DNA of 64,000 bases, taken from the NCBI GenBank assembly GCA_018657385.1, contig JABHXF010000028.1, positions 1,472 to 65,471 of the forward strand, read 5' to 3'. This stretch comes from Candidatus Woesearchaeota archaeon. Its GTDB lineage: Archaea > Nanobdellota > Nanobdellia > Woesearchaeales > DSVV01. The notes under the pieces were generated by a model. The model was not told where the DNA came from and searched no databases. It was given only the letters and a program-made list of their open reading frames with translations. Positions 1 to 64,000 of the stretch are shown one piece after another (positions within the stretch are counted from its first letter, which is position 1; the number at the start of each line of letters is the position of its first letter). The position numbers and the translations under genes were made by a program.

Positions 1-576
1 TAGATTAGCTAATAAATCTTTAGCTGCAAGAGCAAATGCCAATCCACCTAAACCAAGTCCTGCTAAAATTGAATTAATATTATATCCAAATTTATCAAGA
101 ATCATTAAACCTGCAATTATTACAATAAAAATCCTTACTAATTTTCTAATAATTGGAACTAGATGATCATCAAGGTCACTTTTTGTTCTTGCAGTTAATG
201 GTAAAAGATAATGTTTAATAATATCATCTAAGAATCTAATCATAAGCCAAGCAACACCGATGATAATTAAAACTTGAGTAATATTGCTAAATACTTTCAA
301 TGCACTTTCAGACAAGTTAAGGTAACCATAACCCACATAAAATCCAATAATTGAAATAAACCAAATAAAAGGAGATCCAAATGAACCAACTATTATATCA
401 TCAAACTTAGTTTCTGTTTTCTCTGCAAATTTATGGACTATATTTTTGATAATAAAATGCAAAATTTTACCAATAATAGCGGTTGCTAAAATAATCCCTA
501 AAAAAATTACAAATCTCCATACTTCTCTCCCTAATATTTCTGATGCTAATATATTGTTTAATAATTCCATTACCAT
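1..576 (-). CDS. MscS-family mechanosensitive channel, N-terminal part (C-terminus lies off the window)
   Basis: Reverse-strand reading frame open to the window edge with ATG at 576. It is absent from the ORF track because there is no in-window stop. It has several hydrophobic segments, and the tail ILAGLGLGGLAFALAAKDLLANL resembles the pore-lining TM3 motif of MscS channels. Confidence 0.6.
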   Translation of the reverse strand, partial: MVMELLNNILASEILGREVWRFVIFLGIILATAIIGKILHFIIKNIVHKFAEKTETKFDDIIVGSFGSPFIWFISIIGFYVGYGYLNLSESALKVFSNITQVLIIIGVAWLMIRFLDDIIKHYLLPLTARTKSDLDDHLVPIIRKLVRIFIVIIAGLMILDKFGYNINSILAGLGLGGLAFALAAKDLLANL

Positions 577-709
577 ATATTATTTTAAGTATGAAGTAGT
601 ATAAAAAGCTTGTGGTGTGAAATAAAGTATTAAAAGTAGAAAATTTTGAAAAAGTTTAAATACTTGAATTCATATGAAGTAATTTGTTGTGCATAAAGGG
701 GTGTAATTA

Positions 710-1351
710 ATGTCAAAAAAAGGACTATTTAAATTTACTAATCAATCACTATCTTGTTTTAAAACTAGACCTGAACCTGAATTTATTTCATTTTTAGGAG
801 ACATTAAATTAAGAGGAAAACTCTTGGATATTGGTTGTGGAATTGGATTAGAAGCAGGATATGCTGAGAAACTTGGTTTTGAAGTAATAGGTATTGATAA
901 AAATTATAGTTGTATTAAAAAAGCAAAAGAATTAAACAATAAAGTTAATTATCGACATGTTGATTTTTTTAATTATATCAAAAATATAACTCAAAATGAG
1001 TTTAATGTTATTGTAGATAGTAAATTTAGCAACAAATTAACATTAGGACAACTTAGAAGATATTATAAAAAAATTTCTAAAGTATTAAAATATGGAAGTT
1101 ATATGTATTTACAAATTTTATCTACAGATGATGCTTATTGTAAAGAACATTGTCCATTAAGAAAATGGACTAAGATAGATGATTTATATGTAAGATACTT
1201 CTCAAAAAAAGAGTTACAAAAATTGCTTAGTTTAACTGGATTAAAAATTGAAAGTTTTAAGACAATAAAGCAAAAATATAAATCTAATGACGAGCATAAA
1301 GAAGAAACATATCATATTATTATTGCAAAACAGATTGTTAAAAAGTGGTAA
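710..1351 (+). CDS. Class I SAM-dependent methyltransferase
   Basis: 213-aa ORF. LLDIGCGIGLEA is the glycine-rich SAM-binding motif I, and an acidic residue follows at the end of the next strand (VIGIDKN). Confidence 0.7.
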   Translation: MSKKGLFKFTNQSLSCFKTRPEPEFISFLGDIKLRGKLLDIGCGIGLEAGYAEKLGFEVIGIDKNYSCIKKAKELNNKVNYRHVDFFNYIKNITQNEFNVIVDSKFSNKLTLGQLRRYYKKISKVLKYGSYMYLQILSTDDAYCKEHCPLRKWTKIDDLYVRYFSKKELQKLLSLTGLKIESFKTIKQKYKSNDEHKEETYHIIIAKQIVKKW

Positions 1352-1444
1352 TATTTTCTTTTTAAAAAGATAACAGAAATAACAAAGCTTATATACTAGT
1401 AGTGGGATTAGTATACTAATAAATAACTAAAAGAGGTAATAATT

Positions 1445-1621
1445 ATGTCAAATGAATCTAAAATTACAGTCGGTGGTGCTGAAGCAAATTTTCTAAAAGC
1501 TATGTTAAAAAGTGCAGAAGAAAAATATACTGATCCTTTGCCTAATTCAGCTGCTGAAGACCCTAATGAAATTGAAAAATTAACAAAAGAACTTCAATCC
1601 AAATGGGCAATTAAAAAATAA
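1445..1621 (+). CDS. Small hypothetical protein (58 aa)
   Basis: ATG at 1445 is preceded by AAGAGGTAAT, and the stop TAA is at 1619-1621. It is below the ORF-track length cut-off, and I see no recognisable motif. Confidence 0.3.
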   Translation: MSNESKITVGGAEANFLKAMLKSAEEKYTDPLPNSAAEDPNEIEKLTKELQSKWAIKK

Positions 1622-1639
1622 TCATTTTTTTATTATATT

Positions 1640-1837
1640 TTATTTTAAATGCCATACTTGGGCAAACTTTTCAAAACTTCTATCATATGTTGCTTCTGCT
1701 TCTTCAGGAAAACAGCATGCAGGTAATTGTTTATTCTTAAGATGATATTGTAAACATTCACAACAAATGCCTTTTTTGGGACACCCCTTATATGTGCAGT
1801 TGCATCTTTCTAAGTTATTTTGTTTTTGGCATTCCAT
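1640..1837 (-). CDS. Small cysteine-rich protein (65 aa, 10 Cys)
   Basis: ORF with the pattern CxCx5Cx6CCxC...CC. It resembles small conserved Cys-rich proteins of anaerobes that I recall only vaguely. It lies 59 nt downstream of the radical SAM gene on the same strand. Confidence 0.5.
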   Translation of the reverse strand: MECQKQNNLERCNCTYKGCPKKGICCECLQYHLKNKQLPACCFPEEAEATYDRSFEKFAQVWHLK

Positions 1838-1896
1838 TTTCTAGTTTAATATATTTATTATTCTCATTAATTATAATTCTTAATTATAATTTTTAA

Positions 1897-3579
1897 TCAT
1901 ACTTCTTGATTATATTTACTTAATGCTGCTTTTGCTAGCTCATTATTTTCGTTAACTGATAAGACTGTTTTCCACTCTTTTATTGCTTCTTCAGTTAAGT
2001 TTTTCTTTTCATAAGCTAGTCCTAAAGCATAATGAGCTAATTCATGACCAGGTGCAATTCTAAACACTCTTTTAAAATCTTTAATTGCTTGTTCAACACT
2101 ACCGCCTTCTCTTAAATTAGGATTTTCTAAAAAATTTAAACTATTTGCTTTTTGCCATAATTTGTTAATATAGTCCTCATCAAATTCATCTGTATGTATT
2201 AAGGTAAAACCAAACAAAATTTGATTAAAATCAAGATTTCTATCAATATAATTATTATCCCAACAAGTTTTAAATAATTCAGTCCCTGGTAAAGGTGTTG
2301 TAATACTAAAGCATAACCAGTCTATACCTAATTTTTTTGCGAACTCCAAGGTCATATCCATTTCTGCTTTTGTTTCTCCAGGAGTTCCTAACATAAAGAA
2401 TGCCCTTGTTTTTAATCCTACATCTTTAGCAATATTAATAATATCTTCTGCTTTTTCTAAAGATAATGGTTTCTTAATAACTTTGCTTACAACTCTTTGA
2501 CAGCCGCTTTCAATTGCAAGAGTAATACTTGCACACCCACTTCTTTTAATTCTCTCTAATATATCTCTATCAAGAGCATAAGTTGCAATACCATTAGGTG
2601 TTGTCCATGTCATATCCCAACCTTTATTTTCAATGCCATCTATAATGCCATCTAATATTTTAATAGTTCTTTCTTTATTAAATGTGAAGTTATCGTCTAG
2701 AATAAGAAATTCTTTTACATCATATTTACCAATTAAATATTCTATTTCTCCTAAAACATGTTCAGCAGATCTTGCCCTGTATTTCTGACCCCACATTATT
2801 GGAGCAGAACAATAAATACAACTAGCAGGACATCCTCTGCTTGTTACTAAAGTTGCCCATGGCGTTCTTGTAGCTTCTCCTTGAGGTAAATTAACCTCCC
2901 AATATTTTTGATTAGGAATAAGATGTCTTGCAGGAAATGGAAGTTCATCTAAATTTTCAATAGCTTTTGTTTTAGGAATTATTCTAATCTCATGATTAAT
3001 TCTCAAAGCAATACCATCTAAATCATCAAACTTTAATTCACCATTTAGGAAATTCATTAATTCTAAAAAAGAATAATCTGCTTCCCCTAAAACTGCATAA
3101 TCTAAATTATCATCTGAAAGAACATTTTTAGTATCAAAAGTTGGGTGAACACCACCTGTTACTGTAATGTAATTTGGATCAATTGATTTAATTAGTTTAA
3201 ATAATCTTTTTGCATCCTTATATTTTGTTGTGATAGTACAAGAAACACCAATAACATCTGGCTGGAAATCTTTGATATGTTTTATAATATCTGCATCATC
3301 AAGGCCATACCTATAGATTCCAGGTTCTATCTCTCTTCCAATATGACATTGAGGATCTTCTACAATTGCATCTAAGATTTTAACAATAAAATTATTTTTT
3401 TCAAGAACTGCTGCAATATATGCTAAACCAATTGGTGGTTGAACACCAGGCCTTGCTTTTGCCATGAATTCAATAGGAACTGTTCTTGGTGGCTCAATTA
3501 AGAGAATTCTTTTTACTTCTTTTTTAGTTATACTGTCTCTCATTGTATTCGTTGTATTAATTGTATCCATCGTAATCAT
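1897..3579 (-). CDS. B12-binding-domain radical SAM protein with C-terminal TPR-like repeats
   Basis: 560 aa. The N-terminus has a Rossmann-like cobalamin-binding layout, and CPASCIYC is the CxxxCxxC radical SAM cluster motif. The tail AHYALGLAYEKKNLTEEAIKEWKTVL looks like TPR repeats. Confidence 0.8.
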   Translation of the reverse strand: MITMDTINTTNTMRDSITKKEVKRILLIEPPRTVPIEFMAKARPGVQPPIGLAYIAAVLEKNNFIVKILDAIVEDPQCHIGREIEPGIYRYGLDDADIIKHIKDFQPDVIGVSCTITTKYKDAKRLFKLIKSIDPNYITVTGGVHPTFDTKNVLSDDNLDYAVLGEADYSFLELMNFLNGELKFDDLDGIALRINHEIRIIPKTKAIENLDELPFPARHLIPNQKYWEVNLPQGEATRTPWATLVTSRGCPASCIYCSAPIMWGQKYRARSAEHVLGEIEYLIGKYDVKEFLILDDNFTFNKERTIKILDGIIDGIENKGWDMTWTTPNGIATYALDRDILERIKRSGCASITLAIESGCQRVVSKVIKKPLSLEKAEDIINIAKDVGLKTRAFFMLGTPGETKAEMDMTLEFAKKLGIDWLCFSITTPLPGTELFKTCWDNNYIDRNLDFNQILFGFTLIHTDEFDEDYINKLWQKANSLNFLENPNLREGGSVEQAIKDFKRVFRIAPGHELAHYALGLAYEKKNLTEEAIKEWKTVLSVNENNELAKAALSKYNQEV

Positions 3580-3661
3580 TCAAACCAGGCCATATTTATA
3601 TTTTTTGCATTAAAGTATGTGTTAAATGTAAATAAAAGGGGTAAAAATATAGAAATTAGAT

Positions 3662-3702
3662 GTATATTGTACATATATTTGAGTATATTGTTAGTATATT
3701 GT
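3662..3702. repeat. Three direct copies of GTATATTGT in the divergent promoter region
   Basis: GTATATTGT occurs at 3662-3670, 3683-3691 and 3694-3702, between the radical SAM gene (-) and uS15 (+). Confidence 0.5.
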
Positions 3703-3876
3703 ATGTGTATTACCCAGAACAAATAAGAACATTTATAAAGGAATTACCCATCCTAACCTATATTATCAAGAGATGACATTGTCCAATCAATACAATTTAT
3801 AGATGGGCTTTGTTAAACTGGAGATGAGAAGAATTTCTTATTTCCCAATTATAAAACATAATATGAGGTAATAAAC

Positions 3877-4332
3877 ATGGCAAGAATGCATTCAAGAGAT
3901 AAAGGTAAATCAGGTTCAACTAAGCCAATTAAAGCTACTGTTCCTACATGGGTTAGATACAAAGCAAAAGAAGTTGAATTATTAGTTGCAAAACTTTCAA
4001 AAGAAAAAAATTCAGCATCTGAAGTTGGAATTATACTAAGAGATGTTTATGGTATTCCTTCAGTTAAAACATTAACAAAAAAATCTATAAGTCAAATATT
4101 AAAAGAAAAAGATTTATTATCAGAAATACCTGAAGACTTGATTAATTTGATGAGAAAAAGTCTTGAAGTTAAAAAACATTTAGAGGAAAATCATAAAGAT
4201 CAAGTTGCAAAACGTGGTTTACAATTAACAGATTCAAAAATCAAGAGATTTGTTAAATATTATAAAAGTACAAAAAGACTACCAAAAGATTGGAAGTATG
4301 ATCCAGATAAGATTAGATTACTGATTAGTTAA
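3877..4332 (+). CDS. rps15: 30S ribosomal protein uS15 (archaeal S15P/S13e type)
   Basis: 151 aa. The N-terminus MARMHSRDKGKSGSTKP is typical of archaeal/eukaryotic-type S15, and a GAGGT Shine-Dalgarno sequence lies upstream. Confidence 0.9.
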   Translation: MARMHSRDKGKSGSTKPIKATVPTWVRYKAKEVELLVAKLSKEKNSASEVGIILRDVYGIPSVKTLTKKSISQILKEKDLLSEIPEDLINLMRKSLEVKKHLEENHKDQVAKRGLQLTDSKIKRFVKYYKSTKRLPKDWKYDPDKIRLLIS

Positions 4333-4508
4333 GAATTTTTTATTCTTTTCTTTTTTATTTCTAGTTTATACAAGTATTAATTTCTTTTTATGTTTATGCA
4401 AGGACTATTAGGAGCATTGATAATGTTGGAAAGCAAAACTTATTTAAAGTAGCTAGTTATTAAAAATTTGTTTTTAAAAATAAAATTTGGTCTAAAAGAG
4501 GGGGAAAC

Positions 4509-5918
4509 TTGGAACTTAATTCATATATTAAACAAGGTGTTGAAAGATTTAAGAATATTGATAATAAAGAAGTAATTAGAGTTATAAGTCATCTTGATAC
4601 TGACGGCATATGTAGTGCAGCAATTCTTACAAAAGCAATGATTAGAGAAAGAAAAAAATTTTCTATCACATTTATTAATTATTTATCTGAAGAATTTGTT
4701 AGAGCCTTAGGCAATGAACAACACAAACATATAATATTTCTTGATCTTGGAACTAGTCAAATTAAAAATATCAAAAAATATCTAAAAGAAAAAGAAATAT
4801 ATGTACTAGATCATCATTCTACAAGAATTCGAACAGAAGAGGAAGGAGTATTTCATTTGAATCCATCAATATACGGCACTGACGGCTCAAAAGAAGTTAG
4901 TGGAGCAAGTGTTGTATATTTATTTGCAAAAGAATTAAACAACAAAAATCTTGATCTTGCATATTTAGGAATAGTTGGAGCAATTGGAGATTCTCAAGAA
5001 AATAATGGTTTTTTAGGATTAAACAATGAAGTACTAGATGATGCAATTAAATCAAAAAAGATTAATATAGAAAAAGGAATTAGATTTTTTGGAGCTGAAA
5101 ACAAACCATTGTATAAAGTATTAAAAAATAGTGTTGATATTTATATCCCTGGAGTTACAGGTAGTGATGATAAAGCACTTGAACTTCTTGAATCATTAAA
5201 TATAGAAGCAAAAAAAAAGGGAAGATGGACTAGATTAGAAGACTTAGAAGAAGACCAACTTAAAGCTTTGATAGAAAGTATTGTATTAAAAAGACAATCT
5301 TTATCTCAAAATGAATTGAAAAAAAATGATATTTTCGGCAATAAATATATTCTACTTGGTGCAAATCCAGAAATAAGAGATTTAAGAGAACTATCCACAA
5401 TGATAAATGCATGTGGTAGGTTAGATAAAGCTTCTGTTGGTATGGGATTATTATTAGGAGATAAAAAATGCTTTTTAAGGGCAACATTTACACTTAAAGA
5501 ATACAAAAAAGAGATTCTAAAAGCAATTAAATGGATTGAAAGTAAAAAAAGAACTAAAAAAGTAATTCAGGAAAAAGGATATATGATAATTAATGCTGGA
5601 GAAGAGATTACTCCTAAAATACTCGGAACAATCACTAGTATGTTTACCAGAAATAGAGAAATTGAATATGGCACATATTTAATGGGCTTATCAAGAACAT
5701 TTAATGACAAAATTAAGATTTCTTTTAGAATTGTAGGAAACAGAAGTAAAGTAAGTCTTCAACGATTATTAGAAAGTATTGTTGAAAAATTTGATGGAGA
5801 ATGTGGTGGGCACCATAATGCTGCAGGTGGCTTAATCCATGTAAAACATGAAGAGAAATTTATTGAAACTGTTAAGATGGAGTTAGGGAAGAAAGCAATG
5901 GAAGAAGTTATAGAGTGA
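4509..5918 (+). CDS. DHH/DHHA1 phosphoesterase, archaeal RecJ/GAN (Cdc45-like) family
   Basis: 469 aa with a TTG start after GAGGGGG. Motifs are SHLDTDGICS (DHH motif I), VLDHHS (DHH motif III) and GGHHNAAGG (DHHA1 motif). Confidence 0.75.
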   Translation: MELNSYIKQGVERFKNIDNKEVIRVISHLDTDGICSAAILTKAMIRERKKFSITFINYLSEEFVRALGNEQHKHIIFLDLGTSQIKNIKKYLKEKEIYVLDHHSTRIRTEEEGVFHLNPSIYGTDGSKEVSGASVVYLFAKELNNKNLDLAYLGIVGAIGDSQENNGFLGLNNEVLDDAIKSKKINIEKGIRFFGAENKPLYKVLKNSVDIYIPGVTGSDDKALELLESLNIEAKKKGRWTRLEDLEEDQLKALIESIVLKRQSLSQNELKKNDIFGNKYILLGANPEIRDLRELSTMINACGRLDKASVGMGLLLGDKKCFLRATFTLKEYKKEILKAIKWIESKKRTKKVIQEKGYMIINAGEEITPKILGTITSMFTRNREIEYGTYLMGLSRTFNDKIKISFRIVGNRSKVSLQRLLESIVEKFDGECGGHHNAAGGLIHVKHEEKFIETVKMELGKKAMEEVIE

Positions 5919-6020
5919 TTTTAATAAATTCTTCTAATAATAATTCTTCAAATAATTAATATAATAATAAAGAAAAACAAAGAATAAGAAATAAAAATCC
6001 AAAGTCTTGGAATTTTTAAT

Positions 6021-6042
6021 GTTTCTGATAGGAATCAGAAAC
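6021..6042. terminator. Perfect 9-bp hairpin between convergent genes
   Basis: GTTTCTGAT-AGGA-ATCAGAAAC ends 4 nt from the stop of the 6046-6318 gene and lies downstream of the RecJ-like gene. Confidence 0.4.
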
Positions 6043-6045
6043 AAA

Positions 6046-6318
6046 TCACAAAGCATTCCTGATCTGATCAATATGTTCAACAACTTCTTGGCCTTTTTTT
6101 GTTAAGCTTAATAGTTTTAATCTACCTTGTTTGTTGAAATTAATTAAACCTGCAAGATGCATTTGTTGAAGAATCTTAACTACATGACTATATGTACAAT
6201 CAATCTGTTTAGCTAAAGAGCTAGCATAAACTTCACTCTTTGCATTGTATAATCCAATTAGCATTAAAGCTGGTTTTTCTCTAAAAATAACATTAAATAT
6301 TTCTTTAGTTTTTATCAA
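6046..6318 (-). CDS. Small winged-helix transcription regulator (ArsR/MarR-like)
   Basis: 90 aa. The layout LAKQIDCTYSHVVKILQQMHLAGLINFNKQGRLKLLSLTKKG fits a helix-turn-helix plus wing. Confidence 0.5.
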   Translation of the reverse strand: MIKTKEIFNVIFREKPALMLIGLYNAKSEVYASSLAKQIDCTYSHVVKILQQMHLAGLINFNKQGRLKLLSLTKKGQEVVEHIDQIRNAL

Positions 6319-6607
6319 ATTAACACCCCGAATTTAATTTATTGTTTAATCACTCACTTTTTTTGGTGTTTGAAGATTTTAATAACTCTTAATGATTAAT
6401 AGAGAAAATTCAATCATATTTAAATCTATTGAAAATAGATAATGAAAAATAAAGAATACATCATAGATATAGTTGTTTATAGTAACCAAAATATATTTTT
6501 TAGTATACTGGTTTAATTATATGGATATAGAAAAATGAGCATTATTTTAAGAAAGTTTATTAAGAGTCATTAAATCATGTTTTCATATAGTAAATGGTGC
6601 TTAAATA

Positions 6608-8620
6608 ATGCAATCAAAAGATATTCTTAAACCAAATAATACATTTAAATCAGGTGATTCTATTAAAGGAGATGATCCTATTAAAGCAGATGATTCTCTT
6701 AAATCAGAAGATATTCTATTCCCACATGAAAAAATACGAAATGAACAAAATAAATTGATTAGTGATATAATCAATGCTGTTAAAAATAAGAAAAGTCTTA
6801 TTGCCCATGCCCCAACAGGTTTAGGCAAGACTGCTGCTGCCTTAAGTCCTATATTAAAATATGCCATTGAAAATGATTTAACTGTATTTTTTTTAACATC
6901 TAGACATACTCAACATAAGATTGCAATTGATACTTTAAGAGAAATTAAGGAAAAGCATAATGTTAAATTTAATGTTGCAGATATTATTGGGAAAAAATGG
7001 ATGTGTGGAGTTCCAAATATTTCAGGTTTATTTCCTAATGAGTTTATAGAATATTGTAAAAATATGCGTGAAACAAAAAAGTGTGCTTATTTTATTAACA
7101 CAAGGGGTGGTGATAATACAAGCAGTAAATCAATCAACTCTAATAAAATCACAGTAAAAGCAAAAAAAATAATTGAAGATCTCAAATTAGGTATAAGAGA
7201 TTCTGAGGATATAATTGAATTTTGTTCAAAAGATGAATTATGTCCTTATGAGATTTCAATAGAACTTGCAAGAAACGCTAAAGTAATTATTTCAGATTAT
7301 TATTATGTGTTTAATCCACATGTTAATGAAGTCTTTTTTAAAAAGATTAATGCAGAATTAGAAAAAAGTATAATTATTGTTGATGAAGCTCACAATTTGC
7401 CAGATAGAATTAGAAACTTAGCAACAAACAGACTAACAAGTATGATGTTAAAAAGAGCAATTAAAGAAGCAAAAAAACATGGTTATACTGAAACATTAGG
7501 GAATTTAGTTTATGCTCAAGATGTACTTATTCAGTTATCAAGAAAATTTGAAAAAATGAGTAATAATTCTAGAAGTTATTATAAGGAAACAAAAGTAACA
7601 AAAGAAGAATTTATGGATGCAATTAATAAAGAGAAAAATTATGATGATATATTATCTGATTTAATTTCTATTGCTGAATCAATAAGAGAAACTCAAAAAA
7701 GAAGTTTTATTGGAGGAATTGCGAGATTTTTTGAATATTGGCCAAAAGATGATGAAGGGTTTACAAGAATACTTAAACTTGAAGAAACTAAAGAAGGACA
7801 AATAATTACTTTAAGTTTTACTTGCTTAGACCCATCTATAATTACTAGTCCTGTTATTGAAGAATGTCATTCATGTATTTTTATGTCAGGAACATTAACA
7901 CCAACATTTATGTATAAAGACTTATTAGGTGTAAAAAATGGAATTGAAAAAGAATATAAATCACCATTTCCTCTCAAAAATAGATTAAATCTAATTGTTC
8001 CAAAAACAACAACTAAATTTGAAAAAAGAAGTACACAACAATATGAAAACATAGGGAAAACAACAGCAGATATTGTAAATAAAATTAAAGGTAATGTTTT
8101 TATGTTTTTTCCAAGCTATAAAATGCGTGATAGTGTTTATCTATTTTTTATGAATTTATGTAAAAAAACTATTTTTCTTGAAGATTCAAAAATGAGCAAA
8201 GAACAAAGATTAGAAATGCTAGAAAAATTTAAAATGTATAAAAAAACAGGGGCAGTATTATTAGGTGTTACCTCTGGGAGTTTTGGTGAAGGAATAGATA
8301 TGCCAGGTGATTTATTAAATGGTGTTGTGGTTGTAGGGTTACCATTAGGTGTTCCTGATTTAGAAACAAAAGAATTAATTAATTATTTTGATAAAAAATA
8401 TCAAAAAGGTTGGGATTATGGTTATTTGTACCCAGCATTCCAAAAAACACTACAAAATGCAGGTAGATGCATCAGAAGTGAAACAGATAAAGGAGTTACA
8501 GTATTCTTAGATGAAAGATATGCTTGGTCAAGATATAAAAATTGCTTTCCAGATGATTATGAAATGGTTGTTGTTGAAGAATATGGTGATGTTATTGAAA
8601 AGTTCTTTAAAACCTCATAA
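6608..8620 (+). CDS. xpd: XPD/Rad3-family (DinG-like) 5'-3' DNA helicase
   Basis: 670 aa. AHAPTGLGKT is the Walker A motif and VDEAHNL the DEAH box. Four Cys lie between them, consistent with the Fe-S domain, and the C-terminus carries QNAGRCIRS (motif VI). Confidence 0.8.
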   Translation: MQSKDILKPNNTFKSGDSIKGDDPIKADDSLKSEDILFPHEKIRNEQNKLISDIINAVKNKKSLIAHAPTGLGKTAAALSPILKYAIENDLTVFFLTSRHTQHKIAIDTLREIKEKHNVKFNVADIIGKKWMCGVPNISGLFPNEFIEYCKNMRETKKCAYFINTRGGDNTSSKSINSNKITVKAKKIIEDLKLGIRDSEDIIEFCSKDELCPYEISIELARNAKVIISDYYYVFNPHVNEVFFKKINAELEKSIIIVDEAHNLPDRIRNLATNRLTSMMLKRAIKEAKKHGYTETLGNLVYAQDVLIQLSRKFEKMSNNSRSYYKETKVTKEEFMDAINKEKNYDDILSDLISIAESIRETQKRSFIGGIARFFEYWPKDDEGFTRILKLEETKEGQIITLSFTCLDPSIITSPVIEECHSCIFMSGTLTPTFMYKDLLGVKNGIEKEYKSPFPLKNRLNLIVPKTTTKFEKRSTQQYENIGKTTADIVNKIKGNVFMFFPSYKMRDSVYLFFMNLCKKTIFLEDSKMSKEQRLEMLEKFKMYKKTGAVLLGVTSGSFGEGIDMPGDLLNGVVVVGLPLGVPDLETKELINYFDKKYQKGWDYGYLYPAFQKTLQNAGRCIRSETDKGVTVFLDERYAWSRYKNCFPDDYEMVVVEEYGDVIEKFFKTS

Positions 8621-8669
8621 AAAGATAGTTCCTGATTAATGCACTGCTTCATGAGCTGGAAAATGCATT

Positions 8670-9356
8670 TCAATATAAAGATCCTTGAGAAAAAAGTAAT
8701 TGTCTTCCATGATATGGTTGTTGGGTTTGTGTAGGCATCTTAAACTCAAAACCACGGCTGTTTGCATATCCAATCATTGTTTCAAGGTATTGTTGCAAAG
8801 GTTTTGATTCAGTAATACCAATCCTACCAAGCATATCTTCTAGATCTTTTGACATCCCACCATGACCCATAGTATAATTAAGACCTGCCAATGAATCCTC
8901 AACTAACATTATTAAAGTAGATAACCTTGCTAATGAGCCAATTTTTTTTCCTCCTAAACGTCTTTCTCCATGAATATTAAAAGGAAAAAAATCTTTAAAG
9001 CGCATAGTTTTTTCAACTGGAAAAACATAAAGATCTGATTGCCCAATACTATGTGAACCTAAGTAATAATGAGTAATTACTCTAACCTTATCTGGAACTG
9101 GTTTTGGATCATGGTCTTTAAATTTATTAGCATAAGAACCTGTCCAAGACTCTTCTAATGATCTACTTAATGAGAAATATTCTTGTCTTTCTCTAACTGG
9201 AAGTTTTACTATATCTTTAGGTTTCAGAGAAAGATCTAAACCATGGTCTGGGTTATTTAATATGTCCTCCCTAATTCTTTTGATTTGCATTTTAGAAAGA
9301 GTTACAATTGAATTTAAAAAAGTGACTAAATAGATCTCATCAAAATACCAATACAT
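8670..9356 (-). CDS. Hypothetical protein
   Basis: 228-aa ORF with ordinary composition. The real start may be the internal MQIKRIRED. No motif recognised. Confidence 0.4.
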   Translation of the reverse strand: MYWYFDEIYLVTFLNSIVTLSKMQIKRIREDILNNPDHGLDLSLKPKDIVKLPVRERQEYFSLSRSLEESWTGSYANKFKDHDPKPVPDKVRVITHYYLGSHSIGQSDLYVFPVEKTMRFKDFFPFNIHGERRLGGKKIGSLARLSTLIMLVEDSLAGLNYTMGHGGMSKDLEDMLGRIGITESKPLQQYLETMIGYANSRGFEFKMPTQTQQPYHGRQLLFSQGSLY

Positions 9357-9414
9357 AAACTAGTATACAGAAACGTAACATTTATATAGGACTGAGTATT
9401 AATTTCATATTAAT

Positions 9415-9801
9415 ATGGTATTATTATTTGATAATTATAATCTCCCAGATGATATATTTGAAATAGTTTTTGCAACTAAACAACAAGCAATTGTTGGAAA
9501 ACTTCTTATTAAGAAATTAAAGTTAAATAATGGAATATTTACAAAAAAAGAAATGAGTGAATTTGCCACAACATTACATGATGGTGAAATGATTGCAGAA
9601 ATTGAAGATTCACAGTTCAAAGGTAAAAAAGTTAAACTAAGTTATAACAAAAGACAGTTTTATGATAGAATTTTAACACCAATGAAGTCAATGGGATTAA
9701 TTGATTATGATCTATATAAAAAAATATATAAACTAAGTGATCAATTTAATAAAGTATTGATTAATATTGGTATCTTATGGATGCAAGAGTACAGAAAATA
9801 A
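9415..9801 (+). CDS. Hypothetical protein
   Basis: 128-aa ORF that fills the intergenic space cleanly. No motif recognised. Confidence 0.4.
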   Translation: MVLLFDNYNLPDDIFEIVFATKQQAIVGKLLIKKLKLNNGIFTKKEMSEFATTLHDGEMIAEIEDSQFKGKKVKLSYNKRQFYDRILTPMKSMGLIDYDLYKKIYKLSDQFNKVLINIGILWMQEYRK

Positions 9802-9837
9802 TTATTATCTTAATATTTAAAAAAAAAGAGGTGTAGA

Positions 9838-10761
9838 ATGGTTTTAGAACAAGCATTTAGAGCTAAATGGCTAGAGCAACGACCAATTTCTGCACTATTT
9901 TTAGGATTAGTTTATTCCATCATAGGTATTCTAAGTGCAAAATTAATTTTTCCAGCAAGTAGTGGATTAGCTTCCATTGCATTTGTATCAATCTTATTAA
10001 TTCCCTCTCTTAACAGATTATTAAGTGATGAAGAAAATGTTGAAATTAGAGAGAACAAATTTTCAATAAGAATGTTGTTTAGAGACCATAGAGATATTTT
10101 TGAAATATATTTCTTTATGTTTATTGGAATATTTTTAGCTTATGCAATGTTTGCAATGTTCTTACCAAAATCATTAGTATTGAAAATGTTTGGACCACAA
10201 ATTAATTTAATCAAAGGTCAAGGATTATATCAAGCATTTGTTGGATATGCTTTTTCAACAGAACATTTTGTTGAAATATTATTAAATAATTTATTAGTAT
10301 TTATTGTATGTCTTGTACTTTCTATTGTTTATGGGGCAGGTGCAATATTTTTCCTTGCATGGAATGCAAGTGCATGGGGAGTTATCTTTGCAGTTAATGC
10401 AAGAGTGATAGCAGGAATAGGTAGCCCGCTTGGAGCATTTTTTGGTGTAGAAACAATGGCACCAGTTTGGGCTCATTTAATAACAGAAGCTTTTAGTTAT
10501 TTCTTTGCAGCTGTTGCTGGAGGGGTAGTTAGTAAAGCAGTAATGAGAGAAGATCTATTTAGTGAAAAATTCCACCATATCTTAAGTGATGCAATGATGT
10601 TATTACTAATTGGTTTTGGTATTGTAGCAATTGCTGCTTTTATTGAGGTTTATGTTTATCAATATTCTGTTGTAATTTTATTAGGTATTATGTTATTATT
10701 GATTTTATTAATAGGAGCATTAGAACCAACACATATCTTTGAGAAAGAAGGGATAGAGTGA
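9838..10761 (+). CDS. Polytopic membrane protein (SpoIIM/DUF95-like, tentative)
   Basis: 307 aa with about 6 hydrophobic segments and a GAGGTG Shine-Dalgarno sequence upstream. LLNNLLVFIVC and FLAWNASAWG loosely recall the DUF95 family. Confidence 0.45.
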   Translation: MVLEQAFRAKWLEQRPISALFLGLVYSIIGILSAKLIFPASSGLASIAFVSILLIPSLNRLLSDEENVEIRENKFSIRMLFRDHRDIFEIYFFMFIGIFLAYAMFAMFLPKSLVLKMFGPQINLIKGQGLYQAFVGYAFSTEHFVEILLNNLLVFIVCLVLSIVYGAGAIFFLAWNASAWGVIFAVNARVIAGIGSPLGAFFGVETMAPVWAHLITEAFSYFFAAVAGGVVSKAVMREDLFSEKFHHILSDAMMLLLIGFGIVAIAAFIEVYVYQYSVVILLGIMLLLILLIGALEPTHIFEKEGIE

Positions 10762-10882
10762 ATAAGATTTTAATTTAATTATTCCCTTGTTTAGTTAATC
10801 ACCCTATAGTAACAACAAAACCAAAAGATTTATATATTAGTTCTTTAGATTTAAGTGTATAATCCAATAAATAGGTGTTTCA

Positions 10883-11440
10883 ATGTATACAGAAAAAGAT
10901 GCTTTAAAGCTAATGAAAAAACATGCAAGTGATGATGATGCATATGAAGGTGTTATGATACATACTATGGCTGTGCAAAAGAAAGCACTAGAAGTTGCTG
11001 ATGCTGCTATCAAGAATGGTCATGACATAGATATTGAATTTATTAAAACATCAATTATTTTACATGACATTGGAAGATTCAAATACCCACCAGGATCAAA
11101 AGAGAGTATAAGACATGGTGTTGAAGGTGCTAAAATATTAAAAGAAGAAGGATGGCCTGAAAGCTTTCAAAGAGTATGTGAAAATCATATTGGTGTTGGA
11201 ATATTAAAGAAAGATATTGAAGAGCAAGAATTACCATTACCAGCTAAAGATTATCTTCCTGAAACAAAAGAAGAAAAAATAATAAATTATGCTGATAATC
11301 TTGCTACACACAACAAAATAATGGATGAAAATTTTGTTGTAGAAAGATATAGAAGAGAATTAGGAGAAGAATTTGCAAAAAGAATTGAAAAGTTTCATGA
11401 TGAAATTCATGAAATGATAGTTGGAAGTAAGAAGTTATAG
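10883..11440 (+). CDS. HD-domain phosphohydrolase
   Basis: 185 aa with the H...HD signature (ILHDIGR) and a downstream NHIG, and a GGTG Shine-Dalgarno sequence upstream. Confidence 0.7.
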   Translation: MYTEKDALKLMKKHASDDDAYEGVMIHTMAVQKKALEVADAAIKNGHDIDIEFIKTSIILHDIGRFKYPPGSKESIRHGVEGAKILKEEGWPESFQRVCENHIGVGILKKDIEEQELPLPAKDYLPETKEEKIINYADNLATHNKIMDENFVVERYRRELGEEFAKRIEKFHDEIHEMIVGSKKL

Positions 11441-11535
11441 GTATGAAGTGGGTAAGTAGTATAAAAGTTTTAAATGCACTTACAACTACTAACTTAAAAC
11501 CCACTCAAAACTACTAACCACAAACTTCAAACTTA
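11427..11535. repeat. Long imperfect GT-rich/AC-rich palindrome (family 3, copy 1)
   Basis: The left arm GAAGTGGGTAAGTAGT and the right arm ACTACTAAC...CCCACT...ACTTCAAAC are partly complementary. The right arm shares CTAACC and TTCAAAC units with the other three copies. Confidence 0.5.
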
Positions 11536-11550
11536 TAAAAAGGTGTTTGA

Positions 11551-12186
11551 ATGATTGATATTAATAAGCTAAAAGAAGACCAGATTAAATTAGCAAAAAA
11601 GCTATCACATACTGACCAATTTGATAAAATTAAAAGTATAGCAGGTGTTGATTATATTTACACAGATAAAGACATAATCTGTAGTATAGTTGTTCTTAAT
11701 TATAAAACATTAGAAGTAATTGAAAAAAAATACGCAATTGAAAAACAAAAGTTATCTTATATCCCAGGATTCTTAAGTTATAGAGTTGCATCAGTTACAT
11801 CAAATGCATTTAGTTTGCTTGAAAATAAACCTGATTTAATGATGATAAGTGCAAATGGTATTTTACATCCTAGAAAAATAGGTGCAGCAAGTGTTTTTGG
11901 ATTAACAACTGATATTCCTACAATAGGTGTTGCCAAGAAAAGGTTATGTGGAGAAGAAATAGATGATGCAGTTTATATTGATAAAGAAGTTCTTGGTAAA
12001 AAAATAATTACAAAAGAAAAAGCAAAGCCAGTTTATGTTAGCCCAGGACATAAAATAAGTCTAAAAACAACTATTGAAATTGTTAAAGAGATGTTAAAAG
12101 GCCATAAATTACCTGAACCATTGTATATAGCACATAAATATGGGAATAATATCAAAAATAAGTTAAAAGAAAATAATTCTGAATAA
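11551..12186 (+). CDS. nfi: Endonuclease V
   Basis: 211 aa. IAGVDY carries the catalytic Asp region, and ANGILHPRKIGAASVFGLTTDIPTIGVAKK matches the conserved EndoV core (DGxGxxHPRxxGxAxHxG...GVAK). Confidence 0.85.
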   Translation: MIDINKLKEDQIKLAKKLSHTDQFDKIKSIAGVDYIYTDKDIICSIVVLNYKTLEVIEKKYAIEKQKLSYIPGFLSYRVASVTSNAFSLLENKPDLMMISANGILHPRKIGAASVFGLTTDIPTIGVAKKRLCGEEIDDAVYIDKEVLGKKIITKEKAKPVYVSPGHKISLKTTIEIVKEMLKGHKLPEPLYIAHKYGNNIKNKLKENNSE

Positions 12187-12253
12187 GATTTTAATGTTTT
12201 TAATAGTTTAATTCTTTAATATATGTATAAATAATTTGGTCAGACCAATCTTT

Positions 12254-12340
12254 AAATCCAACAACATGGCCGGGCGAACCGAAGGTGAGTAGGATTTTTG
12301 CTTGCAAAAGTCCGTCCGTGCCATTGATGTTGTTGGATTT
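12254..12340 (+). ncRNA. GC-rich three-way-junction structured element, family 1 copy A (candidate small RNA)
   Basis: Outer stem AAAUCCAACAACAU/AUGUUGUUGGAUUU. P1 is GGCCGGGC/GUCCG-U-GCC, P2 is ACC-GAA-GGU, and the junction is GAGUA. P3 is GGAUUUUUG-CUUG-CAAAAGUCC. Confidence 0.65.
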
Positions 12341-12360
12341 ATTATTAAGAGATTAAAAAG

Positions 12361-12395
12361 AAAAAATTCAGTAGCTACATGTCCTCCGGACCTAG
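12361..12395 (-). terminator. GGACCTAG box (conserved small hairpin plus oligo-T), copy 1
   Basis: The minus strand reads CTAGGTCCGGAGGACATGTAGCTACTGAATTTTTTC. This is the only copy not placed after a co-directional stop codon. Confidence 0.35.
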
Positions 12396-12461
12396 TTTAT
12401 GAAAAGTTAAACAAATTTTCTCATAAAATATATAAAGGAGTTATAATCTTAGTTAGTTAAA

Positions 12462-12737
12462 ATGGCTGACGAACAATATGATGAACAAAGAAATACTTCA
12501 GAAGAAGGAATTTATTCAGATGAAGGCAGAGAAGATATGTTAGAGAATGATGAAATTGATGCGTTTGAAGAAGGTTTTATGAAAGGCGCAGAAATGGATG
12601 GACAAAATGCCAAATGTAGAAAGTGTGGCAGAATGCTTGTGAAAAAAGATGAAATGGTAGAAAAAGAGATTGATGACAAAGTTACATGGTTCTGTAGTGA
12701 AGAATGTGCTGAAAAATATGAAGAAGAGCATAATTGA
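12462..12737 (+). CDS. Small acidic protein with a C-terminal CxxC...CxxxC (TRASH-like) metal-binding motif
   Basis: 91 aa. The N-terminus is rich in D and E, followed by CRKCGRML-x20-FCSEEC. Confidence 0.45.
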   Translation: MADEQYDEQRNTSEEGIYSDEGREDMLENDEIDAFEEGFMKGAEMDGQNAKCRKCGRMLVKKDEMVEKEIDDKVTWFCSEECAEKYEEEHN

Positions 12738-12867
12738 ATAGTTCTTACTATATAAATATTATATTTTAAGATTATATTTTAATAATATATATCAATAAAT
12801 AGTAATATTTTTAAAGCAGATTAAAATTCTATTAAATGATAATAGATTTAACAAAATATAGTGGAGT

Positions 12868-14430
12868 ATGATCAATATGCAAAACAAACAATATAAACTA
12901 ATCAGAGCACAATATGTTCTACCATTCTCAGAAGCAATGAAAAGCAGAGTCATAGAAGATGGGTTTGTTCTTATTGAAAGTGATAAGATTAAAGAAGTTG
13001 GAAAATATTCCCCTGAGGCTGGAAAAGCATTCAAAGAAAGATATGGACATAATCTAGAGATTTATAACCCGACATCTGATCCAGACAATCCTGTTGCTAT
13101 GACTACTGGAGTTGTTATGCCAAGCCCTAAATATGGCCATACACATTTTCATGAGTCCTTACTTACTGGTAAATTTAAAAACATGAATCTTTTGGATTGG
13201 CTTGATGCCTCAATAAATCCACATACCCTATGGATGTACAATATTGATCAAGGTATGAAAACCGGTCAATGGGATACACCTAATGACGAAGCAATTGCTA
13301 AACAACTAGGAAAATCACCTTATGAAATAGTATTCGGCAAAACTCTTCATGATGTTTTGAGATATGGCTCAGGATTTGTAGCAGTACATCATTGTAATTT
13401 TACAAAATATGACTCAGCTGTTGATGCAGTTGTAAACCTACTTGAAAAAGCACATGCTAGAGCTATTGTCTTCCCTGGATCTCAAGATAGGTATTACACA
13501 CCAGATTTTCTTCTTGATACTAACCCAAATGTTGCAGTTGCTAGAATAAGAGCACAAATGGAAAGACATAACAATAAAAAATGGGTTAAAGTTATGCCAG
13601 GTGCAGATCAATTTTTTTCAAATAGTGCTATGCTTTTATCAGCATTGAAAAATGAAGCAAGAAGGTGGGAACGTGAAACTGGACAACCAGTATATTTCCA
13701 TGTTCATAGCTCTGAAAATGCAGGAAGCACAAAACTAGTAAGAGATATGACTGGGCTTTCACCAATAGCCTATGCTCAAGAAGCAGGTATTCTTGATGAA
13801 AGAACTATTGTTGCACACCAAGTTCAAACAACTATTGAGGATATAGCAATGTTAGCTAGGAATGGAGTAAAAGTAATCTCAAACCCTACTGCAAATGGTT
13901 CATTGTTCAGTGGGATTGCACCAATTGCTGCAATGTTAGATGCAGGTATTTTAGTTGCATATTCTACTGACGGTTCTGGAAGCTCAGATCATCAAAATAT
14001 ATTTCAAGTAATGCACGTAGGAGTTAATATGAACAGAGGATCTGAAAGAGAAGGTGCTATGAACATTACAGACCAAAAAGCCTTGGAAATGATACTTACA
14101 GAACCAGCAAGAATATATGGATTAGATAACGCAACTTCTTTAGATCCTGGTAAAGATGCAAGTTTGATAGTATATGATATTAGTTCTGAAGAAAACCCAG
14201 CAATACATCCACATGATGCTAAATCAATAATAGGCAAGATAGTGTTTTGTGATCCTTCAAGTGCACATATTACTGATTCTATGTCATTAGGAGAATGGCT
14301 TGTAAGAGATAAAAGAGTATTAACATTAGACAGAGACTTAATCATGAAAGATGCTGCATTGTTAAACCAAATATATTGGGAAGAAGTCTATCCAAAATTA
14401 GAAGTACATCAAGGTACAGGTAAGAAATAA
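12868..14430 (+). CDS. Amidohydrolase-superfamily metal-dependent hydrolase (deaminase-like)
   Basis: 520 aa. GHTHFHES is the HxH metal motif; HVHSSE and STDGSGSSD are the later His and Asp motifs. The start could instead be the ATG at 12877. Confidence 0.75.
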   Translation: MINMQNKQYKLIRAQYVLPFSEAMKSRVIEDGFVLIESDKIKEVGKYSPEAGKAFKERYGHNLEIYNPTSDPDNPVAMTTGVVMPSPKYGHTHFHESLLTGKFKNMNLLDWLDASINPHTLWMYNIDQGMKTGQWDTPNDEAIAKQLGKSPYEIVFGKTLHDVLRYGSGFVAVHHCNFTKYDSAVDAVVNLLEKAHARAIVFPGSQDRYYTPDFLLDTNPNVAVARIRAQMERHNNKKWVKVMPGADQFFSNSAMLLSALKNEARRWERETGQPVYFHVHSSENAGSTKLVRDMTGLSPIAYAQEAGILDERTIVAHQVQTTIEDIAMLARNGVKVISNPTANGSLFSGIAPIAAMLDAGILVAYSTDGSGSSDHQNIFQVMHVGVNMNRGSEREGAMNITDQKALEMILTEPARIYGLDNATSLDPGKDASLIVYDISSEENPAIHPHDAKSIIGKIVFCDPSSAHITDSMSLGEWLVRDKRVLTLDRDLIMKDAALLNQIYWEEVYPKLEVHQGTGKK

Positions 14431-14461
14431 TAAGAACTGAAAAAAATAAGGAGATATAATT

Positions 14462-15559
14462 TTATTTAATTCTATTTTTTACTTTTTTTACAATTCCTTT
14501 GTCTGCATCAACTTCTATTAAATCTCCATCTTTGAAAAGTTTAGTAGCTTTTTCTGTACCTACTATACAAGGTTTTTTTAATTCTCTAGATACTAAAGCT
14601 GCATGACATAACATGCCACCCACATCAGTTACAATTCCAGCTGCCCGTTTCATAAGCGGCAAAAATTCAGGTCTTGTCATTCCTGTTATTAAGATTTCTC
14701 CTTCATTAAACTCAGAAACATTATGTGGATCAGGGATAATTCTTGCAATTCCTTTTATTTTGCCAGGAAAAGCTGATATACCTTTAAGAATACCCTGCTT
14801 TTCCTCATCTGAATTTTGTGTTACTTCATGTATTGCTTCTTCTACTTCATTAACCTCTTCTCCAAGTATTATATTTAACTTTTCATCTTCAAATAATAAA
14901 ACAGAAGCATTAAAACGATTATTTAGAATATTTTTTTCAGGAAGTTTTGTTGTTTTAAGATAAGTTTCTAATTCTTGTTGAGTCAAACATGTAAGAATGT
15001 CTTCATCAAAGTTTTCTTTTTTAGCAATTGCCTTAGCAAGCCTTCTAAAAAACATCTCTGATCTGCTATAAACTGGTTCTGAATAAAATCTTGCATCTTT
15101 GAAGTAATTAATTAAGTTGTCTAATACATCACTACCCATATAATCAACTGCTTTCTTCATAAAATTGTGATAAGCAAGATGTTTTTCAAAAAAAACTAGA
15201 AAATCATTGTATTCATTCCATGTTGGTATTTTGCCATCTAACTCCTGCATTTTCATCATAATTTCTGTAGTATTATTTTTAAGTTTTTTAAGAATATCAA
15301 TTGCAAATTCAGGATTTTGTTCTGCTTTTTTTGCTAGAGTTTTCCCAAAATGATCTAATTCATCTTTCTTTAGAAGAAATGTAACTGTACCTTTTCTATG
15401 GATAAATAAAGATGTCTTAAATCCAATCCCTAAAAACTTGTTTAGTATATAATTATATTGTGGTGCCCAAAATGAACAAGAGATAAATGTATATGAACCT
15501 GCCCAACGCTTTATCCACTTTTGGCTTTTAATGTTTTGAATTAATTGTTTATCAGTCAT
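14462..15559 (-). CDS. Protein with a C-terminal PEP-utilising-enzyme mobile (swivel) domain and an unassigned N-terminal domain
   Basis: 365 aa. The C-terminus ILITGMTRPEFLPLMKRAAGIVTDVGGMLCHAALVSRELKKPCIVG matches the phosphohistidine swivel domain. I see no ATP-grasp or PEP-binding TIM-barrel motifs. Confidence 0.7.
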   Translation of the reverse strand: MTDKQLIQNIKSQKWIKRWAGSYTFISCSFWAPQYNYILNKFLGIGFKTSLFIHRKGTVTFLLKKDELDHFGKTLAKKAEQNPEFAIDILKKLKNNTTEIMMKMQELDGKIPTWNEYNDFLVFFEKHLAYHNFMKKAVDYMGSDVLDNLINYFKDARFYSEPVYSRSEMFFRRLAKAIAKKENFDEDILTCLTQQELETYLKTTKLPEKNILNNRFNASVLLFEDEKLNIILGEEVNEVEEAIHEVTQNSDEEKQGILKGISAFPGKIKGIARIIPDPHNVSEFNEGEILITGMTRPEFLPLMKRAAGIVTDVGGMLCHAALVSRELKKPCIVGTEKATKLFKDGDLIEVDADKGIVKKVKNRIK

Positions 15560-15676
15560 AAAAATTACCTCTAAAAATCATATATATTTCCCCAACTCAT
15601 GATAACAACTATGTTAATAAATATGTTAATATAAAATAAAATAAAAAAGGATAAATAAAAAGTTATTGGTTTTATG

Positions 15677-16450
15677 TTATCCATTCCTAACCATCGATGT
15701 ATATGGTACAGTTCTTAAATCAGTTGTATATGCAGTTATTCCTGCTGCCCTAACTTCTTCAGGAGTTGCAAGATTTGTACGTTCAACATATACTGTTGCT
15801 GTTTGAAACATCAAACTAGGAATTAAACGATGTACTAAATGTTCGTCTCCTGTTGCATACATTGCCCTTCTTGAATCAAACAATCCTGTAAAACCTTTTA
15901 ATTGGTCTTCAGTATGTGAAACTAATTGACCACCTTTTTTGGAAATATCTTCCATTGCAGTATCATAAGGAGCAGGTTTAGATTTACTTCCAAAATAAAC
16001 TTCACCCATAACCCTACCAATTTCAGGTGCCATATCATTTAATGCTTTTTTAATCCAAAAGGATTTACCAGTTGTAATAATACATAATCCTTGATCGGCT
16101 ACAGCAATGTTATCCATTGCACCAAGAGCATCATCATAAAGTGCACCTTGAAAATCAACTTCTGCTTTATCTCTCCCATATGCATGCCATAGTGGGTCTT
16201 CAACATTACCAACAAATTTACCTTTTTCTTTACCTGTTGCCCAATCTTTCCCATCTAAAACAGCTTGATAATTCTTAATGTTCTCAATAACCTTTGCTTT
16301 TAGATCCTCAGTTGTAGCTCTGTCATGCATTAAAGCTTGATAAGCTTCAATAACTCTCGGACCCAAAACAAGTTGATTAACTAATGTACCCCATAAATCA
16401 AATCCATGTACTGGTGTTATTCCATCTTTCACTATAATTTCAATTGTCAT
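15677..16450 (-). CDS. HAD-like hydrolase (tentative)
   Basis: 257 aa. HGFDLWGTLV resembles HAD motif I (DxDGTL) with the second Asp replaced by Trp. Confidence 0.45.
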   Translation of the reverse strand: MTIEIIVKDGITPVHGFDLWGTLVNQLVLGPRVIEAYQALMHDRATTEDLKAKVIENIKNYQAVLDGKDWATGKEKGKFVGNVEDPLWHAYGRDKAEVDFQGALYDDALGAMDNIAVADQGLCIITTGKSFWIKKALNDMAPEIGRVMGEVYFGSKSKPAPYDTAMEDISKKGGQLVSHTEDQLKGFTGLFDSRRAMYATGDEHLVHRLIPSLMFQTATVYVERTNLATPEEVRAAGITAYTTDLRTVPYTSMVRNG

Positions 16451-16484
16451 TTTATTTCCCCCATTATTTCTTTATTTTCTTTAT

Positions 16485-16589
16485 TCACATAATTACTATA
16501 ACTATAGTTATTGCAATAATCATAAACCAACTAAAACTCATTTCTGCTCCTGTTTCTCTTTTGTAAATCATACTTGCTTTTCCTTCCAT
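16485..16589 (-). CDS. Membrane micropeptide (34 aa), paralog of 52979-53089
   Basis: Sequence MEGKASMIYKRETGAEMSFSWFMIIAITIVIVIM, with GGAGG 9 nt upstream. It shares its MEGxAS start, C-terminal TM segment and a conserved promoter block with the second copy. Confidence 0.4.
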   Translation of the reverse strand: MEGKASMIYKRETGAEMSFSWFMIIAITIVIVIM

Positions 16590-16701
16590 TTTAAATTCCT
16601 CCGGAATTTACAATGCACCAAAAATCCAAGATTTTTGAGTACATTTTTTCACCCCTTTTGTGATCATCTTTTTTCAAAATCTTAAACCCATACAATGTTT
16701 G

Positions 16702-16723
16702 TTTGTGTTACTACTCCTAAGTT
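16702..16723 (-). promoter_or_regulatory. Conserved promoter/5' block of the micropeptide gene (copy 1)
   Basis: The minus strand reads AACTTAGGAGTAGTAACACAAA. It is nearly identical to 52932-52957 on the plus strand and sits just downstream of a TTTAAATAC box. Confidence 0.45.
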
Positions 16724-16730
16724 ACCCAAT

Positions 16731-16765
16731 GTATTTAAACCTTTTCTCCCCCTTGAGGGGTTGAA
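16731..16765. promoter_or_regulatory. Shared TrmB-promoter block with a CCCC-N4-GGGG dyad (copy 1)
   Basis: GTATTTAAACCTTTTCTCCCCCTTGAGGGGTTGAA lies between divergent TATA-like boxes. It is the counterpart of 48054-48088. Confidence 0.5.
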
Positions 16766-16806
16766 TTAGAAAGATTTATATATGAAATATACCCAGTAGA
16801 TAAGAC

Positions 16807-17628
16807 ATGGAAGAAAAAGAACAAGACATATTAGAAACACTAAAATCAATTGGCTTAACAGAGGGTGAATCTAAAACATACCTGGCTTTGCTCTCCATAG
16901 GTACATCCACTGTGGGCCCAATTGTTGAAAAAGCAAGTGTAAGTTCTTCAAAAGTCTACATAATCCTTGATAAATTAATTCATAAAGGTCTTGTAGGTAT
17001 AGTTATTAAGAATGGAAAGAAAAACTATACTGCTGCACAACCTGAAAAAATAATAGATTATCTAAACGAAGAACAACAAAAAGTTGAAAGAAACAAGATG
17101 CTTGCTAAAAAGATCTTACCAGAACTTAGATTAAAGAAAGGATCTGTTAGTAAATTACCTATTGTTGAATTAACTAAAGGAAGAAAAGGCACAGAGATGT
17201 TTTATGATGAGGTGTATGCAAATCTAAAAGAAGGAGATGAATATATTGCAACATCTGGAACAAGAATTTCTTTCAAATTGCAAAATTATTGGTTTAAACA
17301 AAGTGAAATTTTGGCAAAAATGAAAATACCTCAATTTTTAGCTTATGAATATGATGTTTGGCATAAAAAAGATCCAAGTGCACACAAAAGAAAGAAAAGA
17401 AAAAATTATTTCCCTAAAATTCTTGATAAAAAATATAAAGATTTACCAACAATAATCACAATTGGAAATTATTCTGTTGTAAGTGATCTAGATGATGGTG
17501 GAGAACTATTTACTTTGCTTATTAGAAATAAAAACTTAACAAATGCTTTGAAAAGGCTATTAGTTGTAGTCAGAGATTCAGGCAATGTTCCAGAAGGATT
17601 TGAAGAAAAATTTAAAAAAAATAGTTAA
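16807..17628 (+). CDS. TrmB-family transcription regulator (paralog 1)
   Basis: 273 aa. The N-terminus LKSIGLTEGESKTYLALLSIGTSTVGPIVEKASVSSSKVYIILDKLIHKGLV is the TrmB winged-helix domain. Confidence 0.75.
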   Translation: MEEKEQDILETLKSIGLTEGESKTYLALLSIGTSTVGPIVEKASVSSSKVYIILDKLIHKGLVGIVIKNGKKNYTAAQPEKIIDYLNEEQQKVERNKMLAKKILPELRLKKGSVSKLPIVELTKGRKGTEMFYDEVYANLKEGDEYIATSGTRISFKLQNYWFKQSEILAKMKIPQFLAYEYDVWHKKDPSAHKRKKRKNYFPKILDKKYKDLPTIITIGNYSVVSDLDDGGELFTLLIRNKNLTNALKRLLVVVRDSGNVPEGFEEKFKKNS

Positions 17629-17660
17629 GAAATAGTAAAATTAACAAGAACTTAGAAAAA

Positions 17661-19772
17661 CTAATCAACACCTCTATTAAAATGTCCAGTTGTATATTTT
17701 CTTCTAATCTTTTTATCATCAAACTGACCTTTTAAAATATCTTTATAGATACCTATAAACTTTTCATCATCTTTTTTTAGATCAAGGAAGAAATATTTAA
17801 TACCAGCATCTAACAAATAATTTGTTTTGTTGAATAACCCTAATGGAATATTATTAAGAATATAAGTATAACCCCTTCTCCTAATTATCTTAAAGTGTCT
17901 ACCTTCTTCATCAACTATATCAGGAGCATTTATTTTCTCTTTTGTCGTCATCAAAATTATATCACCATGTACAAAAGATATGAAATTTTTGTTTTTGAAT
18001 TTTTTTAACTCAAAAAGGCTTAATTCTGGAGAAATGATAGGAAGAATTTTAACATTTGGTATAAGTTGTTGATAATAGTCAAGGTCAATATCATTGAAAC
18101 AATTGAATGAATAATCTAAATGAATCTTTTTTTGTTTTAATTCCTTATAATTCTCAAGCAAATAAGATAAAAGTCCTCGATTAGAAATAAGTAAGCCATC
18201 AGGATTTATTTTCTTTATTTTATCAAGGATAAATGGAAGTTCTGAATCATTAATAATACGTGGTGTTGAAACAAAGAAAAGCGAATTTTTCAAAACATTT
18301 TTAACAGTTTCACAGGCTTCATTATAAATACATAAATAAATAATATCAGCATGTTCATTATCCATTTCAATTGCAGATTTTTTACTATGAACCTTAACAA
18401 ATAGCTTAGGTGGATCTTTATTTTCTATAGATTCTAAATCCATTTTAATATCAGGAAGATCAGAAAGATTGGGAAGATTAAGGTTACCTAAATCATGTGA
18501 TATAATCTCTTCTCCTAAATCAACAACCAAATCAACAGAAGAGGTTTTGTATATTGATGAGCCTTCTTTTGTTTTCTTTAAATTAATCTCAACAAGATCA
18601 TCTTTCTTAGCAAAAGATGTCTTATTCCCATTAACTTTTATATATCCAATAGTATTTCCATGAACAATACTATCTTTTCCCTTCTCTTCAACCCATATAC
18701 TAACTCCATCTCCAATTCTTAGATCCTTTCTTAGTTTAATTTTACCATCTTTGATTATTCCAAGAAACAATCCCCTATTCATAGGCATTTTTGAGTCAAC
18801 AATAGAATCATTAAATGCAAAACCTGTTGTAAATTCCCTGTTAAAAGCTATCATAAGGTCATCCATATCCCTTTCATTAATTTTAAAAATAGGTTTAGTA
18901 TTTGATTTAGGATTTAATTTAGGATCTGATTTAGTATTTGATTTTATTTTTGTATTAGTTAAAACTAAGTCATAAGCAAGATTCAAGTATTTCTTATATA
19001 TTTTTGCTACAGTTGCAACATATAATGGAGACCTTAATCTACCTTCAACTTTTAATGATGAAACACCTGTTGATATTAGCTCTGGTAATTTAGATAGAAG
19101 ACATAAATCCTTAGTGCTTAAAATATATTTATTATTATACTTTTGTCTACAAGGTTGAGCACACCTTCCCCTATTTCCACTTCTTCCGCCTGCAATTGAT
19201 GAAAACAAACACTGGCCACTATAACATAAACACAAAGCACCATGAACAAATACCTCTGTATCATGTTCCTTAGATATATTTGTTATTTCTTCTATACTTA
19301 ATTCTCTTGGAAGAACAACTCTATCAACTTCTTTTGGTACTGCATATGAATTTGTTGAGGTTGCTTGAGTAGAAATATGTATACTAAGTTTTGGAAAATG
19401 CTTTTTTATATGAGGGATAAAACAAACATCTTGTATAATAATTGCATCCACACCAGCTACGTTACATATAGCTACAAGATGAAAATAATCATCAATTTCT
19501 TTGTTCTTAATTAAAGTATTAAGTGTAACATAAACTTTAACACTATGTTTATGACAATAATCAACTATAAAATATATATTTTTTTCATTAAAATTATCTG
19601 CAGATATTCTAGCATTAAACTTATCTAAACCTAAATAAACAGCATCTGCACCATTATTAACAGCAGCTCTTAAACACTCCATATTACCAGCAGGTAAAAG
19701 TAATTCTGGTTTTTTAATCTGATTTTGCCCCATATATCTAGAGATATAAGTGTAGTTTATATTATTTTGCAT
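17661..19772 (-). CDS. Peptidase U32 family protein
   Basis: 703 aa. ELLLPAGNMECLRAAVNNGADAVYLG together with HGALCLCYSGQCLFSS...RSGNRGRCAQPCR is the U32 signature. Confidence 0.8.
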   Translation of the reverse strand: MQNNINYTYISRYMGQNQIKKPELLLPAGNMECLRAAVNNGADAVYLGLDKFNARISADNFNEKNIYFIVDYCHKHSVKVYVTLNTLIKNKEIDDYFHLVAICNVAGVDAIIIQDVCFIPHIKKHFPKLSIHISTQATSTNSYAVPKEVDRVVLPRELSIEEITNISKEHDTEVFVHGALCLCYSGQCLFSSIAGGRSGNRGRCAQPCRQKYNNKYILSTKDLCLLSKLPELISTGVSSLKVEGRLRSPLYVATVAKIYKKYLNLAYDLVLTNTKIKSNTKSDPKLNPKSNTKPIFKINERDMDDLMIAFNREFTTGFAFNDSIVDSKMPMNRGLFLGIIKDGKIKLRKDLRIGDGVSIWVEEKGKDSIVHGNTIGYIKVNGNKTSFAKKDDLVEINLKKTKEGSSIYKTSSVDLVVDLGEEIISHDLGNLNLPNLSDLPDIKMDLESIENKDPPKLFVKVHSKKSAIEMDNEHADIIYLCIYNEACETVKNVLKNSLFFVSTPRIINDSELPFILDKIKKINPDGLLISNRGLLSYLLENYKELKQKKIHLDYSFNCFNDIDLDYYQQLIPNVKILPIISPELSLFELKKFKNKNFISFVHGDIILMTTKEKINAPDIVDEEGRHFKIIRRRGYTYILNNIPLGLFNKTNYLLDAGIKYFFLDLKKDDEKFIGIYKDILKGQFDDKKIRRKYTTGHFNRGVD

Positions 19773-19858
19773 ATGTCAAGAACTACCAGTCAATAAACTA
19801 GCGGAATTCTGACATGTTATAAGAAATTTCTTGTTCTAAATATTCTTGATGAATATAT

Positions 19859-20716
19859 TTATTCAGAATGCCTTAATACTTTATAGAAACTATCAAATAA
19901 ATCATCATCTGATGTTATTTGGCAAAATCCTGCACCTAATTTAACACACACATCATGAATTTTAGAAGAATGATCATTTAATTTTTGTACATATTTCTGT
20001 CTTAAACGTCTGCTCATAAATGTTTTTAATATTTGGTTTGTTTCTGAATCAAATAATTTAACATCACCATACATTTTCATTTCTTTCTCTTCTCTATCTA
20101 AAACTTGTACAACCTTAACTTCATGTTTACCTAATCTCATTAATCCATTTTTTATTTCCTCTTCATCAAATAAAAAATCACTAATTACTAAAACCAAACA
20201 TCTTCCTTTTAATTGCTTTTTATAACGCATCATGGCTTCTTCAAAATTAGAAACACCTTTTACTTTAATATTATTAAGCCTATCAACAAGAGATGCAAGC
20301 TGAGACATACCTCTTCTGGGTTTAACAGCATCTAATTCATTTGCAAAAGTTGAAAATTCAAATTTATCATTTTCCTTTAAAGCCATGTATGCAAAACCTA
20401 AACCAATCATTGAACCATATTCATATTTTGTTTTGTGTTTACCAAAATCCATACTTGAACTTTTATCTATTATAATATGCACGGACAAAGTTCTATCTTC
20501 TTCATACTGCCTAGTGTACAATTTATTGGTTCTAGCAAATACTTTCCAATCTAATAGTCTAATGTCATCACCTGGAACATAATACCTGTAATCCTTTATT
20601 TGAAGGCCTCTACCCATTGCAATTGAACGCCTTGCACCTTTATAATTAGAAGTAACTCTTTTCCTAACTATTAAACTAAATCTCTTTAATTGTTCTAAAA
20701 AAGCTGTGTCTATCAT
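19859..20716 (-). CDS. DUF58 protein (vWA-like partner of MoxR)
   Basis: 285 aa with the DUF58 motif YVPGDDIRLLDWKVFARTNKLYTRQYEEDR. It lies directly downstream of MoxR. Confidence 0.8.
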   Translation of the reverse strand: MIDTAFLEQLKRFSLIVRKRVTSNYKGARRSIAMGRGLQIKDYRYYVPGDDIRLLDWKVFARTNKLYTRQYEEDRTLSVHIIIDKSSSMDFGKHKTKYEYGSMIGLGFAYMALKENDKFEFSTFANELDAVKPRRGMSQLASLVDRLNNIKVKGVSNFEEAMMRYKKQLKGRCLVLVISDFLFDEEEIKNGLMRLGKHEVKVVQVLDREEKEMKMYGDVKLFDSETNQILKTFMSRRLRQKYVQKLNDHSSKIHDVCVKLGAGFCQITSDDDLFDSFYKVLRHSE

Positions 20717-20723
20717 TTTTTAT

Positions 20724-20816
20724 GGGGGTTTAAAATCTGAGGTTAAAAGTCTGAAGAAAAAACAATGAGGCCTGTGGTTTTTTACCTCTTACTTCAAACT
20801 TTTTACTTCAAACTTT
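20724..20816. repeat. Long imperfect GT-rich/AC-rich palindrome (family 3, copy 2)
   Basis: TCTGAGGTTAAAAGTCTGAAG ... CTTACTTCAAACTTTTTACTTCAAAC lies between MoxR and DUF58. Confidence 0.45.
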
Positions 20817-21762
20817 ATTTCAAATGTGCCTTTAGGATTTCCTTAATAACATCATCTGTAGATAACCCTTGTCTTTCTGCTTCGAAATTTAAGATTAATC
20901 TGTGCCTTAATACAGGATAAGCCATCTTTTCAATATCTTTTACACTTACATGACTTCTTCCATTCATTATTGCATAAGCTTTTGAAGCTAAGATTAAACC
21001 AATTGAAGCTCTTGGAGAAGCACCATACTCAAGATGTTTTTTCTCTGTTCTTGTTGCTGCTACAATCTTAACAACTGAAGCAGCTAAATCATCAGCAATT
21101 GGAACTTGTTTAGTAAGTTTTTGTAGTGCTAAAAAACTTGTCTTTCCTAAGATCTTTTTAATATTTTCTTCTTTAGCTACTTTTGTATATCTCCTAACAA
21201 TTTCTACTTCATCATCATAAGGAGGATAATCAACCCTAATTTTCAACAAAAATCTGTCTGTTTGTGCTTCTGGTAAAGGATAAGTTCCTTCTTGCTCAAT
21301 TGGGTTTTGTGTTGCTAATACAAAAAATGGCCTGTCTAATTTATGAGTCTTACTACCAACTGTAACTTGTTTCTCCTGCATCGCCTCTAACAAAGCAGAT
21401 TGTGTCTTTGGTGTAGCTCTGTTAATCTCGTCTGCTAATACAATATTTGAGAAAATTGGTCCTTCTTGGAACTTAAAGAATCTTTTTCCACCAACTTCTT
21501 GAATTATTTCAGTACCTGTAATATCTGATGGCATTAAGTCAGGAGTGGACTGGATTCTTGAGAATTTCATATCCATTACATGAGATAATGTATTAATTGT
21601 AAGAGTTTTACCTAATCCAGGATAACTTTCAAGTAAAGCATTATTATCACATAACATTGCCACCATAATTTGCTCAATTACTTCTCTTTGTCCAACAACA
21701 ACTTTATTCATCTGTTTAAAAACAGCATCAAAGGTTCCTTTTAATTTTTCAATGTCAATCAT
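20815..21762 (-). CDS. moxR: MoxR-family AAA+ ATPase
   Basis: 315 aa. ESYPGLGKT is the Walker A motif, and LADEINRATPKTQSALLEAMQE is Walker B plus the AAA_3 signature. Confidence 0.9.
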   Translation of the reverse strand: MIDIEKLKGTFDAVFKQMNKVVVGQREVIEQIMVAMLCDNNALLESYPGLGKTLTINTLSHVMDMKFSRIQSTPDLMPSDITGTEIIQEVGGKRFFKFQEGPIFSNIVLADEINRATPKTQSALLEAMQEKQVTVGSKTHKLDRPFFVLATQNPIEQEGTYPLPEAQTDRFLLKIRVDYPPYDDEVEIVRRYTKVAKEENIKKILGKTSFLALQKLTKQVPIADDLAASVVKIVAATRTEKKHLEYGASPRASIGLILASKAYAIMNGRSHVSVKDIEKMAYPVLRHRLILNFEAERQGLSTDDVIKEILKAHLK

Positions 21763-21804
21763 TTTGATTACCTCGTTTTTTTGAATTTTTTAATTATCAT
21801 TTTG

Positions 21805-21885
21805 AAATCAATCAATTTTATATGTTTAAATCAATCAATTCAGTCTCTTTAAATCAATTAATCTTTTGTCTCAAATTAATCAATT
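21805..21885. promoter_or_regulatory. Four 13-bp direct repeats (AAATCAATCAATT-like) spaced 22-23 bp apart
   Basis: Copies start at 21805, 21828, 21851 and 21873. They fill the intergenic region upstream of moxR, and the last overlaps the preceding stop codon. Confidence 0.6.
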
Positions 21886-22613
21886 CCGTATTTCCTTATC
21901 TCTCCAAAGTATTTCCTTATATATATTCTTTTCTTTTTAGGAAGCAATTCCTCAAAGCTTTTATCAGATTGTTCAAATATATCCTCTGGAAGATATAAAT
22001 CCCTCATACCATTATCCCTTCTCGTTGATAAAGCCATCTCATTAATCAATACATCATCATTTAAATCCTCAATATCAACATCTGCTTCTAACAAACTATT
22101 TGGAACAAGCCCTTCTAAAACATTCTTATCATTTCCAAAAGATAAAGTAGATAATCCAGATTTAAGATCATAAATAAGCATATCATTTGATGTAGCAAAT
22201 AAGACAAGCCCAGAAGCTACAATAATAGCTAATAATATATATGTGATTTTTTTAATATCAATAAAACTGGAAATAGGAACATCTCTTAATGATTTTAATA
22301 CACCCATATGAAGTTTTGATACAACATAATTTACAACATTTTCATAGTCAGCAGCTGTTCTTAGTCTTTCCATTAAAACGGGATTTTTCTTCTCAATCTC
22401 TATTAAATTCTTTGAATTAACTGATTTATGTAGAGCAACTGCAAAGAAAATCATTGCAATTGTAATTGATATACCCCAATAATAAAAGTTAAACATACTT
22501 AAAACAAAGAATGAGATTAAAAAAACGAGTAATGCCATTAGAAAATTCATGAATAAAACTACCTTATTCTGTGTTTCCCTTACTTCTTTTATTGCTGATT
22601 TGAATTCATGCAT
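21876..22613 (-). CDS. Membrane protein of the MoxR/vWA operon (hypothetical)
   Basis: 245 aa with three hydrophobic segments. No motif recognised. Confidence 0.45.
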   Translation of the reverse strand: MHEFKSAIKEVRETQNKVVLFMNFLMALLVFLISFFVLSMFNFYYWGISITIAMIFFAVALHKSVNSKNLIEIEKKNPVLMERLRTAADYENVVNYVVSKLHMGVLKSLRDVPISSFIDIKKITYILLAIIVASGLVLFATSNDMLIYDLKSGLSTLSFGNDKNVLEGLVPNSLLEADVDIEDLNDDVLINEMALSTRRDNGMRDLYLPEDIFEQSDKSFEELLPKKKRIYIRKYFGEIRKYGID

Positions 22614-22712
22614 TTTTTTTTACCTTCTTTACCTTTAAACATATTTTATTCTTAAACATATTTTTCTTTGTTTTTTACTTTTTAATATCACTTTCTTCTT
22701 GTAATACAACAA

Positions 22713-22775
<63 letters not shown>

Positions 22776-22788
22776 AATCTACAAAAGA

Positions 22789-23322
22789 TTAATCCACAAT
22801 ATTTTTTACACATTCAATATCATCATTATCTGCACAGTTTTGAATATCATCTAAATCATCTTCAATATTTTGAACTTTCTTATTTAGTTTTTCAATATTA
22901 TTTTCAGCAGCACTTAAAGCAGCTAATTTTTGATTTAAGTCATTTGTTGTATCTTTAAGCTCTGTTAATGTTGCAGTTAAATCATCTTTTGTTTCCTTTA
23001 ATACTTTTTGAGTTTCTGTAAGCTCACCTTCTGTTTGTTCATAAATCTGATTATACTCTTCTCTTGCTTTTTTTTCAATACTCAATGTTTCATTAAGATT
23101 TTCACTAATATTAACTTTATCATTTTCACATACTTTTAAATTAAAGGCTGTTTGTGTTAAATTATGAAATGTATCTTTATAAACACCATCTAATTGATTA
23201 TAATCTACATTAACATCACCCATTGCATATGTAAAATACAATGTTAATAAAACAGTTGCAGCAATAATTACACCTATTAAAAACAACAAATTAAAGTTTA
23301 TATCTTGTTTCATGAATGACAT
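22789..23322 (-). CDS. N-terminally anchored coiled-coil protein
   Basis: 177 aa with one N-terminal TM segment, followed by heptad-like E/K/L/T-rich sequence (TLTELKDTTNDLNQKLAALSAAENNIEKLNKK). Confidence 0.5.
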   Translation of the reverse strand: MSFMKQDINFNLLFLIGVIIAATVLLTLYFTYAMGDVNVDYNQLDGVYKDTFHNLTQTAFNLKVCENDKVNISENLNETLSIEKKAREEYNQIYEQTEGELTETQKVLKETKDDLTATLTELKDTTNDLNQKLAALSAAENNIEKLNKKVQNIEDDLDDIQNCADNDDIECVKNIVD

Positions 23323-23362
23323 TTTTTCACCTTTTATTATAATTTTAAATTATTATTATAAT

Positions 23363-25678
23363 CTATCCTCTACTTTTTATTTTTTCCTTAATTCTTCTAA
23401 TTAGTATTTCAATTAAAAATAGTACCATGGCAGCAATAGTAAGATACCAATCAACATACTTTTTGTTTAATAACTCAACTTTTGCTTTGTCTTTTGCTTT
23501 TTCAACCATACCATCTATATCTTTAATTGAAAAGATATTTCCTCCTGTTTCTAATACAAGTAATTCAACGGCATTATTATTATAACCAATATATTTGTAT
23601 TCGGGATCATAATTAACACCAAATTCTTTACCTTTAATTTTACCAAAACCAATTTCTTTAGGAATGACCATACATTCATAATGGTCTTCGACACTATAAA
23701 AATTACATTCTGAGTTTCCTGGAGCTGTACTACCTTTATATTCAACTTTTGTTTCATGATTAACAATTGCATTTGTTACTCTTACATATGACTCACGCTT
23801 CCTATTAGGATCACCAACACCCCAATCCATTAAACGATAAACTAAGAAAATGTTTTGAGGAGTGTACATTTCTTGAGACCACTCTGTACCATCATCTGTA
23901 GAGATAACTCCAACTTTATTATAATTATTAACTGAAACTATTGGTGTACCTGTCCCTGTTGTAACTAAAACATCAGCTGCTGCAGTTGGTACAACTGAAT
24001 TATATCTAAATAAACCACCAGATAAACTTAATCCCTGTGTTATCCAATGATTTGCATTTGAAATAATTAAATTTTTCTCAAATAAATTTTCAACATCTTG
24101 TGGATTTTTTACAAACATACCTCTACCATAAGAACTAATTGATTGTCTTGATTTTTTCAATGCTGTGTCGTCAAATTGTTTATTAACTAAGTTATAACTA
24201 TGAATCCTAGTTCCTTTATTTCTCATTGACTTCATTGACTCAATTGATTTTTTAAAAGTTGCATCAAAAATTGCACCATCAGTAATTACAATAACATTAT
24301 TATTTCCTTGCTTTCCTTTTAATATTTCATCTGCTTTTCTTAAACCTAAGTGTAGTGATGCTGGACGATACCATTTAACACCATCTATTTCACTAACATC
24401 ATCGTGATTCAACATATCTTTTGCTAACTCATCTTTATCTTTAATTAATTTCCAATCTGAAACAACTTCACCAACATGTGCAAAACTTACAATTGCAACA
24501 TTAATTTTTTCTTTTCTATACAAAAGACTATTTAAAATATCATTAGCTATAAGCTCTTCCCTAGTCATTTTTTCACTTATATATCCTGAGCCATCAACTA
24601 ATATAACAAAGTTAAAATCAACACCTACTGCTTCCATATGGCCACGTTTAACAGGCAATAATAAATCAATATTTGAACTTGTTAAAAAAGATTTTTCTCC
24701 ACCAACAACAATCATACCATTACCTTCATCTGTAAATGTTTCTAAAACCTGGCTTTGTTGATCTGTGATTGAATCCATCTTATCATTAATTACAACAGAA
24801 TAAAAATTAGATAAATCATTAGGAACAGCAGAGGTTTTTGAAACTTCATACCTTGCATTTAGTATATTGTCAATATATGAAGTACTGTCAGAAACATACA
24901 ATACTTTTGGTTTTTTAACAATTTCAACAACATGATAATATTTATTATTAATTGCATATTGATCAGTGGAAGTAATTTCAGCAATTATTCTAAATTGACC
25001 TAGCTGATCAAATCTATGCTTAATTTCAATTTGTTCTTCGTCTGTCTCTTTATCAAAAACTACTTTTCCAGCTACAACTATTTTTACATTAACAGGAACT
25101 TTTGCATTTATAATATTTACATTAAAGACAAATTCAGTATTGATAATTGATGTATATGGGCCATTTATTGAAATACTTGCATCTTGGAAATTTTCTTCAA
25201 GTTTAACAGCGTTAATTGTTGTATTGAATTTTTTCGCAAATGTAACAACATCTCTAAAGTCCATACTTTTAGGATCATTATTACCATCGGTGATTATTAA
25301 TATATTTTTTTTATGTAATTCTCTAAATATTTCGTCACCTAACATCGAAGTTGTTCCTGCTGCCATCATCCTCATGTTTGTAGGTACTTTTGCTTGCAGT
25401 TTATCTCTAAGTCCCTCATGATCTAACTCATATAGGGCCATAGAAGATGAATTATCATATAATAAATTAATTTCAGGATTTCCATCTGTTGTTTCTTTTT
25501 TGATTACATAAGGAGAAGCTAAAGCAAATACTAACAATCCAAGAATTAATAATCTAGATAAAAATAACCATACCCTATATTTCCATACCCCTCTTTTTTC
25601 TTCTTTTTCATATTTTACAAAATTAATAATTAATAGAGTGAATAAAAGTATTACCATAGGAATATACAATAATAACAT
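23363..25678 (-). CDS. Large membrane-anchored vWA-domain protein (BatB-like)
   Basis: 771 aa with N- and C-terminal TM segments. It has two DxSxS-type MIDAS motifs (LYDNSSSM and LVDGSGYIS). Confidence 0.7.
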   Translation of the reverse strand: MLLLYIPMVILLFTLLIINFVKYEKEEKRGVWKYRVWLFLSRLLILGLLVFALASPYVIKKETTDGNPEINLLYDNSSSMALYELDHEGLRDKLQAKVPTNMRMMAAGTTSMLGDEIFRELHKKNILIITDGNNDPKSMDFRDVVTFAKKFNTTINAVKLEENFQDASISINGPYTSIINTEFVFNVNIINAKVPVNVKIVVAGKVVFDKETDEEQIEIKHRFDQLGQFRIIAEITSTDQYAINNKYYHVVEIVKKPKVLYVSDSTSYIDNILNARYEVSKTSAVPNDLSNFYSVVINDKMDSITDQQSQVLETFTDEGNGMIVVGGEKSFLTSSNIDLLLPVKRGHMEAVGVDFNFVILVDGSGYISEKMTREELIANDILNSLLYRKEKINVAIVSFAHVGEVVSDWKLIKDKDELAKDMLNHDDVSEIDGVKWYRPASLHLGLRKADEILKGKQGNNNVIVITDGAIFDATFKKSIESMKSMRNKGTRIHSYNLVNKQFDDTALKKSRQSISSYGRGMFVKNPQDVENLFEKNLIISNANHWITQGLSLSGGLFRYNSVVPTAAADVLVTTGTGTPIVSVNNYNKVGVISTDDGTEWSQEMYTPQNIFLVYRLMDWGVGDPNRKRESYVRVTNAIVNHETKVEYKGSTAPGNSECNFYSVEDHYECMVIPKEIGFGKIKGKEFGVNYDPEYKYIGYNNNAVELLVLETGGNIFSIKDIDGMVEKAKDKAKVELLNKKYVDWYLTIAAMVLFLIEILIRRIKEKIKSRG

Positions 25679-25737
25679 TTCAGGTGTATCTAATTTAATT
25701 ATTCCAAAAGATCTGAATGAGCTTAGAAGAGGGATAA

Positions 25738-27606
25738 TTATAAATCACCTCTTACTTTTATGTATAATAATTCAATGAACAAAATAATTAAGGATAAATA
25801 AATAAGATAAGTGATAATTGATTTTTTTATATTTGCAACGCCTAATTCCTCTTCATAACCATTTACTTTTTCTTCATTTGTCACATAATTAATATTAGAC
25901 TCTTTTTTATCAAATAAGTTAACAAAAACGTTTCTACCTCTAACTGAATATTTTCCTACTTGTTGAAATTGAATAGAAGATTCTTTTAATTTTTTATTAT
26001 TAGGTGTAATAATTTGAACATCATTATCAAAAACTAATTTATCACCTACTCTGTAATTTATATTATTAACATTCTCTGCCCCCATCATATAATCAATTAG
26101 TTGCTGCCAAAATAAAGGATAAGAGATATCAAACTTAAATTTACTTTGTGTATCAAAGATACCATAATAAGTGATTTTTCCATTACCATAATCTGAAATA
26201 GCAATAACAGTTGAATTATCTTGTGCATTTGCCAATACAGTTGTTCCTTTTTTAGGGGATGCTTTATAGTAATTATTAGTTTTAGAAAAACTCAAATCAT
26301 TAGTTATTTCATTAATTGTTTGTAAATTAAATACATCTGTTGGATTATTTGCTAAACTACCAAGATTAACAGGAATTAGTTTTTTTAGCTTTACTTTGTT
26401 TAATGTAGGTGAACCAGCAATTATAAAACTTGCACCCTTATCTTTAACTAATTTTCCGATTTTATCAATTGCTCCACTAGGTAATTTATCTGCATCAACA
26501 CTACCTAAAATAATTAAATCATGATCAATTCGTGGCATTTTAGGTGGCTCAGCAGTTTCAATATCCATATCTACATCCCATGTTAATCCATATGCACTTA
26601 ATGCTGGTAAAATATAACTTTGTTTTTCATTTGTTATTAATAATGCTTTAATTTTCTTCTTAATTGGAGTATATATATGTGCTTCATTATCTATACTTAA
26701 ATCATCTTTAATTAATAATTTAACTTTATTATCCCCTTCCTTATTTTCAAATACAATTTTTTCATCCATATTTGGTAAAATTGCAATATTTTTTTTAACA
26801 CCATTTATTTCAACATCAAATTGTTGACCAACATCATTATAATTATGAATAGTTATTTTTGTTTCTTTTTCTGATATGTCAGCATCCACAATACCAATAT
26901 TATTTTTTTTAGCTTCTGCTAAAATAACAAATTCAACATGAACTCCTTTTGCTTCTAAAGTTTTCTTAGCTATTATTGGTTCAATACTATCTGTATTAAC
27001 CATATCACTAATTACTACAACTCTCCCTTTTTCTCCTGATAATAAATCACCTGCAGCTAATATTGAGTTGCCAATACTAGATAAACTATTGGTTGGCTTG
27101 ACTGAATCTAAAAGATTTGTTGCTTCTTCTTCTTTTCCCGACTGAAGTAATATCAACGGCTCATTATCAACAATTACAATACTTGTTCTATCGCTGATAT
27201 AACCTCTTGCTTTACTTAATGCTTTATCAAACATTGTTGAACCTGCAAGAGAAGTTTCTGCTGTACCCATACTTGCACTTGTATCTAAAACAATAACAGT
27301 ATGCTCTTTACTAATATCTTTATCTGTGAAAAAGAATGGCTGAGTTGCAGATACTGCTAAAGTAGCAATAAGTAAAAAATGGAAAATAAGTAGGAAATCT
27401 CTTAATAATTTTTGGAAAAATGATTCTTTCTTTGACTTGCCTTTGTCTTTTGTTAGAAAAATTAGAGAAGGAATTGTTTTTTGTATTGGTTTAGGTCTTA
27501 TTAGATAGATTAATATTAAGATTAATAATCCTATTAATGCATATAGACCAAGTGGATTATCAATATAACTATAAATCGTTGTCTTTAAACCTAATAATGA
27601 TATCAT
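25738..27606 (-). CDS. Membrane-anchored vWA-domain protein (BatA-like)
   Basis: 622 aa. The N-terminus has a double TM segment with a LIYLIRPKP-type motif, and the MIDAS motif is VIVLDTSASM. It ends in a C-terminal TM segment. Confidence 0.75.
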   Translation of the reverse strand: MISLLGLKTTIYSYIDNPLGLYALIGLLILILIYLIRPKPIQKTIPSLIFLTKDKGKSKKESFFQKLLRDFLLIFHFLLIATLAVSATQPFFFTDKDISKEHTVIVLDTSASMGTAETSLAGSTMFDKALSKARGYISDRTSIVIVDNEPLILLQSGKEEEATNLLDSVKPTNSLSSIGNSILAAGDLLSGEKGRVVVISDMVNTDSIEPIIAKKTLEAKGVHVEFVILAEAKKNNIGIVDADISEKETKITIHNYNDVGQQFDVEINGVKKNIAILPNMDEKIVFENKEGDNKVKLLIKDDLSIDNEAHIYTPIKKKIKALLITNEKQSYILPALSAYGLTWDVDMDIETAEPPKMPRIDHDLIILGSVDADKLPSGAIDKIGKLVKDKGASFIIAGSPTLNKVKLKKLIPVNLGSLANNPTDVFNLQTINEITNDLSFSKTNNYYKASPKKGTTVLANAQDNSTVIAISDYGNGKITYYGIFDTQSKFKFDISYPLFWQQLIDYMMGAENVNNINYRVGDKLVFDNDVQIITPNNKKLKESSIQFQQVGKYSVRGRNVFVNLFDKKESNINYVTNEEKVNGYEEELGVANIKKSIITYLIYLSLIILFIELLYIKVRGDL

Positions 27607-27686
27607 CTCTTTTCCTCTTTTTTCTTATATACCATAGTATATAAGTAGTTTAGTATAGCATTTTAGATACTAGGGTAAATATAAAG

Positions 27687-27753
27687 GTTTTGGTTTTGCG
27701 AAGTAAAAACAAAGCTTGCTAAGGCCATGATTTAGGATTGTTTTGATTTTGGG
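27687..27753 (-). promoter_or_regulatory. 65-nt promoter-upstream conserved block (family 2, copy 1)
   Basis: The minus strand reads CCCAAAATCAAAACAATCCTAAATCATGGCCTTAGCAAGCTTTGTTTTTACTTCGCAAAACCAAAAC and is followed directly by a TTTATATTT box. Confidence 0.55.
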
Positions 27754-27824
27754 AGGTTATATTTATTTAAAATCTGATAATATACCTGGATGAAAAAATA
27801 ATAACAATGGTCAGGCGAACATTT

Positions 27825-27901
27825 AAATCCAACAACATGGCCGGGCGAGGCGAAGCCGAGTAGGACTTTAGTCCGTCCGTGCCGTGGTTGTTGTTGGATT
27901 T
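27825..27901 (+). ncRNA. Family 1 structured element, copy B
   Basis: It has the same outer stem and P1 as copy A. P2 is GGC-GAA-GCC, a compensated version of ACC-GAA-GGU, and P3 is shortened to GGACU-UU-AGUCC. Confidence 0.65.
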
Positions 27902-27943
27902 ATTGTTAATATACTAAGTGTTAATATACTAAGAAAAAAAAGA

Positions 27944-27974
27944 AAATCACGGGAAACACGTCCTCCGGACCTAG
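27944..27974 (-). terminator. GGACCTAG box, copy 2
   Basis: The minus strand reads CTAGGTCCGGAGGACGTGTTTCCCGTGATTTTCTTTTTTTT, starting 17 nt after the stop of the 27991-28728 gene. Confidence 0.45.
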
Positions 27975-27990
27975 TAAAACAAAAAAGAAA

Positions 27991-28728
27991 TTATGCCTTT
28001 GGTTTTTGGGCTAATACACACATTAAACCATTTAACAAAAAGCTAGAAACAACATTTAAACCTAACAAAATAGTCATGTCTGTACCTACAAAAATTAATG
28101 TGTAATTTAGCATTAATACATACGCCACAACAGTAATAGCCACTGATAAGAAAGGCATCATTCTTAATAATAATGATATTGGTTTTGATGAAATTACGAA
28201 AAAAGTAACAACCAAACTAAAATAAGCAGGCATCATAGTCATTATTATCTTAACTAAACTATGATCAGTACTCATACCCATGAAAAGAACAAATACTGAT
28301 AATACAAATATTGAAAATAATAATACTAGGCCAGAAGGGAATACAGTGGTAATTGGATGATCATAATCTACTACTTTTCCTTCTTTGATTAATTTTATTG
28401 CTTTATCTATCATGTCTTTGTGATGACCTGATCTAAGTAAAGCACTTTTAATTGCACTTGTAGAATATCCATTTTTTAACTGCTTTTGCATGTAATCCAC
28501 TAACATGTTTTGAATATAGAAATACATTTCCTCAGTCATATCTTTCTTTGTTGAAATTTGTTTGTGTTCTGGTTTTAGATTACCTAGATTACTAACAACA
28601 TGATCAACTAATTGTTTTTTATAACCATATTTAAAAAGAGCAGTTTTAATATCTTCAAGATCATAACCCTGTTCAACCTCAAACTTAACATAACTTGTTA
28701 AGTGCTTAATTAGATATTCTTCTTGCAT
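27991..28728 (-). CDS. Membrane protein with duplicated N-terminal soluble module (hypothetical)
   Basis: 245 aa. Two similar about 60-aa segments (GYDLEDIKTALFKYGY and GYSTSAIKSALLRSGH) are followed by about four TM segments. Confidence 0.5.
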   Translation of the reverse strand: MQEEYLIKHLTSYVKFEVEQGYDLEDIKTALFKYGYKKQLVDHVVSNLGNLKPEHKQISTKKDMTEEMYFYIQNMLVDYMQKQLKNGYSTSAIKSALLRSGHHKDMIDKAIKLIKEGKVVDYDHPITTVFPSGLVLLFSIFVLSVFVLFMGMSTDHSLVKIIMTMMPAYFSLVVTFFVISSKPISLLLRMMPFLSVAITVVAYVLMLNYTLIFVGTDMTILLGLNVVSSFLLNGLMCVLAQKPKA

Positions 28729-28760
28729 TTTATTGTTCTGGTGTATTTATGTTTATATAT

Positions 28761-28825
28761 GTTTTGGATTTACAAAGTAAATACAAAGCTTGCTAAATCT
28801 TTGATTTAGCATTGTTTTGGATTTT
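28761..28825 (-). promoter_or_regulatory. Family 2 block, copy 2
   Basis: The minus strand reads AAAATCCAAAACAATGCTAAATCAAAGATTTAGCAAGCTTTGTATTTACTTTGTAAATCCAAAAC, followed by ATATATAAAC and the ATG at 28728. Confidence 0.55.
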
Positions 28826-28902
28826 AGTTAAAAAATACAATCCTTACTTAGTCTAGAATTTAATATTGTTTTTAAAATATATAAGAAAAAAATAAGAAAA
28901 AA

Positions 28903-29370
28903 TTAAGTTACTGTGAAAGTAAATGTTTGTTCTGTTTCACTAATCTTCAATATACATGGATATGTTCCTCTATCACTAGTTTTTGGTACTTTAACAACAA
29001 TCATATATTGACCTACTTCAGTGATAGGAATACTTGTTCCAGCTGCAGTAGTTTTTAATTCTAATTCTCCACCATCAATATTAGGTGAACATGTTATTTC
29101 TGGAAGTATCTCTCCTGTAAGATCTTCATTTTCATCATTATAAAATGCAATTGGTAATTTAACTTGTTTTCCACGACCAATTTCAATTTCACTCTCAATA
29201 CAAATTGGTGCATCAGATTTTGGTGGATTAATATCACAAGCTTGTGGCAATTCAGGTATATCAAATCTTAGTTGATTAATAATATACATACCAACACCTA
29301 ACATTGCAAACGCTAAAATTACAATAATAATCATATTTATAGAAAGTTCAAATGCTTTTTTGTTTTTCAT
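28903..29370 (-). CDS. Secreted or pilin-like protein with a class III (type IV pilin-like) signal peptide
   Basis: 155 aa. MKNKKAFELSINMIIIVILAFAMLGVG is a short basic leader followed by a hydrophobic helix, as in archaeal pilins. Confidence 0.45.
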   Translation of the reverse strand: MKNKKAFELSINMIIIVILAFAMLGVGMYIINQLRFDIPELPQACDINPPKSDAPICIESEIEIGRGKQVKLPIAFYNDENEDLTGEILPEITCSPNIDGGELELKTTAAGTSIPITEVGQYMIVVKVPKTSDRGTYPCILKISETEQTFTFTVT

Positions 29371-29487
29371 TATATCACCTTGATTATTTAACTTTATATT
29401 ATAATTCTAAAGTAGATATATAAAGTTTTCGGCAAATTTTGATTTTAATCAATAATATTTATAAACTTAAAATGAATACTTAATAAA

Positions 29488-29910
29488 ATGACAGATACAA
29501 AAACCATGCCTGATAAAGAATTCAAAGAACTATCTAACTATTGTAAGGAAAAGTTTGGTGTTACAATAGATAAGAAAATATTCTTTAAGTATTTTAAAAA
29601 TAAAAAAGATTTTGGAATGTGTTTATCTTATTTAAGATCTGATACAAACTCTAATTTTCTAAATAATACAAAGAGTATCTGTCCAAAATGTGGTAATATT
29701 CTTTTACGTACAAACTTATTTGTTATAGATGGAGCTATGGCAAAAGAAGGATCTGATGATTCAATTGGTGGTAATGATTACCTTTGTTTAAAATGTGGTG
29801 TAGCATGTAAAATTATTGAAAAACCTAAAGATAAAAAAAAATTACATAATTGCAAACCAAGACTTGTATTCATAGATAAACCTAAATTTGGAACAATGTA
29901 CGTTGATTAA
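29488..29910 (+). CDS. Zinc-ribbon protein (hypothetical)
   Basis: 140 aa with the pairs CPKCG and CLKCG. Confidence 0.4.
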   Translation: MTDTKTMPDKEFKELSNYCKEKFGVTIDKKIFFKYFKNKKDFGMCLSYLRSDTNSNFLNNTKSICPKCGNILLRTNLFVIDGAMAKEGSDDSIGGNDYLCLKCGVACKIIEKPKDKKKLHNCKPRLVFIDKPKFGTMYVD

Positions 29911-29928
29911 ATTAATTAAATGTTAGAA

Positions 29929-31251
29929 CTATCTTAGAACTAATTGACCATAAACACCATCATATCCAGGTATTACTTTTAGTTTACCTTCTCTGTTCTT
30001 GAGAATAGCGTCTGTAATTTTATCATTTGTTCTCTTCAATAATTCTTTTTTGGAAAGATTCAACAACACATTGTATTCATTTGTATCTTTGATGATTCTA
30101 TAATATTCTTCATTTACTGTTTTTGTTGCAACTGCTCTACCTAAAACTGCTGAAAGGATTTCTGATAATGGTATTAATGTTTTAAAATCTTTGACATTAT
30201 CTTGCTTATTTGGATTTGGTTTGTAATTTTCAGGTCTTTCTTTGTCTGCTAATTGTTCTACCCTATACAAAACACCAATTGTTAAAGGCTTCCCACATTT
30301 AGGACAGATACCTTTATGTTTTAATGTTTCATTTGGTTCCATTGAAATATTACAATTTCTATGTCCATCAACATGATATTTACCATAACCAGGATCAACT
30401 TCAACAGTTCCATGTAATCCTTCTCTTGTTCTGATAGCTTTAAGAATGTCTTTATATGTTAATTTTGCAATTGCTTCGTTATAATCTGAAATTGCGTTTT
30501 TATCATTTGAATTAATATCTATATTTTTCATATGTTTAAAATCAAATAAAGTTGCTTCTCTACCCAAACGCCAAGGCCAATAACTATGTGAATCAGAAAA
30601 GGATAAAAGAGAGATTTTGTCTAGCTCTTTAATTCGCCAATTCATTTGTGGATCAGAAGACAAACCAGTTTCAATTGCATGAATTGATTTTGTTTTTTCT
30701 TGAAATGCATCTTTTAATGAATCAAAACCTGAACTAGAACCAAACATACCAAAATGTGGTGTCCAAATGTGAGCTGGAATTATCTCAATATCTTTGCTAA
30801 TAGAATGTAACATTTCAACAAATTCAGGACATGGAATTTTAAAAATAGGACGTCCATCATAATCAATTCGTCCTCTTTTTTTGAGTTCATCTGTAATTTG
30901 ATCAACAACTTCAAAGTTTGGAGCAAGAAGAACATTATGAACTTTTCTTCCTTTGCCTAAGTCAGTGTACATTAATGATAATTCATTTGAAAGGATGAAA
31001 GGAAAAGGATTGTGTGCTTTTGACTGATCAATTGTTGAATCTATTTTTGGTTTTGTTTTTAATATTCCTGTTCCATCTTCTGTTAATTCACTCTTTAATT
31101 CTTTAATCCATTCTGGATGTGCAAAGTCAGATGTTCCCAAAAGATTAACACCTTTAATTCCAGCATATTTCTCTAATGTTTTTATAGACAAATCTTTAGA
31201 ACAAGCTCTGCTGTATCTAGAATGTAAGTGTAAGTCTGATATTAATTGCAT
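29929..31251 (-). CDS. Endonuclease Q-like PHP-domain nuclease
   Basis: 440 aa. DLHLHSRYSRACS is the PHP His motif, and the internal zinc ribbon is CPKCGKPLTIGV. Length and layout match archaeal EndoQ as I recall it. Confidence 0.65.
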   Translation of the reverse strand: MQLISDLHLHSRYSRACSKDLSIKTLEKYAGIKGVNLLGTSDFAHPEWIKELKSELTEDGTGILKTKPKIDSTIDQSKAHNPFPFILSNELSLMYTDLGKGRKVHNVLLAPNFEVVDQITDELKKRGRIDYDGRPIFKIPCPEFVEMLHSISKDIEIIPAHIWTPHFGMFGSSSGFDSLKDAFQEKTKSIHAIETGLSSDPQMNWRIKELDKISLLSFSDSHSYWPWRLGREATLFDFKHMKNIDINSNDKNAISDYNEAIAKLTYKDILKAIRTREGLHGTVEVDPGYGKYHVDGHRNCNISMEPNETLKHKGICPKCGKPLTIGVLYRVEQLADKERPENYKPNPNKQDNVKDFKTLIPLSEILSAVLGRAVATKTVNEEYYRIIKDTNEYNVLLNLSKKELLKRTNDKITDAILKNREGKLKVIPGYDGVYGQLVLR

Positions 31252-31395
31252 TTAAGTTGAGAAGATGAGATAATATTAAAAGTTTGTTAATTTTATAGGG
31301 TGGTGGGTGGGGGCTCCTAGGGGGATGGTTAATCTTTTCTCACTAATATTTATAAAATTAAATTACATTAAAACAAAATTAGTTTAAAATAAAAT

Positions 31396-31430
31396 AAAAA
31401 ATTCATGAGCTATATGTCCTTCGGACCTAG
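31396..31430 (-). terminator. GGACCTAG box, copy 3 (no adjacent family 1 core)
   Basis: The minus strand reads CTAGGTCCGAAGGACATATAGCTCATGAATTTTTTATTTTATTTT, starting 36 nt after the PEP carboxylase stop. Confidence 0.45.
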
Positions 31431-31466
31431 TGTAGAAAAACTAATAGAAAAAAGAAAAAAATAGAT

Positions 31467-32999
31467 TTATCCAATAAATCCCCTAATAGAAGCTGCCCTT
31501 GTTATTAATTCAGTAAATGATTCTGTGTCTTGTATACTTGATTTCTTTAGTTCCTTCATTATAGCAGTGGTTAGTTGTTTATGTTCTTCATTTATTTCTA
31601 ATTTTGATGATCCTGATAAATCCATTATTCCAATTTTTTCAAGTGCTGAATTAACACCTTCTTTAATCTTTAATGGCAAAAATTCTAAATTATCTTTATT
31701 AAAATACCTCATTGCATTTTCTAAGTCATAATCAAGATTAGCATAACATGTTGATTTTAAATAGTCAATATCTTTTGAATCTAAAGCATTTAATCCTAAA
31801 ATCTCAGGAGGCAGACCTATGGAGTAGAGGGCGCAACAAAATTTGATTGCTCTTGGCAATTGAATGTTATCATTTGCTCTACTATAACCAAATAAACCAA
31901 TATGTAATTTTCTTTTTCTTCTTAGAGGAACAAAATTAGAAATATTATTAATCATTTCTGCCAATAATCTAATTTGTTTCTTATATTCCATTGAAACTTT
32001 TTCTATAATCTTTAGAATTTTTTCTTCCTCTAAAAAATGTGGCTTTTTTTGTTTAGTATTATTGATTATTTCAATTGCTTTTTTTGTTTTTTCTAGTGGT
32101 TGATCATACTTAAAAGAAGATTGTAAAGTATAAGTTTGAACTGAAGGATAACCCCTCATAATTTGTTCAGCAGTATCTGGTTTAAAATTACCTCGAAATG
32201 GAGAACTGCCGCAACCAAAGATAGGAAAAATATCAACAGATGTTTTTTCTTGTAATTTATGAAGTTTTACTAATGCTAATTTGTTTAATAAGATTGCAGA
32301 TAATGAACTATAATTAAGAGCTGGATCACTTCTTGCCAACCAAACTCTTTGATGATCTTTAATTTTTTGTATTTTTATATACTCTTCAGCAATTTGATCT
32401 ACTTTTAGCATGCTGTTTAAATCCTCAACTAATGGTGTTACTCTTATTGATTTTGGATTAAAGTTGCCAAGCCATTTCCCAATATTTATATCATTGTTTA
32501 ACAAACTTATATCTTGAACACCTGCTACATGTTTTTCATAATATTTTGCAACCCTAGCAATATCTAAAGCAGAACTAGTCATTGGAACATATACTTCACT
32601 TATAGGAGGGATATTAATTTTACTAGTTTTAGAACTAGCTTTGTAAAATTTAAACGCTGTATCACAATATCTTGGGATTGTATTCAAAACCTCAATTACA
32701 ATCTTTGCTTCTATTTTCTCAATATTGGGATTTGGAATTCTAAAAGATAATATCTTGTCCTTTCCTAAAATATTTCCCATAAAATAATCAGGATACTTGG
32801 TAAAAAGTTTTTTTATTATAAAGTTATCTGCTTCCTTACCTTCATAATCAAATAATTGTTCCTGACAATTTAAAGTTGAAAAAACATAATAAGCTTCATC
32901 AATTTCATCTTCTCCATTTAAAACTGAATTATCTGAGAAAATAGGAGAATGCACATTATCAGGATGTTGTGTTGACATAGTTCTAGGTATAAATGACAT
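31467..32999 (-). CDS. ppcA: Archaeal-type phosphoenolpyruvate carboxylase
   Basis: 510 aa. The N-terminus IPRTMSTQHPDN is the hallmark of the short archaeal PEPC family. Confidence 0.8.
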   Translation of the reverse strand: MSFIPRTMSTQHPDNVHSPIFSDNSVLNGEDEIDEAYYVFSTLNCQEQLFDYEGKEADNFIIKKLFTKYPDYFMGNILGKDKILSFRIPNPNIEKIEAKIVIEVLNTIPRYCDTAFKFYKASSKTSKINIPPISEVYVPMTSSALDIARVAKYYEKHVAGVQDISLLNNDINIGKWLGNFNPKSIRVTPLVEDLNSMLKVDQIAEEYIKIQKIKDHQRVWLARSDPALNYSSLSAILLNKLALVKLHKLQEKTSVDIFPIFGCGSSPFRGNFKPDTAEQIMRGYPSVQTYTLQSSFKYDQPLEKTKKAIEIINNTKQKKPHFLEEEKILKIIEKVSMEYKKQIRLLAEMINNISNFVPLRRKRKLHIGLFGYSRANDNIQLPRAIKFCCALYSIGLPPEILGLNALDSKDIDYLKSTCYANLDYDLENAMRYFNKDNLEFLPLKIKEGVNSALEKIGIMDLSGSSKLEINEEHKQLTTAIMKELKKSSIQDTESFTELITRAASIRGFIG

Positions 33000-33209
33000 C
33001 TTAACATTGAAAAGTATAAGGATTATATAAATATAGTTAAAATTTAGTTAAAACTAAATTAAAAAAAGAATTGAAAAATACAAAATATATCATTACTCTC
33101 GAATAGAGATTTTATTTTTTTATTTTTATAATTAGAAAAGTATATAAAGAAGTTTGAATTCCTAAATTTGTTCAAAAAGAGTGTTTGAAAAAAAACTTGA
33201 GGTGGTACA

Positions 33210-33440
33210 TTGAACAAATGCTTATGTGGTGATGTCCCAAAAAAAGGTGACCATTACTGTAGAAATTGTGGGCAAAAACAAGAACAACTACTAGATTCAT
33301 TTTTATGTGAATGCGGAGCAGATGTTTTTGAAACAGATGGTTTCTGTCATGCATGTGGTGTTAAATTTGATGGTATTGAAGAAGAAGAAGAATTTCTAAA
33401 TAGTACATTAAGTTGTAACACATGTGGTAATGGATTATAA
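33210..33440 (+). CDS. Double zinc-ribbon protein
   Basis: 76 aa containing CxC...CRNCG, CECG...CHACG and CNTCG, with a non-ATG start in the track. Confidence 0.4.
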   Translation: MNKCLCGDVPKKGDHYCRNCGQKQEQLLDSFLCECGADVFETDGFCHACGVKFDGIEEEEEFLNSTLSCNTCGNGL

Positions 33441-33471
33441 TTTCTTTTTATTATTTTACTTTCTTTTTTTA

Positions 33472-33556
33472 CTAGGTTCGGAGTACTTTCAAACTTGTTT
33501 GGAAGCTCAATAATCTCGATGAAGTAGGGATTATTTTTGCGTATTTCCCGTGACTT
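33472..33556 (+). terminator. GGACCTAG box, copy 4 (degenerate and split by an about 50-nt insertion)
   Basis: The plus strand reads CTAGGTTCGGAGTAC ... TTTCCCGTGACTTTAATTTTT, starting 31 nt after the 76-aa ORF stop. Confidence 0.35.
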
Positions 33557-33590
33557 TAATTTTTCATTAGTTTTATTACGTTAATAGAAA

Positions 33591-33678
33591 AAATAACAAC
33601 AACAAAGGCATGGACGGACATTTTTCTACGAAAAATATCCTATTCGGCTTCGCCCCATCCGGCCATTGTTGTTATTTT
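33591..33678 (-). ncRNA. Family 1 structured element, copy C
   Basis: The minus strand reads AAAAUAACAACAAU-GGCCGGAU-G-GGCGAAGCC-GAAUA-GGAUAUUUUUC-GUA-GAAAAAUGUCC-GUCCAUGCC-UUUGUUGUUGUUAUUUU. Confidence 0.6.
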
Positions 33679-33748
33679 TTCATTTGCCTTGTAATTGGAT
33701 TTAATTTAAAACATAAACTTAATAATAACTAAAGATTAACATATTAAT

Positions 33749-34408
33749 ATGCCAACAAAACAAAAAATAACCCAATTTATGAAAATTCTTGGAAAAGAGT
33801 ATAAAACATTTACAAAACCAATAGTAACTGAGATGAGTGAAAAAGGTCATGACCCTTTTAAAGTTCTGATAAGCACTGTGTTAAGTCTAAGAACTAAAGA
33901 TGAAACAACTGCAAAAGCGAGCTATAGATTATTTAAAATTGCAGATACCCCTAAAAAGATTCTTAAATTAAGTGTTTCTAAGATTGAGAAGTTAATATAC
34001 CCAGTTGGGTTTTATAAGACAAAAGCTATAAGAATTAAAGAGATTTGTAAAGTACTTATTGATAAATATAATAATATAGTACCTGATGAAATAAATGAAT
34101 TATTAAAATTAAAAGGTGTTGGTAGAAAAACAGCTAATTTAGTTGTTTCATTAGGGTATGGAAAGCCAGGCTTATGCATTGATACGCATTGCCATAGAAT
34201 CCCAAATAGATGGGGCTGGATAAAAACAAAGACACCACTAGAAACAGAAATGGAGCTAAGGGAGATTTTGCCAGTGAAACATTGGAAAGAGTTCAATGAT
34301 TATTTAGTAGCATATGGACAAAACATATGCAGACCTGTTTCTCCAAGATGTTATATATGTAAATTAAAGAAATATTGTAAATATAAGAATAAAACAATAA
34401 AAAAATAA
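33749..34408 (+). CDS. nth: Endonuclease III
   Basis: 219 aa. LKGVGRKTANLV is the HhH-GPD motif, and the C-terminal Fe-S cluster loop is CRPVSPRCYICKLKKYC. Confidence 0.9.
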   Translation: MPTKQKITQFMKILGKEYKTFTKPIVTEMSEKGHDPFKVLISTVLSLRTKDETTAKASYRLFKIADTPKKILKLSVSKIEKLIYPVGFYKTKAIRIKEICKVLIDKYNNIVPDEINELLKLKGVGRKTANLVVSLGYGKPGLCIDTHCHRIPNRWGWIKTKTPLETEMELREILPVKHWKEFNDYLVAYGQNICRPVSPRCYICKLKKYCKYKNKTIKK

Positions 34409-34426
34409 TTAAAAGAAAAGAAAAAA

Positions 34427-35359
34427 TTACTTTTTCTTAAACTTTGAAGCAAATTTCTTAACAAGACCTTGTTTTTTTGCTGGCTTTGGTTTCTCTGCTG
34501 GCTTTACTGCTTTTGTTGTTGTTTTCTTTTTTGTTTTTGCAGGTTTAGTTTTAGTTGTTTCTGTTTTAACTGCTGGCTTTGATATAACTTTAACTACTGG
34601 CTTTGTTATTGGTCTTGCTTCTTGTTTTGGTATAACCTTAACTTCTGGCTTTGCATTTACATTAGGTACTGCTTTTTTCCCATCTGATAAATTTATCTTA
34701 GGTAATACTTGAGCAGAAGGACCTGTTTGTTGTACATTACTTGTTGCTCTTAACATACCAGGTGTTGTAGGTTTGTAATTTTGTTTTTGATGTTTAAAAT
34801 CTTTTTTCTGAAAATTACCTTTTTTATTATTGTTATGGTTATTATTTTGATTATAACCACCTTTATAACCAATTAAATATTTTGCTGGATTTTTTTCAAG
34901 ATCATGGAAATCATCTGCTGTTTCTTTAAGATGTTTTGAAGCAGTTTTTCCAAATGCAATAACTTCCCCTCTGCATCCATGGCTTTGTAGGTATTGTAAT
35001 AAATCTTTAAAGTCTCCATCTCCAGAAACTAATACAACTACGTCAACTTTTGGACTTAATCTAACAGCATCCATTGCTATCCCAATATCCCAGTCTCCCT
35101 TTTTAGCTCCACCAAGAAAGATTTGTATATCTTTTGCTTTAACTTCAATACCTATTTTGTTCAGAGCATCATGAAAATTAACTTCTTCCTTTATATCAGT
35201 CTTAATAACATATGCGATTGCTCTAGTCAACTTCCTATTTGAAACAGCTTGACTTAATATATTAGAAAAATTAACTTTCTTATGATATAGCTGTTTCGCA
35301 CTATAATACATGTTTTGTACATCAAATAGTACTAATATTCTTTGTTCTTTATGTTTCAT
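34427..35359 (-). CDS. NYN/LabA-like (PIN-like) domain protein with a long K/P/T-rich basic tail
   Basis: 310 aa with an N-terminal NYN fold signature (VLFDVQN ... VVLVSGDGDF). The C-terminal approximately 130 aa are low-complexity and Lys-rich. Confidence 0.7.
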   Translation of the reverse strand: MKHKEQRILVLFDVQNMYYSAKQLYHKKVNFSNILSQAVSNRKLTRAIAYVIKTDIKEEVNFHDALNKIGIEVKAKDIQIFLGGAKKGDWDIGIAMDAVRLSPKVDVVVLVSGDGDFKDLLQYLQSHGCRGEVIAFGKTASKHLKETADDFHDLEKNPAKYLIGYKGGYNQNNNHNNNKKGNFQKKDFKHQKQNYKPTTPGMLRATSNVQQTGPSAQVLPKINLSDGKKAVPNVNAKPEVKVIPKQEARPITKPVVKVISKPAVKTETTKTKPAKTKKKTTTKAVKPAEKPKPAKKQGLVKKFASKFKKK

Positions 35360-35478
35360 ACTTTAAACCCCACTTTCTTCATATCTTCTTTATATTTTAT
35401 TTATATTTTATTTATATCTTCTTCATATAACTTATAGATATATATCTAATGTTAATAGTTTGAGTGGTGGTATTAAAA

Positions 35479-35645
35479 GGTTGTGTTTTGAAGGCTTGGA
35501 TGGTTTGAAGCTTGTAAGGCTTGGAAAGCTTGTAAGGCTTGTAAGGCATTTTGAGTTTTTTACTAGTGGGCCCACTAGCAAATAAACAATTTGCCCTACA
35601 AACCTTACTAACCCTACAAGCCTTACTAACCTTACAAGCCTTTCT
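35479..35645. repeat. Long GT-rich/AC-rich palindrome (family 3, copy 3) with a perfect central palindrome
   Basis: The left arm carries GCTTGTAAGGCTT repeats and the right arm AAGCCTTAC repeats. The centre is CTAGTGGGCCCACTAG, a perfect 16-mer palindrome. Confidence 0.6.
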
Positions 35646-35694
35646 TTTTCCACCAAAAACTATTTATACAACTTCTCACAGGAATAATATTGCA

Positions 35695-36375
35695 ATGGAC
35701 ACTATGGATTGTATTTATACGAGAAGATCTATTCGTAAGTATAAAGATATCCCTATAGAATGGGAATTAGTTGGTAGAGTTGTAGAAGCTGGTAGTCTTG
35801 CACCTACAGCAGGAAACATACAAGATTTTAGATTTATTGTTGTGCAAGATGAAACAAAAAGAAAACAATTAGCAGAAGCATGTTTACAACAATATTGGAT
35901 GGAATCTGCTCCAACAATTATTGTTGCATGTGCTGAGATAAAAAGAGCAAAATTATTCTATGGAGTAAGAGGAGAAAGATTATATACTATACAAAATGTA
36001 GCTACTGCAATGGAAAATATGTTATTAGCTGCACATAATTTTGGATTAGGTGCATGTTGGGTTGGAGCATTTGATGAAAACATGGTAAAAAGAATATGTG
36101 GTATTCCTGATTATGCTAGAGCACATGCAATCATGACCTTAGGACATCCAGATGAACAACCTCCAAAACCACAACAATATAAATTAGAAAATTTATTCTA
36201 CTTTGAAAAATATAATAATAGAATTAAAGATATCCATGTTGTTTTAGGAGAATATAGTCCAACAATTGCAAGACATGTAAAAGAAACAAAAGAAAGTTTA
36301 GATAAATCAACAGGGAAATTATTAGGTCATGTTGGAAAAGCAATTAGTAAATTAACTGGAAAAAAGAATAAGTAA
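35695..36375 (+). CDS. Nitroreductase-family flavoprotein
   Basis: I chose the start MDTMDCIYTRRSIRKY, and RRSIRKY is the typical nitroreductase N-terminus. The track ORF from 35551 only extends through the palindromic repeat. Confidence 0.8.
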   Translation: MDTMDCIYTRRSIRKYKDIPIEWELVGRVVEAGSLAPTAGNIQDFRFIVVQDETKRKQLAEACLQQYWMESAPTIIVACAEIKRAKLFYGVRGERLYTIQNVATAMENMLLAAHNFGLGACWVGAFDENMVKRICGIPDYARAHAIMTLGHPDEQPPKPQQYKLENLFYFEKYNNRIKDIHVVLGEYSPTIARHVKETKESLDKSTGKLLGHVGKAISKLTGKKNK

Positions 36376-36553
36376 AAATTAAATTATTAATTATTTCTCG
36401 TATACAAAACTATTATCCTAAAATATGAATTCATTAAACAAAACTCCTTATTTTTATCCAAGTATAGTAATCTATATACTACAACATATATATCCCAGTC
36501 TAGAAGTCTTTATATATTAGTTCAAAGCATAAAAAGAAATATAATTGAGTTTT

Positions 36554-36613
36554 TTGGCGAAAACTCACATCAAATTTTGGCGTACTAAATTTTGGCGAAT
36601 TTACTTGTTGGCG
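36554..36613. promoter_or_regulatory. Four TTGGCG motifs upstream of ftsZ
   Basis: TTGGCG occurs at 36554, 36577, 36592 and 36608, three times within ATTTTGGCG. The array lies about 150-210 nt upstream of the ftsZ ATG. Confidence 0.4.
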
Positions 36614-36765
36614 CAAGCAACTTATTCTAAAGAGAGTAATGTATACACTCGTATTTAAAGTTAATGGTAGTGCAAACTATATACCAAAGAATATAGATAC
36701 ACCACACACCACGACACTAAGAGTGCATTGCTAAATTAAAAATAAAAAAGGGGAGGGGTTCAAAA

Positions 36766-37845
36766 ATGGACTTTATCGTAAAAAACGCAATGGAAAACCA
36801 GAGTGCCTATACTGGACAATTTGAAGTAGGACAAGCTAACATCAAAGTTATTGGCTGCGGAGGCGCAGGAAATAATATGGTAAATTGGCTGTACAAAAAA
36901 GGAATTAAGGGTGCAGAAATTATTGCATGTAATACAGACAAACAACATCTAGATGTTACTGAAGCTGATAAAAAATTCTTAATTGGTAAAGAAGTTACTA
37001 AAGGTTTAGGATGTGGAGGATTTCCACAAAAAGGAGCTGAATCAGCTCAAGAATCCATAAACGAGATTAAAGAAACTATCAAAGGTTCAGATATGATCTT
37101 TGTTTGCGCAGGAATGGGTGGTGGAACTGGAACAGGCTCTGCACCAATAGTAGCTGCTGCAGCAAGAGATACAGGATCAATTGTTATTGGTACAGTAACA
37201 ATGCCATTTAAAATTGAAAGAGCTAGAGTAGACAAAGCAGAATTTGGATTAGCAAAATTAAGAGAAGTTTCTGACACAGTTATTGTAATTGACAATAATA
37301 GATTAGTACAAATCGCAGGAAACTTACCTATTCAACAAGCTTTTGCAGTTGCTAATGAATTAATCGCAACAATGATCAAAGGTATTGTTGAAACAATTGC
37401 AGTTCCAAGTTTAGTTAACTTAGACTTTGCAGACGTTAAAACAATCATGACAAACGGCGGTGTAGCAGCAATTGGTGTCGGTGCATCTGATACAAACAAC
37501 AGAGTTGATGAAGCAGTTAATGGTGCTTTAAGTAATCCATTATTAGACATCAATTATGAAGGTGCAACAGGAGCATTAATCCATGTACATGGTGGACCAG
37601 ACCTAACATTAGAAGAAATCAATAAGGTTGGAGAGCTAGTTACAGATAGTATGGATGACGACGCAAACTGCATCTGGGGTGCAAGAGTTAGTGATGAAAT
37701 GAAAGGCAGATTAACTGTTATGACAATCATCACAGGTGTTAAATCTCCCTGGATTTTAGGAAAAGAAGCTCATAGAAATAACAAAGAGTATGAAAGTGAA
37801 ATGCAAGAGTTAAATGATGAGCTAGGCATCGAAGTTATCAGGTAG
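36766..37845 (+). CDS. ftsZ: Cell division GTPase FtsZ
   Basis: 359 aa with GCGGAGNN, the tubulin signature GMGGGTGTGSAP and NLDFADV. A GGGGAGGGG Shine-Dalgarno sequence lies upstream. Confidence 0.95.
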   Translation: MDFIVKNAMENQSAYTGQFEVGQANIKVIGCGGAGNNMVNWLYKKGIKGAEIIACNTDKQHLDVTEADKKFLIGKEVTKGLGCGGFPQKGAESAQESINEIKETIKGSDMIFVCAGMGGGTGTGSAPIVAAAARDTGSIVIGTVTMPFKIERARVDKAEFGLAKLREVSDTVIVIDNNRLVQIAGNLPIQQAFAVANELIATMIKGIVETIAVPSLVNLDFADVKTIMTNGGVAAIGVGASDTNNRVDEAVNGALSNPLLDINYEGATGALIHVHGGPDLTLEEINKVGELVTDSMDDDANCIWGARVSDEMKGRLTVMTIITGVKSPWILGKEAHRNNKEYESEMQELNDELGIEVIR

Positions 37846-37969
37846 ATTACCTGATTTTTTTATTTTATTTTTTTATTAAATATTTTATCATAATTACTCA
37901 TAATCATTAGGTAAAAACAATTCATGCTCATACCCTTTTTAGGGTCTTTGTGTGGTGTAAGAAGTTCTT

Positions 37970-38013
37970 GCCTTCAGGTTTTTGTCACCCCCGACACTCC
38001 AACGCCTGAAGGC
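37970..38013 (+). other. GC-rich hairpin island (candidate small RNA or terminator)
   Basis: GCCTTCAGG-N26-CCTGAAGGC forms a 9-bp stem, preceded by a small ACCC-TTTTTA-GGGT hairpin at 37932-37945. It lies 125 nt downstream of ftsZ. Confidence 0.3.
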
Positions 38014-38075
38014 ACTTTTATTCTGTAGATTTTAGAGTATAAATATTTATATACATCATATTATTTCCTTTCTTT

Positions 38076-38561
38076 ATGAATGTAGAAACTACAAAAACAC
38101 AACTATATTTAGTAAGAACACAAGTAGATGCTACTTTTCTTGATAGAGAGTATAGAATAAAACATCCTTCTGAGACAAGAGAACAACAAGTAGATTTAGT
38201 TAGGAAAATTAGTAGAAGATTAAATGAAGAAGGATATGAGAGCTTTGCACCCCCTTTCTTAGGATTATTAGAAGATGGAAGATATGTAATCCCTGTTAAT
38301 TTTCAACTATGTGCTTATGGTGTTATTAAAGATGGTGTTTCTAAAAATCATTTTAGTGGCCATGAAAGACAACTTGTTGAGTTTATTGATGGGCTTGTCC
38401 AAGGAATAATTCCTGATGCACCCATTTGGTGCAGAAAAATAGGGGCAATTGTTGAATATTCTGATAAACCATTGTTAGAAACACACGTTACAAATGAAGA
38501 AAAATGTATCATTGCTGAACTTTCTAAAAGGTATGAAATAGTCAATATAACTCTAAATTAA
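38076..38561 (+). CDS. Hypothetical protein
   Basis: 161-aa ORF. No motif recognised. Confidence 0.4.
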   Translation: MNVETTKTQLYLVRTQVDATFLDREYRIKHPSETREQQVDLVRKISRRLNEEGYESFAPPFLGLLEDGRYVIPVNFQLCAYGVIKDGVSKNHFSGHERQLVEFIDGLVQGIIPDAPIWCRKIGAIVEYSDKPLLETHVTNEEKCIIAELSKRYEIVNITLN

Positions 38562-38598
38562 GTTAAACTTTATAAATAAAACATCATTATTTCTATAT

Positions 38599-39417
38599 AT
38601 GCTATACTTAATTGGATTAGGATTAGGAAATGAAAAAGATATTACAATTAATGGTCTAGAAGCTGTTAAAGAATGTGATGTTGTGTATTTAGAAAACTAT
38701 ACTTCTAGATTGCAATGTGATGTTAGTAAATTAGAGAAGTTGTATGGGAAAAAGATTATTCTTGCAGAAAGATGTGATATTGAGGGAGAAGAAAGCAAAG
38801 GTAAAAATCCAATCCTAGAAAATGCAAAAGCAAAGATAAAAGATGAAAAAACAGGAAAAGAAAGAACAAAAAAAGTTGCTTTATTAGTTATTGGTGATCC
38901 AATGGGAGCTACAACCCACACAGACATGTTGTTGAGATGTAAAAGATTAGAAATTGAATTTAAAGTTATACATAATGTTTCTATACTAAATGCAGTTGGA
39001 ATTGTTGGGTTAGAATTGTATAAGTATGGGAAAACAACTTCTATTCCATTTCCAGAACCTAATTTCCAACCAGAAACAGCTTATGATGTCTATAAACTAA
39101 ATAAAAGAAATGATATGCATACATTATGTCTTCTTGATTTAAGACCAAGTGAAGAAAGATTTATGACAGTGAATGATGGAATTAAAATAATATTAGACAT
39201 TGGTAAGAAAAGAGTCAAAGACAAAATAGAAAAGAAAGCATTATTCCGAGAAGATACTTTCTGCATTGGATGTGCAAGAATTGGTAGTGATAATTTTATT
39301 AAAGCTGGAAAAGCTAAAGATTTATTAGATGTTGATTTTGGTAAACCACCACATTGCTTAATTATTCCTGGAAAACTACACTTTGTAGAGGAAGATGCAA
39401 TGAAGTTGTGGGAATAA
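38599..39417 (+). CDS. dph5: Diphthine synthase
   Basis: 272 aa with a tetrapyrrole-methylase fold. It starts MLYLIGLGLG and contains LVIGDPMGATTH. This family is restricted to archaea and eukaryotes. Confidence 0.85.
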   Translation: MLYLIGLGLGNEKDITINGLEAVKECDVVYLENYTSRLQCDVSKLEKLYGKKIILAERCDIEGEESKGKNPILENAKAKIKDEKTGKERTKKVALLVIGDPMGATTHTDMLLRCKRLEIEFKVIHNVSILNAVGIVGLELYKYGKTTSIPFPEPNFQPETAYDVYKLNKRNDMHTLCLLDLRPSEERFMTVNDGIKIILDIGKKRVKDKIEKKALFREDTFCIGCARIGSDNFIKAGKAKDLLDVDFGKPPHCLIIPGKLHFVEEDAMKLWE

Positions 39418-39491
39418 ATAAAAAATAATTTTTTCTTCATTAAAATATAGACAACATTAAGTAGTATTGATATTAGAATTATTTAATTAAA

Positions 39492-40034
39492 TTAAACATT
39501 GGCTCTATTTCTTAACCCCCTTATTAAAAAGAATACTACAATTATAATTATTACTGCTGCTAACCAACCTGCTTCTGTTAATGCACCTATAACATCAAAG
39601 AATTGTGGTGGAGAAGGACACATTTGCATATAATAACCAGACTTTGCAGCAACAAAACTATAAGCAATAAATGCAATTGAGAATACTGCTGCAATCCCCA
39701 TCCATAACTTTGATAATTGTGATCTTAGCCCAACAAAGACAAGAATAATCATGAAAGTAAATGCAGCCATGATCATTAATCCAAACTGAGGCATTACATT
39801 GTTAATTATAATAACAAGATCATAACATGGAGGATATGTTCCTGTAAGATGAGGAACAATAACAAGTAAAGATAAAATAAAAGAGACTGCAATTGCTTGA
39901 TTTTTTTTGAATACCTGTGTTGTATTTAAAGCTGCATACAAGATTACAAATAATAAGAAAAAAGGTAAGATTACATCAATACCTGCAATTTCTCTAGGAT
40001 AAGCTAAATAATAAATAACAGTGTCCCATGACAT
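39492..40034 (-). CDS. Polytopic membrane protein (hypothetical)
   Basis: 180 aa with about 5 hydrophobic segments. Confidence 0.45.
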   Translation of the reverse strand: MSWDTVIYYLAYPREIAGIDVILPFFLLFVILYAALNTTQVFKKNQAIAVSFILSLLVIVPHLTGTYPPCYDLVIIINNVMPQFGLMIMAAFTFMIILVFVGLRSQLSKLWMGIAAVFSIAFIAYSFVAAKSGYYMQMCPSPPQFFDVIGALTEAGWLAAVIIIIVVFFLIRGLRNRANV

Positions 40035-40136
40035 AATGTGAATTATTAGGATTATTGTTTATATATGTTGTTGTTTTAAGATTTATTATGAAAGTAGGGA
40101 TAATATATATAAATACTAAGCTACTTTTCTCTATCT

Positions 40137-41135
40137 ATGATAGTCTTAGGGATTGAATCAACTGCACATACATTTGGAATTGGTATTGTAAATGATTCTA
40201 GAAAAGGAGAAAAGAAAGTATTAGCTAATGTTAAAGATACTTTCACAACTAAAAAAGGTGGTATAATCCCTGCAAAAGCAGCTGACCACCATGTTGATGT
40301 ATGTGATATTGTATTAAAAGATGCTTTGGCTATTGCTAAACTTAAATTAGAAGATGTTAATGTTATTGCATATTCTCAATCACCAGGAATTGGACATTGT
40401 TTAAAAATAGGAGCAATGTTTGCGAGAAGTTTGTCTGCTAAATACAATAAACCTTTAGTTGGAGTGAATCATTGTATTGCTCATTTGGAAATAGGAAGAC
40501 TTGTTACTTCTGCTAAGGATCCTGTTTTATTATATTTGTCAGGAGCAAACACACAAGTAATTGCATATGAAGGAAAAAAATATAGAATATTTGGAGAAAC
40601 TTTAGACATGGGTATTGGTAATTTCCTTGATAGTTTTGCAAGAGATTTAGGTTTAGGTTTTCCAGGTGGACCTGTTGTTGAAATATTTGCTAAAAAAGGA
40701 AAATATGTTGAACTTCCTTATTCTGTGAAAGGTATGGATATGAACTTTGGTGGAATGCTTACTAATCTTAAACAAAAAATTAAATCTGGAAAGTATAAGA
40801 AAGAAGATTTATGTTATTCTATTCAAGAAACTGCTTTTGCAATGATGGTTGAAGTTGCAGAAAGAGCTCTTGCACACTGTGATAAAAAAGAATTATTATT
40901 AGGTGGCGGAGTCGCATGTAATAAACGATTACAAGAGATGTGTAATAAGATGTGTAAAGCTCGAGGAGCAAAAATGTTTGTACCAGCTAATGAATTCCTT
41001 GTAGATAATGCAGCAATGATAGCTTGGCTTGGTTTATTACAGTTTAAAGCTGGTGATAAGTTGAAGATAGAAAAAGCAGATATTAAACCTTATCTAAGAA
41101 CAGATGAAATTGAAGTTAAATGGCGAAAAGATTAA
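40137..41135 (+). CDS. kae1: tRNA N6-adenosine threonylcarbamoyltransferase Kae1
   Basis: 332 aa. It starts MIVLGIESTAHTFGIGIV, and GVNHCIAHLE carries the metal-binding His pair. It has the ASKHA fold. Confidence 0.9.
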   Translation: MIVLGIESTAHTFGIGIVNDSRKGEKKVLANVKDTFTTKKGGIIPAKAADHHVDVCDIVLKDALAIAKLKLEDVNVIAYSQSPGIGHCLKIGAMFARSLSAKYNKPLVGVNHCIAHLEIGRLVTSAKDPVLLYLSGANTQVIAYEGKKYRIFGETLDMGIGNFLDSFARDLGLGFPGGPVVEIFAKKGKYVELPYSVKGMDMNFGGMLTNLKQKIKSGKYKKEDLCYSIQETAFAMMVEVAERALAHCDKKELLLGGGVACNKRLQEMCNKMCKARGAKMFVPANEFLVDNAAMIAWLGLLQFKAGDKLKIEKADIKPYLRTDEIEVKWRKD

Positions 41136-41149
41136 TTCTTTGTTTTTTA

Positions 41150-41181
41150 CTAGGTCCTGAGGACATGTTTCCCGTGATTTT
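41150..41181 (+). terminator. GGACCTAG box, copy 5
   Basis: The plus strand reads CTAGGTCCTGAGGACATGTTTCCCGTGATTTT, starting 14 nt after the kae1 stop and followed by AATTTTT. Confidence 0.45.
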
Positions 41182-41214
41182 AATTTTTCATTAGTTTTAT
41201 TACGTTAATAGAAA

Positions 41215-41299
41215 AAATAACAACAACCATGGCACAGACGGACTTTTCTTTCAGAAAAATCCTACTCGCCTAACGGCTCGCCTGGCCAAGTTGTTATTT
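41215..41299 (-). ncRNA. Family 1 structured element, copy D
   Basis: The minus strand has P1 GGCCAGGC/GUCUG-U-GCC, in which the G-C pair of copy A is replaced by A-U. P2 is GCC-GUUA-GGC, the junction is GAGUA, and P3 is GGAUUUUUC-UGAAA-GAAAAGUCC. Confidence 0.65.
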
Positions 41300-41322
41300 T
41301 CTCATCCAGTAATGTTATGAGA

Positions 41323-41355
41323 TTTAAAGATTCGCTTGGCCAAATTGTTGGATTT
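41323..41355 (-). repeat. Truncated 5' half-copy of family 1 (D')
   Basis: The minus strand reads AAATCCAACAATTTGGCCAAGCGAATCTTTAAA, which is an outer-stem 5' arm plus a P1 5' arm only. A 6-bp hairpin (TCTCAT...ATGAGA) and then copy D follow. Confidence 0.5.
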
Positions 41356-41391
41356 AAAAAGACATTATATAAATTAGAATAAAAAGAAAAG

Positions 41392-43344
41392 CTACATCTT
41401 TAAAATCTTCTTCAATATTTTTTCTTTGCCTTTCCAGTCTAATACTTCCTTAAGAACTTCTGATAATTTAGTTACTGGAATAATTCTTATTTTATTTAAT
41501 TTATCTGAAGATAATACAATGTCTCGTAAATTAGATTTTGGAACAATTACATTTTCAATACCTGCATCAACTGCTGCTTCTACCTTTGCAGATAACCCAC
41601 CAATAGGCAATACATCTCCTCTAACAGACAAAGAACCAGTCATTGCATAGTTTTGTTTAACTGGAATTCCTTTTAATGCTGAGATTACAGAGGTTGCAAC
41701 TGCTATACTAGCAGAGTCTCCTTCAACACCTTCATAAGTTTGTAAAAACTGAACATAAAGATCATATTTTTCTCTAATATCATCTCCAAAATATTTTTTA
41801 ATAATTGCAGTAACATTCTTGACAGCTTCTTTTGCTATTTCTCCTAGCTTACCTGTTGCAACTATCTCTCTTTCTTTACCACCAGGAGTTACTTCTGATT
41901 CAATTGGTAAAATAATTCCTGAAAACGCACCTTCACCACCAATTACAGCTAAACCATTAACTCTTCCAACATATTTCCCTGTTACTCTTATTACTTCATA
42001 TTCTTTTTTTCTCTCAATATATTTATCAGCTAATTGTTGTTCAAGAGTTCTTGCAATCATTTTTGCATCTTTAATATGTTGTTTAGTTACAAGCTTTGCA
42101 CCTTTTTCTAAAGCAAGGTCACCAGATGCTCTTACTAGACCTCCAAGTTCCCTTAATCTTAAAGTTAAATGATCTTTTCTGTTTGCTCTTTTTCTTGCTT
42201 CTTCAATAATCTCTAAAATTGCTTCTTTGTTAAAATGAGGTATTTTACCATCTTTTATTACTTCTTGTGCTATGAATCTTGCTATTGTAAAACGATTTTC
42301 TTTTGTATCTTCCATAGTATCTTTCATATAAACTTCATAACCATATCCACGAATTCTTGAACGTAATGCAGGATGCATTTTCTTAACTGTTTCTAAATTT
42401 CCTGCAGCAATTAAAACAAATTTACATGGAACAGGTTCTGTTCTAACCATTGCTCCTGCAGATCTTTCAGACTGACCAGTAATAGAATATTTACCTTCTT
42501 GTAATGCAGTTAATAATTCCTGTTGTGTATGTGGTTGTAATGTTGCAATTTCATCTACAAACAAAACACCAAGATGAGCTTTATGAATCATTCCTGCAAC
42601 TACTCTTTCATTTGAAGGTGTCCCTAAACCACCAGATTGGAAAGGATCGTGAAGTACATCTCCTAATAATGCACCTGCGTGAGCACCTGTTGCATCAAAA
42701 AATGGTACTTTACTTTTGTTAAAATTGTCAACAACTAATTTTGGTTTGTTTCCATTTCTAGATCCACCCATCTTTTTTCCAAAATTAAGAAACATTACAA
42801 ATGCAACTAAGAAAAACATACCACCAATAAAAAATGCAGTAAACATAATTGCAGCAGCTGTTGCTCCTAACTTTTCTTCATAAACTTTTAATATCCACCA
42901 TGGTGCTAACATTGCCAAGATTGCTAAGAAAAACATTAAGAAGTTTTGATTCTTAAACATCTTGCTGCCTTCCATTTTTGATCGTACCACTTCTTCTCTT
43001 CCTCTTCCTGCAGGAACTGTTCTAATCATTGGCTTGTTTTCATCATTTGGATTAGGATAAGAAATAATATCAACTAATTTTTCTTTAGGAAGAAGCTCAG
43101 CTAATGCTAAACCTAACATAGACTTACCTGTTCCAGGTTCACCTATTAGAAAAACATGTCTTCTTTGAGAAGCTGCCTTCCTCATTACTTCTACAGCATC
43201 ATCTTGACCAATAACTTGATCAAGAATTTTTTTAGGAACTTTTATCTCTTTAGTACTAGAAATATCTAGATTAAGATTTGGTAAAACTTTTTTTTCTGAT
43301 TGTTCTTTTTTTAATAGTTTTTTCCTAACCTTTGATTTAACCAT
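41392..43344 (-). CDS. lonB: Archaeal membrane-bound Lon protease (LonB)
   Basis: 650 aa. GEPGTGKS is the Walker A motif, two TM helices are inserted in the AAA+ module, and EGDSASIA carries the proteolytic Ser. Confidence 0.9.
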
Positions 43345-43521
43345 GTGATTATTTAATTATTTACCTATTTATATAACTTTTGGAACAGGCATATTTTTAT
43401 TATTGAGGTATAGTGATTTTTACTAATTTACTAAAACTTAAACAAAAGATTTATATATGAAATTAATATGCAGATTATATATTAGAATACTTAATAATTA
43501 TAGTTTCAGGAGGAATGAAAA

Positions 43522-43920
43522 ATGGTGAAGAGAATATTAGAAAAATTCAAAAGGTCTTTTGGCACAGATGAGCCAGATATCGATGAAGTAGAAGATGAAT
43601 ATGTAGAATTAGATGTTTTAGGTGGCGGAGAAGAGAAAAAAAATAAAGTTATTGTTAGACCTTTCGTAATTGATGACTTTTCTGATATTAAACCAGTATT
43701 AGATTGTTTAAGAATAGGAACTACAATTTGCTTAGTTAATATCAAACCACTAAAAAATAAAGATTTAGTTGAGCTAAAAAGAGCAATTAACAAGCTGAAA
43801 AAGACATGTGATGCAATTGAAGGTGACATTGCTGGCTTTGGTGATGACTATCTTGTTGTAACTCCAAGCTTTGCCTCTATTCATAGATCAAAAGATATGA
43901 ATGTTGTAAGAGAAGAATAA
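43522..43920 (+). CDS. sepF: SepF-like cell division protein
   Basis: 132 aa. The layout VIVRPFVIDDFSDIKPVLDCLRIGTTICLVNIKPL ... GDIAGFGDDYLVVTP matches SepF/DUF552. Confidence 0.7.
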   Translation: MVKRILEKFKRSFGTDEPDIDEVEDEYVELDVLGGGEEKKNKVIVRPFVIDDFSDIKPVLDCLRIGTTICLVNIKPLKNKDLVELKRAINKLKKTCDAIEGDIAGFGDDYLVVTPSFASIHRSKDMNVVREE

Positions 43921-44012
43921 GTTTTTTATTTTAGTTTTTCTTTCTAATTTTTTTATTTATTATGTTGTTACACATCAAAAAATATTTAAACCCCTAATAG
44001 TTTGCTTAGATT

Positions 44013-44570
44013 ATGGCTGAAAAGAAAACAATTAAATCTGGAAATGATCAAATAGATGTTTTAGAAAATCAAAAATGTCCTATGTGTATGAAAAATACAC
44101 TAACTTTATTAGAAAGTGAGAAGGATATACCTTATTTTGGTAGAGTTTTCTTGTTTTCTATGGATTGTTCAAATAAGGCATGTAATTATCATAAAGCAGA
44201 CCTTGAAGCAGCTGAAAGACAAGAGCCATGCAAATATACATTTGATGTTAAAACTGAAGATGATCTTAAAGTAAGAGTTGTAAAAAGTGGAGAAGCTCTT
44301 GTTAAAATTCCTAGAATTATGTCAATTGAACCAGGATCTGCATCTAATGGTTATGTAACAAATGTTGAAGGTATTCTTAATAGAGTTAAAATGATGCTTG
44401 AGAAAACAAGAGATGACGCTGATGATAAATCAGATCGTAAGAAAGCAAAAAACATGTTAAAAAAAGTACAAGATGCATTATGGGGAAGAGGCGAAATCAA
44501 GATTATTCTTGAGGATAAGTCTGGCAATAGTGCAATTATTTCTGAGAAAGCAGTTAAGAGTAAGCTTTAG
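44013..44570 (+). CDS. ZPR1-type zinc finger protein
   Basis: 185 aa. CPMCMKNTL ... IPYFGRVFLFSMDCSNKACNY is the ZPR1 zinc-finger module. Confidence 0.65.
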   Translation: MAEKKTIKSGNDQIDVLENQKCPMCMKNTLTLLESEKDIPYFGRVFLFSMDCSNKACNYHKADLEAAERQEPCKYTFDVKTEDDLKVRVVKSGEALVKIPRIMSIEPGSASNGYVTNVEGILNRVKMMLEKTRDDADDKSDRKKAKNMLKKVQDALWGRGEIKIILEDKSGNSAIISEKAVKSKL

Positions 44571-44592
44571 TATTTAATGTTCTCTGTATACA

Positions 44593-44656
44593 ACCAAAAA
44601 CATACCTTAATCCAAGATTAAGCTAGCTTTTGTATTTTCTTCAAAAATCCAAAAAC
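44593..44656 (+). promoter_or_regulatory. Family 2 block, copy 3
   Basis: AACCAAAAACATACCTTAATCCAAGATTAAGCTAGCTTTTGTATTTTCTTCAAAAATCCAAAAAC is followed by TTTATAAC and the signal peptidase ATG 35 nt later. Confidence 0.55.
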
Positions 44657-44690
44657 TTTATAACTAATACCTCAGAATCAACAATCTTAG

Positions 44691-45320
44691 ATGAAATTAA
44701 CAAAAGAAGACGTGAAAAGGGCTCTCAGAAAGACTTGGCATTTTATATGGGAAGAAGATAGTATATGGAGCTGGATTGTTAATATTGTCTTAGCTTTTGT
44801 GTTAATTAAATTCATTGTTTATCCAGGGTTAGGGTTTGCATTTGGTACATCTTATCCAATTGTAGCTGTTGTTTCAGGAAGTATGGAACATGATGGCAGC
44901 TTTGATAATTGGTGGGAAAGTGAAGCAAGATGTGAACAAGAATGTACACAAGAACAATGGTATGCACAATATGAAATTAATAAGGAGAATTTCAAAGATT
45001 TTAAATTAAAAAATGGATTTAACAAAGGTGATATTATATTTTTAAGAGGAGCAAAAAAAGCAGATGTTGGAGATGTGCTGGTGTTTATGTCACCTTATAA
45101 AAAAGAACCAATAATTCATAGAATTGTTGATATTGAAACTAGTGACAATGGAAAGGTTTACCAAACAAAAGGTGACCATAACGTCGCTGCTGGAAAGCAT
45201 GATAAAGATATTCAAGAAAAACAAGTTTTAGGAAAGTCTATGTTTAAAATCCCGTATCTTGGATGGATCAAGATTGGATTTGTTGAACTATTAGGCTTTT
45301 TTGGAATATATGTAAGTTAA
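44691..45320 (+). CDS. Signal peptidase I (archaeal Sec11/S26B type)
   Basis: 209 aa with an N-terminal TM segment. VSGSMEH carries the catalytic Ser box, and GDHN is the later conserved box. Confidence 0.8.
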   Translation: MKLTKEDVKRALRKTWHFIWEEDSIWSWIVNIVLAFVLIKFIVYPGLGFAFGTSYPIVAVVSGSMEHDGSFDNWWESEARCEQECTQEQWYAQYEINKENFKDFKLKNGFNKGDIIFLRGAKKADVGDVLVFMSPYKKEPIIHRIVDIETSDNGKVYQTKGDHNVAAGKHDKDIQEKQVLGKSMFKIPYLGWIKIGFVELLGFFGIYVS

Positions 45321-45321
45321 T

Positions 45322-45408
45322 AAGGTCTGGAAGGTTAGGAGTTTGGAAGGTCTGGAAGGTTTTTTACCTTCCTAACCCTCTAAACATTCCTAACCTTTCA
45401 AACCTTCA
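45322..45408. repeat. Long GT-rich/AC-rich palindrome (family 3, copy 4)
   Basis: GGTCTGGAAGGTTAGGAGTTTGGAAGGTCTGGAAGGT-TTTT-ACCTTCCTAACCCTCTAAACATTCCTAACCTTTCAAACC folds by hand into about 35 pairs with a few mismatches. Confidence 0.6.
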
Positions 45409-45424
45409 TGAAAGGTGATAAAGA

Positions 45425-45739
45425 ATGTTTTGCCCAAAATGTGGATCAATACTGATACCAAAAAATGATGGAAATAAAAAGATTTTGCATTGTAAATGCG
45501 GCTATACTAATTCAGAAGACATAAAAGACATGAAATTTACTGAAGTAGTTAAGAAAAAAAAAGAAATTGAAGTAGTGGATAAAGAAATAGAAACTAATCC
45601 ATTAACAGAAGCAGAGTGTCCTAAATGTCACAATAAAAAAGCAAGATATTGGACACAACAAACTAGAGCTGGAGACGAACCAGAAACTAAGTTCTATAAA
45701 TGTGAAAAATGTAAGCATGTTTGGCGTGATTATAGTTAA
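45425..45739 (+). CDS. tfs: Transcription factor S (TFS / RpoM-like)
   Basis: 104 aa. The N-terminal zinc ribbon is CPKCGS...CKCG. The C-terminal ribbon CPKC...QTRAGDEPETKFYKCEKCKHVWR carries the acidic DE loop. Confidence 0.9.
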   Translation: MFCPKCGSILIPKNDGNKKILHCKCGYTNSEDIKDMKFTEVVKKKKEIEVVDKEIETNPLTEAECPKCHNKKARYWTQQTRAGDEPETKFYKCEKCKHVWRDYS

Positions 45740-45803
45740 TTTTCTTTCTTTTTTATATTCCAAATAGTAAATTATATAAACCAGTATAGTTATTAGTATA
45801 CTT

Positions 45804-46361
45804 ATGTGGAAAAAGGTTTTAGAAACTAAAGATATAATGGCTTATGAGAAAAAACTAAATGAATTAGATGTAAGAATAGAAGCTAGACAAATAAATGATG
45901 AATGGAAAGTTTATGTGAAATATTTTAATTCTAAAATTAACTTTACAGATGAATATGATTGTGAAAATCTAGAGAAGACAAAAGAATTAATCTTTTGTTT
46001 GAAAAATACTGAACTTAAGTCTGTAAAAGAGATTATACAATTGAAACTTCAACAAAATAAAGAAGTAAAAATCAATTTAAAGAGAACAAATCGTGATTAT
46101 AATAGTGAATCATGGATATTTGGTATTAATGATGAAAGTCCTGATAATAAAGTTATAGTCAGAGAAACAGACTTTATTGAGGTAGAAGTTATCTTAGGTG
46201 AAATGTATAAAGTATATGAAGAACGAATTCTTGAAAAGTTAGTAGAGATGTTAGGGTTGAGTAACCAAGACGTTAAAACTAAAATAACTGTATATTATTG
46301 TAAGAAGAAAGTTAAATATTATCTAGAAGAAGGTTATATGGAAGAAGTACAGAAGTGTTAA
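45804..46361 (+). CDS. Hypothetical protein
   Basis: 185-aa ORF. No motif recognised. Confidence 0.4.
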   Translation: MWKKVLETKDIMAYEKKLNELDVRIEARQINDEWKVYVKYFNSKINFTDEYDCENLEKTKELIFCLKNTELKSVKEIIQLKLQQNKEVKINLKRTNRDYNSESWIFGINDESPDNKVIVRETDFIEVEVILGEMYKVYEERILEKLVEMLGLSNQDVKTKITVYYCKKKVKYYLEEGYMEEVQKC

Positions 46362-46420
46362 TTATTTATTCTATTAGTAATTTGATGAGAGACTATAATC
46401 TACTTTTTATTTGAAAAATA

Positions 46421-46515
46421 CAACAACAACATAGGCAAGAGACGGACATTTAAAAAATGTCCTAGGGGGCACCCCGAATGGGGCAACCCCCACCCCCTCT
46501 CTGCCTTTGTTGTTG
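46421..46515 (-). ncRNA. Family 1 structured element, copy E (long-P2 subtype)
   Basis: The minus strand has P1 GGCAGAGA/UCUCU-U-GCC. P2 is GGGGG-U-GGGGGUUG-CCCC-AUUC-GGGG-UG-CCCCC, then CUA, and P3 is GGACAUUU-UUU-AAAUGUCC. Confidence 0.6.
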
Positions 46516-46524
46516 CATTTTTAT

Positions 46525-46627
46525 AAAACACCACCATTGACGCAGACCGACCGAGGGTTGGCTCCTTCGGAGTGGTCGGTAGGATTTTCATAGAAAATCC
46601 GTCTGCTGTCAGTAGTGGTGGTGTTTT
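46525..46627 (+). ncRNA. Family 1 structured element, copy F (long-P2 subtype)
   Basis: The outer stem is AAAACACCACCA/UAGUGGUGGUGUUUU and P1 is GACGCAGAC/GUCUGC-U-GUC. P2 is CGACC-GAGGGUUGG-CUCC-UUC-GGAG-U-GGUCG, then GUA, and P3 is GGAUUUUC-AUA-GAAAAUCC. Confidence 0.65.
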
Positions 46628-46704
46628 ATAAAGATAAAATAGAAAAAATTAACCAAAACAACAGAAAGATATTTAAATAAACCACTACTTTTAATGAGCT
46701 AGAC

Positions 46705-46817
46705 AGCCCCGTAGTGTAGTGGCCCATCATCCTGGATTTTGGAAGGCGGAAAAGTGGATTTTTCTGTGTTTCCCCTGGGAATGTCCTGGGACCTCGGTTC
46801 AAATCCGGGCGGGGCTA
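46705..46817 (+). tRNA. tRNA-Gln(UUG) with a 40-nt intron at the canonical 37/38 position (46743-46782)
   Basis: The acceptor stem is AGCCCCG/CGGGGCU with an A1-U72 pair, as I recall for archaeal tRNA-Gln. The T arm is CUCGG-UUCAAAU-CCGGG and the anticodon loop is UUUUGGA. A 3-4-3 bulge-helix-bulge can be drawn, and CCA is not encoded. Confidence 0.8.
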
Positions 46818-46862
46818 TTCTTCTTTATTATTTCTTTAGAATTTAATCAGAAAAATAACCAG

Positions 46863-48005
46863 TTATTTAAATAAATACTTCTGCTCTAACTCTTCTAATT
46901 GTTTTAAAACAACCTCTCTTCTTTCAGAATCAAATATTATTGCAGATGTATCTTGACAACCTTCACAAGAATCGCAAATAGTGTTGCATGAGAGAAAATT
47001 ATAATCAGATGCAATGCTAACTCCCATAAGTTCAGGCAATATTCTTCTATATTCTCTAATACCTGCTCTTGAACTGCTTACTTCATCTGTATCTATATTA
47101 AATACTTCTTCATTAGACATTGAATCTATATAAAAAGTTGAAAAGTTAGATGTTAAGTCTAATATGTTTCCATCATATGAACCACTCAAATAAGAACCTA
47201 TAACTTTTTCAATCCATGGAGTAGAATGAGATCTATCTACTAATTTTACAGAATCAACTCCTATTGATTCATATGCATCAAGATCTTCAGGTCTTATTAT
47301 AGGAAGTTGAAGAAATTCTTCTGGGTTTTCCATAAGATGTTTCATACAATAAAATGTAAAAGGTCTACAATGTAATGATGGTGCGTCTATCGAAGCATAT
47401 GATTTTATTATTGCATGTCCTCTTGCTTGTATGCAATTTGACATGCATCCTAGATTTGCAATTACTCTTATTTCAGTATCTGTTTTTTTTGCTTCTTCAA
47501 CCATTTTTTCAAGTAATGGAATATTCCTATAAGTTGAACCTCCAGAAACTATTGTTTTAACATTTTCAAGTTTAATCCATTGTTTTAATCTTTTCAAAGA
47601 ATCAACATTAGTATAAAAAGAAGCCACTACCTCAGTGCTTGGACAATATCTTTCAGCTAATCTTGCAAGTCCATAAGTTGCAACAGTTATTTTTTTTATT
47701 CCAGACTCTTCTATCCATTCAAGTTCTTCTATTATCTTTGGTCTGTCTTTCAAAAAATCAAATCTTGGAATAATATCATTGATTGACCACTCATATTCAA
47801 TTCCTAATTTTCTAAATCCAAATATTCTCTGCATAGCTTCTGGTCTAACATAATCCCATAGATTGGTTCTTCCAGAACCTAAATAAGTATTCTTTGTAAG
47901 TTTTCCATATACCTCTACTATTTGATGAGGTGATTCTTTTTCTTTTAATCTTTTTACTGCATCTAATAATTTAGGATCATTATTATCTGGGATTATTAAT
48001 TTCAT
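46863..48005 (-). CDS. Cys-rich hypothetical protein, possibly a U32-like TIM-barrel (uncertain)
   Basis: 380 aa with a central Cys group (GCMSNC...HC...YC) and a C-terminal CNTICDSCEGC. It is divergent from TrmB paralog 2 across the shared dyad block. Confidence 0.35.
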   Translation of the reverse strand: MKLIIPDNNDPKLLDAVKRLKEKESPHQIVEVYGKLTKNTYLGSGRTNLWDYVRPEAMQRIFGFRKLGIEYEWSINDIIPRFDFLKDRPKIIEELEWIEESGIKKITVATYGLARLAERYCPSTEVVASFYTNVDSLKRLKQWIKLENVKTIVSGGSTYRNIPLLEKMVEEAKKTDTEIRVIANLGCMSNCIQARGHAIIKSYASIDAPSLHCRPFTFYCMKHLMENPEEFLQLPIIRPEDLDAYESIGVDSVKLVDRSHSTPWIEKVIGSYLSGSYDGNILDLTSNFSTFYIDSMSNEEVFNIDTDEVSSSRAGIREYRRILPELMGVSIASDYNFLSCNTICDSCEGCQDTSAIIFDSERREVVLKQLEELEQKYLFK

Positions 48006-48053
48006 TTTAATTACCTTTGAAACATCACCCCAAAATAGTTGTTACACCTAATG

Positions 48054-48088
48054 ATATTTAAACCCTTTTGCCCCCTTAAGGGGTAAAA
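48054..48088. promoter_or_regulatory. Shared TrmB-promoter block with a perfect CCCCTTAAGGGG palindrome (copy 2)
   Basis: ATATTTAAACCCTTTTGCCCCCTTAAGGGGTAAAA sits between a minus-strand TTTAAATA box and the plus-strand TTTATATA box of the TrmB gene. Confidence 0.55.
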
Positions 48089-48120
48089 TTTATATATTGG
48101 TTATGTTTATTCTACATTAT

Positions 48121-48876
48121 ATGAAAAACATACAAGTTATACTTAGAGAAATAGGTTTGTCAGAAGGAGAACAGCAAGTTTATTTGTCATTGCTAAAACT
48201 TGGAGAGAGCACTAGCGGACCAATTGCTCAAAATTCAGGTATTTCTGCATCTAAAGTTTATCAAGTTCTAAATCGTTTAATTGGGAAAGGTTTAGTTAGT
48301 GAATTTGATAGAGGGGGGGTAAAACATTTCTCACCCATGAATCCTAGCACTCTTCTTGATTATCTAAATGAGAAAGAAAGTAGAATAAATAAATTGCAAG
48401 CAGAAATTCATAATCTATTACCAAATTTAACACAGTTGTATAATGATAAGGCTCAAGAGACTCAAGTAGAGCTTATGAGGGGAAGGCAAAGTTTATGGAA
48501 TGCCTGGAGAGCAATGTTAAGTGAATTAAAGAAAGGAGATGAATATAGAATAATTGGAGCGACATATGGAGAAAGTGGAAATGAAGAAGAGACAAGTTTC
48601 TTTACAGAATTTCATAAAAAAAGAGTTAAGAAAGGAGTAAAAGCAAGAATGCTTTTTCAACAATCTGTTAAACCCATTCCTATGACTGCAAAAACAGCCA
48701 AAATCAAATATTTGCCTTTGAGCTTTCAAAATCCTCTACAAATTAATTTATATAAAGATGTTTCTAATATTGTTATTTGGGGACCAGAACCAATGATATT
48801 TAAAATAAGGAGCAAACAAGTTACTGAAGGATTTAATCAATATTTCGAAGCCCTTTGGAAAGAATCAGAAAAATAA
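48121..48876 (+). CDS. TrmB-family transcription regulator (paralog 2)
   Basis: I chose the start MKNIQVILREIGLSEGEQQVYLSLL by alignment with the other two paralogs and its spacing from the TATA box. The track ORF starts at 48097 with TTG. Confidence 0.7.
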   Translation: MKNIQVILREIGLSEGEQQVYLSLLKLGESTSGPIAQNSGISASKVYQVLNRLIGKGLVSEFDRGGVKHFSPMNPSTLLDYLNEKESRINKLQAEIHNLLPNLTQLYNDKAQETQVELMRGRQSLWNAWRAMLSELKKGDEYRIIGATYGESGNEEETSFFTEFHKKRVKKGVKARMLFQQSVKPIPMTAKTAKIKYLPLSFQNPLQINLYKDVSNIVIWGPEPMIFKIRSKQVTEGFNQYFEALWKESEK

Positions 48877-48981
48877 AATTTATTTTAATTGCTATTCTTT
48901 ATCACAACTAGATAATAAAAAACTTCTATTTTAACATTTAGCTTCAGAAGATTTAAATAAACTTCCATATTACCTTGTCAT

Positions 48982-49545
48982 ATGGAAATCAAAAATGCAG
49001 TTTCTAAAACAATAGATCTTATATCAGTTGTTGGTAATTCTTATTTAGTATATGATATATTCAGACATAATGTTGTTAATGAACTTGTTGATGATGTATT
49101 ATCAGCAAATCACACATATATGGCATGTTTTAGGGGAATGACATTTATTGCTATACCAGGAATGAGACTTATTCTGCCTAAAGAAGGATATGATCTACCC
49201 CAGGTTGGATTAAATGCATGTGGTGCAAGTTTGGGTGCTTTTATTTCTTCAGCATCTATAGGTTTAGCAATGCAAGACCCATCATATAGAAATATAGGAG
49301 TTGCAGTTGCAGATACTGCCTTAACAATATGGGGTGCTTATCAAACATTTGATTCTGGAAAAGGATTAAGAAGAGAAATAAAAGATAAAGAACAAAAAGA
49401 TTTAGATAAAGATGACACAACTGCTAAATATTCTTCATTAACAGACAGACTTAAAGATTTAGGAAGTAAAGCAATTGGATTTGCAAAGAATAAAACAACA
49501 GAATACATGCCAGCTATTCAAAGAACTGCAAGTGCATTTTATTAA
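48982..49545 (+). CDS. Hypothetical protein (Gly/Ala-rich hydrophobic core)
   Basis: 187-aa ORF. No motif recognised. Confidence 0.4.
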   Translation: MEIKNAVSKTIDLISVVGNSYLVYDIFRHNVVNELVDDVLSANHTYMACFRGMTFIAIPGMRLILPKEGYDLPQVGLNACGASLGAFISSASIGLAMQDPSYRNIGVAVADTALTIWGAYQTFDSGKGLRREIKDKEQKDLDKDDTTAKYSSLTDRLKDLGSKAIGFAKNKTTEYMPAIQRTASAFY

Positions 49546-49558
49546 TATTTCTTAAATA

Positions 49559-49666
49559 AAAATCCATTCATTGCGCACATGTGAGTCGACTGAAAGGAGA
49601 CGAATAGGATTTTTTTGAACGTAGTGAAAAAAAGTCCGTATGTGCTGCCATGAATGAATGGATTTT
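49559..49666 (+). ncRNA. Family 1 structured element, copy G
   Basis: The outer stem is AAAAUCCAUUCAUU/AAUGAAUGGAUUUU and P1 is GCGCACAU/AUGUGC-U-GC. P2 is GUCGACU-GAAA-GGAGAC, the junction is GAAUA, and P3 is GGAUUUUUUU...AAAAAAAGUCC. Confidence 0.6.
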
Positions 49667-49689
49667 CAATTACATTATAAGAAAAAATA

Positions 49690-49722
49690 AAAATCCAATA
49701 GCTACATGTCCTTCGGACCTAG
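49690..49722 (-). terminator. GGACCTAG box, copy 6
   Basis: The minus strand reads CTAGGTCCGAAGGACATGTAGCTATTGGATTTTTATTTTTT, starting 36 nt after the stop of the 49759-50088 gene. Confidence 0.45.
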
Positions 49723-49758
49723 ACATTGTTGTAAACAAAAAAAAGAATTAAAATAAAG

Positions 49759-50088
49759 TTATTTCTCAGCTTTCACTGGAATAGGTTCTTCTGTTTTTGT
49801 TGTCATTATTGCATCTGTTTTAGAACTATGCACAACATATAACCATGCTAAATAAATTACAACTGTAATTGTAACACCTAACATCAAATCTGAGAATAAA
49901 TTAGGACTAATCATGAATAATTCTTTATTCCAAGCATGATCAATTATTCCAAAAATAGCTCCACCAGCCCATAATAAATTTAACCATTTGTGTTTTTGAC
50001 TAGCTTTCCATTCTGGCTTTTTCTTTCTCATAAAATAATGAACACATGCTGCAATTGCAGGTATAGTAACACATCCCATAATAAACAC
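49759..50088 (-). CDS. Small membrane protein (hypothetical)
   Basis: 109 aa with three hydrophobic segments. Confidence 0.45.
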   Translation of the reverse strand: MFIMGCVTIPAIAACVHYFMRKKKPEWKASQKHKWLNLLWAGGAIFGIIDHAWNKELFMISPNLFSDLMLGVTITVVIYLAWLYVVHSSKTDAIMTTKTEEPIPVKAEK

Positions 50089-50288
50089 CTCATTTTAATT
50101 TATTTAACAATTAAGAAGATGTAAGTATAAATAGATTGTGGTTAAATATAAACCACACTAAATAAAACAAATAGTGTACAAATCACTTAAAAGTAGTCAA
50201 TTCTGTTAATTTTATCAAAACATTTATATATAAACTATAGTCACTATAGTACAAAGGACAAAAATCAAGTTATTTTAAGGTGAAATAG

Positions 50289-51833
50289 ATGGTAGAATTA
50301 AGTGAAAAATCAACCACATTATGGGTAAAACAGCAAACAAAGGCACTATTAGGTAAAGTAGGTAATAAAGGAGAAACCTACGATGAAATTATTAATAGAT
50401 TGATCCAGAAAGAAACATCTGTATTTGGTCTTGATTTGAAAGGGAGAAAATTGTATAGGCAAGGTGTAGATGCAAGACCTTATTTTGTTATCCCATACAC
50501 AGATGCATTAAAAGCATTTGGAAGAAGAAGTTCTATTGCATTTTTCTATGGAAGGAAAAATTATAGTTATTGGGATGAAAATGTTGTTACAGACTTAGCT
50601 AGAGAAATGTTAATTAAACAAACCCACGATAAAGATGTTATTATTAACATGATTAAAAAATGGCAAGGAATTGTAAACAAACAAATTAAGTTTGAAGCTG
50701 AAATCAAAGACCTTGACAATAAAACAAACCAAGAAATTGTACATCTAACACACAAATTAGTTAAAATTGCACATGAAACATGGGAACTTAGTATTAGTAT
50801 TGAAATATTTGACCCAAAAAGCGAAGAATTAATTGAAGAGTTCTTAACAAGGTATGATAATTCTAATTTAAGCATTAAAGAATTTAAAATATTATGTGGG
50901 GCAAAAGAATCAACTAATATTCAGAAAGAAATGATTAGCTTGTATAATATTGCATTGAAAAAAAATTATGATAAACTAGACGAGCATGCCAATAACTTCT
51001 ATTGGATTAGTAATACATGGTCAGATGCAAAAAGATTAAGTAAAAGTTTTTTCTTAGCTAAAATTAACAGATTAGAACAAGAAAAAATTAATTTTAAATT
51101 AGAATTAGAAAAAATTAAGGAATACCAAAAGCAAACATCAGAACAGGAAAAAGAAATCCTAAAAAAACATCCAAACTTATCAGAAGAAATTAAAAGAATT
51201 ATTGAATTTTTCAGATTAATGGCAGAATGGAGAGAAGACAGGAAAAAATACGCATTAATAACTAACCATTATTTCAAATTATTACTAGAGGAAACATCTA
51301 AACGAACTGGAGTAAGAAAAGAATTATTATATTTTATATTGCCAGAAGAAGTTCAAATCCCATTACCAAGAGAATTATTTGATTCATTACATGAAAGAGC
51401 TGAATTTTGTATGTTATATGTGGATGAAAAAGATTCACCTACAATAGTTTCTGATGATAGAACAAGAAAGTATGTTGAAGAAATAAAAGAAGGATTAAAA
51501 GGAAGTGGTGAACGATTATATGGGAATGTTGCAAACCCTGGAAAAGTTGAAGGTGTTGCAAAAGTTATATTTACTGAAACAGAAATGGATAAAATGAAGA
51601 AAAATGATATTTTAGTTGCACCTTGTACAAGACCTGAATATTTACCAGCAATGAAAAAAGCTAAAGCAATTATTACAGATGAGGGTGGAGTAACAAGTCA
51701 TGCAGCAATTGTTTCTAGAGAATTAGGTGTTCCTTGTATTGTTGGGTTACAAAATGCAACAGATGTAATCAAAGATGGCGATATAATAGAAGTTAATGCA
51801 AATCATGGCATTGTTAGTGTGAAAAAAAGCTAG
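50289..51833 (+). CDS. Protein with a C-terminal PEP-utilising-enzyme mobile (swivel) domain, paralog of 14462-15559
   Basis: 514 aa. The C-terminus ILVAPCTRPEYLPAMKKAKAIITDEGGVTSHAAIVSRELGVPCIVG carries the GGxTSHAAIVxRE phosphohistidine motif. The N-terminal approximately 400 aa are unassigned. Confidence 0.7.
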   Translation: MVELSEKSTTLWVKQQTKALLGKVGNKGETYDEIINRLIQKETSVFGLDLKGRKLYRQGVDARPYFVIPYTDALKAFGRRSSIAFFYGRKNYSYWDENVVTDLAREMLIKQTHDKDVIINMIKKWQGIVNKQIKFEAEIKDLDNKTNQEIVHLTHKLVKIAHETWELSISIEIFDPKSEELIEEFLTRYDNSNLSIKEFKILCGAKESTNIQKEMISLYNIALKKNYDKLDEHANNFYWISNTWSDAKRLSKSFFLAKINRLEQEKINFKLELEKIKEYQKQTSEQEKEILKKHPNLSEEIKRIIEFFRLMAEWREDRKKYALITNHYFKLLLEETSKRTGVRKELLYFILPEEVQIPLPRELFDSLHERAEFCMLYVDEKDSPTIVSDDRTRKYVEEIKEGLKGSGERLYGNVANPGKVEGVAKVIFTETEMDKMKKNDILVAPCTRPEYLPAMKKAKAIITDEGGVTSHAAIVSRELGVPCIVGLQNATDVIKDGDIIEVNANHGIVSVKKS

Positions 51834-51918
51834 ATTGAGATATGATTGATTATAAGATAAGCATTTTCAATTCCTAAAAGTAACAAATTATTTATAGTTG
51901 TATATTAATAAGAAGAAT

Positions 51919-52056
51919 ATGGTAAGTGACACATCATTAGCAATGAGATATGACACATATATAAGACATAATAAACATAAAGAAACTTTTTTAAATATGT
52001 GGACTGTAGGGATTATATTATTAGGGATATTGCTATTATTGAGATTGTTAGGATGA
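51919..52056 (+). CDS. Possible membrane micropeptide (45 aa)
   Basis: Sequence MVSDTSLAMRYDTYIRHNKHKETFLNMWTVGIILLGILLLLRLLG, with a single C-terminal TM segment. There is no clear Shine-Dalgarno sequence. Confidence 0.25.
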   Translation: MVSDTSLAMRYDTYIRHNKHKETFLNMWTVGIILLGILLLLRLLG

Positions 52057-52098
52057 AAAACTGAAGACTTTGTAAAGTTAAAACAATATAATTAATAT

Positions 52099-52848
52099 TT
52101 ACTTAGTCATATCCCAGAAATAATCAAAGTATTGCTTCATTGAATCTGCAACTTGTTGATTTATTATTTCTACTGCCATTGCAATTGGTGATTGAAGAAA
52201 GATTACTATTGTGTCTTTGTAAATTAAAAACATTGCTGGAGTTGTTAAATCAACTGGCATTCTTCTTGCATTAACTCCTTTGTAAGAAGTTCTGTTTTTG
52301 ATAATATTATTTTTTGTATCCTTATTGAATAATAATTTACATTTAATACCTGTTTTTATTCTTTTTACATGATCTCTTTGCCAATAAAGATGTTGTTCTT
52401 CTGGTTGAGATGCAGGAATTCCTAAGTAATAGTAGAATTCTCCTTTCTTTAATTTTTGATAAGTATGTTCATGTGCTGTTCTAAGACCTTTGAAGCCTGT
52501 GTAAATGTTAGCTTCACTCTTTGGCTGCATTTTTTGATGTAATAGTAATTGTGGAAGCATTTCTTCTACTTTTTTCTTATTTTCTTTTAACAGTATTTCC
52601 CTGTTTTCAATAAATTCTAATATTTTTCCAGGTGAAGAAGCTTGAAAATACTTTGTTTTATCTTTTGTTATGTATGAAACTAATCCTTTTTGCATGAGTT
52701 TTTCAAGAATTTGATATATAATAGATCTGGCTATTCTAGATTTTTCTATAATTGGACCTGTTGTTGATGATCCAAGTTCTAATAACGCTAGATAAACCTT
52801 AATTTCTCCATCTGTAAGTCCTGCTTCTTTTAGGTGTGATATGTCCAT
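52099..52848 (-). CDS. TrmB-family transcription regulator (paralog 3)
   Basis: 249 aa. LKEAGLTDGEIKVYLALLELGSSTTGPIIEKSRIARSIIYQILEKLMQKGLV is the TrmB winged-helix domain. Confidence 0.75.
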   Translation of the reverse strand: MDISHLKEAGLTDGEIKVYLALLELGSSTTGPIIEKSRIARSIIYQILEKLMQKGLVSYITKDKTKYFQASSPGKILEFIENREILLKENKKKVEEMLPQLLLHQKMQPKSEANIYTGFKGLRTAHEHTYQKLKKGEFYYYLGIPASQPEEQHLYWQRDHVKRIKTGIKCKLLFNKDTKNNIIKNRTSYKGVNARRMPVDLTTPAMFLIYKDTIVIFLQSPIAMAVEIINQQVADSMKQYFDYFWDMTK

Positions 52849-52931
52849 GTTTCTTTATTTAGATGTTTTCTTATATAAAACTTGTTATTGTTGTACCAGT
52901 AGTGGTGGGCAAATATTTATATAACTAAGAA

Positions 52932-52957
52932 AACTTAGGAGTAGTAACTAACACAAA
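52932..52957 (+). promoter_or_regulatory. Conserved promoter/5' block of the micropeptide gene (copy 2)
   Basis: AACTTAGGAGTAGTAACTAACACAAA lies about 10 nt after an ATTTATATAA box. It is the counterpart of 16702-16723. Confidence 0.45.
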
Positions 52958-52978
52958 TAGAAAATAGTGGAGGGTAAA

Positions 52979-53089
52979 ATGGAAGGAAATGCAAGCATAG
53001 ATTACAACAAAAAAATGGATTATGGATTGAGCATTCCAACAGCAACTACCATTTTAATTGTAATTTTGCTAATATTAAAAATAATGTAG
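52979..53089 (+). CDS. Membrane micropeptide (36 aa), paralog of 16485-16589
   Basis: Sequence MEGNASIDYNKKMDYGLSIPTATTILIVILLILKIM, with a GGAGGG Shine-Dalgarno sequence upstream. The stop TAG overlaps the next ORF. Confidence 0.4.
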   Translation: MEGNASIDYNKKMDYGLSIPTATTILIVILLILKIM

Positions 53090-53097
53090 TGATAAAA

Positions 53098-53751
53098 ATG
53101 AAAAAAGCAATAACATTAGTAGCATTACTTACATTATTATCACCATATGCAAATGCAGAAGAAAAAAGTGAAGATAATAAAGTAGAAACATCTGGTTGGT
53201 TCCAAACATTGATTGGATATAACATTACAAGTAATAATCCTGCAATTAGATTTCAAAGTGGTTATAATATAGAAGATTTTGGCTTTTATGGAGAAGTTAA
53301 TCTATTACCAGAAGGAGAAGACACTGCAGAGATTGATGGCGTCTATACAGAACTAAGAGGTTGGTATGATGTTATTGAAAATTTAGGATTAATTTTAGAA
53401 TTTCAGGGAGGAAGTGGAATAGATGATTTGTTAAGAGGTGGATTTATGTTATATGGTGGAGTTGGAGATTTATCTGGACATTTAAGATTGATGCCAGTAA
53501 GTTCAACTGGAAAAGCAGAACAAATTGGAGCATATGCAATGCTAAAACTTCCAGTTGGTTTTTCAATAGATTTATTCGCAGAATACAACTTTGATTATGA
53601 AGGAGAAACAAATAACTTATACACAGAAGTTGGTGTCTATTGGAACATTGCAGGTGGATTACATATTGGAAGCCATACAAGAATGTTCTTTGACTTCATG
53701 GAAAACATGCAAGATTTACAAGAGTTAGGTGTGTTAAAGTATGAGTTTTAG
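53098..53751 (+). CDS. Secreted beta-strand-rich protein with outer-membrane-barrel-like features
   Basis: The signal peptide is MKKAITLVALLTLLSPYANA. About 12 alternating-hydrophobic strands follow, and the sequence ends in the aromatic KYEF. The track ORF starts at a GTG at 53089. Confidence 0.55.
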   Translation: MKKAITLVALLTLLSPYANAEEKSEDNKVETSGWFQTLIGYNITSNNPAIRFQSGYNIEDFGFYGEVNLLPEGEDTAEIDGVYTELRGWYDVIENLGLILEFQGGSGIDDLLRGGFMLYGGVGDLSGHLRLMPVSSTGKAEQIGAYAMLKLPVGFSIDLFAEYNFDYEGETNNLYTEVGVYWNIAGGLHIGSHTRMFFDFMENMQDLQELGVLKYEF

Positions 53752-53809
53752 ATTTTTTATTTTTTCATTACAAAACATTTATATAAACCCAAACTAATAC
53801 AATATTAAC

Positions 53810-54016
53810 ATGTGCTTAGCAATACCAGGTAAAATAATAGAGATTAAAGAAGATAAGGTTATAGTAGAGTATCCTGGAGAAAATAGAGAAGTTCTTAATG
53901 CAGGATTTGATTTAAAGCAAGGAGAATATGTGTTTGTTCAGGCAGGTATTGTTATTCAAAAGATTCCAGAAGATGAAGCAGTTGAAAGTTTGAAAGCTTG
54001 GGCAGAAGTTAGTTAA
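53810..54016 (+). CDS. hypC: Hydrogenase assembly chaperone HypC/HupF
   Basis: 68 aa. MCLAIPGKIIEI carries the invariant N-terminal Cys2 motif. Confidence 0.85.
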   Translation: MCLAIPGKIIEIKEDKVIVEYPGENREVLNAGFDLKQGEYVFVQAGIVIQKIPEDEAVESLKAWAEVS

Positions 54017-54509
54017 CTTTCTCAATTATGTATGCGTAATGTATTATTACTATATCATTTGGTTCAATAGAAAGGTTGTAAATGTTTATGCATCTTCTTT
54101 CAATTTCCTTACCATTAATTTTATACTTGACAAACATAATTCTTTTCCCTGCAATAGTTTCAATCTTATCAATAATTGCTGTATGTATTTTGCATAAATC
54201 TCTAACAGTAGGTGGGAATTTATTAAAAAAGGCTTTTTCAGATTCAATAAGCATGTTATGCTCATCTTCTGAGAAATATCTTTTGATAACTTCAATATCC
54301 CAACAATCTTTATTCATTCTTTCTGCTAACTCTTTAAGATTAACAAATGCAACCTTATATGTATCCTCTAATACTTCTCTAGAAGGTGTAATATCATTCT
54401 CAACTGCATATTTTAAGTCATCAAATCTTTGTTGTCTTATTCTTTTATCCATTAAAATAACTTCAGTACATGGCCATGCATATTTAAAGAAATATTGTTC
54501 AGATATCAT
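54009..54509 (-). CDS. Hypothetical protein
   Basis: 166 aa. I prefer it over the overlapping plus-strand 157-aa ORF because of its K/E/D-rich soluble composition. Its 3' end overlaps hypC by 8 nt. Confidence 0.4.
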   Translation of the reverse strand: MISEQYFFKYAWPCTEVILMDKRIRQQRFDDLKYAVENDITPSREVLEDTYKVAFVNLKELAERMNKDCWDIEVIKRYFSEDEHNMLIESEKAFFNKFPPTVRDLCKIHTAIIDKIETIAGKRIMFVKYKINGKEIERRCINIYNLSIEPNDIVIIHYAYIIEKVN

Positions 54510-54571
54510 TTTGTTGTTTTTGTTTTATTCTATAAAAATCATAATAATAAATTGATTTCACACTTTTAGAA

Positions 54572-54680
54572 AAATTACCAACAATAATGGTGGCAGACGG
54601 CCATTTTCTTTCAGAAAATGTCCTATGGTCCACCCCGGAAGGGACAACCCCCAGATCATCTGCACCATTGTTGGTGATTT
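54572..54680 (-). ncRNA. Family 1 structured element, copy H (long-P2 subtype)
   Basis: The minus strand has P1 GGUGCAGA/UCUGC-C-ACC. P2 is GAUCU-GGGGGUUG-UCCC-UUCC-GGGG-U-GGACC, then AUA, and P3 is GGACAUUUUC-UGAAA-GAAAAUGGCC. Confidence 0.6.
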
Positions 54681-54704
54681 TTCTCACCATATTTATTAAA
54701 AATA

Positions 54705-55631
54705 TTATTTATGTGAATTTGGAACCGGTACAAAGTATTTAACCAAATTTTTAATATATACAATACCTACTGCCATTACAACCCCTGCAATAACTAATAA
54801 CATCCCAAATCCTTGATAGATTGTAACAGATGAATTCAAAAAAATAATACTTAACAAAGTAGTAATTGGACTTCCTAATAACAATATAGATGTTGCAACA
54901 CTTGCCTTAAGTCTTTGTAATGCATAATACCAGCTTGCAACATAAAGGAATAGGAATGCAGATGTTAATAAGATCCAAGTTAGTTGTGGTAAAGTTGTTG
55001 AAAAAGCTGTTTCCATTCTTCCTGTAATTATCCAAAATAATAATATAAACCCAAAACCAAATGCCATTCTTCCAAATGCAACAATTCTTGATGATAATTC
55101 TTTTAATACATGCTTAGATATAATATTTTCAGTTGCCCATAGTAATGTTGCAATTAATATGAATAAATTTCCTTTAGTCAATACTGCAGATGCAAATGAT
55201 GATGAAATATTTAACAACAAAGCATTTCCTATTAACAACAATCCAGCACCAGCAATAAAATATTTATTTACTTTTTCTCTCAAAAAGATAATTGCACCTA
55301 TTGTTACAAATATAAACATTGTTTTATGAATAAATGCACCAGATGCAGCAGATGTTATTGATAAACCTTTGAAAAATAATAAAAATGGAATTGAACCACC
55401 AAACAAACCAATAGCACTTAATTTTAACCATTGTTTTTTAGTAAGTTTAGTTAATTCTCTAAACTCTCCAATAAAGAATATCATTGATAATAAGAATAAA
55501 GCAACAACAACTGCTTTTAATCCTGTAAATACAAATGGATCAAATCCTTTTAACCCAAACTTATTAATAAAAATAGAAAATCCACTAACTAAAGCTGTGA
55601 AAAATGCAAACATTAACCCTTTTTTATTCAT
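54705..55631 (-). CDS. EamA/DMT-family transporter
   Basis: 308 aa with about 10 TM segments arranged as two similar halves. Confidence 0.65.
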   Translation of the reverse strand: MNKKGLMFAFFTALVSGFSIFINKFGLKGFDPFVFTGLKAVVVALFLLSMIFFIGEFRELTKLTKKQWLKLSAIGLFGGSIPFLLFFKGLSITSAASGAFIHKTMFIFVTIGAIIFLREKVNKYFIAGAGLLLIGNALLLNISSSFASAVLTKGNLFILIATLLWATENIISKHVLKELSSRIVAFGRMAFGFGFILLFWIITGRMETAFSTTLPQLTWILLTSAFLFLYVASWYYALQRLKASVATSILLLGSPITTLLSIIFLNSSVTIYQGFGMLLVIAGVVMAVGIVYIKNLVKYFVPVPNSHK

Positions 55632-55790
55632 AATAACAACCTCTTTTATCCATATTAATTAAATCTTATATAACCTAGTAATTACACTTTATCTATAGAT
55701 AGATTAAAAGCACAATTTATATATATAGATTTCGATTATATAACAAACGCACTAAATTGTTCAAAATTGATTTATGCGTTTGATATATCA

Positions 55791-55826
55791 GCAAGCAATA
55801 TGTATATTAGAAGATTTATTGCTTGC
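55791..55826 (-). terminator. Perfect 10-bp hairpin immediately after the vapC stop
   Basis: GCAAGCAATA-N16-TATTGCTTGC ends 2 nt from the vapC stop codon. Confidence 0.45.
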
Positions 55827-55827
55827 G

Positions 55828-56214
55828 TTACATAGCCTTGATTCTTAGATTTTCAACATTCTTATAATGCTTAATATTTCTTGTAATTAAAGTCATGTTG
55901 TTTGTTAATGCAATACTTGCAATAGAAATATCAAAATCATCTATAATTTTACCTTTTCTTATTAGCTTTGATTTGATTATCCCAAAAGCAACAGATGAAT
56001 CTTGATCAAGATCTAATACTTTTACATTAAAAAGAAAATTAGATATTCCATTAGTATGCCTTGTTGGATTTCCAGAATTATATGCACCAAAATACAACTC
56101 ACATAAAGAAACTGTTGACACATTCAGACCAGACATATTATTTAGTTGAGAAACTATTTCATCATTACTCCTCAAATATTCAATAATAACATCTGTATCT
56201 AAAATATATCTCAT
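55828..56214 (-). CDS. vapC: PIN-domain toxin VapC
   Basis: 128 aa. It starts MRYILDTDVIIEY with the first acidic residue, and the later conserved acidic positions are present. It overlaps the upstream antitoxin gene by 4 nt. Confidence 0.8.
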   Translation of the reverse strand: MRYILDTDVIIEYLRSNDEIVSQLNNMSGLNVSTVSLCELYFGAYNSGNPTRHTNGISNFLFNVKVLDLDQDSSVAFGIIKSKLIRKGKIIDDFDISIASIALTNNMTLITRNIKHYKNVENLRIKAM

Positions 56215-56489
56215 AATTTAACCTCTGGTCTAGTACCTTTACTTTTTCTTGACTTATAAATCTCTTTAATTAATTTATCACAATCAATATCACTCCAACT
56301 ACCTGCTGCTTTCATCATCATTTTTTTCCTTTCAGCACTACTTAAAGATGATTTTACAGCATAATTAATTGCATTTGTTATTTTCACTTTGTTTAAACCT
56401 TCTAGCACTTTATTTTTTTCCAGCATTTTTTGCAATTTTATAATATCCTTATATGTATCTTCTGATACCTTTATTGATTTTAATTTCAT
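56211..56489 (-). CDS. vapB: VapB-like antitoxin
   Basis: I chose the start MKLKSIKVSEDTYKDIIKLQ at 56489, which is preceded by AAGGTGGT. It is a small protein coupled to vapC by an ATGA overlap. The track ORF extends to 56540. Confidence 0.55.
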   Translation of the reverse strand: MKLKSIKVSEDTYKDIIKLQKMLEKNKVLEGLNKVKITNAINYAVKSSLSSAERKKMMMKAAGSWSDIDCDKLIKEIYKSRKSKGTRPEVKL

Positions 56490-56746
56490 ATTACCACCTT
56501 TAGTGGTATAAAAGTGGTAATGATTTATATTTTTTTCCACAAATTGAATATGTATAACTCCTTAATATGTTTAATTGAATGATTTTTGGAAGATTTCCGA
56601 GAATGAAAAATTAAGAATAGCTGATTTCGAAAATAGTATTTAAAGTAAGAAAATCTAGCGGAAGATTTACATCTTTTTTGACAGATTTCCGTAGAAAAGG
56701 CTCTCAATTGAAAAGAATTATATATGAATCTAACTTTTTTAATATT

Positions 56747-57154
56747 ATGACAAAGATATACTGCTTTGGTAATAAGGATTTAGAAGAAGATAATATAGCA
56801 TTAAAACTAGCAGATGAATTTAATAATGATACTGAATTAACATTAAAAGGATTTGAGTTTGAGAAAGCAACTAATCCTGATTTCTTTCTTAATGAAAATT
56901 TTGAAAACAAAGAAATTGTAATAATTGATGCAGTCAAAGGCATAGACAATATTAAGATTATTAATAATCTAGATGATCTCAAAGAAACAAAAACAACTAC
57001 AATGCATGATTTTGATTTGGGTAATACCTTGAAATTATTAAAAAAATTAGATAAAGTAAAAGAAGTTACAATAATAGGAATACCTTATGGAAAAGAATTG
57101 AAGAAGTTTGATAAGGAAAGTATTAAGATGATATTACAATCTTTGGGTAATTAG
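56747..57154 (+). CDS. Hydrogenase maturation endopeptidase (HycI/HybD-like)
   Basis: I chose the start MTKIYCFGNKDLEEDNIALKLADEF, which fits the GN..xxDDxxG-type motif, and there is a later MHDF His. The track ORF starts at 56678. Confidence 0.65.
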   Translation: MTKIYCFGNKDLEEDNIALKLADEFNNDTELTLKGFEFEKATNPDFFLNENFENKEIVIIDAVKGIDNIKIINNLDDLKETKTTTMHDFDLGNTLKLLKKLDKVKEVTIIGIPYGKELKKFDKESIKMILQSLGN

Positions 57155-57200
57155 ATTGGTTTTGATTAGTAAATAAATAAGAATAAATTTTTAAAAAATT

Positions 57201-57233
57201 AAAATTCCTGAGAAACACGTCCTCCGGACCTAG
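57201..57233 (-). terminator. GGACCTAG box, copy 7 (no adjacent family 1 core)
   Basis: The minus strand reads CTAGGTCCGGAGGACGTGTTTCTCAGGAATTTTAATTTTTT, starting 51 nt after the hydA stop. Confidence 0.45.
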
Positions 57234-57284
57234 TTAAAAAAAACAAAACATAATAAAACAGAATTAAAAATAAATAATCAACTT

Positions 57285-58574
57285 CTAACTTCTTTCAATA
57301 TCCCATTCTAAGAAATGAGAACTACAACTAAAACAAGGATCATATGCTCTAATCAACATTTCAACCTGTCTTTTCAATACTGATTCTGGCTTATTTAATA
57401 AACTAGGAATCATTAATTTGAGATCTTCTTCCATCTGTTTTAGATTCTGAGCAGTTGGTGTTATTATATTAGAATGTCTACAAAATCCATCTTTACTAAT
57501 AGTATAATCATGAAGCAATAAACCTCTAGGGGCTTCTGTTATTGCAACTCCCCTACCTGCTTTTACTTTATAATCAACAACATCTTCTTGTTTTGGTTTT
57601 AGTGTTTCTAAAATCTCAATAATCCTATCAAAGCTATGTAAAACTTCTACTGCTTGTGCAATATTATTATGATATGGATTTTCAAAATCAATCTTGTTTA
57701 GATATTTGCTAGCATCTTTTGATAAGCTATTTCCATTAACTTGTAATCTTGCTAAAGCACCATTAAAAAATGGTTTTCCCTTATACAATACAACTTTTGC
57801 TGTGGAACCTTTTTTTACATGTTCATCAAATATAGTATTATAATCTTTTTCTTGGAAACATATACCACCAACACAATTAATCTTTCCCTTATGGAAAGAA
57901 TGTGTTTTATTAGTTAATCCAAAAGCTTGTGTTTCTCTTTTGAAGTTAGGGTATTTTAATTTTGCAAATAAATCAACACTTGCTTTTGCAAGTTTTTTTG
58001 CTTTCTTAAACTTAATTAATAGATCTTTTAATCTCTCTTTTTCAGGAATCTTTGAAAAGCCACCAACAACAGCTGTAATTGGGTGGATTTCACGACCACC
58101 AACAACTGTAACAAGTTCATTACCTAATTTTTTTAAGTTTAGGCCCATCAAAACCTTGTCTTTATGTTTTGAAGCCATTGCAATTGCACTTTCATAACCA
58201 AAATAATCTGGCATAGCTAATAAACAAAGATGCATAACATGATTTTGAATAGTAGTCCCATATAATAATAAATCTCTTAAAACATCAGTTTGTTTACTTA
58301 CTTTAACACCAAATGCATCTTCTGTTGCCATTAATGAAGTAATAGCATGAGAAGGACTGCATGTCCCACATATTCTAGAAGTTAAAGGACTTAATTCAGT
58401 ATATTTTCTACACATAATAAGACTTTCAAAAAATCTTGCACTTTCATAAACATCAAGTTTAACTCTTTTTAATTTGTTTTTTTCTATTTTAATACTAAGC
58501 TTTGCATGGCCTTCTATCTTAGTTATGTGATTAAGTTTGATTGTTTTATTTCCTTTTGTTTTTATAAGAGCCAT
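57285..58574 (-). CDS. hydA: [NiFe] hydrogenase large subunit, group 3b (sulfhydrogenase alpha)
   Basis: 429 aa. The N-terminal motif is RICGTCSPSH (RxCGxC), and the C-terminal Ni-binding motif is DPCFSCSSH (DPCxxCxxH). Confidence 0.9.
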   Translation of the reverse strand: MALIKTKGNKTIKLNHITKIEGHAKLSIKIEKNKLKRVKLDVYESARFFESLIMCRKYTELSPLTSRICGTCSPSHAITSLMATEDAFGVKVSKQTDVLRDLLLYGTTIQNHVMHLCLLAMPDYFGYESAIAMASKHKDKVLMGLNLKKLGNELVTVVGGREIHPITAVVGGFSKIPEKERLKDLLIKFKKAKKLAKASVDLFAKLKYPNFKRETQAFGLTNKTHSFHKGKINCVGGICFQEKDYNTIFDEHVKKGSTAKVVLYKGKPFFNGALARLQVNGNSLSKDASKYLNKIDFENPYHNNIAQAVEVLHSFDRIIEILETLKPKQEDVVDYKVKAGRGVAITEAPRGLLLHDYTISKDGFCRHSNIITPTAQNLKQMEEDLKLMIPSLLNKPESVLKRQVEMLIRAYDPCFSCSSHFLEWDIERS

Positions 58575-58575
58575 T

Positions 58576-59445
58576 TTATTTTTTCCTTCTTTTTTTAGAT
58601 TTTTTTGATTTTGTAGTAGATTTTGCAGATTTTTTTGTTGTCTTTGTTGTTTTTCCTAATTTTCTTTGTCTAATATCACATGTTTGACCAACAACCTTAG
58701 CAAAAATCTTAGATGTTCCTGCATATCCTCTGAAAAATCTTTTGATATCTTCATTACTAAATCCCATTTTTTCATAAAGTTTAACTATCCTATCAATATT
58801 TGCATCTTCTATTGGTCCTCTACAACCTTTACAAGGAATTCCACAATTTGTACAAACAGAATCACAACCACCATTTGTTATAGGACCCATACAAGCTTTG
58901 CCTTGCTGTAATAAACAGGGATTTTTATTTTCTCTGCATTCTTTACAAACTGGATAATCAGGTTGTCTTGGTGTTTTCCCTACCATTAATTCCTTCATCA
59001 CATGCAAAAATTCATATTTATTTGGTGGACAACCATGCATAAAATAATCAACTTTAACATAATTAGCAATTCCATCTGCTCTAATTGATTTTATTACTTT
59101 TGTACTTTTATAGACTGGAACTTCTATTTCTTCTTCTGTGTAAAAGTCTTTAATTGATGGAACACCACCATAACTTGCACAAGTACCAAGAGCAACAACA
59201 TATTTAGTTTTTTTCCTAATCTTTCTTACTTCAATTGCTTCTTTTTTAGTTGTGATTGCACCCTCAACAAAAGCAACATCAAAATCACCTTCATCATTTT
59301 CTGCTTTAGCCATTGGAAAATGAGCAATATTTGCTTTTGTGAATAAATCTAATAGTTCGTCTTCTAAATCAAGTATCTCAAACTGGCAACCAGCACAACT
59401 TGTAAAGGAAAAGATTCCTATTTTGAGTTTTTTGTTTTTTACCAT
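58576..59445 (-). CDS. hydD: [NiFe] hydrogenase small subunit (delta) with a Lys-rich C-terminal tail
   Basis: 289 aa. It has the proximal-cluster Cys pattern (SCAGCQ ... GTCASYGG) and further Cys clusters. It ends with TKKSAKSTTKSKKSKKRRKK. Confidence 0.85.
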   Translation of the reverse strand: MVKNKKLKIGIFSFTSCAGCQFEILDLEDELLDLFTKANIAHFPMAKAENDEGDFDVAFVEGAITTKKEAIEVRKIRKKTKYVVALGTCASYGGVPSIKDFYTEEEIEVPVYKSTKVIKSIRADGIANYVKVDYFMHGCPPNKYEFLHVMKELMVGKTPRQPDYPVCKECRENKNPCLLQQGKACMGPITNGGCDSVCTNCGIPCKGCRGPIEDANIDRIVKLYEKMGFSNEDIKRFFRGYAGTSKIFAKVVGQTCDIRQRKLGKTTKTTKKSAKSTTKSKKSKKRRKK

Positions 59446-59453
59446 GTTATTTT

Positions 59454-60239
59454 TTAATCAGTCATATTCTTTGCAATATCATAACTAAATACAGGACCAT
59501 TCTTACATACATATTTACCACCAACTTCACAATGTCCGCATTTACCTATTCCACAACTCATTAATCTCTCAAATGATATATATATATTTTCTTCTTTTAT
59601 TCCTTTTGTTAATAAAGATTTAACAGCAAACTTAATCATAATTGGAGGTCCGCAAACAATAGCTATAGTATTACTCTTAATATCTGCTTTTTCTATAAGT
59701 TTAGTGATTACACCTGTATTACACTTAAGTTCTTTACTTTTGCAATCTAAAGTAAAATCAAAATCAAATAACTTCCCCCATTTTTTAAAATTTCTTTTGA
59801 AAAGTATTGCTTTATCATGTCTAAACCCAAAGAAAAGCTTGACATTATCGAATTTATTAAGATTTTGTTCAATATAATCAACAGCACCAATCAAAGGTGC
59901 AACACCAGTTCCACCACCCACCAAAATAATATCTTTATTATGAAACTTTTTCATTGGATAACCTTTTCCATATGGACCTCGAATCCAAAGATAATCTCCT
60001 ATCTTTTTCTTATGAATTGCATTTGTTACATTACCTACATTTCTTATACATAAATCAACAAATTTATTTGAATGAGATGAAAATGAAATTGGAGCTTCAC
60101 CAATACCAAGAACAGAAACATTAACAAACTGACCAGGATCATGATCTATTTTAAAACTCACCCTAAATGTTTTAGTGTCATCTGTTTCATTCATAATTTT
60201 AATGATTTTTACTTTTTTAGGTAGGTATGGGTTATTCAT
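59454..60239 (-). CDS. hydG: Sulfhydrogenase gamma subunit (FAD/NAD(P)-binding oxidoreductase with a [2Fe-2S] motif)
   Basis: 261 aa. GGGTGVAP is the nucleotide-binding loop, and the C-terminal cluster motif is CGIGKCGHCEVG. Confidence 0.85.
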   Translation of the reverse strand: MNNPYLPKKVKIIKIMNETDDTKTFRVSFKIDHDPGQFVNVSVLGIGEAPISFSSHSNKFVDLCIRNVGNVTNAIHKKKIGDYLWIRGPYGKGYPMKKFHNKDIILVGGGTGVAPLIGAVDYIEQNLNKFDNVKLFFGFRHDKAILFKRNFKKWGKLFDFDFTLDCKSKELKCNTGVITKLIEKADIKSNTIAIVCGPPIMIKFAVKSLLTKGIKEENIYISFERLMSCGIGKCGHCEVGGKYVCKNGPVFSYDIAKNMTD

Positions 60240-61261
60240 TTTAATTCTCCGTAATATTCAAAAATATTAATTCCAACTGGACATGCAGTATTACATCTTC
60301 CACAACCAACACATCTTGGATAACCATATTTTTCTTTGAAATATATAAACTTACAATGTATACGTTGTTTTCCTCTTGCTCCTCTGTCTTTTCTAAATAC
60401 AAAACCACCTGCAACTTTTGAAAAATTAAGCAACTGACAGCTTGCCCAGTCTCTATGTTTATTGCCTGATTTAAGATCAATATCTAAATGACCATCAATT
60501 GTAAAACACATACAAGTTGGACATACAACAGTACAAGCAGAACAACTTAAGCAATCTTCCCCATATCTCTTCCATGTTTTTTTATTATCTGTTTTAACAT
60601 CTTTTGGTTTGTAAATCTTATGTCTAGGTGGTTCATACGCTACTTTAGTAAGTTGGAATAATTTATTTTCATTCTTAATCATATCAAATAATTCCTCACC
60701 TTTTCTTGAATTGATATTAATAATATAATCTCCTTCATGAGAAATTAGTTTTAAGTCATAACAATCAATTAAATCAATATCAACACATTTACAATTATTT
60801 GATGCAATACATGGTGTTTCTATAAGAATTGAATTATCTCTTTTTTCTTTGTAATATGGATCTTGTGGTTCATCTAACATAATTAAATCATTTCTATGTA
60901 CACCATTAACATCACATCTGTTCATAAAAAATACTCTTTTTTTAGGTTTTGATTTTACTTCTACAATTTTATTTTTCTTAAATTTAAGAAGTGTTTCATT
61001 TGGAGGCAAAAAAAAGTCTTTAGGAGAGTAAAGAGTCATATTAAAGACAAGTTTATCTGCTTCTCCTTTTTTTATAGTTTGAAATTGAGGAATATTACTA
61101 AAACATTTAATTGTTTTATTAGATGACTTATTAGTATCATTAGAACTAGGATAAATTTCATTATAGTTTGAAGTATTATTAACAGGAGCAATAACTTCAT
61201 ATTTAGATATAAGTAACTCTACAAAACTATTAAAATCACCCTTTTTCAGCAAATATGCCAT
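60236..61261 (-). CDS. hydB: Sulfhydrogenase beta subunit (4Fe-4S ferredoxin-domain protein)
   Basis: 341 aa containing CLSCSACTVVCPTC and CVGCGRCNTACP. It overlaps hydG by 4 nt, giving the order hydB-G-D-A. Confidence 0.85.
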   Translation of the reverse strand: MAYLLKKGDFNSFVELLISKYEVIAPVNNTSNYNEIYPSSNDTNKSSNKTIKCFSNIPQFQTIKKGEADKLVFNMTLYSPKDFFLPPNETLLKFKKNKIVEVKSKPKKRVFFMNRCDVNGVHRNDLIMLDEPQDPYYKEKRDNSILIETPCIASNNCKCVDIDLIDCYDLKLISHEGDYIININSRKGEELFDMIKNENKLFQLTKVAYEPPRHKIYKPKDVKTDNKKTWKRYGEDCLSCSACTVVCPTCMCFTIDGHLDIDLKSGNKHRDWASCQLLNFSKVAGGFVFRKDRGARGKQRIHCKFIYFKEKYGYPRCVGCGRCNTACPVGINIFEYYGELK

Positions 61262-61363
61262 TATAGAGAATTATTGATATATTTATATATAAAGTTAATG
61301 GTAATAAGGCAGAATTATTATTTAGATAATAGTTTTGTTTAGATATAAAGTTTTTGAATTTAA

Positions 61364-63538
61364 TCAGCTAATCAATAATAAGATATCTTCACCATACTTA
61401 CTTATCTTTGCCATGCCTAAGCCATGGATAGAATTAAGTTCTCCAATTGATGCAGGCATCTTATCAACAATATCAAATATAGTTCTATCAGTAAGGATTC
61501 TATAGGCAGGAATTTTATACTTTCTACTAAGCTCAAGACGCCATTCTTTCAGACTTGCAATTGCTTCAGCATCTTTGTTGTTGCTTTTTGTCTTTTGAAT
61601 TTTATATAAATTAGGATAGTTAGTATTATTTGAAGAAGATGTAGAAACATTAGTTAATTTCTTCTTTAAATTTAATTTATCCTTGTTAAACATTACAGTC
61701 ATCTCAGGAGTAATAAAATAACTTGGTTTAGAACCTGAATAAGTTATTCTTAAACTTTTTTTAGCTCGGCTCATTCCAACATAGAATAATCTTCTCTCCT
61801 CTTCCTCTTTATCATATTCATTTACTTTGATCATTTCAACAACAGGATGTTCAGTTCCTTTACATGGAAAGTTTTGAGAGGTTGCACCTATTAAAAATAC
61901 AAGTTCTGCTTCCATCCCCTTAATCCCATGAATTGTTGCTAATGTGATTTCATCTTGTTTTGCTATTATATTCATAGAAGCTTTCATTTCATCACTTCTC
62001 CTAATATGTTTAATATTTCTTGCCTTCATCAAATTAGAAAGATCATTTAATAATCGATTTGTCCTAGCTAAAACAAAGATTTCATTAAGTGGAAGTTTAG
62101 AGGCTTGGATTTCATTTATTAAATAATCAAACTCTTCCATCTCAGAACTAAAATTAAGTAATTTCAAATCTGCCTTATCATCATTAACAGTATCAAGATC
62201 AGGAAGCTGCATCTTTTTAATTGATTCATTTATTAGCTTAACAATTGGTTTACTTGAACGATAATTTTTTGTTAATGTAATAATCTCACAATCAGGATAT
62301 TTTTCTTCAAATCCCAATATGTAAGATACATCAGAACCTCTCCATCCAAAAATAGATTGACGAGGATCACCAACAATAAACATATTCTTTGCATCAAGAA
62401 TATCTAAAAGCTTAATTTGGGTTGAGTTAACATCTTGATATTCATCTACTAAAATATAATCATAATTAGGTATTTTATCCTTATGATTTTCAAATAACCA
62501 AATTGAATCCATTAATTGGTCTGCAAAATCCCTAAGACCATGTTTTTTCATGTATGCATCAATATAAGTGCACACACCAAACATAAGATTAGCTGCTGTA
62601 ATATGTTTATTATCAATCTCAGAAAATAATTCTTTGTCTATTGAATTATTTTTAAATTTGAAATAATCACGAATAAAAAAACAATCATTAGCAAAAACAT
62701 TTGCAAGTTGTTCCATTGTTTTACTTCGCATTTGTTGAGGTGAAAAATAAGTTGATATTGCCCTATTCATACTAGTATTTAATTTTTCTAATGCATTATT
62801 TATAATCCTTACTTTATCACGATAACTAAGAACTCGTACTTCTTTATCATACACTAATTGACTATTTCTTCTAAGAATTTTCTCACAGAATGAGTTAAAA
62901 GTTTCTATGTTTACATCTTCTAATCCATTACTATGAACTCTGGAAACCATTTCTTGTCTTGCTTTTCTAGTAAAAGTAATTGCTAATATCTTTTTAGGAT
63001 CAACTGAACAATACTTTACAAGAAATTCAATTCTTTTTGTAAGCACAGTAGTTTTTCCAGAACCAGCTCCTGCAATACAAAGCATATGACTATTTTTTGA
63101 GATAATTGCTTTTTTTTGTAGATCATTATAATCAGAAAGAAATGAACCAAAAGCATCAAAAGTTTTTTTATCTTCTTCAGTTATTTCTGTTTTTGCATGA
63201 TTGTAATTAAAGCCTAACTTTTTTTTATAAAATTGTGGATTTAATATTTCTGCTCTACCTTTTTCTGATATTTCCAAAACTTTTAAGAACTTATTCCATG
63301 GAACAGATACTAGAGTAATAAGACTATTTAGTGTTAATGAATCAATTAGTTGAATAATTTCATCTTCACTATATGCAAGGCTCCCAAAACTGCTTAATTT
63401 ATCTAATCTATTTTTTTGAATTGACTTATTACTTGCCTTACCTGATAAAAAATCAGCTAGAAGCTTTTTACCTACACCAAATGGTATTTCATTAAGTGCT
63501 TTAAGAATATTGATGTAATCTAGCTCTTTTTTTTCCAT
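61364..63538 (-). CDS. UvrD/Rep-family SF1 helicase with an N-terminal winged-helix (RQC-like) module and a C-terminal HRDC domain
   Basis: 724 aa. AGAGSGKT is the Walker A motif and VDEYQD is motif II. The C-terminal EWRLELSRKYKIPAYRILTDRTIFDIVDKMPASIGELNSIHGLGMAKISKYGEDIL looks like an HRDC domain. Confidence 0.8.
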   Translation of the reverse strand: MEKKELDYINILKALNEIPFGVGKKLLADFLSGKASNKSIQKNRLDKLSSFGSLAYSEDEIIQLIDSLTLNSLITLVSVPWNKFLKVLEISEKGRAEILNPQFYKKKLGFNYNHAKTEITEEDKKTFDAFGSFLSDYNDLQKKAIISKNSHMLCIAGAGSGKTTVLTKRIEFLVKYCSVDPKKILAITFTRKARQEMVSRVHSNGLEDVNIETFNSFCEKILRRNSQLVYDKEVRVLSYRDKVRIINNALEKLNTSMNRAISTYFSPQQMRSKTMEQLANVFANDCFFIRDYFKFKNNSIDKELFSEIDNKHITAANLMFGVCTYIDAYMKKHGLRDFADQLMDSIWLFENHKDKIPNYDYILVDEYQDVNSTQIKLLDILDAKNMFIVGDPRQSIFGWRGSDVSYILGFEEKYPDCEIITLTKNYRSSKPIVKLINESIKKMQLPDLDTVNDDKADLKLLNFSSEMEEFDYLINEIQASKLPLNEIFVLARTNRLLNDLSNLMKARNIKHIRRSDEMKASMNIIAKQDEITLATIHGIKGMEAELVFLIGATSQNFPCKGTEHPVVEMIKVNEYDKEEEERRLFYVGMSRAKKSLRITYSGSKPSYFITPEMTVMFNKDKLNLKKKLTNVSTSSSNNTNYPNLYKIQKTKSNNKDAEAIASLKEWRLELSRKYKIPAYRILTDRTIFDIVDKMPASIGELNSIHGLGMAKISKYGEDILLLIS

Positions 63539-63676
63539 GATTGTGTGAAAATAGAGATTATTTATGTATTTTTGTGTTTTTATGAGTATATGTGAATGTT
63601 ATTATCCATTAATGTCAAAGCCAGGAACATGAAAATTTTATTAAAATATATAAAGACCAGATGGAATTCTTATATT

Positions 63677-64000
63677 ATGATAACTTGTGATAAATGTAAA
63701 GGTCAATGCTGTAAAACATTAGCTGTACAACTAGAAACACCAACAACATATGATGATTATGAGGATATATATTGGTATCTCTATCACAAACCAGCTATTA
63801 TTTATGTAGATGTAGAAGATAGATGGTGGATTGAGTTTCCAACTAAATGTAGTAAACTAGATAAAAATGGAAAATGTACAGAATATGAAACAAGACCACC
63901 TGTTTGTAGAAAAGCTAAGGTTCAAGATTGTGAAGTAAATAAAGAAGAAATTAAGATCATGTTTAAAGATGAAAAAGAATATAAAGAATATTTTGATGAA
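63677..64000 (+). CDS. YkgJ-like CxxCxxCC zinc/iron-chelating domain protein (3' end off-window)
   Basis: The frame is open from the ATG at 63677 to the window end. It contains CDKCKGQCC at the N-terminus and later CSKLDKNGKCTEYETRPPVCR. Confidence 0.5.
   Translation, partial: MITCDKCKGQCCKTLAVQLETPTTYDDYEDIYWYLYHKPAIIYVDVEDRWWIEFPTKCSKLDKNGKCTEYETRPPVCRKAKVQDCEVNKEEIKIMFKDEKEYKEYFDE

Follow-up and report, generated by a model that had tools for sequence, protein, structure and literature searches.

Eight copies of one element in the window

What are the G+C-rich islands that recur between the genes of a Woesearchaeota (DPANN) archaeon whose genome is 29% G+C? DPANN archaea have tiny genomes, and scarcely any non-coding RNA biology has been described for them. 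We analysed a 64-kb stretch of DNA from this organism, hereafter the window, in which an initial annotation made from sequence alone had listed eight copies of a structured element of no named family and had offered two candidate explanations, a small RNA and a structured mobile element. All eight were confirmed in position and strand (Table 1). The copies are intergenic, measure 77 to 109 bases each and are found on both strands of the window. About 1% of the window DNA belongs to this one structured family.

The pattern TAGGAYN{5,35}CCGT occurs at exactly these eight places, with 0.37 matches expected by chance and none of 100 shuffles reaching eight. An unfiltered covariance-model scan of the entire window returned the eight copies at 35 to 64 bits, including copy B, which was absent from the seed of that model; the next match, at 19 bits, comprised the P3 hairpin only. 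With a larger model, called R2, the eight copies scored 31 to 71 bits. No ninth copy was detected by the covariance models over the window. Our own loose descriptor scan gave 263 matches, most of them false, and its sole use was to reveal the second copy of a related locus, L014. Two subtypes can be distinguished by their P2 hairpins, type 1 (A, B, C, D and G) and type 2 (E, F and H). Outside the core, pairwise identity among the window copies is low; the copies of this genome are old and diverged, not near-identical.

Table 1. Family copies and associated features of the 64-kb window. Scores in bits were obtained with model R2.
Feature	Coordinates	Strand	Score	Description	Setting
Copy A, type 1	12254..12340	+	71.3 bits	S0; P1 with bulged U; P2 = GA-ACC-GAA-GGU-GAG; UAGGAU P3; CCGU	
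Copy B, type 1	27825..27901	+	61 bits	Short P3	Antisense, between two minus-strand genes
Copy C, type 1	33591..33678	-	68.7 bits	One C.A mismatch in P1	In a 750-nt divergent intergenic region
Copy D, type 1	41215..41299	-	60.1 bits		Between convergent genes LonB and Kae1, 93 nt past the LonB stop
Copy E, type 2	46421..46515	-	55.5 bits	P2: GGGGGUUG / UG internal loop and 4-bp hairpin	Head-to-head with F
E/F spacer	46516..46524	.		CATTTTTAT; 9 nt, AT-only	Separates the 5' ends of E and F
Copy F, type 2	46525..46627	+	61.8 bits		78 nt upstream of an intron-containing tRNA-Gln
Copy G, type 1	49559..49666	+	31.3 bits	Most divergent; P1a of 2 bp; P2 and P3 longer	14 nt past a same-strand stop codon
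Copy H, type 2	54572..54680	-	45.1 bits	Bulged C; A.G at third P3 pair	25 nt past the stop of an EamA-family gene
3'-truncated copy	27793..27818	+	48	S0 5' arm, P1 5' strand and GA	Just upstream of B
Truncated 5' halves	41300..41355	-	34 (best)	0/1898 background windows equal	Upstream of D
Degenerate 5'-half-like segment TTTGGTCAGACCAATCTTT	12235..12253	+	18	Not significant alone	Between a TATA-like box and copy A
Degenerate 5'-half-like segment AAATCCAATTACAAGGCAAATGAA	33679..33702	-	22	p ~0.04	Immediately upstream of copy C
Second motif (..AYRYGTCCTYNGGACCTAG)	12382..12395	+			42 nt downstream of A
Second motif	27961-27974	+			After B
Second motif	33472-33485	-			After C
Second motif	41150-41163	-			After D
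Second motif	49709-49722	+			After G
Second motif	31417-31430 and 57220-57233				No neighbouring copy

A conserved three-way junction that folds on one strand

Each copy taken alone folds into a long outer stem (S0), a bulged GC helix (P1) and a three-way junction, with z-scores of -3.5 to -7.0 for the eight copies. S0 forms a terminal inverted repeat of 12 to 18 bp in every window copy, and the closing helix as a whole exceeds 20 bp. P1 carries one extrahelical pyrimidine; this 1-nt bulge and another of 3-4 nt are both on the 3' strand, 3-5 bp apart. P2 branches from the junction via tandem G.A pairs, which flank it in 12 of the 15 family members sampled (see below). P3 is a plain AU-rich hairpin that continues, without any unpaired base, into the 3' strand of P1, so that the two helices are probably stacked. 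In the relative L010, P3 tolerates an insertion of ~75 nt. The junction bases are invariant and the helices vary in sequence, the consensus core being (C)GA-[P2]-GA(G/A)-(U/C)A-GGRY[P3]RNCC-GU.

The helices are supported by covariation. Among 12 core sequences, 90% of the cells were paired and 15 of 21 pairs had changed on both sides; none of 500 shuffles reached this level of pairing, and slid controls gave 37-48%. When the outer stem was included (15 sequences), 90.8% of the cells were paired, as compared with 35-55% in slid controls, and the pairs changed on both sides numbered 25 out of 31. Both alignments were fitted to the model, which somewhat favours the structure. Approximately 10% of the paired cells of the core are G.U. 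With RNA parameters, all 15 members are more stable on the assigned strand than as the reverse complement, by 1.5-13.7 kcal/mol; with DNA parameters, that strand is the better folder in 14 members, with one tie. Selection for folding on one strand is highly probable. Copy A has a G(CUUG)C tetraloop and the relative L116 a C(UUCG)G tetraloop, and C-GNA-G triloops are present in P2 of A, B and C and in P3 of C and L104. Such triloops are also a hallmark of very stable DNA mini-hairpins.

The fold, its covariation and its strand preference are thus shown, and most of what the initial annotation had said of them held. The common S0, P1 and three-way junction were confirmed, although the minimum-free-energy folds of A and B draw the interior differently, with the shared fold still accessible. 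The claimed invariance of UAGGAY and CCGU holds in 8/8 window copies, and the bulged pyrimidine, the 3-4 nt bulge of the 3' arm and the listed P1 variants were all found. The compensatory changes and the strand-specific fold that it had inferred stand as well. A T-rich tail as a feature of the family does not, as it is missing in the GC-richer relatives. Both options of a small RNA and of a structured mobile element retain support, since the element combines RNA-like features with mobile-like genome dynamics. The annotation had also named outcomes that would refute it, namely no significant covariation in an expanded alignment, an Rfam or IS/MITE match explaining the element, or no transcript together with identical terminal repeats and target-site duplications; none was met.

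A patchy family restricted so far to Woesearchaeota

As the conserved core has too few fixed bases for a whole-family DNA pattern, for which we estimated tens of thousands or more chance matches in public collections, relatives were drawn from ~2.2 Mb of LonB-centred loci of other Woesearchaeota. This search of related archaea, which had been suggested in the annotation, did yield homologues. The same architecture was found in five further lineages of 31-48% G+C, for a total of 15 members in six lineages (29-48% G+C). The relatives that carry members are L010, L014 (+ and -), L020a, L020b, L104 and L116.

The density is very uneven, with eight copies per 64 kb in the window versus seven distinct copies per ~2.2 Mb elsewhere, every one of the latter within the five lineages. 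Copies in relatives cluster: L020 has two within 21 kb, and those of L014 form an adjacent pair. Compared with L010 and L011, the nearest relatives, the window has its copies at non-orthologous positions. The distribution is patchy and burst-like, with the family amplified in few lineages. No additional copy was found in ~12 kb more of the same genome, and five contigs of the same population displayed no insertion/deletion polymorphism and no variation in or near the elements.

Searches of phage and plasmid collections gave no family match, and no description of such an element was found in the literature searched. With the 4227 models of Rfam 15, no match at gathering score was obtained anywhere in the window, and at E<=10 nothing overlapped any of the eight copies, in line with the initial view of an unnamed family. 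Short-region Rfam scans of E/F and L020a returned generic hairpin or miRNA matches only, at 12-16 bits. ARAGORN reported nothing at any copy, whether introns were allowed or not. Within the loci sampled, these elements likely represent an undescribed, non-coding family of ~75-160 nt, so far specific to Woesearchaeota and of unknown function.

Genomic setting, promoters and tails

Copies A, D, F, G and H are located 14-164 nt past a same-strand stop codon. Eight of the 15 members (B, C, L010, L020a, L020b, L014+, L104 and L116) have no co-directional upstream gene, and none is present upstream of L014- within the examined locus, which extends no farther than its partner L014+. Because members such as B, C, L010 and L020a/b lack a co-directional upstream gene, the elements are not simply 3' UTRs.

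TATA-like boxes precede the outer stem by ~19-27 nt in A, B, C, D, H, L010 and L020a/b, a weak argument for promoters since such sequences are nearly unavoidable in DNA of 29% G+C. They are absent from E/F and from the L014 pair. There, ~9 nt separate the 5' ends, which leaves no space for canonical promoters upstream of full outer stems. In this genome an A-run and a U-run flank the outer stem. What had been read as a T-rich tail corresponds to the U strand at the A/U-rich end of that stem, in an AT-rich genome. Oligo-U after the element is absent in the GC-richer relatives. D and G are positioned between convergent genes, with a second repeated motif (see below) facing them from the opposite strand, followed by U-runs.

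The elements have no coding capacity. No transposase, integrase or reverse transcriptase is encoded in the 64-kb window, nor is a recombinase or transposase encoded in the extra 12 kb of the same genome. Neither a target-site duplication nor a fixed terminal sequence is visible at the copies. S0 bears no resemblance to the rRNA processing stems of this genome.

Truncated copies and longer repeated units

Each type-1 copy (A, B, C, D and G) belongs to a longer repeated unit. Three clear 3'-truncated copies were identified, each directly upstream of a complete copy. That preceding B is identical at 25 of 26 positions to the 5' half of the L010 element (E 1.7e-7), and its score was equalled by 0/1898 background windows. 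The first half upstream of D (41331-41355) resembles A (22/25) and terminates in GCGAA. The second (41300-41325), which is weaker and was recognized by eye only, terminates in GAGA. Every truncated copy ends 0-3 nt from the junction GA, and no 3'-half remnants were found.

The second motif has 7 matches for 0.44 expected. We rejected the idea that it represents a terminator of convergent genes, as A and C have no convergent gene. A long-range helix between an upstream GGUCAGG and a downstream CCGGACC around the type-1 unit was also discarded, being good in B only.

Copies have also been replaced. L104 and L116 have flanks that are ~97% identical and harbour different family members at the same site. 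Head-to-head pairs recur in two lineages, E/F here and the L014 pair, whose spacer is TTGATAAAC. The truncated and replaced copies are directly observed. The family probably acts as a genomic repeat whose copies lie in any orientation to the neighbouring genes and recombine with one another at the junction.

Comparison with known systems

Like REP, REPIN and BIME elements, the copies are short G+C-rich structured intergenic repeats, often after genes or between convergent genes, with compensatory differences between subtypes, bulged stems, inverted pairs and a copy number that varies among lineages. However, REPs are bacterial, simple hairpins of 20-40 nt with a conserved 5' GTAG/GGAG, moved by RAYT (a Y1 HUH transposase), whereas the Woesearchaeota element has 75-160 nt, a three-way junction, a long outer helix, an archaeal host and more diverged copies. 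GUAG does occur in it, though inside the junction, and no RAYT-like gene was seen in the DNA examined (64-kb window and 12 kb).

With integron attC sites it shares a conserved single-strand fold of variable sequence, one functional strand, extrahelical bases and a spacer on one strand, a distal structure of variable length, and recombination that yields exchanged or hybrid sites. In contrast with attC sites, it is found between housekeeping genes in both orientations without cassette arrays or integrase, and its junction sequence is conserved, which is not the case in attC sites. An attC identity was rejected, as the R''/R' core fits only A and B (ATCCAAC / GTTGGAT) and no integrase is encoded in the window.

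MITEs such as the Correia/NEMIS elements of Neisseria and the SM elements of Sulfolobus are likewise non-coding, ~100 bp, multi-copy and intergenic, with terminal inverted repeats (here the outer stem) and possible co-transcription and RNA folding. Their copies are near-identical, with fixed terminal repeats and target-site duplications, unlike our element, whose arms covary, whose interior is under structural selection and which shows no visible duplication. Of the MITE criteria, terminal inverted repeats are met; duplications, near-identity and a cognate IS are not met in the window.

G+C screens of AT-rich archaea have reportedly uncovered the Hgc RNAs and families of H/ACA or C/D sRNAs (Klein et al. 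2002). The present family resembles such RNAs in forming G+C islands in AT-rich intergenic DNA and in comprising multiple genes with a shared fold and differing sequences; genes for C/D sRNAs, too, are mobile within genomes, and their products can be processed from any transcript. It differs from them by the absence of C/D or H/ACA boxes, of a standard k-turn and of any Rfam match, and by a three-way junction combined with a terminal helix of 12-18 bp. Y RNAs and YrlA have ~100 nt, a long terminal stem with a bulged pyrimidine, a variable centre and several paralogues, as here; the U-rich 3' end is shared in this genome only, as the tail is not conserved. Their bulge is on the opposite strand, however, and the Ro-binding helix sequence, the tRNA-like module and any Rfam match are missing from the element. 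Ro is not known to occur in these archaea.

The hammerhead ribozyme also has a three-way junction, multiple copies, and GA 5' and GA(A/G) 3' of one helix. The element differs from it at J1/2, which is (C)GA rather than CUGANGA, and at J2/3, which is GAGUA rather than GAA. A hammerhead identity was excluded as the base at the cleavage site is G or absent (a non-G is required at position 17) and no model matched.

Several other candidates were rejected. For a kink-turn or k-junction bound by L7Ae, the required 3-nt bulge 5' of the tandem G.A pairs, between the C and NC helices, is missing, the three unpaired bases being 3' of the GA on the other strand; P1 adjoins GA directly, since the last two P1 pairs covary (C-G/U.G, G.U/A-U). 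The bulge-helix-bulge motif requires two 3-nt bulges on opposite strands of a 4-bp helix, but both bulges of the element are on the 3' strand. For tRNAs, including intron-containing, split or permuted ones, in addition to the null ARAGORN result, there are just two hairpins in the closing helix and no T-arm or T-loop sequence (GTTCRANYC). 5S rRNA (RF00001) has ~120 nt, a helix I of 9-10 bp, conserved loops C and E and a single sequence in each genome; it is ruled out by the absence of a match at E<=10, eight different sequences in one genome, a closing helix >20 bp and a P3 that is a mere AU-rich hairpin. When the consensus of the element was set against Y RNA, sarcin-ricin/loop E and retron msr/msd feature by feature, each failed on a defining feature or lacked the partner gene.

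A structured RNA family as the preferred, tentative reading

Our preferred explanation is a new, lineage-amplified family of structured RNAs with a conserved junction that probably binds a protein. We assign it a probability of roughly 0.45. Transcription, protein binding and the mode by which the copies spread are all inferred. In this model, the folding strand of each copy would be transcribed to give a compact, nuclease-resistant small RNA. Most copies would be driven by their own TATA-like promoters and some would ride on neighbouring transcripts. A trans-acting protein would recognize the invariant junction, and P2, P3 and the outer stem would serve as structural arms whose sequence and length could vary freely.

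Several features point to RNA. G+C-rich islands in an archaeal genome of 29% G+C are a classic signature of structural RNAs, and the tandem G.A pairs at the base of P2 and the CUUG and UUCG tetraloops are RNA-typical. The tolerance of P3 to the L010 insertion resembles that of a peripheral RNA arm, and intergenic placement independent of neighbour orientation indicates autonomy. The core is conserved far above chance, with covarying helices around an invariant junction. The lack of coding capacity and of genes for transposase, integrase or reverse transcriptase in the window is also in keeping with RNA. Nevertheless, no expression data support the proposed transcripts. There is no promoter space in E/F and the L014 pair, and no oligo-U terminator in the GC-richer relatives. 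Moreover, patchiness, truncations and copy exchange suit mobile or repeat DNA better than a housekeeping RNA, and elements read as single-stranded DNA would be expected just as much to fold on one strand and to contain wobble pairs.

If the RNA reading is correct, this is a new multi-gene RNA family whose compact junction might be used to fish for its protein partner. Conservation across lineages almost 20 G+C points apart implies either a real cellular role or efficient spreading. In either case, the covariance model offers a direct handle for annotating many Woesearchaeota genomes.

Alternative explanations

The rival that survives best, and which remains possible, is use of the fold in single-stranded DNA, as a non-autonomous mobile or recombination module similar to REP/REPINs, attC sites or the ends of IS200/IS605. 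A trans-encoded HUH or tyrosine recombinase would read the folded strand and cut at the junction, and any RNA would be incidental. This would fit the patchy bursts at sites non-orthologous to L010 and L011, the truncations at the junction GA without 3'-half remnants, the member exchange between L104 and L116, and the head-to-head pairs spaced by 9 nt in two lineages, reminiscent of REP doublets. The extrahelical base and unpaired spacer on one strand and the variable distal structure are attC-like, and the C-GNA-G triloops and DNA-parameter folding (14/15 members) are also in favour of this view. Against it, neither the window nor the added 12 kb encodes a recombinase or transposase, target-site duplications and fixed terminal sequences are not apparent, the copies of one genome are old and diverged, and the five same-population contigs show no insertion/deletion polymorphism. 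Cassette arrays are absent, and the RYYYAAC/GTTRRRY core fits A and B alone. The truncations could equally have arisen if long inverted repeats broke at the hairpin tip and were then repaired ectopically. If true, this would be a REP- or attC-like system of structured repeats, of which, to our knowledge, none has been described in archaea before, and recombination at the junction might drive genome rearrangement in these symbionts.

Less convincing is action in cis on transcripts, as a terminator, insulator or 3'-end stabilizer like bacterial REP/BIME and ERIC elements, whereby the element, co-transcribed with flanking genes, would block exonucleases or read-through. The proximity of A, D, F, G and H to upstream stops, the A-run and U-run flanks in this genome, akin to a two-way terminator, and the arrangement of D and G with the opposing second motif and U-runs support it, and a different intergenic repeat in L011 (see below) suggests a general need for such elements. 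Conversely, 8/15 members have no co-directional upstream gene, U-runs are missing from the GC-richer relatives, and a terminator or stabilizer needs no invariant three-way-junction core across lineages. Archaeal termination is thought to require just oligo-T.

A bolder proposal, which we also regard as unlikely, is that of a non-autonomous 'self-homing' element whose junction is the site of both recognition and cleavage/joining. The catalyst would be the RNA itself, as a new class of ribozyme, or an unknown structure-specific enzyme, and new copies would land at the P1/P2 junction of resident copies. It would account for the GA-ending truncations, the member exchange between near-identical genomes and the single-lineage bursts in DPANN.

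Least probable is a catalytic or ligand-binding junction, i.e. a new self-cleaving ribozyme, whose cleavage site would be marked by the GA ends of the truncated copies, or an orphan aptamer: the small invariant junction with free helices (as in hammerhead-type ribozymes and three-way-junction aptamers), the GA...GA(A/G) around P2 like hammerhead stem II, the multi-copy, repeat-associated occurrence shared with many ribozymes and the truncations 0-3 nt from the junction GA speak for it, but the CUGANGA core is absent, no Rfam ribozyme or riboswitch matches even at E<=10, the positions of the copies relative to genes do not fit a riboswitch, very few unpaired junction bases remain for an active site or pocket, and the truncation point can be explained otherwise.

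As a side observation, nearly all intergenic regions of L011 contain another G+C-rich hairpin repeat, different from this family.

A recurrent three-way-junction element in Woesearchaeota

The initial annotation had proposed that eight copies of a three-way-junction element (A, B, F and G on the forward strand, C, D, E and H on the reverse strand) share one fold not recognised as that of any named RNA family. All eight were confirmed in the sequence at the proposed positions and strands, and the pattern TAGGAYN{5,35}CCGT matches them and no other site of the window (0.37 expected). Folded singly, every copy forms a long outer stem (S0) that encloses a three-way junction (z-scores between -3.5 and -7.0). 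A first covariance model, seeded with length-normalised cores and with copy B outside the seed, was applied unfiltered to the full window and recovered exactly the eight copies (35-64 bits, B included), the best non-member match reaching only 19 bits. The common fold thus held, and so did its unnamed status: the suggested Rfam check gave no Rfam 15 match at gathering score or at E<=10. ARAGORN found no tRNA at any of the eight copies.

The covariance search of related archaea that had also been suggested was carried out with a second model including the outer stem (75 positions, 31 pairs). We searched 161 loci (2.19 Mb), namely 160 LonB-centred loci from Woesearchaeota genomes and metagenomes and one further locus. 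This search found further members (Table), with no other match below E=5 except an echo of the L101 copy on the reverse strand (15 bits). As the G+C content of the copy-bearing relatives spans 31-48%, the fold is not explained by AT-richness.

In the resulting 15-sequence alignment, 90.8% of cells hold standard pairs and 25 of the 31 pairs show two-sided changes; none of 500 shuffles reached the observed pairing or covariation values. Sliding the partners lowers pairing to 35-55%, with the highest values at +/-3 because the outer stem is made of CAA/UUG-like triplets. A 12-sequence alignment of the core alone agrees with this. Both alignments were fitted to the model, so the covariation figures are somewhat inflated; the effect is nonetheless large. 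The stated strand is more stable than its reverse complement in all 15 members with RNA parameters, and in 14 with DNA parameters (one tie). The compensatory base changes and the strand specificity claimed initially were both upheld, and there is good support for selection acting to keep a single-strand fold whose junction is invariant.

Consensus architecture

The outer stem is frequently CAACAA/UUGUUG-like, and a 3-4 nt bulge on the 3' strand separates it from P1a, the 3-5 bp first part of the GC helix P1. The extrahelical base on the 3' strand of P1 is a pyrimidine (U or C) except for an A in one member, and the final two pairs of P1b are G.U/A-U and C-G/U.G. GA, the inner hairpin P2, GA(G/A), (U/C)A and GGRY-P3-RNCC follow. 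The third pair of P3 is A-U, A.G or G.A, its middle is A/U-rich even in GC-rich genomes, and the GU after it leads directly into the P1 3' strand. P2 defines two subtypes. In type 1, it is a minimal 3-bp hairpin with a GAA-type loop (A, B, C, D) or has a longer, different apex (G and the elements of L010 and L020). In type 2 (E, F, H, both L014 copies, L104 and L116), it is extended, with an internal loop and a hairpin conserved in sequence (GGGGGUUG-CCCC-UUCG-GGGG-UG).

The conserved TAGGR and CCGT lie 12 to >90 nt apart with P3 between them, and only folding of the strand juxtaposes them, which makes it unlikely that plain double-stranded DNA is recognised. The T-rich tail initially included in the fold did not hold, as no U-run follows the element in GC-richer relatives; in the AT-rich genome of the window, the outer stem has an A/U-rich end, and the tail is the U strand of this end.

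Both copies of L020, from a 48% G+C genome, have GA directly 5' and GAG directly 3' of the outer stem (GAG UA in the second copy), bases identical to those around P2 within every element. They might form a tandem G.A cap closing the outer stem in that lineage; alternatively, these copies might occupy the P2 position of a decayed outer copy.

Distribution and rearrangements

Copy density is highly uneven, with eight copies in the 64-kb window and only seven distinct ones in ~2.2 Mb of other loci, clustered in few genomes (two within 21 kb in L020, an adjacent pair in L014). The closest relatives in which gene order is conserved have no copies at the window's positions, and the single L010 copy lies elsewhere. 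No further copy was found in ~12 kb of extra sequence of the window's genome, and the elements do not vary among five contigs from its population. The syntenic relative L011 (33% G+C) lacks the family and has its own G+C-rich hairpin repeat (..GAGACGGTGGACTGCGTCCCACAAACGGGTTGNGAGCG..), whose five copies in 20 kb occupy most intergenic regions there.

Immediately upstream of complete copies are copies truncated at their 3' side, which comprise the 5' arm of the outer stem, the 5' strand of P1 and GA. The truncated copy preceding B matches the L010 element's 5' half, rather than B, at 25 of 26 positions, and that before D resembles A (22/25). Weaker segments of this kind precede A and C; a search for 3'-half remnants found none. 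L104 and L116, whose flanks are ~97% identical, differ at the element site: L104 has a complete copy, and L116 has only the 5' half of that copy, to GCGAGG, then a 13-nt linker and a different complete copy. The P1/P2 junction is therefore a recurrent breakpoint, and members replace one another. These two loci also differ by a 65-nt indel bounded by 10-nt direct repeats (GCAACCCGCA) and holding another partial outer-stem-arm copy, TTAGCCAGCCATGGC, which adds to the evidence of rearrangement around the elements.

RNA or single-stranded DNA

The defining features of Rfam families, tRNA, hammerhead, k-turn, bulge-helix-bulge, 5S rRNA, attC, MITE and REP were not met, and we therefore class the family as a structured multi-copy intergenic element or small-RNA family. 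Its nearest analogues are bacterial REP/REPIN elements and integron attC sites in behaviour, and archaeal sRNA families in gene-family style. The odds that its junction chemistry or mode of spreading is new are modest.

Present sequence evidence does not settle whether the folded strand acts as RNA or DNA. Our main reading, at a probability of roughly 0.45, is a family of structured small RNAs whose junction binds a protein, both transcription and protein binding being inferred. In its favour are G.U pairs (~10% of core pairs), tandem G.A pairs, CUUG and UUCG tetraloops, a peripheral arm tolerating large insertions, G+C islands, a classic signature of archaeal structural RNAs, and TATA-like boxes at a plausible distance from most copies, including two in the 48% G+C genome.

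Ranked below it, a REP- or attC-like single-stranded-DNA element used by a mobile or recombination system remains possible. The patchy, burst-like distribution, the truncated and exchanged copies with their constant breakpoint, the C-GNA-G triloops and the relatives without terminators favour it, as do head-to-head pairs without room for promoters (the 5' ends of E and F are separated by 9 AT-only bases; the L014 pair is arranged alike in an unrelated gene neighbourhood). Nevertheless, the truncated copies may also have arisen when hairpins broke and were repaired ectopically, a fate to which any long inverted repeat is prone, and so are no proof of a dedicated mobility mechanism. Furthermore, neither the window nor two short same-genome extensions encode a transposase, integrase or reverse transcriptase.

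A cis-acting element at transcript ends is an unlikely third reading. Element orientation is independent of neighbouring genes: a same-strand gene lies 14-164 nt upstream of A, D, F, G and H, and co-directional upstream genes are lacking for B, C and the L010, L020, L104 and L116 copies, as well as, within the fetched locus only, for both L014 copies. A ribozyme or aptamer core ranks last and is very unlikely.

Longer units and genomic context

Type-1 window copies are parts of longer repeated units, since inter-copy similarity runs 40-90 nt downstream. A second motif, AYRYGTCCTYNGGACCTAG, lies ~42-105 nt downstream of all five; it has seven window copies (0.44 expected), two of which stand alone, and was not found in relatives. 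The core of this second repeat family, (A/T)YRYGTCC-YNN-GGACCTAG, has a 4-bp GUCC/GGAC hairpin followed by CUAG. In five cases, its reverse complement lies 15-52 nt past the stop of a convergent gene and precedes U-runs; the motif is thus possibly a terminator-like module.

A G-tract island (GGGTGGTGGGTGGGGGCTCCTAGGGGGATGG) upstream of a lone copy of the second motif folds significantly on neither strand (z -0.7 and -0.3). The G+C-rich hairpin after FtsZ (GCCUUCAGG...CCUGAAGGC, z -3.3), followed by UUUUAUU, resembles an ordinary terminator-like structure and does not belong to the three-way-junction family.

Table. Repeats, family members and single features of the window and other Woesearchaeota loci
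Feature	Locus	Position
Second motif	window	12382-12395 (+)
Second motif	window	27961-27974 (+)
Second motif	window	31417-31430 (+)
Second motif	window	33472-33485 (-)
Second motif	window	41150-41163 (-)
Second motif	window	49709-49722 (+)
Second motif	window	57220-57233 (+)
G-tract island, intergenic	window	31279-31349 (+)
Hairpin after FtsZ	window	37969-38015 (+)
tRNA-Gln(UUG)	window	46705-46817 (+)
Second-model hit, one copy	L010 (same as L092)	
Second-model hits, two copies, head-to-head	L014	
Second-model hits, two copies	L020 (same as L101)	
Second-model hit, one copy	L104 (same as L105)	
Second-model hit, one copy	L116 (same as L039)	
GA / GAG beside outer stem	L020	8313-8314 / 8404-8406
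GA / GAG beside outer stem	L020	17324-17325 / 17451-17453
65-nt indel (alignment columns 175-240)	L104 / L116	~3040-3140 / ~4900
G+C-rich repeat	L011	5073-5130
G+C-rich repeat	L011	6798-6857
G+C-rich repeat	L011	14896-14956
G+C-rich repeat	L011	15791-15861
G+C-rich repeat	L011	19420-19475
rRNA operon	L172	3461-8115

The window (29% G+C) carries ordinary archaeal chromosomal genes, including those for LonB, Kae1, an archaeal-type PEP carboxylase, FtsZ with SepF, XPD- and UvrD-like helicases and a [NiFe]-hydrogenase module. The top LonB matches in GTDB genomes are Woesearchaeota MAGs at <=81% identity, with none closer among metagenome contigs; near-identical contigs of the same population were found across many metagenomes. 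To the left of the window, ~1.2-5.8 kb from its start, the L172 locus of the same genome harbours a 16S - tRNA (with intron) - 23S rRNA operon and, after it, a 23S_rRNA_IVP family gene; no 5S rRNA was detected around this operon or in the window. Default ARAGORN and Rfam (even at E<=10) missed an intron-bearing tRNA-Gln(UUG) gene that only aragorn -i detected, 78 nt downstream of copy F and with its own TATA-like box.

Follow-up and report, generated by a model that had tools for sequence, protein, structure and literature searches.

The window analyzed here, a 64,000-nucleotide stretch of a Candidatus Woesearchaeota archaeon genome, contains a short box, GGACCTAG, that recurs close behind stop codons and can fold into a small hairpin. 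It raises the question of what kind of element would take up such a position: a preliminary description of the same DNA had suggested a protein-recognized terminator, a processing site, or one end of a mobile unit that also includes a second repeat, the family-1 core.

Copies of the box in the window

A search with the pattern ACAYGTCCTYCGGACCTAG, allowing at most one mismatch, yields six copies in the window, with none expected in shuffles; GGACCTAG likewise occurs six times against 0.39 expected. A seventh copy, GTACTCCGAACCTAG, is interrupted, and the preliminary count of seven stands as six canonical copies and one interrupted, genuine member. Modules are given below on their gene-sense strand, which is the opposite of the strand matched by ACAYGTCCTYCGGACCTAG (e.g., module 27939..27980 on the minus strand, pattern 27956-27974 on the plus strand). 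The module under study, with its parts and the neighboring core, is laid out as follows.

27939..27980, minus strand: module under study (sequence, pattern match, covariance-model hit G000:C54:29410-29451)
27976-27990: T-run 1, reaching the stop codon of the 245-aa gene at 27991
27971-27974, minus strand: CTAG tag
27967-27970 and 27960-27963, minus strand: stem halves
27964-27966, minus strand: GGA loop
down to ~27944, minus strand: tail RTGTTTCCCGTGA
27925-27943: T-run 2
27825..27901, plus strand: family-1 core AAATCCAACAAC...GTTGTTGGATTT, a separate repeat family (sequence)

The remaining members in the window are:

12361..12401, minus strand: GTCC-GGA-GGAC, tail ATGTAGCTACTGA (pattern at 12377-12395, plus strand; covariance model)
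31395..31436, minus strand: GTCC-GAA-GGAC (pattern at 31412-31430, plus strand; covariance model), no family-1 core, G-rich repeat on the far side
33472..33554, plus strand: interrupted variant CTAG-GTTC-GGA-GTAC with 55-nt insert and tail GTATTTCCCGTGA (GTACTCCGAACCTAG at 33472-33486, minus strand)
41144..41185, plus strand: GTCC-TGA-GGAC (pattern at 41150-41168, minus strand; covariance model)
49684..49728, minus strand: GTCC-GAA-GGAC (pattern at 49704-49722, plus strand), T-run 1 displaced
57198..57239, minus strand: GTCC-GGA-GGAC (pattern at 57215-57233, plus strand; covariance model), no family-1 core

The distances from stop codon to CTAG are:

245-aa gene: 16 nt
PEP carboxylase (31467-32999, minus strand; Pfam): 36 nt
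76-aa zinc ribbon (Pfam): 31 nt
Kae1 (kae1, 40137-41135, plus strand; Pfam): 14 nt
109-aa gene: 36 nt
NiFe hydrogenase large subunit (57285-58574, minus strand; Pfam): 51 nt

On the ORF list, six of the seven copies do follow a stop codon by 14 to 51 nt, as had been described; the exception is the copy at 12377 (module 12361..12401), which has no gene converging on its CTAG side and only a weak T-run 1. The identities given to the upstream genes (ppcA, kae1, hydA, and the zinc ribbon) agree with Pfam, the T-runs after the box on the opposite strand are present, and five copies have a family-1 core beyond the box, which is missing at 31412 and 57215. In the interrupted copy, the 55-nt insert parts the hairpin from the usual tail, which resumes at 33541-33554. 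The insert itself (33487-33540; in gene sense, TTTCAAACTTGTTTGGAAGCTCAATAATCTCGATGAAGTAGGGATTATTTTTGC) splits the box between hairpin and tail, and three diverged copies of this split box exist in the genome (contigs C19, C33, and C54); either it spread after insertion or it represents a longer subtype.

Architecture of the module

Across the genome, the box is the commonest form of a repeated hairpin module of ~45 nt that reads, in gene sense, T-run, A, CTAG, a 3-4 bp stem, a GNA loop, the returning stem, RTGTnnCnnnnGA, and a second T-run. The consensus of 48 copies, in the sense of the incoming gene, is a T-rich tract of ~10-20 nt, A, CTAG, GTCC-GGA-GGAC, RTGTTTCTnnnGAA, and a T-rich tract of ~10-15 nt. 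In this consensus, T makes up 70-90% in the 9-12 positions before A-CTAG, with T in at least 80% of copies across the last 9 positions, and again 70-90% in the 10-15 positions past the tail. The consensus accordingly contains the archaeal oligo-T signal, i.e., at least five T on the sense strand shortly past the stop codon. The tag is nearly invariant, with occasional CTGG, CCAG, and TTAG variants. Rarity of CTAG was considered as what makes the tag remarkable and was rejected, the avoidance of this tetranucleotide being only mild (observed/expected 0.86).

A search defined by the flanks alone recovers other stems (GGC/GCC(+A), GCC/GGC, GGAC/GTCC, GAC/GTC, and GCCC/GGGC), and the box is hence one subtype of a larger family. 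The loop on the gene-sense strand is GGA, GAA, or GTA, certain copies in the congener described below having GTTA or GTCA instead, and variants with G.U pairs in the stem keep their pairing only on the gene-sense strand. Several other readings of the conserved sequence were tried and set aside: a second hairpin in the tail (CAUG...CAUG), the halves of which show no covariation; K-turn and bulge-helix-bulge structures, which on inspection are missing the required GA pairs or outer helix; and a coding role, for which the plus orientation gives ...KHVLRT* and the sense orientation holds GGAGG and ATG, with no conserved ORF in evidence.

Covariation and stability of the hairpin

When inserts were chosen by their flanks alone, the hairpin formed in 90 of 106, compared with 10.9 after insert shuffling. 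An alignment of 114 modules gave 42 double-change cells against 10.5 in shuffles, a value that none of 500 shuffles reached; this alignment was pre-filtered for pairing, and the flank-selected test is the unbiased one. The covarying stems are GTCC/GGAC, GGC/GCC, GCC/GGC, and GGAC/GTCC, with pair 13-20 being CG in 73 modules, GC in 28, and AU in 6. Throughout the 114-module alignment the closing C-G pair is nearly invariant, and the loop is fixed as GNA on one strand. Given the flank-selected pairing and the excess of double changes over shuffles, the small hairpin is under strand-specific structural selection, as a single-strand structure on one defined strand.

The same hairpin is weak as RNA: the singlet folds at -4 kcal/mol with z = +0.6, no better than shuffled sequence, and its stem lies 13 nt from the second T-run. 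An invariant tag and tail combined with a very weak stem point to probable recognition by a protein rather than to thermodynamic strength. Further, C-GNA-G and C-GNNA-G correspond to the "mini-hairpin DNA" motif, which has high stability in DNA form and far less in RNA form (PMC13037366, PMC3201870). The analogy hints that the module may act on single-stranded DNA.

These properties also bear on a further reading, namely that the box encodes a small RNA or is bound, as double-stranded DNA, by a dimeric regulator. The high conservation of the sequence and the near-palindromic form of GTCCnnnGGAC would be in keeping with it. Against an RNA gene, Rfam returned no match at the gathering score for the whole window and none even at E <= 5 for 27750-28050, and a conserved promoter is absent upstream; against a regulator site, stems change (two of four pairs swapped) and the loop keeps its strand-specific GNA, unlike a symmetric double-stranded site. 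Half of the copies, moreover, are in convergent gaps and so have no gene to regulate. We regard this reading as highly improbable.

Genome-wide number and placement

The genome (G000) amounts to 1.54 Mb in 60 contigs with 28.9% G+C, its DNA coming from marine/seawater metagenomes, and gene calls for placement were simple longest-ORF calls of at least 70 aa, 88% of the sequence being coding. A search with nhmmer finds 48 boxes, and modules of all subtypes number ~57-65. Only 3 of 65 module copies fall inside ORF calls, and ~4% of genes carry a module.

Placement relative to genes is far from random. For 34 of the 48 boxes, the stop codon of a gene entering from the CTAG side is at most 65 nt away, whereas random intergenic placement gives a mean of 7.2 and a maximum of 16 in 5,000 trials. 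At any distance, a gene reads into the CTAG side of 40 of 48 boxes (binomial p = 3e-6). This figure is partly due to an enrichment in convergent gaps, where either orientation has a gene reading in: 60 classifiable modules divide into 32 in convergent, 25 in tandem, and 3 in divergent regions, which account for 15%, 51%, and 34% of intergenic length, respectively. In tandem gaps, boxes show an orientation split of 14 to 6. T-runs are everywhere in this 29% G+C genome, with 2,614 T6A runs inside genes, and ordinary intergenic T6A runs offer a baseline for the module: the sense-3' orientation is found in 52 of 62 modules of all subtypes versus 47% of such runs, and a position within 65 nt of a stop in 44 of 62 versus 31% (p ~1e-9). 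A preference for T-runs alone does not account for the 3' bias, and selection for a function behind this placement is possible. The bias seen in the window thus holds across the genome in the sense orientation and extends to related lineages.

The few copies away from 3' ends still have the T-run before A-CTAG. In one divergent promoter region, a T-rich tract and a TATA box kept in the sister species have a box and a core of family 1 between them. A canonical archaeal promoter block, CACAyAAGATTTATATATAAAAAC...GATAATGGGAGA, is common to both species (G000 C55:74093-74381 versus G001 C14:63224-63342), and the box and core are inserted directly upstream of it in G000 C55:74093-74381 only, not in G001.

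Distribution, dimers, and turnover

The only close relative in the species collection is a congener, Candidatus Woesearchaeota archaeon SI074_bin25 (G001), with ~70-80% protein identity between the two species. Among 41 family and order genomes, the exact box has 34 matches in this genome, 18 in the congener, and 0 in the 39 others; covariance-model hits number 57 and 56 in the two species and 0 across a further 26 family members. When the genomes of all species were scanned, 12 stretches came up, of which 11 belong to the congeneric MAG and the last is a stray Bryobacterales hit. Among metagenome contigs, at least one more lineage shows the order stop, T-run, ACTAG, and the viral contigs gave no module match. 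By these sequence matches, the module family is confined to one genus of Woesearchaeota (DPANN). The congeneric population is also represented by a 922-kb metagenome contig, Ga0209142_1000002 (L124, L151, L156, L161), which is near chromosome length and 99.8-100% identical to G001.

Modules turn over quickly between the two species. Any-subtype modules are present at 8 of 27 syntenic sites going from this genome to the congener and at 11 of 39 in the reverse direction, often with another stem subtype, and the shared fraction of syntenic sites is ~30%. The convergent gap behind kae1, filled here by 41144..41185, is 38 nt and repeat-free in the sister species; conversely, two dimer-bearing convergent gaps of the congener correspond to 25 nt or to overlapping genes in this genome. 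The flanks of filled and empty sites are too diverged between the species to define a target-site duplication or exact junction.

At shorter range, a strain 98.5-99% identical to this genome has a GGC-GAA-GTC module and ~1 kb of extra DNA at a site where this genome has GTCC-GGA-GGAC. The two are identical through a shared mutant TTAG tag and diverge immediately past it, which hints that module exchange may happen at the tag. The extra ~1 kb (L136:10560-11640 versus G000 C11:10650-10745) comprises a gene of ~190 aa, two family-1 cores, and two further modules; such intergenic mosaics are hot spots of strain-level rearrangement. Four DNA runs of the same population, which hold the same strain in contigs that break at repeats, caught no insertion polymorphism. 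An 87-nt "skip" beside the copy at 41150 was considered as a polymorphism and not trusted, its sides extending only 25 nt within repeats.

A MITE is marked by terminal inverted repeats and a target-site duplication. Singlets of the module are without terminal inverted repeats; besides them, the module forms dimers in which the arms are inverted repeats. Most copies in the congener are ~105-nt heterodimers with an inverted GGC-type arm and a GTCC-type arm around a central hairpin; they fold at -51 kcal/mol (z = -10) and are bordered by an A-run and, at the opposite end, a T-run. Their CTAG tags lie inside; this genome, for its part, has dimers that carry the tags on the outer side.

The module and transcription termination

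One explanation of the 3' placement is that the module is a dedicated, protein-recognized terminator or 3'-end processing signal. Polymerase passing T-run 1 would transcribe CUAG, hairpin, and tail, and a bound factor would set the 3' end at the second U-run; alternatively, the hairpin might shield the mRNA from 3' exonucleases. The sense-oriented 3'-end bias, stronger than that of ordinary T-runs, is consistent with such a role, as are the T-runs on both sides of the unit, the restriction of G.U-compatible stem variants to the transcribed sense strand, the recurrence of the order stop, T-run, ACTAG in a third lineage, and the resemblance of the congener dimers to bidirectional intrinsic terminators.

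However, the T-rich tract of ~10-20 nt already lies ahead of the hairpin, and as this long T-run precedes it, most transcripts may end before the hairpin is reached. In archaea, U-tracts and aCPSF1 drive termination (PMC8716108, PMC7515710), which does not need a hairpin (PMC8716108). The singlet hairpin, feeble as RNA and 13 nt before the second T-run, would be poorly suited to the task, and its C-G-closed GNA loop is a DNA-stability motif, not especially stable as RNA (PMC13037366). The low share of genes that carry a module (~4%) and the copies with the same T-run in divergent promoter regions argue in the same direction. That the box is a required terminator is contradicted by the sister species, where orthologues often do without it, their gaps being 25-38 nt or the convergent genes overlapping; even in the near-identical strain, the module is missing or replaced by another subtype. 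Judging from these comparisons, the module is dispensable at several individual genes and is not a general stop signal. Overall, we hold a dedicated terminator or processing signal to be unlikely. Sister species and strains in which the same genes either have or lack the module provide a natural test of whether hairpins play a part in archaeal termination.

Three metatranscriptomes of the same study contained no transcripts of the organism, the high-depth matches falling only at an (ACTT)n microsatellite. This is a perfect repeat of ~16 units at 22711-22775 of the window, and the matches there reflect the simple repeat, not expression.

Family-1 cores and the intergenic mosaic

The other explanation in the preliminary description made the box one end of a family-1 unit; in its fuller form, the box would be the terminus of a ~170-nt composite mobile unit. 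In 22 of the 48 boxes, a core does lie at 68-91 nt in one fixed orientation, and sub-groups have near-identical spacers, which indicates that core-box composites are copied as units. Yet 22-23 boxes have no core within 250 nt, 3 have it inverted, one case among the 48 has the core on the other side of the box, and ~80 of 102 cores are without a box. The box also pairs with its sister subtype in core-free dimers of its own, adjoins other repeat families, and in one place is parted from its core by an inserted IS200-like element, so core and box are separable. The census largely refutes the box as a family-1 terminus, which we consider very unlikely.

Elsewhere, boxes adjoin a G-rich repeat, the AACAGGCCGnnAGGCTCTTTTTGTT hairpin-plus-T5 repeat, or a facing module of the sister subtype, and intergenic DNA is a mosaic of repeat modules. 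The AACAGGCCGnnAGGCTCTTTTTGTT repeat is a second 3'-end module family of ~30 copies with a hairpin and T5 (e.g., G000 C25:11325-11550, L136:10750-10775), of which 21 of 29 non-ORF copies lie a median of 28 nt past the stop of a gene reading in. The G-rich family, GGGTGGGTGGTTGGGGG...TAGGGGGGAT, is found at 31320-31360 of the window and at G000 C1:48700, C2:28560, and C8:13500, often beside boxes, and it can take the post-T-run position held by a box in the sister species (L011 versus C1:34720-35285). For annotation, it matters that the modules and their companion families account for most intergenic G+C-rich islands in this lineage and that they are not small RNA genes.

Candidate mobilizing enzymes

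The genome has a single hit to the Y1 transposase family (PF01797), which is of the IS200 type (108 bits against the IS200 model) and scores 37.7 bits against the RAYT model, the cutoff of which is 80. In the two MAGs, which are 90-92% complete, no RAYT-type enzyme was found in either and no Y1 transposase in the congener. A box lies 114 nt from the 3' end of the Y1 transposase gene. The gene belongs to an IS200-type element, GAACCTTGGTTCC...CATAGGTTTTTACTTT, the ends of which could be defined from three contexts; the element is inserted directly after two different family-1 cores, a box lies 40 nt outside its right end, and the hairpins at its ends differ from the box. The transposase was considered as the mover of the adjoining box and rejected, given that the box lies outside the IS, that the IS ends are unlike it, and that TnpA is missing in the congener.

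The IS is itself of note. It measures ~650-700 bp and codes for TnpA only (164 aa; G000 C3:37170-38031 (L013); L119:2010-2700, L120, L121), and the presence of identical TnpA in at least two genomic contexts marks it as a mobile IS. Two different family-1 cores adjoin its left end (...TGTTGTTATT|GAACCTTGG...), a sign that the element may target the 3' edge of these repeats, much as REPs are the targets of some bacterial IS elements.

An IS200/IS605-like mechanism acting on the lagging-strand template would predict a strand bias. No replication-strand bias is apparent, the sense strand agreeing with GC skew in 54-56% of singlets versus ~65% of genes, nor is there a sense-strand bias relative to the local majority gene strand; on these fragmented assemblies, both are weak tests.

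A probable REP/REPIN-like repeat family

Within genomes, the module multiplies and is swapped; its copies are found as singlets, inverted dimers, and mosaics with other repeat families, and those that persist sit directly behind a post-stop oligo-T tract with the gene sense strand as the active strand. Taking these findings together, we propose, as the probable explanation, that these extragenic repeats form a non-autonomous, REP/REPIN/BIME-like family, with the box as its main subtype. A single-strand-specific enzyme would recognize the tag and mini-hairpin and join at them, copying or swapping the unit. Copies would survive mainly in 3' regions, above all convergent ones, because promoters are not disrupted there. 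Once in place, a sense-oriented unit would add a hairpin and a second T-run and may reinforce or insulate termination, a role that has been proposed for bacterial REP/BIME elements (PMC2817692, PMC3733652). From its sequence, a back-up terminator role for the module is plausible. A bolder version, which we offer tentatively and think unlikely, is that this is the first REP/REPIN-type system described in Archaea, one working without RAYT, in which an enzyme of single-stranded DNA cuts and rejoins the CTAG tag and its C-GNA-G DNA mini-hairpin right after the tag, the host retaining the module behind genes as a portable, oriented terminator cassette of hairpin and oligo-T against read-through.

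Comparison with known systems

Of the known systems, two share some features with the module. Like bacterial intrinsic and archaeal oligo-T terminators, it takes a post-stop position with T-runs, and the congener dimers, with A-run, -51 kcal/mol hairpin, and T-run, match the bacterial form. It is only these dimers that do so; in singlets the hairpin is weak, its sequence is conserved, and 13 nt separate it from the T-run. The IS200/IS605-derived PATEs and the hairpins recognized by TnpA offer a strand-specific hairpin and singlets without long terminal inverted repeats; PATEs also share an oriented placement by a short sequence feature, and an IS200-type TnpA is present in this genome. Unlike in those systems, the ends of the resident IS have other hairpins and the box lies 40 nt outside it, no replication-strand bias is seen in the weak test available, and the congener has the repeats with no TnpA found.

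A different parallel is suggested by the mini-hairpin d(C-GNA-G) of ssDNA priming signals and phage N4 virion-RNAP promoters (PMC13037366). The closing pair and loop rule are the same (GGA, GAA, and GTA; GNNA in some), and the CCGAAGG and GCGAAGC cores occur literally in modules. Those hairpins, in contrast, each serve as one functional site on the ssDNA of a phage or plasmid, whereas the modules are dispersed chromosomal repeats, and no link of the module to priming or a phage polymerase was found here.

It is with the bacterial REP/REPIN/BIME elements (PMC3733652, PMC2817692, PMC3116915) that the likeness is most extensive. REPs are characterized by a terminal tag and by their occurrence as singlets, head-to-head and tail-to-tail dimers, and heterodimers of different stems (PMC3733652, PMC2817692). 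Shared with them are a short G+C stem-loop that carries an invariant four-base tag on one side, an extragenic copy number in the tens to hundreds, a lineage-specific sequence, singlets alongside inverted dimers of both polarities and heterodimers of unlike stems, mosaic clusters, location at gene 3' ends, and rapid turnover between relatives. On the other side, the module resides in a DPANN archaeon; it is tagged by CTAG rather than GTAG or CGTC; the stem has 3-4 bp rather than 5-13 bp; the loop is fixed as GNA, and a conserved 13-nt tail and a built-in T-run are added; and no RAYT gene was found in either genome. The module fails strict REP membership on its CTAG tag, 3-4 bp stem, and lack of a RAYT, yet it is REP-like in every structural and population respect tested. 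Among the top ten literature matches on DPANN and MITEs, judged by title and abstract, none concerns such a repeat, and no paper on one turned up for Woesearchaeota. REPs, REPINs, and their domesticated transposases have been treated as bacterial; a RAYT-free repeat of this kind in DPANN raises the question of which enzyme moves it, and a tagged-hairpin repeat in such a host would widen the picture of these systems.

Follow-up and report, generated by a model that had tools for sequence, protein, structure and literature searches.

How should an intergenic stretch be understood that holds, one after another, incomplete and complete copies of one folded repeat together with a copy of a second one: as a mobile element nested in an older relative, as one long non-coding transcript, or as a cluster of repeats with histories of their own? 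Locus D raises this question. It occupies the 256-nt gap between the convergent genes of TsaD/Kae1 (+ strand) and LonB (- strand) of a Candidatus Woesearchaeota archaeon whose genome comprises 1.54 Mb in 60 contigs with 29% G+C. Positions without a contig name refer to the window, by which we mean the whole stretch of 64,000 nt that was analysed (C54:1472-65471). We suggest, with a confidence slightly above even, that locus D represents a REP/BIME-like mosaic of independent structured intergenic repeats lying between convergent genes, and that it is neither one element nor one RNA gene.

A first-pass annotation of the window had offered two other readings. According to the first, a mobile element inserted itself into an older copy at a fixed position; according to the second, the half-copy is a promoter-proximal or alternatively pairing segment of a transcript of roughly 200 nt. 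Taken as a whole, this interpretation is partly supported, and the parts that stand and fall are given below together with the evidence.

Anatomy of the locus

Five parts had been proposed for positions 41150-41355, read on the minus strand: a half-copy, TCTTTAAATC with a 6-bp hairpin, a complete core, an A/T-rich spacer and a box. All of them are present at these coordinates. Together with the flanking genes they are arranged as follows, S0 and P1 being stems of the core.

40137-41135, + strand: gene of TsaD/Kae1 tRNA threonylcarbamoyltransferase (PF00814, 269 bits)
41136-41149, + strand: gap from the TsaD stop codon to the box; its T run, TTTGTTTTTTA, is a candidate terminator of the archaeal oligo-T type
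41150-41181, + strand: box of the alpha type, a REP-like unit, reading AAAATCACGGGAAACATGTCCTCAGGACCTAG on the minus strand
41182-41210, - strand: A/T-rich spacer between core D and the box
41211-41303, - strand: complete core D of subfamily II (covariance-model match 41305-41210, 94 bits)
41300-41325, - strand: half-copy 2, AAATCTCATAACATTACTGGATGAGA, a degenerate 5´ arm of subfamily I
41326-41330, - strand: TCTTT, directly after half-copy 1
41331-41355, - strand: half-copy 1, AAATCCAACAATTTGGCCAAGCGAA, a 5´ arm only, with S0 and P1 up to GCGAA (nhmmer score 13.5)
41392-43344, - strand: gene of archaeal LonB protease (Lon_C, LonB_AAA-LID)

Both flanking genes have orthologues in the sister species, a congener, at 84% identity for TsaD/Kae1 (with a conserved neighbour) and 81% for LonB. 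LonB and half-copy 1 share a strand, and 36 nt separate the LonB stop codon from the half-copy downstream of it. The junctions of the locus are reproduced with 0 differences in independent marine metagenome contigs, which cover 40700-41188 in X1, X4 and X13, 41272-41800 in X1 and 41272-41748 in X4. Because contigs from independent samples reproduce both junctions, the locus is not an assembly artefact.

Core D folds as a three-way junction with the outer stem GAGAAAATAACAAC / GTTGTTATTTT, P1 formed by TTGGCCAG/CTGTGCCA, P2 by GCGAGCC-GTTA-GGCGAGT with tandem G.A, and P3 by GGATTTTTC-TGAA-AGAAAAGTCC. Upstream of it, folding of the segment 41325-41300 predicts the 6-bp hairpin (TCTCAT/ATGAGA) of the earlier annotation, and the segment itself turns out to be a second, degenerate half-copy. 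When TCTTTAAATC and the hairpin segment are taken together, they match the subfamily I arm AAATCCAACAACATGGCTGGATGAGA (the GGATGA variant) at 21 of 26 positions; intergenic 26-mers score 10.3 +/- 1.6, and only 0.075% of them reach 21. The final GAGA of half-copy 2 overlaps the extended outer stem of core D. Half-copy 1 has 17 nt from its TGG to the next AAATC, which is the usual junction before a copy of subfamily I. Since half-copy 1 obeys this 17-nt rule and half-copy 2 the 13-nt rule described in the next section, the locus reads half, half, full.

On the + strand, the box of locus D reads CTAG-GTCCTGAGGAC-ATGTTTCCCGTGATTTT, with a 4-bp hairpin beside CTAG and T runs on both sides, and it begins 14 nt past the stop codon of TsaD. 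Transcription in archaea generally terminates at oligo-T, and the intervening T run is listed as a candidate terminator for this reason. Against an expectation of 0.02, the window contains the box pattern 7 times.

Two features of the window lie apart from the locus. At 46705-46817 (+) there is a 113-nt match to tRNA (RF00005, 40 bits), presumably intron-containing, which was missed by ARAGORN and by the whole-window Rfam gathering search. An intergenic tandem array of about 20 copies of ACTT is found at 22705-22784.

Core copies, half-copies and the sister species

The whole genome harbors 100 full copies of the core according to nhmmer and 112 according to the covariance model. Its structure was tested on an alignment of 35 copies and comprises the outer stem S0, P1, the P2 hairpin, prolonged by a tandem G.A, and the P3 hairpin. 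In this alignment, 98.5% of cells are paired and 15 pairs are changed on both sides, i.e. compensatorily; no shuffle and no slid register comes near. The extended P2 is further backed by a C-G/U-A pair, with GGGCGA/GGATGA accompanied by GAGTA/GAATA (26 and 8 sequences). As G.U pairs are frequent, the fold is strand-specific. The outer stem, an inverted repeat of 12-14 nt, divides the copies into two subfamilies, AAATCC...GGATTT (I) and AAATAAC...GTTATTT (II). Of 31 related genomes, 12 contain the core; the covariance model counts 79 copies in the congener and 11-31 copies in each of four further genomes of the family, belonging to three genera. Rfam gave 0 matches at the gathering score, and up to E = 10 no match rose above chance level. 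A hammerhead-like junction was rejected on inspection, the junction being almost fully paired and devoid of conserved core nucleotides.

Many cores are followed, 3-10 nt past the outer stem, by the A/T motif TTAAYATAKTAARAA (for example at 27921-27935). It is seen whether the next module is a box or the reverse complement of a GNNA-hairpin module described below, and it may be promoter-like or a piece of the copied unit.

Half-copies are a genome-wide phenomenon. With nhmmer, a 5´ arm was found at most 70 nt upstream and on the same strand at 15 of 100 cores, and the downstream or reverse-strand controls gave 0, 0 and 0; an independent local alignment again gave 15 of 100 upstream, against 1, 0 and 2 in controls. 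At a looser threshold, 22 half-copy loci were listed. A loose regular expression for degenerate half-copies was dropped due to its high background. The half-copies reported before cores A (12233-12250) and B (27803-27820) are confirmed. The one claimed for core H (ATATGGTGAG near 54680) comprises only about 10 nt and we rate it as weak. Both readings of the first-pass annotation presumed that half-copies would be neither missing elsewhere in the genome nor placed at random distances; they are indeed frequent, strand-specific and located at fixed distances.

The distance from TGG to the outer stem of the following core is 17, 17, 17, 17, 16, 16 and 13 nt before cores of subfamily I (loci A and B, counted by hand, likewise have 17 nt), and 13 nt six times and 9 nt twice before cores of subfamily II. 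Half and core belong to opposite subfamilies in 19 of 19 loci: all ten subfamily I cores are preceded by a half with an AAA(A/T)AACAAC-type stem and all nine subfamily II cores by a half of the AAATCCAACAAC type. Two or three halves are stacked in alternating order at locus D, C44:18141, C18:5736 and C27:33556. A fixed break position, as had been proposed, does exist and lies just after GGCCRGRYGA. The half-copies are degenerate, whereas in full copies of subfamily I the arms agree with their consensus at 93%. The strict alternation of subfamilies among half-copies of the same strand is the one unexplained regularity of the locus; a quick disappearance of homotypic direct repeats, and not recombination, might account for it. 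Core 3´ half-copies, GTCCGTCTGTGCC...GTTGTTATTTTCTC plus spacer, also occur, as tandem arrays of 2-3 units at C33:66590-66810 and C36:21819-21976; they mirror the 5´ half-copies and are much rarer.

We compared the whole genome of the congener, with 877 gene pairs defined by reciprocal best hits (median protein identity 70%). Its gap between TsaD and LonB is empty and measures 38 nt. Out of 486 syntenic gaps, 39 hold a core or box in the present genome, and 27 of these are empty in the congener; another 12 are occupied in the congener only. There are only three truly orthologous cores, kept at about 71-95% identity. Two of them show 92-95% and rank first among the 68 cores of the sister species, and the third, a long-insert variant with a box, ranks second. 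Given the 27 empty gaps out of 39 and the mere three orthologous cores, most copies are lineage-specific, and the empty sites speak for that part of the insertion reading which presumed a duplicative origin at the DNA level. Because a few cores are kept far better than neutral intergenic DNA, there is room for a function of the core. Its strong structural conservation, the strand-specific G.U pairs and the three kept orthologues would also fit a functional RNA, and a description of the core as a selfish repeat may be incomplete. For locus D itself, the conservation at an orthologous position that is expected of an RNA family is absent, as the congener gap is empty.

Neither nhmmer nor local alignment found a half-copy at any of the 68 cores of the sister species. 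With none there and about 80% of cores lacking them in the present genome, half-copies are not a conserved part of the element.

Related genomes thus provide an empty site at the level of the sister species. Within the population none was seen in the contigs of eight DNA metagenomes, searched over the locus and a 20-kb stretch; the population is almost clonal, and metagenome contigs break at repeats. In six metatranscriptomes from the same studies, the organism was represented by nothing more than short matches that are due to chance or to repeats.

If half-copies were the visible half of simple nested insertions, the 3´ remainder of the outer copy should be found downstream. Among 22 half-copy loci, a single one has such a remainder of the outer subfamily, just as 1 of 22 subfamily I controls does, and 3´ arm matches follow only 3 of 100 cores. 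Simple nested insertion is therefore not supported: the remainder is missing in 21 of 22 loci, and the halves invariably belong to the other subfamily. Orthologous intergenic DNA of the sister species is too diverged to define insertion boundaries or a target-site duplication.

A more elaborate variant of the insertion reading is self-targeted, structure-specific transposition. The target of a mobile core would here be single-stranded DNA of a resident core of the other subfamily, which it would enter at the P2 foot after GGCCRGRYGA; the 3´ part of the resident would then be lost or never kept. The fixed breakpoints fit this proposal, as do the strict polarity (halves are only upstream and on the same strand), the alternation in all 19 loci and the stacks at the four loci named above. 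Half-copies are moreover limited to the one genome that carries a transposase gene of the Y1/IS200-like (HUH) class beside a box. This gene (PF01797, 104 bits, C3:37420-37854) is the single one of its kind in the genome; a box follows directly downstream, and upstream the contig ends in core-like GTTGTTATT. However, the hairpins at the ends of the Y1 element are unlike the core or the box, and the sister species has no Y1 gene despite its 34 boxes and 68-79 cores. No young intact nested example was found, the outer 3´ remainder is as rare as in controls, and degenerate halves with identical junction lengths are more easily derived by descent from few events. We therefore consider self-targeted transposition unlikely.

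Among the 31 relatives, Y1 genes occur sporadically, 1-2 copies in 14 genomes, and bear no relation to core counts. The search for a RAYT-type partner yielded the single Y1 gene here and none in the sister species, and no partner enzyme for the copying was found. The Y1 gene beside a box is a lead towards a RAYT-like partner and not evidence of one. It is conceivable, although we would give this idea rather little credit, that the alternating half-copies are footprints of an undescribed "replacement" mobility in a DPANN archaeon. A structured single-stranded copy of one subfamily would be deposited at the P2 foot of a resident of the other and would replace everything downstream without a target duplication. 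Template switching at the folded junction, or an enzyme of the Y1/HUH kind, might bring this about.

The box and its association with the core

The box, GGACCTAG, is a repeat separate from the core. About 52 alpha and 11 beta copies are scattered over the 1.54 Mb, all of them intergenic, which makes it an extragenic palindrome of many copies. The alpha copies read AAAA-TTCNNGAGAAACAY-GTCCTCCGGAC-CTAG-TAAAAAAA, with a conserved unit of about 32 nt. Alpha boxes carry GTCC-N3-GGAC (a 4-bp hairpin) and beta boxes GGC-N3-GCC (3 bp); both types are solo units in the present genome. One copy shows a compensatory GCCC/GGGC change, and the CTAG tag is found in nearly all copies of both types. Among the 31 relatives and 185,579 species genomes, boxes are confined to the present genome and its congener, Candidatus Woesearchaeota archaeon SI074_bin25. 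Viral contigs contained no match, and a viral origin was rejected. So was a short ORF within the box, as the copies differ by a 1-nt indel and ATG alternates with ACG.

The placement of boxes follows stop codons. In 43 of 52 alpha copies the next downstream gene lies on the opposite strand (binomial P = 2e-6), and in most of these 43 its stop codon is 9-52 nt from the box. Ten of the 11 beta boxes follow the same rule when written in the equivalent orientation, the distance for both types together ranging over 9-55 nt, and the congener shows the same bias (26/32). Boxes are located downstream of coding regions, and box-bearing gaps are convergent in 25 of 46 cases, compared with 139 of 923 among all gaps. 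Because of this orientation bias towards stop codons, we regard the T-rich strand as the natural reading of the box: stop codon, T run, A-CTAG, hairpin, ATGTNNCTCNNGAA, T run. By the same rule, the box of locus D goes with the end of TsaD and not with a minus-strand transcript. It faces the opposite way from that in which the first-pass annotation had joined it to the core; sharing the sense of TsaD, it also counts against the transcript reading.

In the congener, the box forms the left arm of a longer element, which continues with a central hairpin of 37 nt, then either of two right ends and finally a T run. Right end type 1 consists of a second arm in inverted orientation, whose small hairpin differs (CTAG-GGCGGAGCC-AATGT...), and type 2 is ATTGCGGATGCTCTTTTTCACTAGG. 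The two types of hairpin arm pair in opposite orientation into a larger fold. The central hairpin has 0 copies in the present genome compared with 21-31 in the congener.

Several further modules accompany the boxes and cores. A box variant at 33472-33560 (-) contains about 53 nt inserted between ...GGGAAATAC and GTACTCCGAACCTAG; the inserted segment, GCAAAAATAATCCC...GTTTGAAA, has two small hairpins and five genomic copies. The G-rich module GGGTGGTGGGTGGGGGCTCCTAGGGGGATGG then TTTTCTCACTA is found at 31290-31330 (+) and on other contigs, upstream of several boxes. It carries CTAG and, at its 3´ end, is similar to the right end (…TTTTTCACTAGG) of the sister-species box element. Finally, the module AACAGGCCGNNAGGCTCTTTTTGTTCTGA combines a 4-bp stem with a GNNA loop and a T run (e.g. 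C25:11340-11370 and C27:41540-41570). It counts 38 copies here and 7 in the sister species, lies 11-57 nt past a gene of the same strand in 23 of the 38 and thus looks like a hairpin-type terminator module. Cores often adjoin its reverse complement.

Core and box are two independent families: a box is missing at 79 of 100 cores, and roughly every second box stands without a core. They are nevertheless associated: 24 intergenic gaps hold both, where 4.3 are expected (P about 1e-14), and in convergent gaps alone there are 13 against 4.9 expected. In 24 of 25 cases the core precedes the box on its 5´ side, with the same orientation in 21 of these and the reverse in 3, most commonly at a spacing of 40-44 nt. 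The order differs in the congener, where the box comes before the core and cores lie inside the longer box element.

Joint copying accounts for part of this association. The segments 41168-41260 and 33544-33636 are 89% identical across the core 3´ half, the spacer and the box leader, and we conclude that these three were copied together, in a unit larger than the core. The P2 and P3 hairpins of the two segments differ, and several other core-box composites have common spacer types; the copies are therefore recombining mosaics. Joint copying of core, spacer and box would also explain the fixed spacing of 40-44 nt.

The box might alternatively be the start of a small transcription unit of its own, with TTAAYATAYTAAGAA, about 25-30 nt upstream of TTCNNGAG, as a promoter-like A/T motif. 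The unit would yield a structured RNA of about 90 nt ending in a T run in the sister species, and in the present genome only its first ~25 nt would be left, from which transcription would enter the convergent gene at its 3´ end in antisense direction. Many boxes have the motif upstream, whether or not a core accompanies them, and the full elements of the sister species are built as a leader, hairpins and a T run. However, position-specific information upstream of the A run is near zero in both genomes, and a positionally fixed TATA was rejected for this reason; TATA-like strings are common because the genome is 71% A+T. The orientation bias fits a 3´-end element of the neighbour gene equally well. 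We find this proposal rather improbable.

Very improbable, in our opinion, is a single non-coding RNA of about 200 nt composed of half-copies, core, spacer and box, in which the half-copy would act as a switch by pairing with the 3´ arm of the core; it could do so in principle, being homologous to the 5´ arm, the composite is predicted to fold better than shuffled sequence (z = -3.55) and the core-to-box order recurs 21 times, but the minimum-energy and centroid folds predicted for the 226-nt stretch keep the three-way junction and leave the halves out, the halves are degenerate, and the core is reversed in 3 of 24 composites. P1 reads CAG in subfamily II, whereas the 3´ arm of subfamily I has CCG; as we read these variants, a II half before a I core would moreover give an A.C mismatch at the covarying P1 pair. 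The competing segment of a switch-like leader would be conserved across the family; here it accompanies 15-22 of 100 cores, with 0 of 68 in the sister species, where the orthologous site lacks the locus altogether. The transcript reading of the first-pass annotation, whether promoter-proximal or based on alternative pairing, is not supported on these counts.

A possible history and its known counterparts

Returning to the mosaic, we propose the following model. In it, the core belongs to an old, patchily distributed repeat family of about 90 nt that forms a three-way junction on one strand, and the two upstream half-copies are decaying relics of 5´ arms. In a few founder events, a 5´ arm of one subfamily might have been joined to a full copy of the other. 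Joins at short common homologies, for example GAGA, would result in the fixed 17-nt and 13-nt junctions. The leader-plus-core units would then be copied as DNA to new sites, and recombination in the common arm between both kinds of units would stack the leaders alternately, giving the layout of locus D (x-half, I-half, II-full). As the junction lengths are common while the sequence decays, we favor few founder events followed by copying over repeated targeting. This history is inferred from common junction lengths and degenerate features and is not a reconstructed genealogy; directly shown are the anatomy of the locus, the copy numbers, the rules of orientation, the empty orthologous site, the restriction to certain lineages and the missing remnants of nested insertion.

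The box, in the same model, is a younger, genus-specific REP-like unit that follows stop codons directly and whose T-rich strand has the sense of the gene it follows. That of locus D belongs to the TsaD gene end on the + strand, in the zone of the putative oligo-T terminator. Cores would either land beside a box or travel with it, and core, spacer and box were probably copied jointly in some lineages, e.g. at locus D and the 33.5 kb locus. From its position and from what is known of REPs, a role in termination and 3´-end formation, or in stabilisation of transcript 3´ ends and of read-through transcripts, can be imagined.

There are several reasons why such a dissection matters. DPANN genomes are very small, yet roughly 1% of the DNA here consists of folded intergenic repeats (a hand estimate from ~100 cores of ~90 nt, boxes and other modules). 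Splitting the composite separates possibly functional features, namely the core junction and the box after stop codons, from the historical debris of half-copies, and any terminator or 3´-end role must satisfy the orientation rules of the box. Two congeneric genomes with different combinations of modules present a natural system for the origin and spread of REP-like repeats in archaea, and the strict alternation of subfamilies in stacked half-copies may point to the mechanism of copying.

REPs are extragenic, structured, many-copy sequences that mostly follow coding regions and lie between genes of convergent or co-directional arrangement, with an unpaired tetranucleotide tag, GTAG or CGTC, beside a small G+C-rich hairpin; BIMEs are clusters of alternating subtypes and other short motifs, and the families are species- or genus-specific (PMC3733652). 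The repeats of locus D are likewise high-copy, extragenic, structured and found downstream of genes. The box, CTAG with GTCC-N3-GGAC, places a tag beside a hairpin, and the box arms of the sister species recall REPINs in that two hairpin types pair in opposite orientation. Clusters of alternating subtypes with other short motifs, and families restricted to a species or genus, resemble BIMEs. On the other hand, the tag is CTAG and neither GTAG nor CGTC, the host is an archaeon (DPANN / Woesearchaeota), and the core, a 90-nt three-way junction with tandem G.A, is far larger. BIMEs are composed of inverted full units, whereas partial and full copies alternate here in the same orientation.

Small size, structure, multiple intergenic copies and lineage-specific expansion are also typical of MITEs and PATEs, non-autonomous derivatives of IS elements among which are palindrome-associated elements of archaea derived from IS200/IS605, and the outer stem of the core is formally a terminal inverted repeat of 12-14 nt. 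Here, however, neither a parent IS with matching ends nor a target duplication nor a fixed flanking tetranucleotide could be demonstrated, and the sole IS200-like element of the genome has unrelated end hairpins.

The BOX elements of Streptococcus pneumoniae (boxA-boxB-boxC) and similar small modular repeats are intergenic composites with variable combinations and copy numbers of modules and with stable folds; they are not known to have a transposase. Locus D, too, may be regarded as a composite whose separable modules are combined variably. The two are unrelated in sequence, and the modules of locus D differ in taxonomic range, one of them following stop codons in a fixed orientation. Among these counterparts, we see locus D as an archaeal version of the mosaic intergenic clusters represented by REP/BIME.
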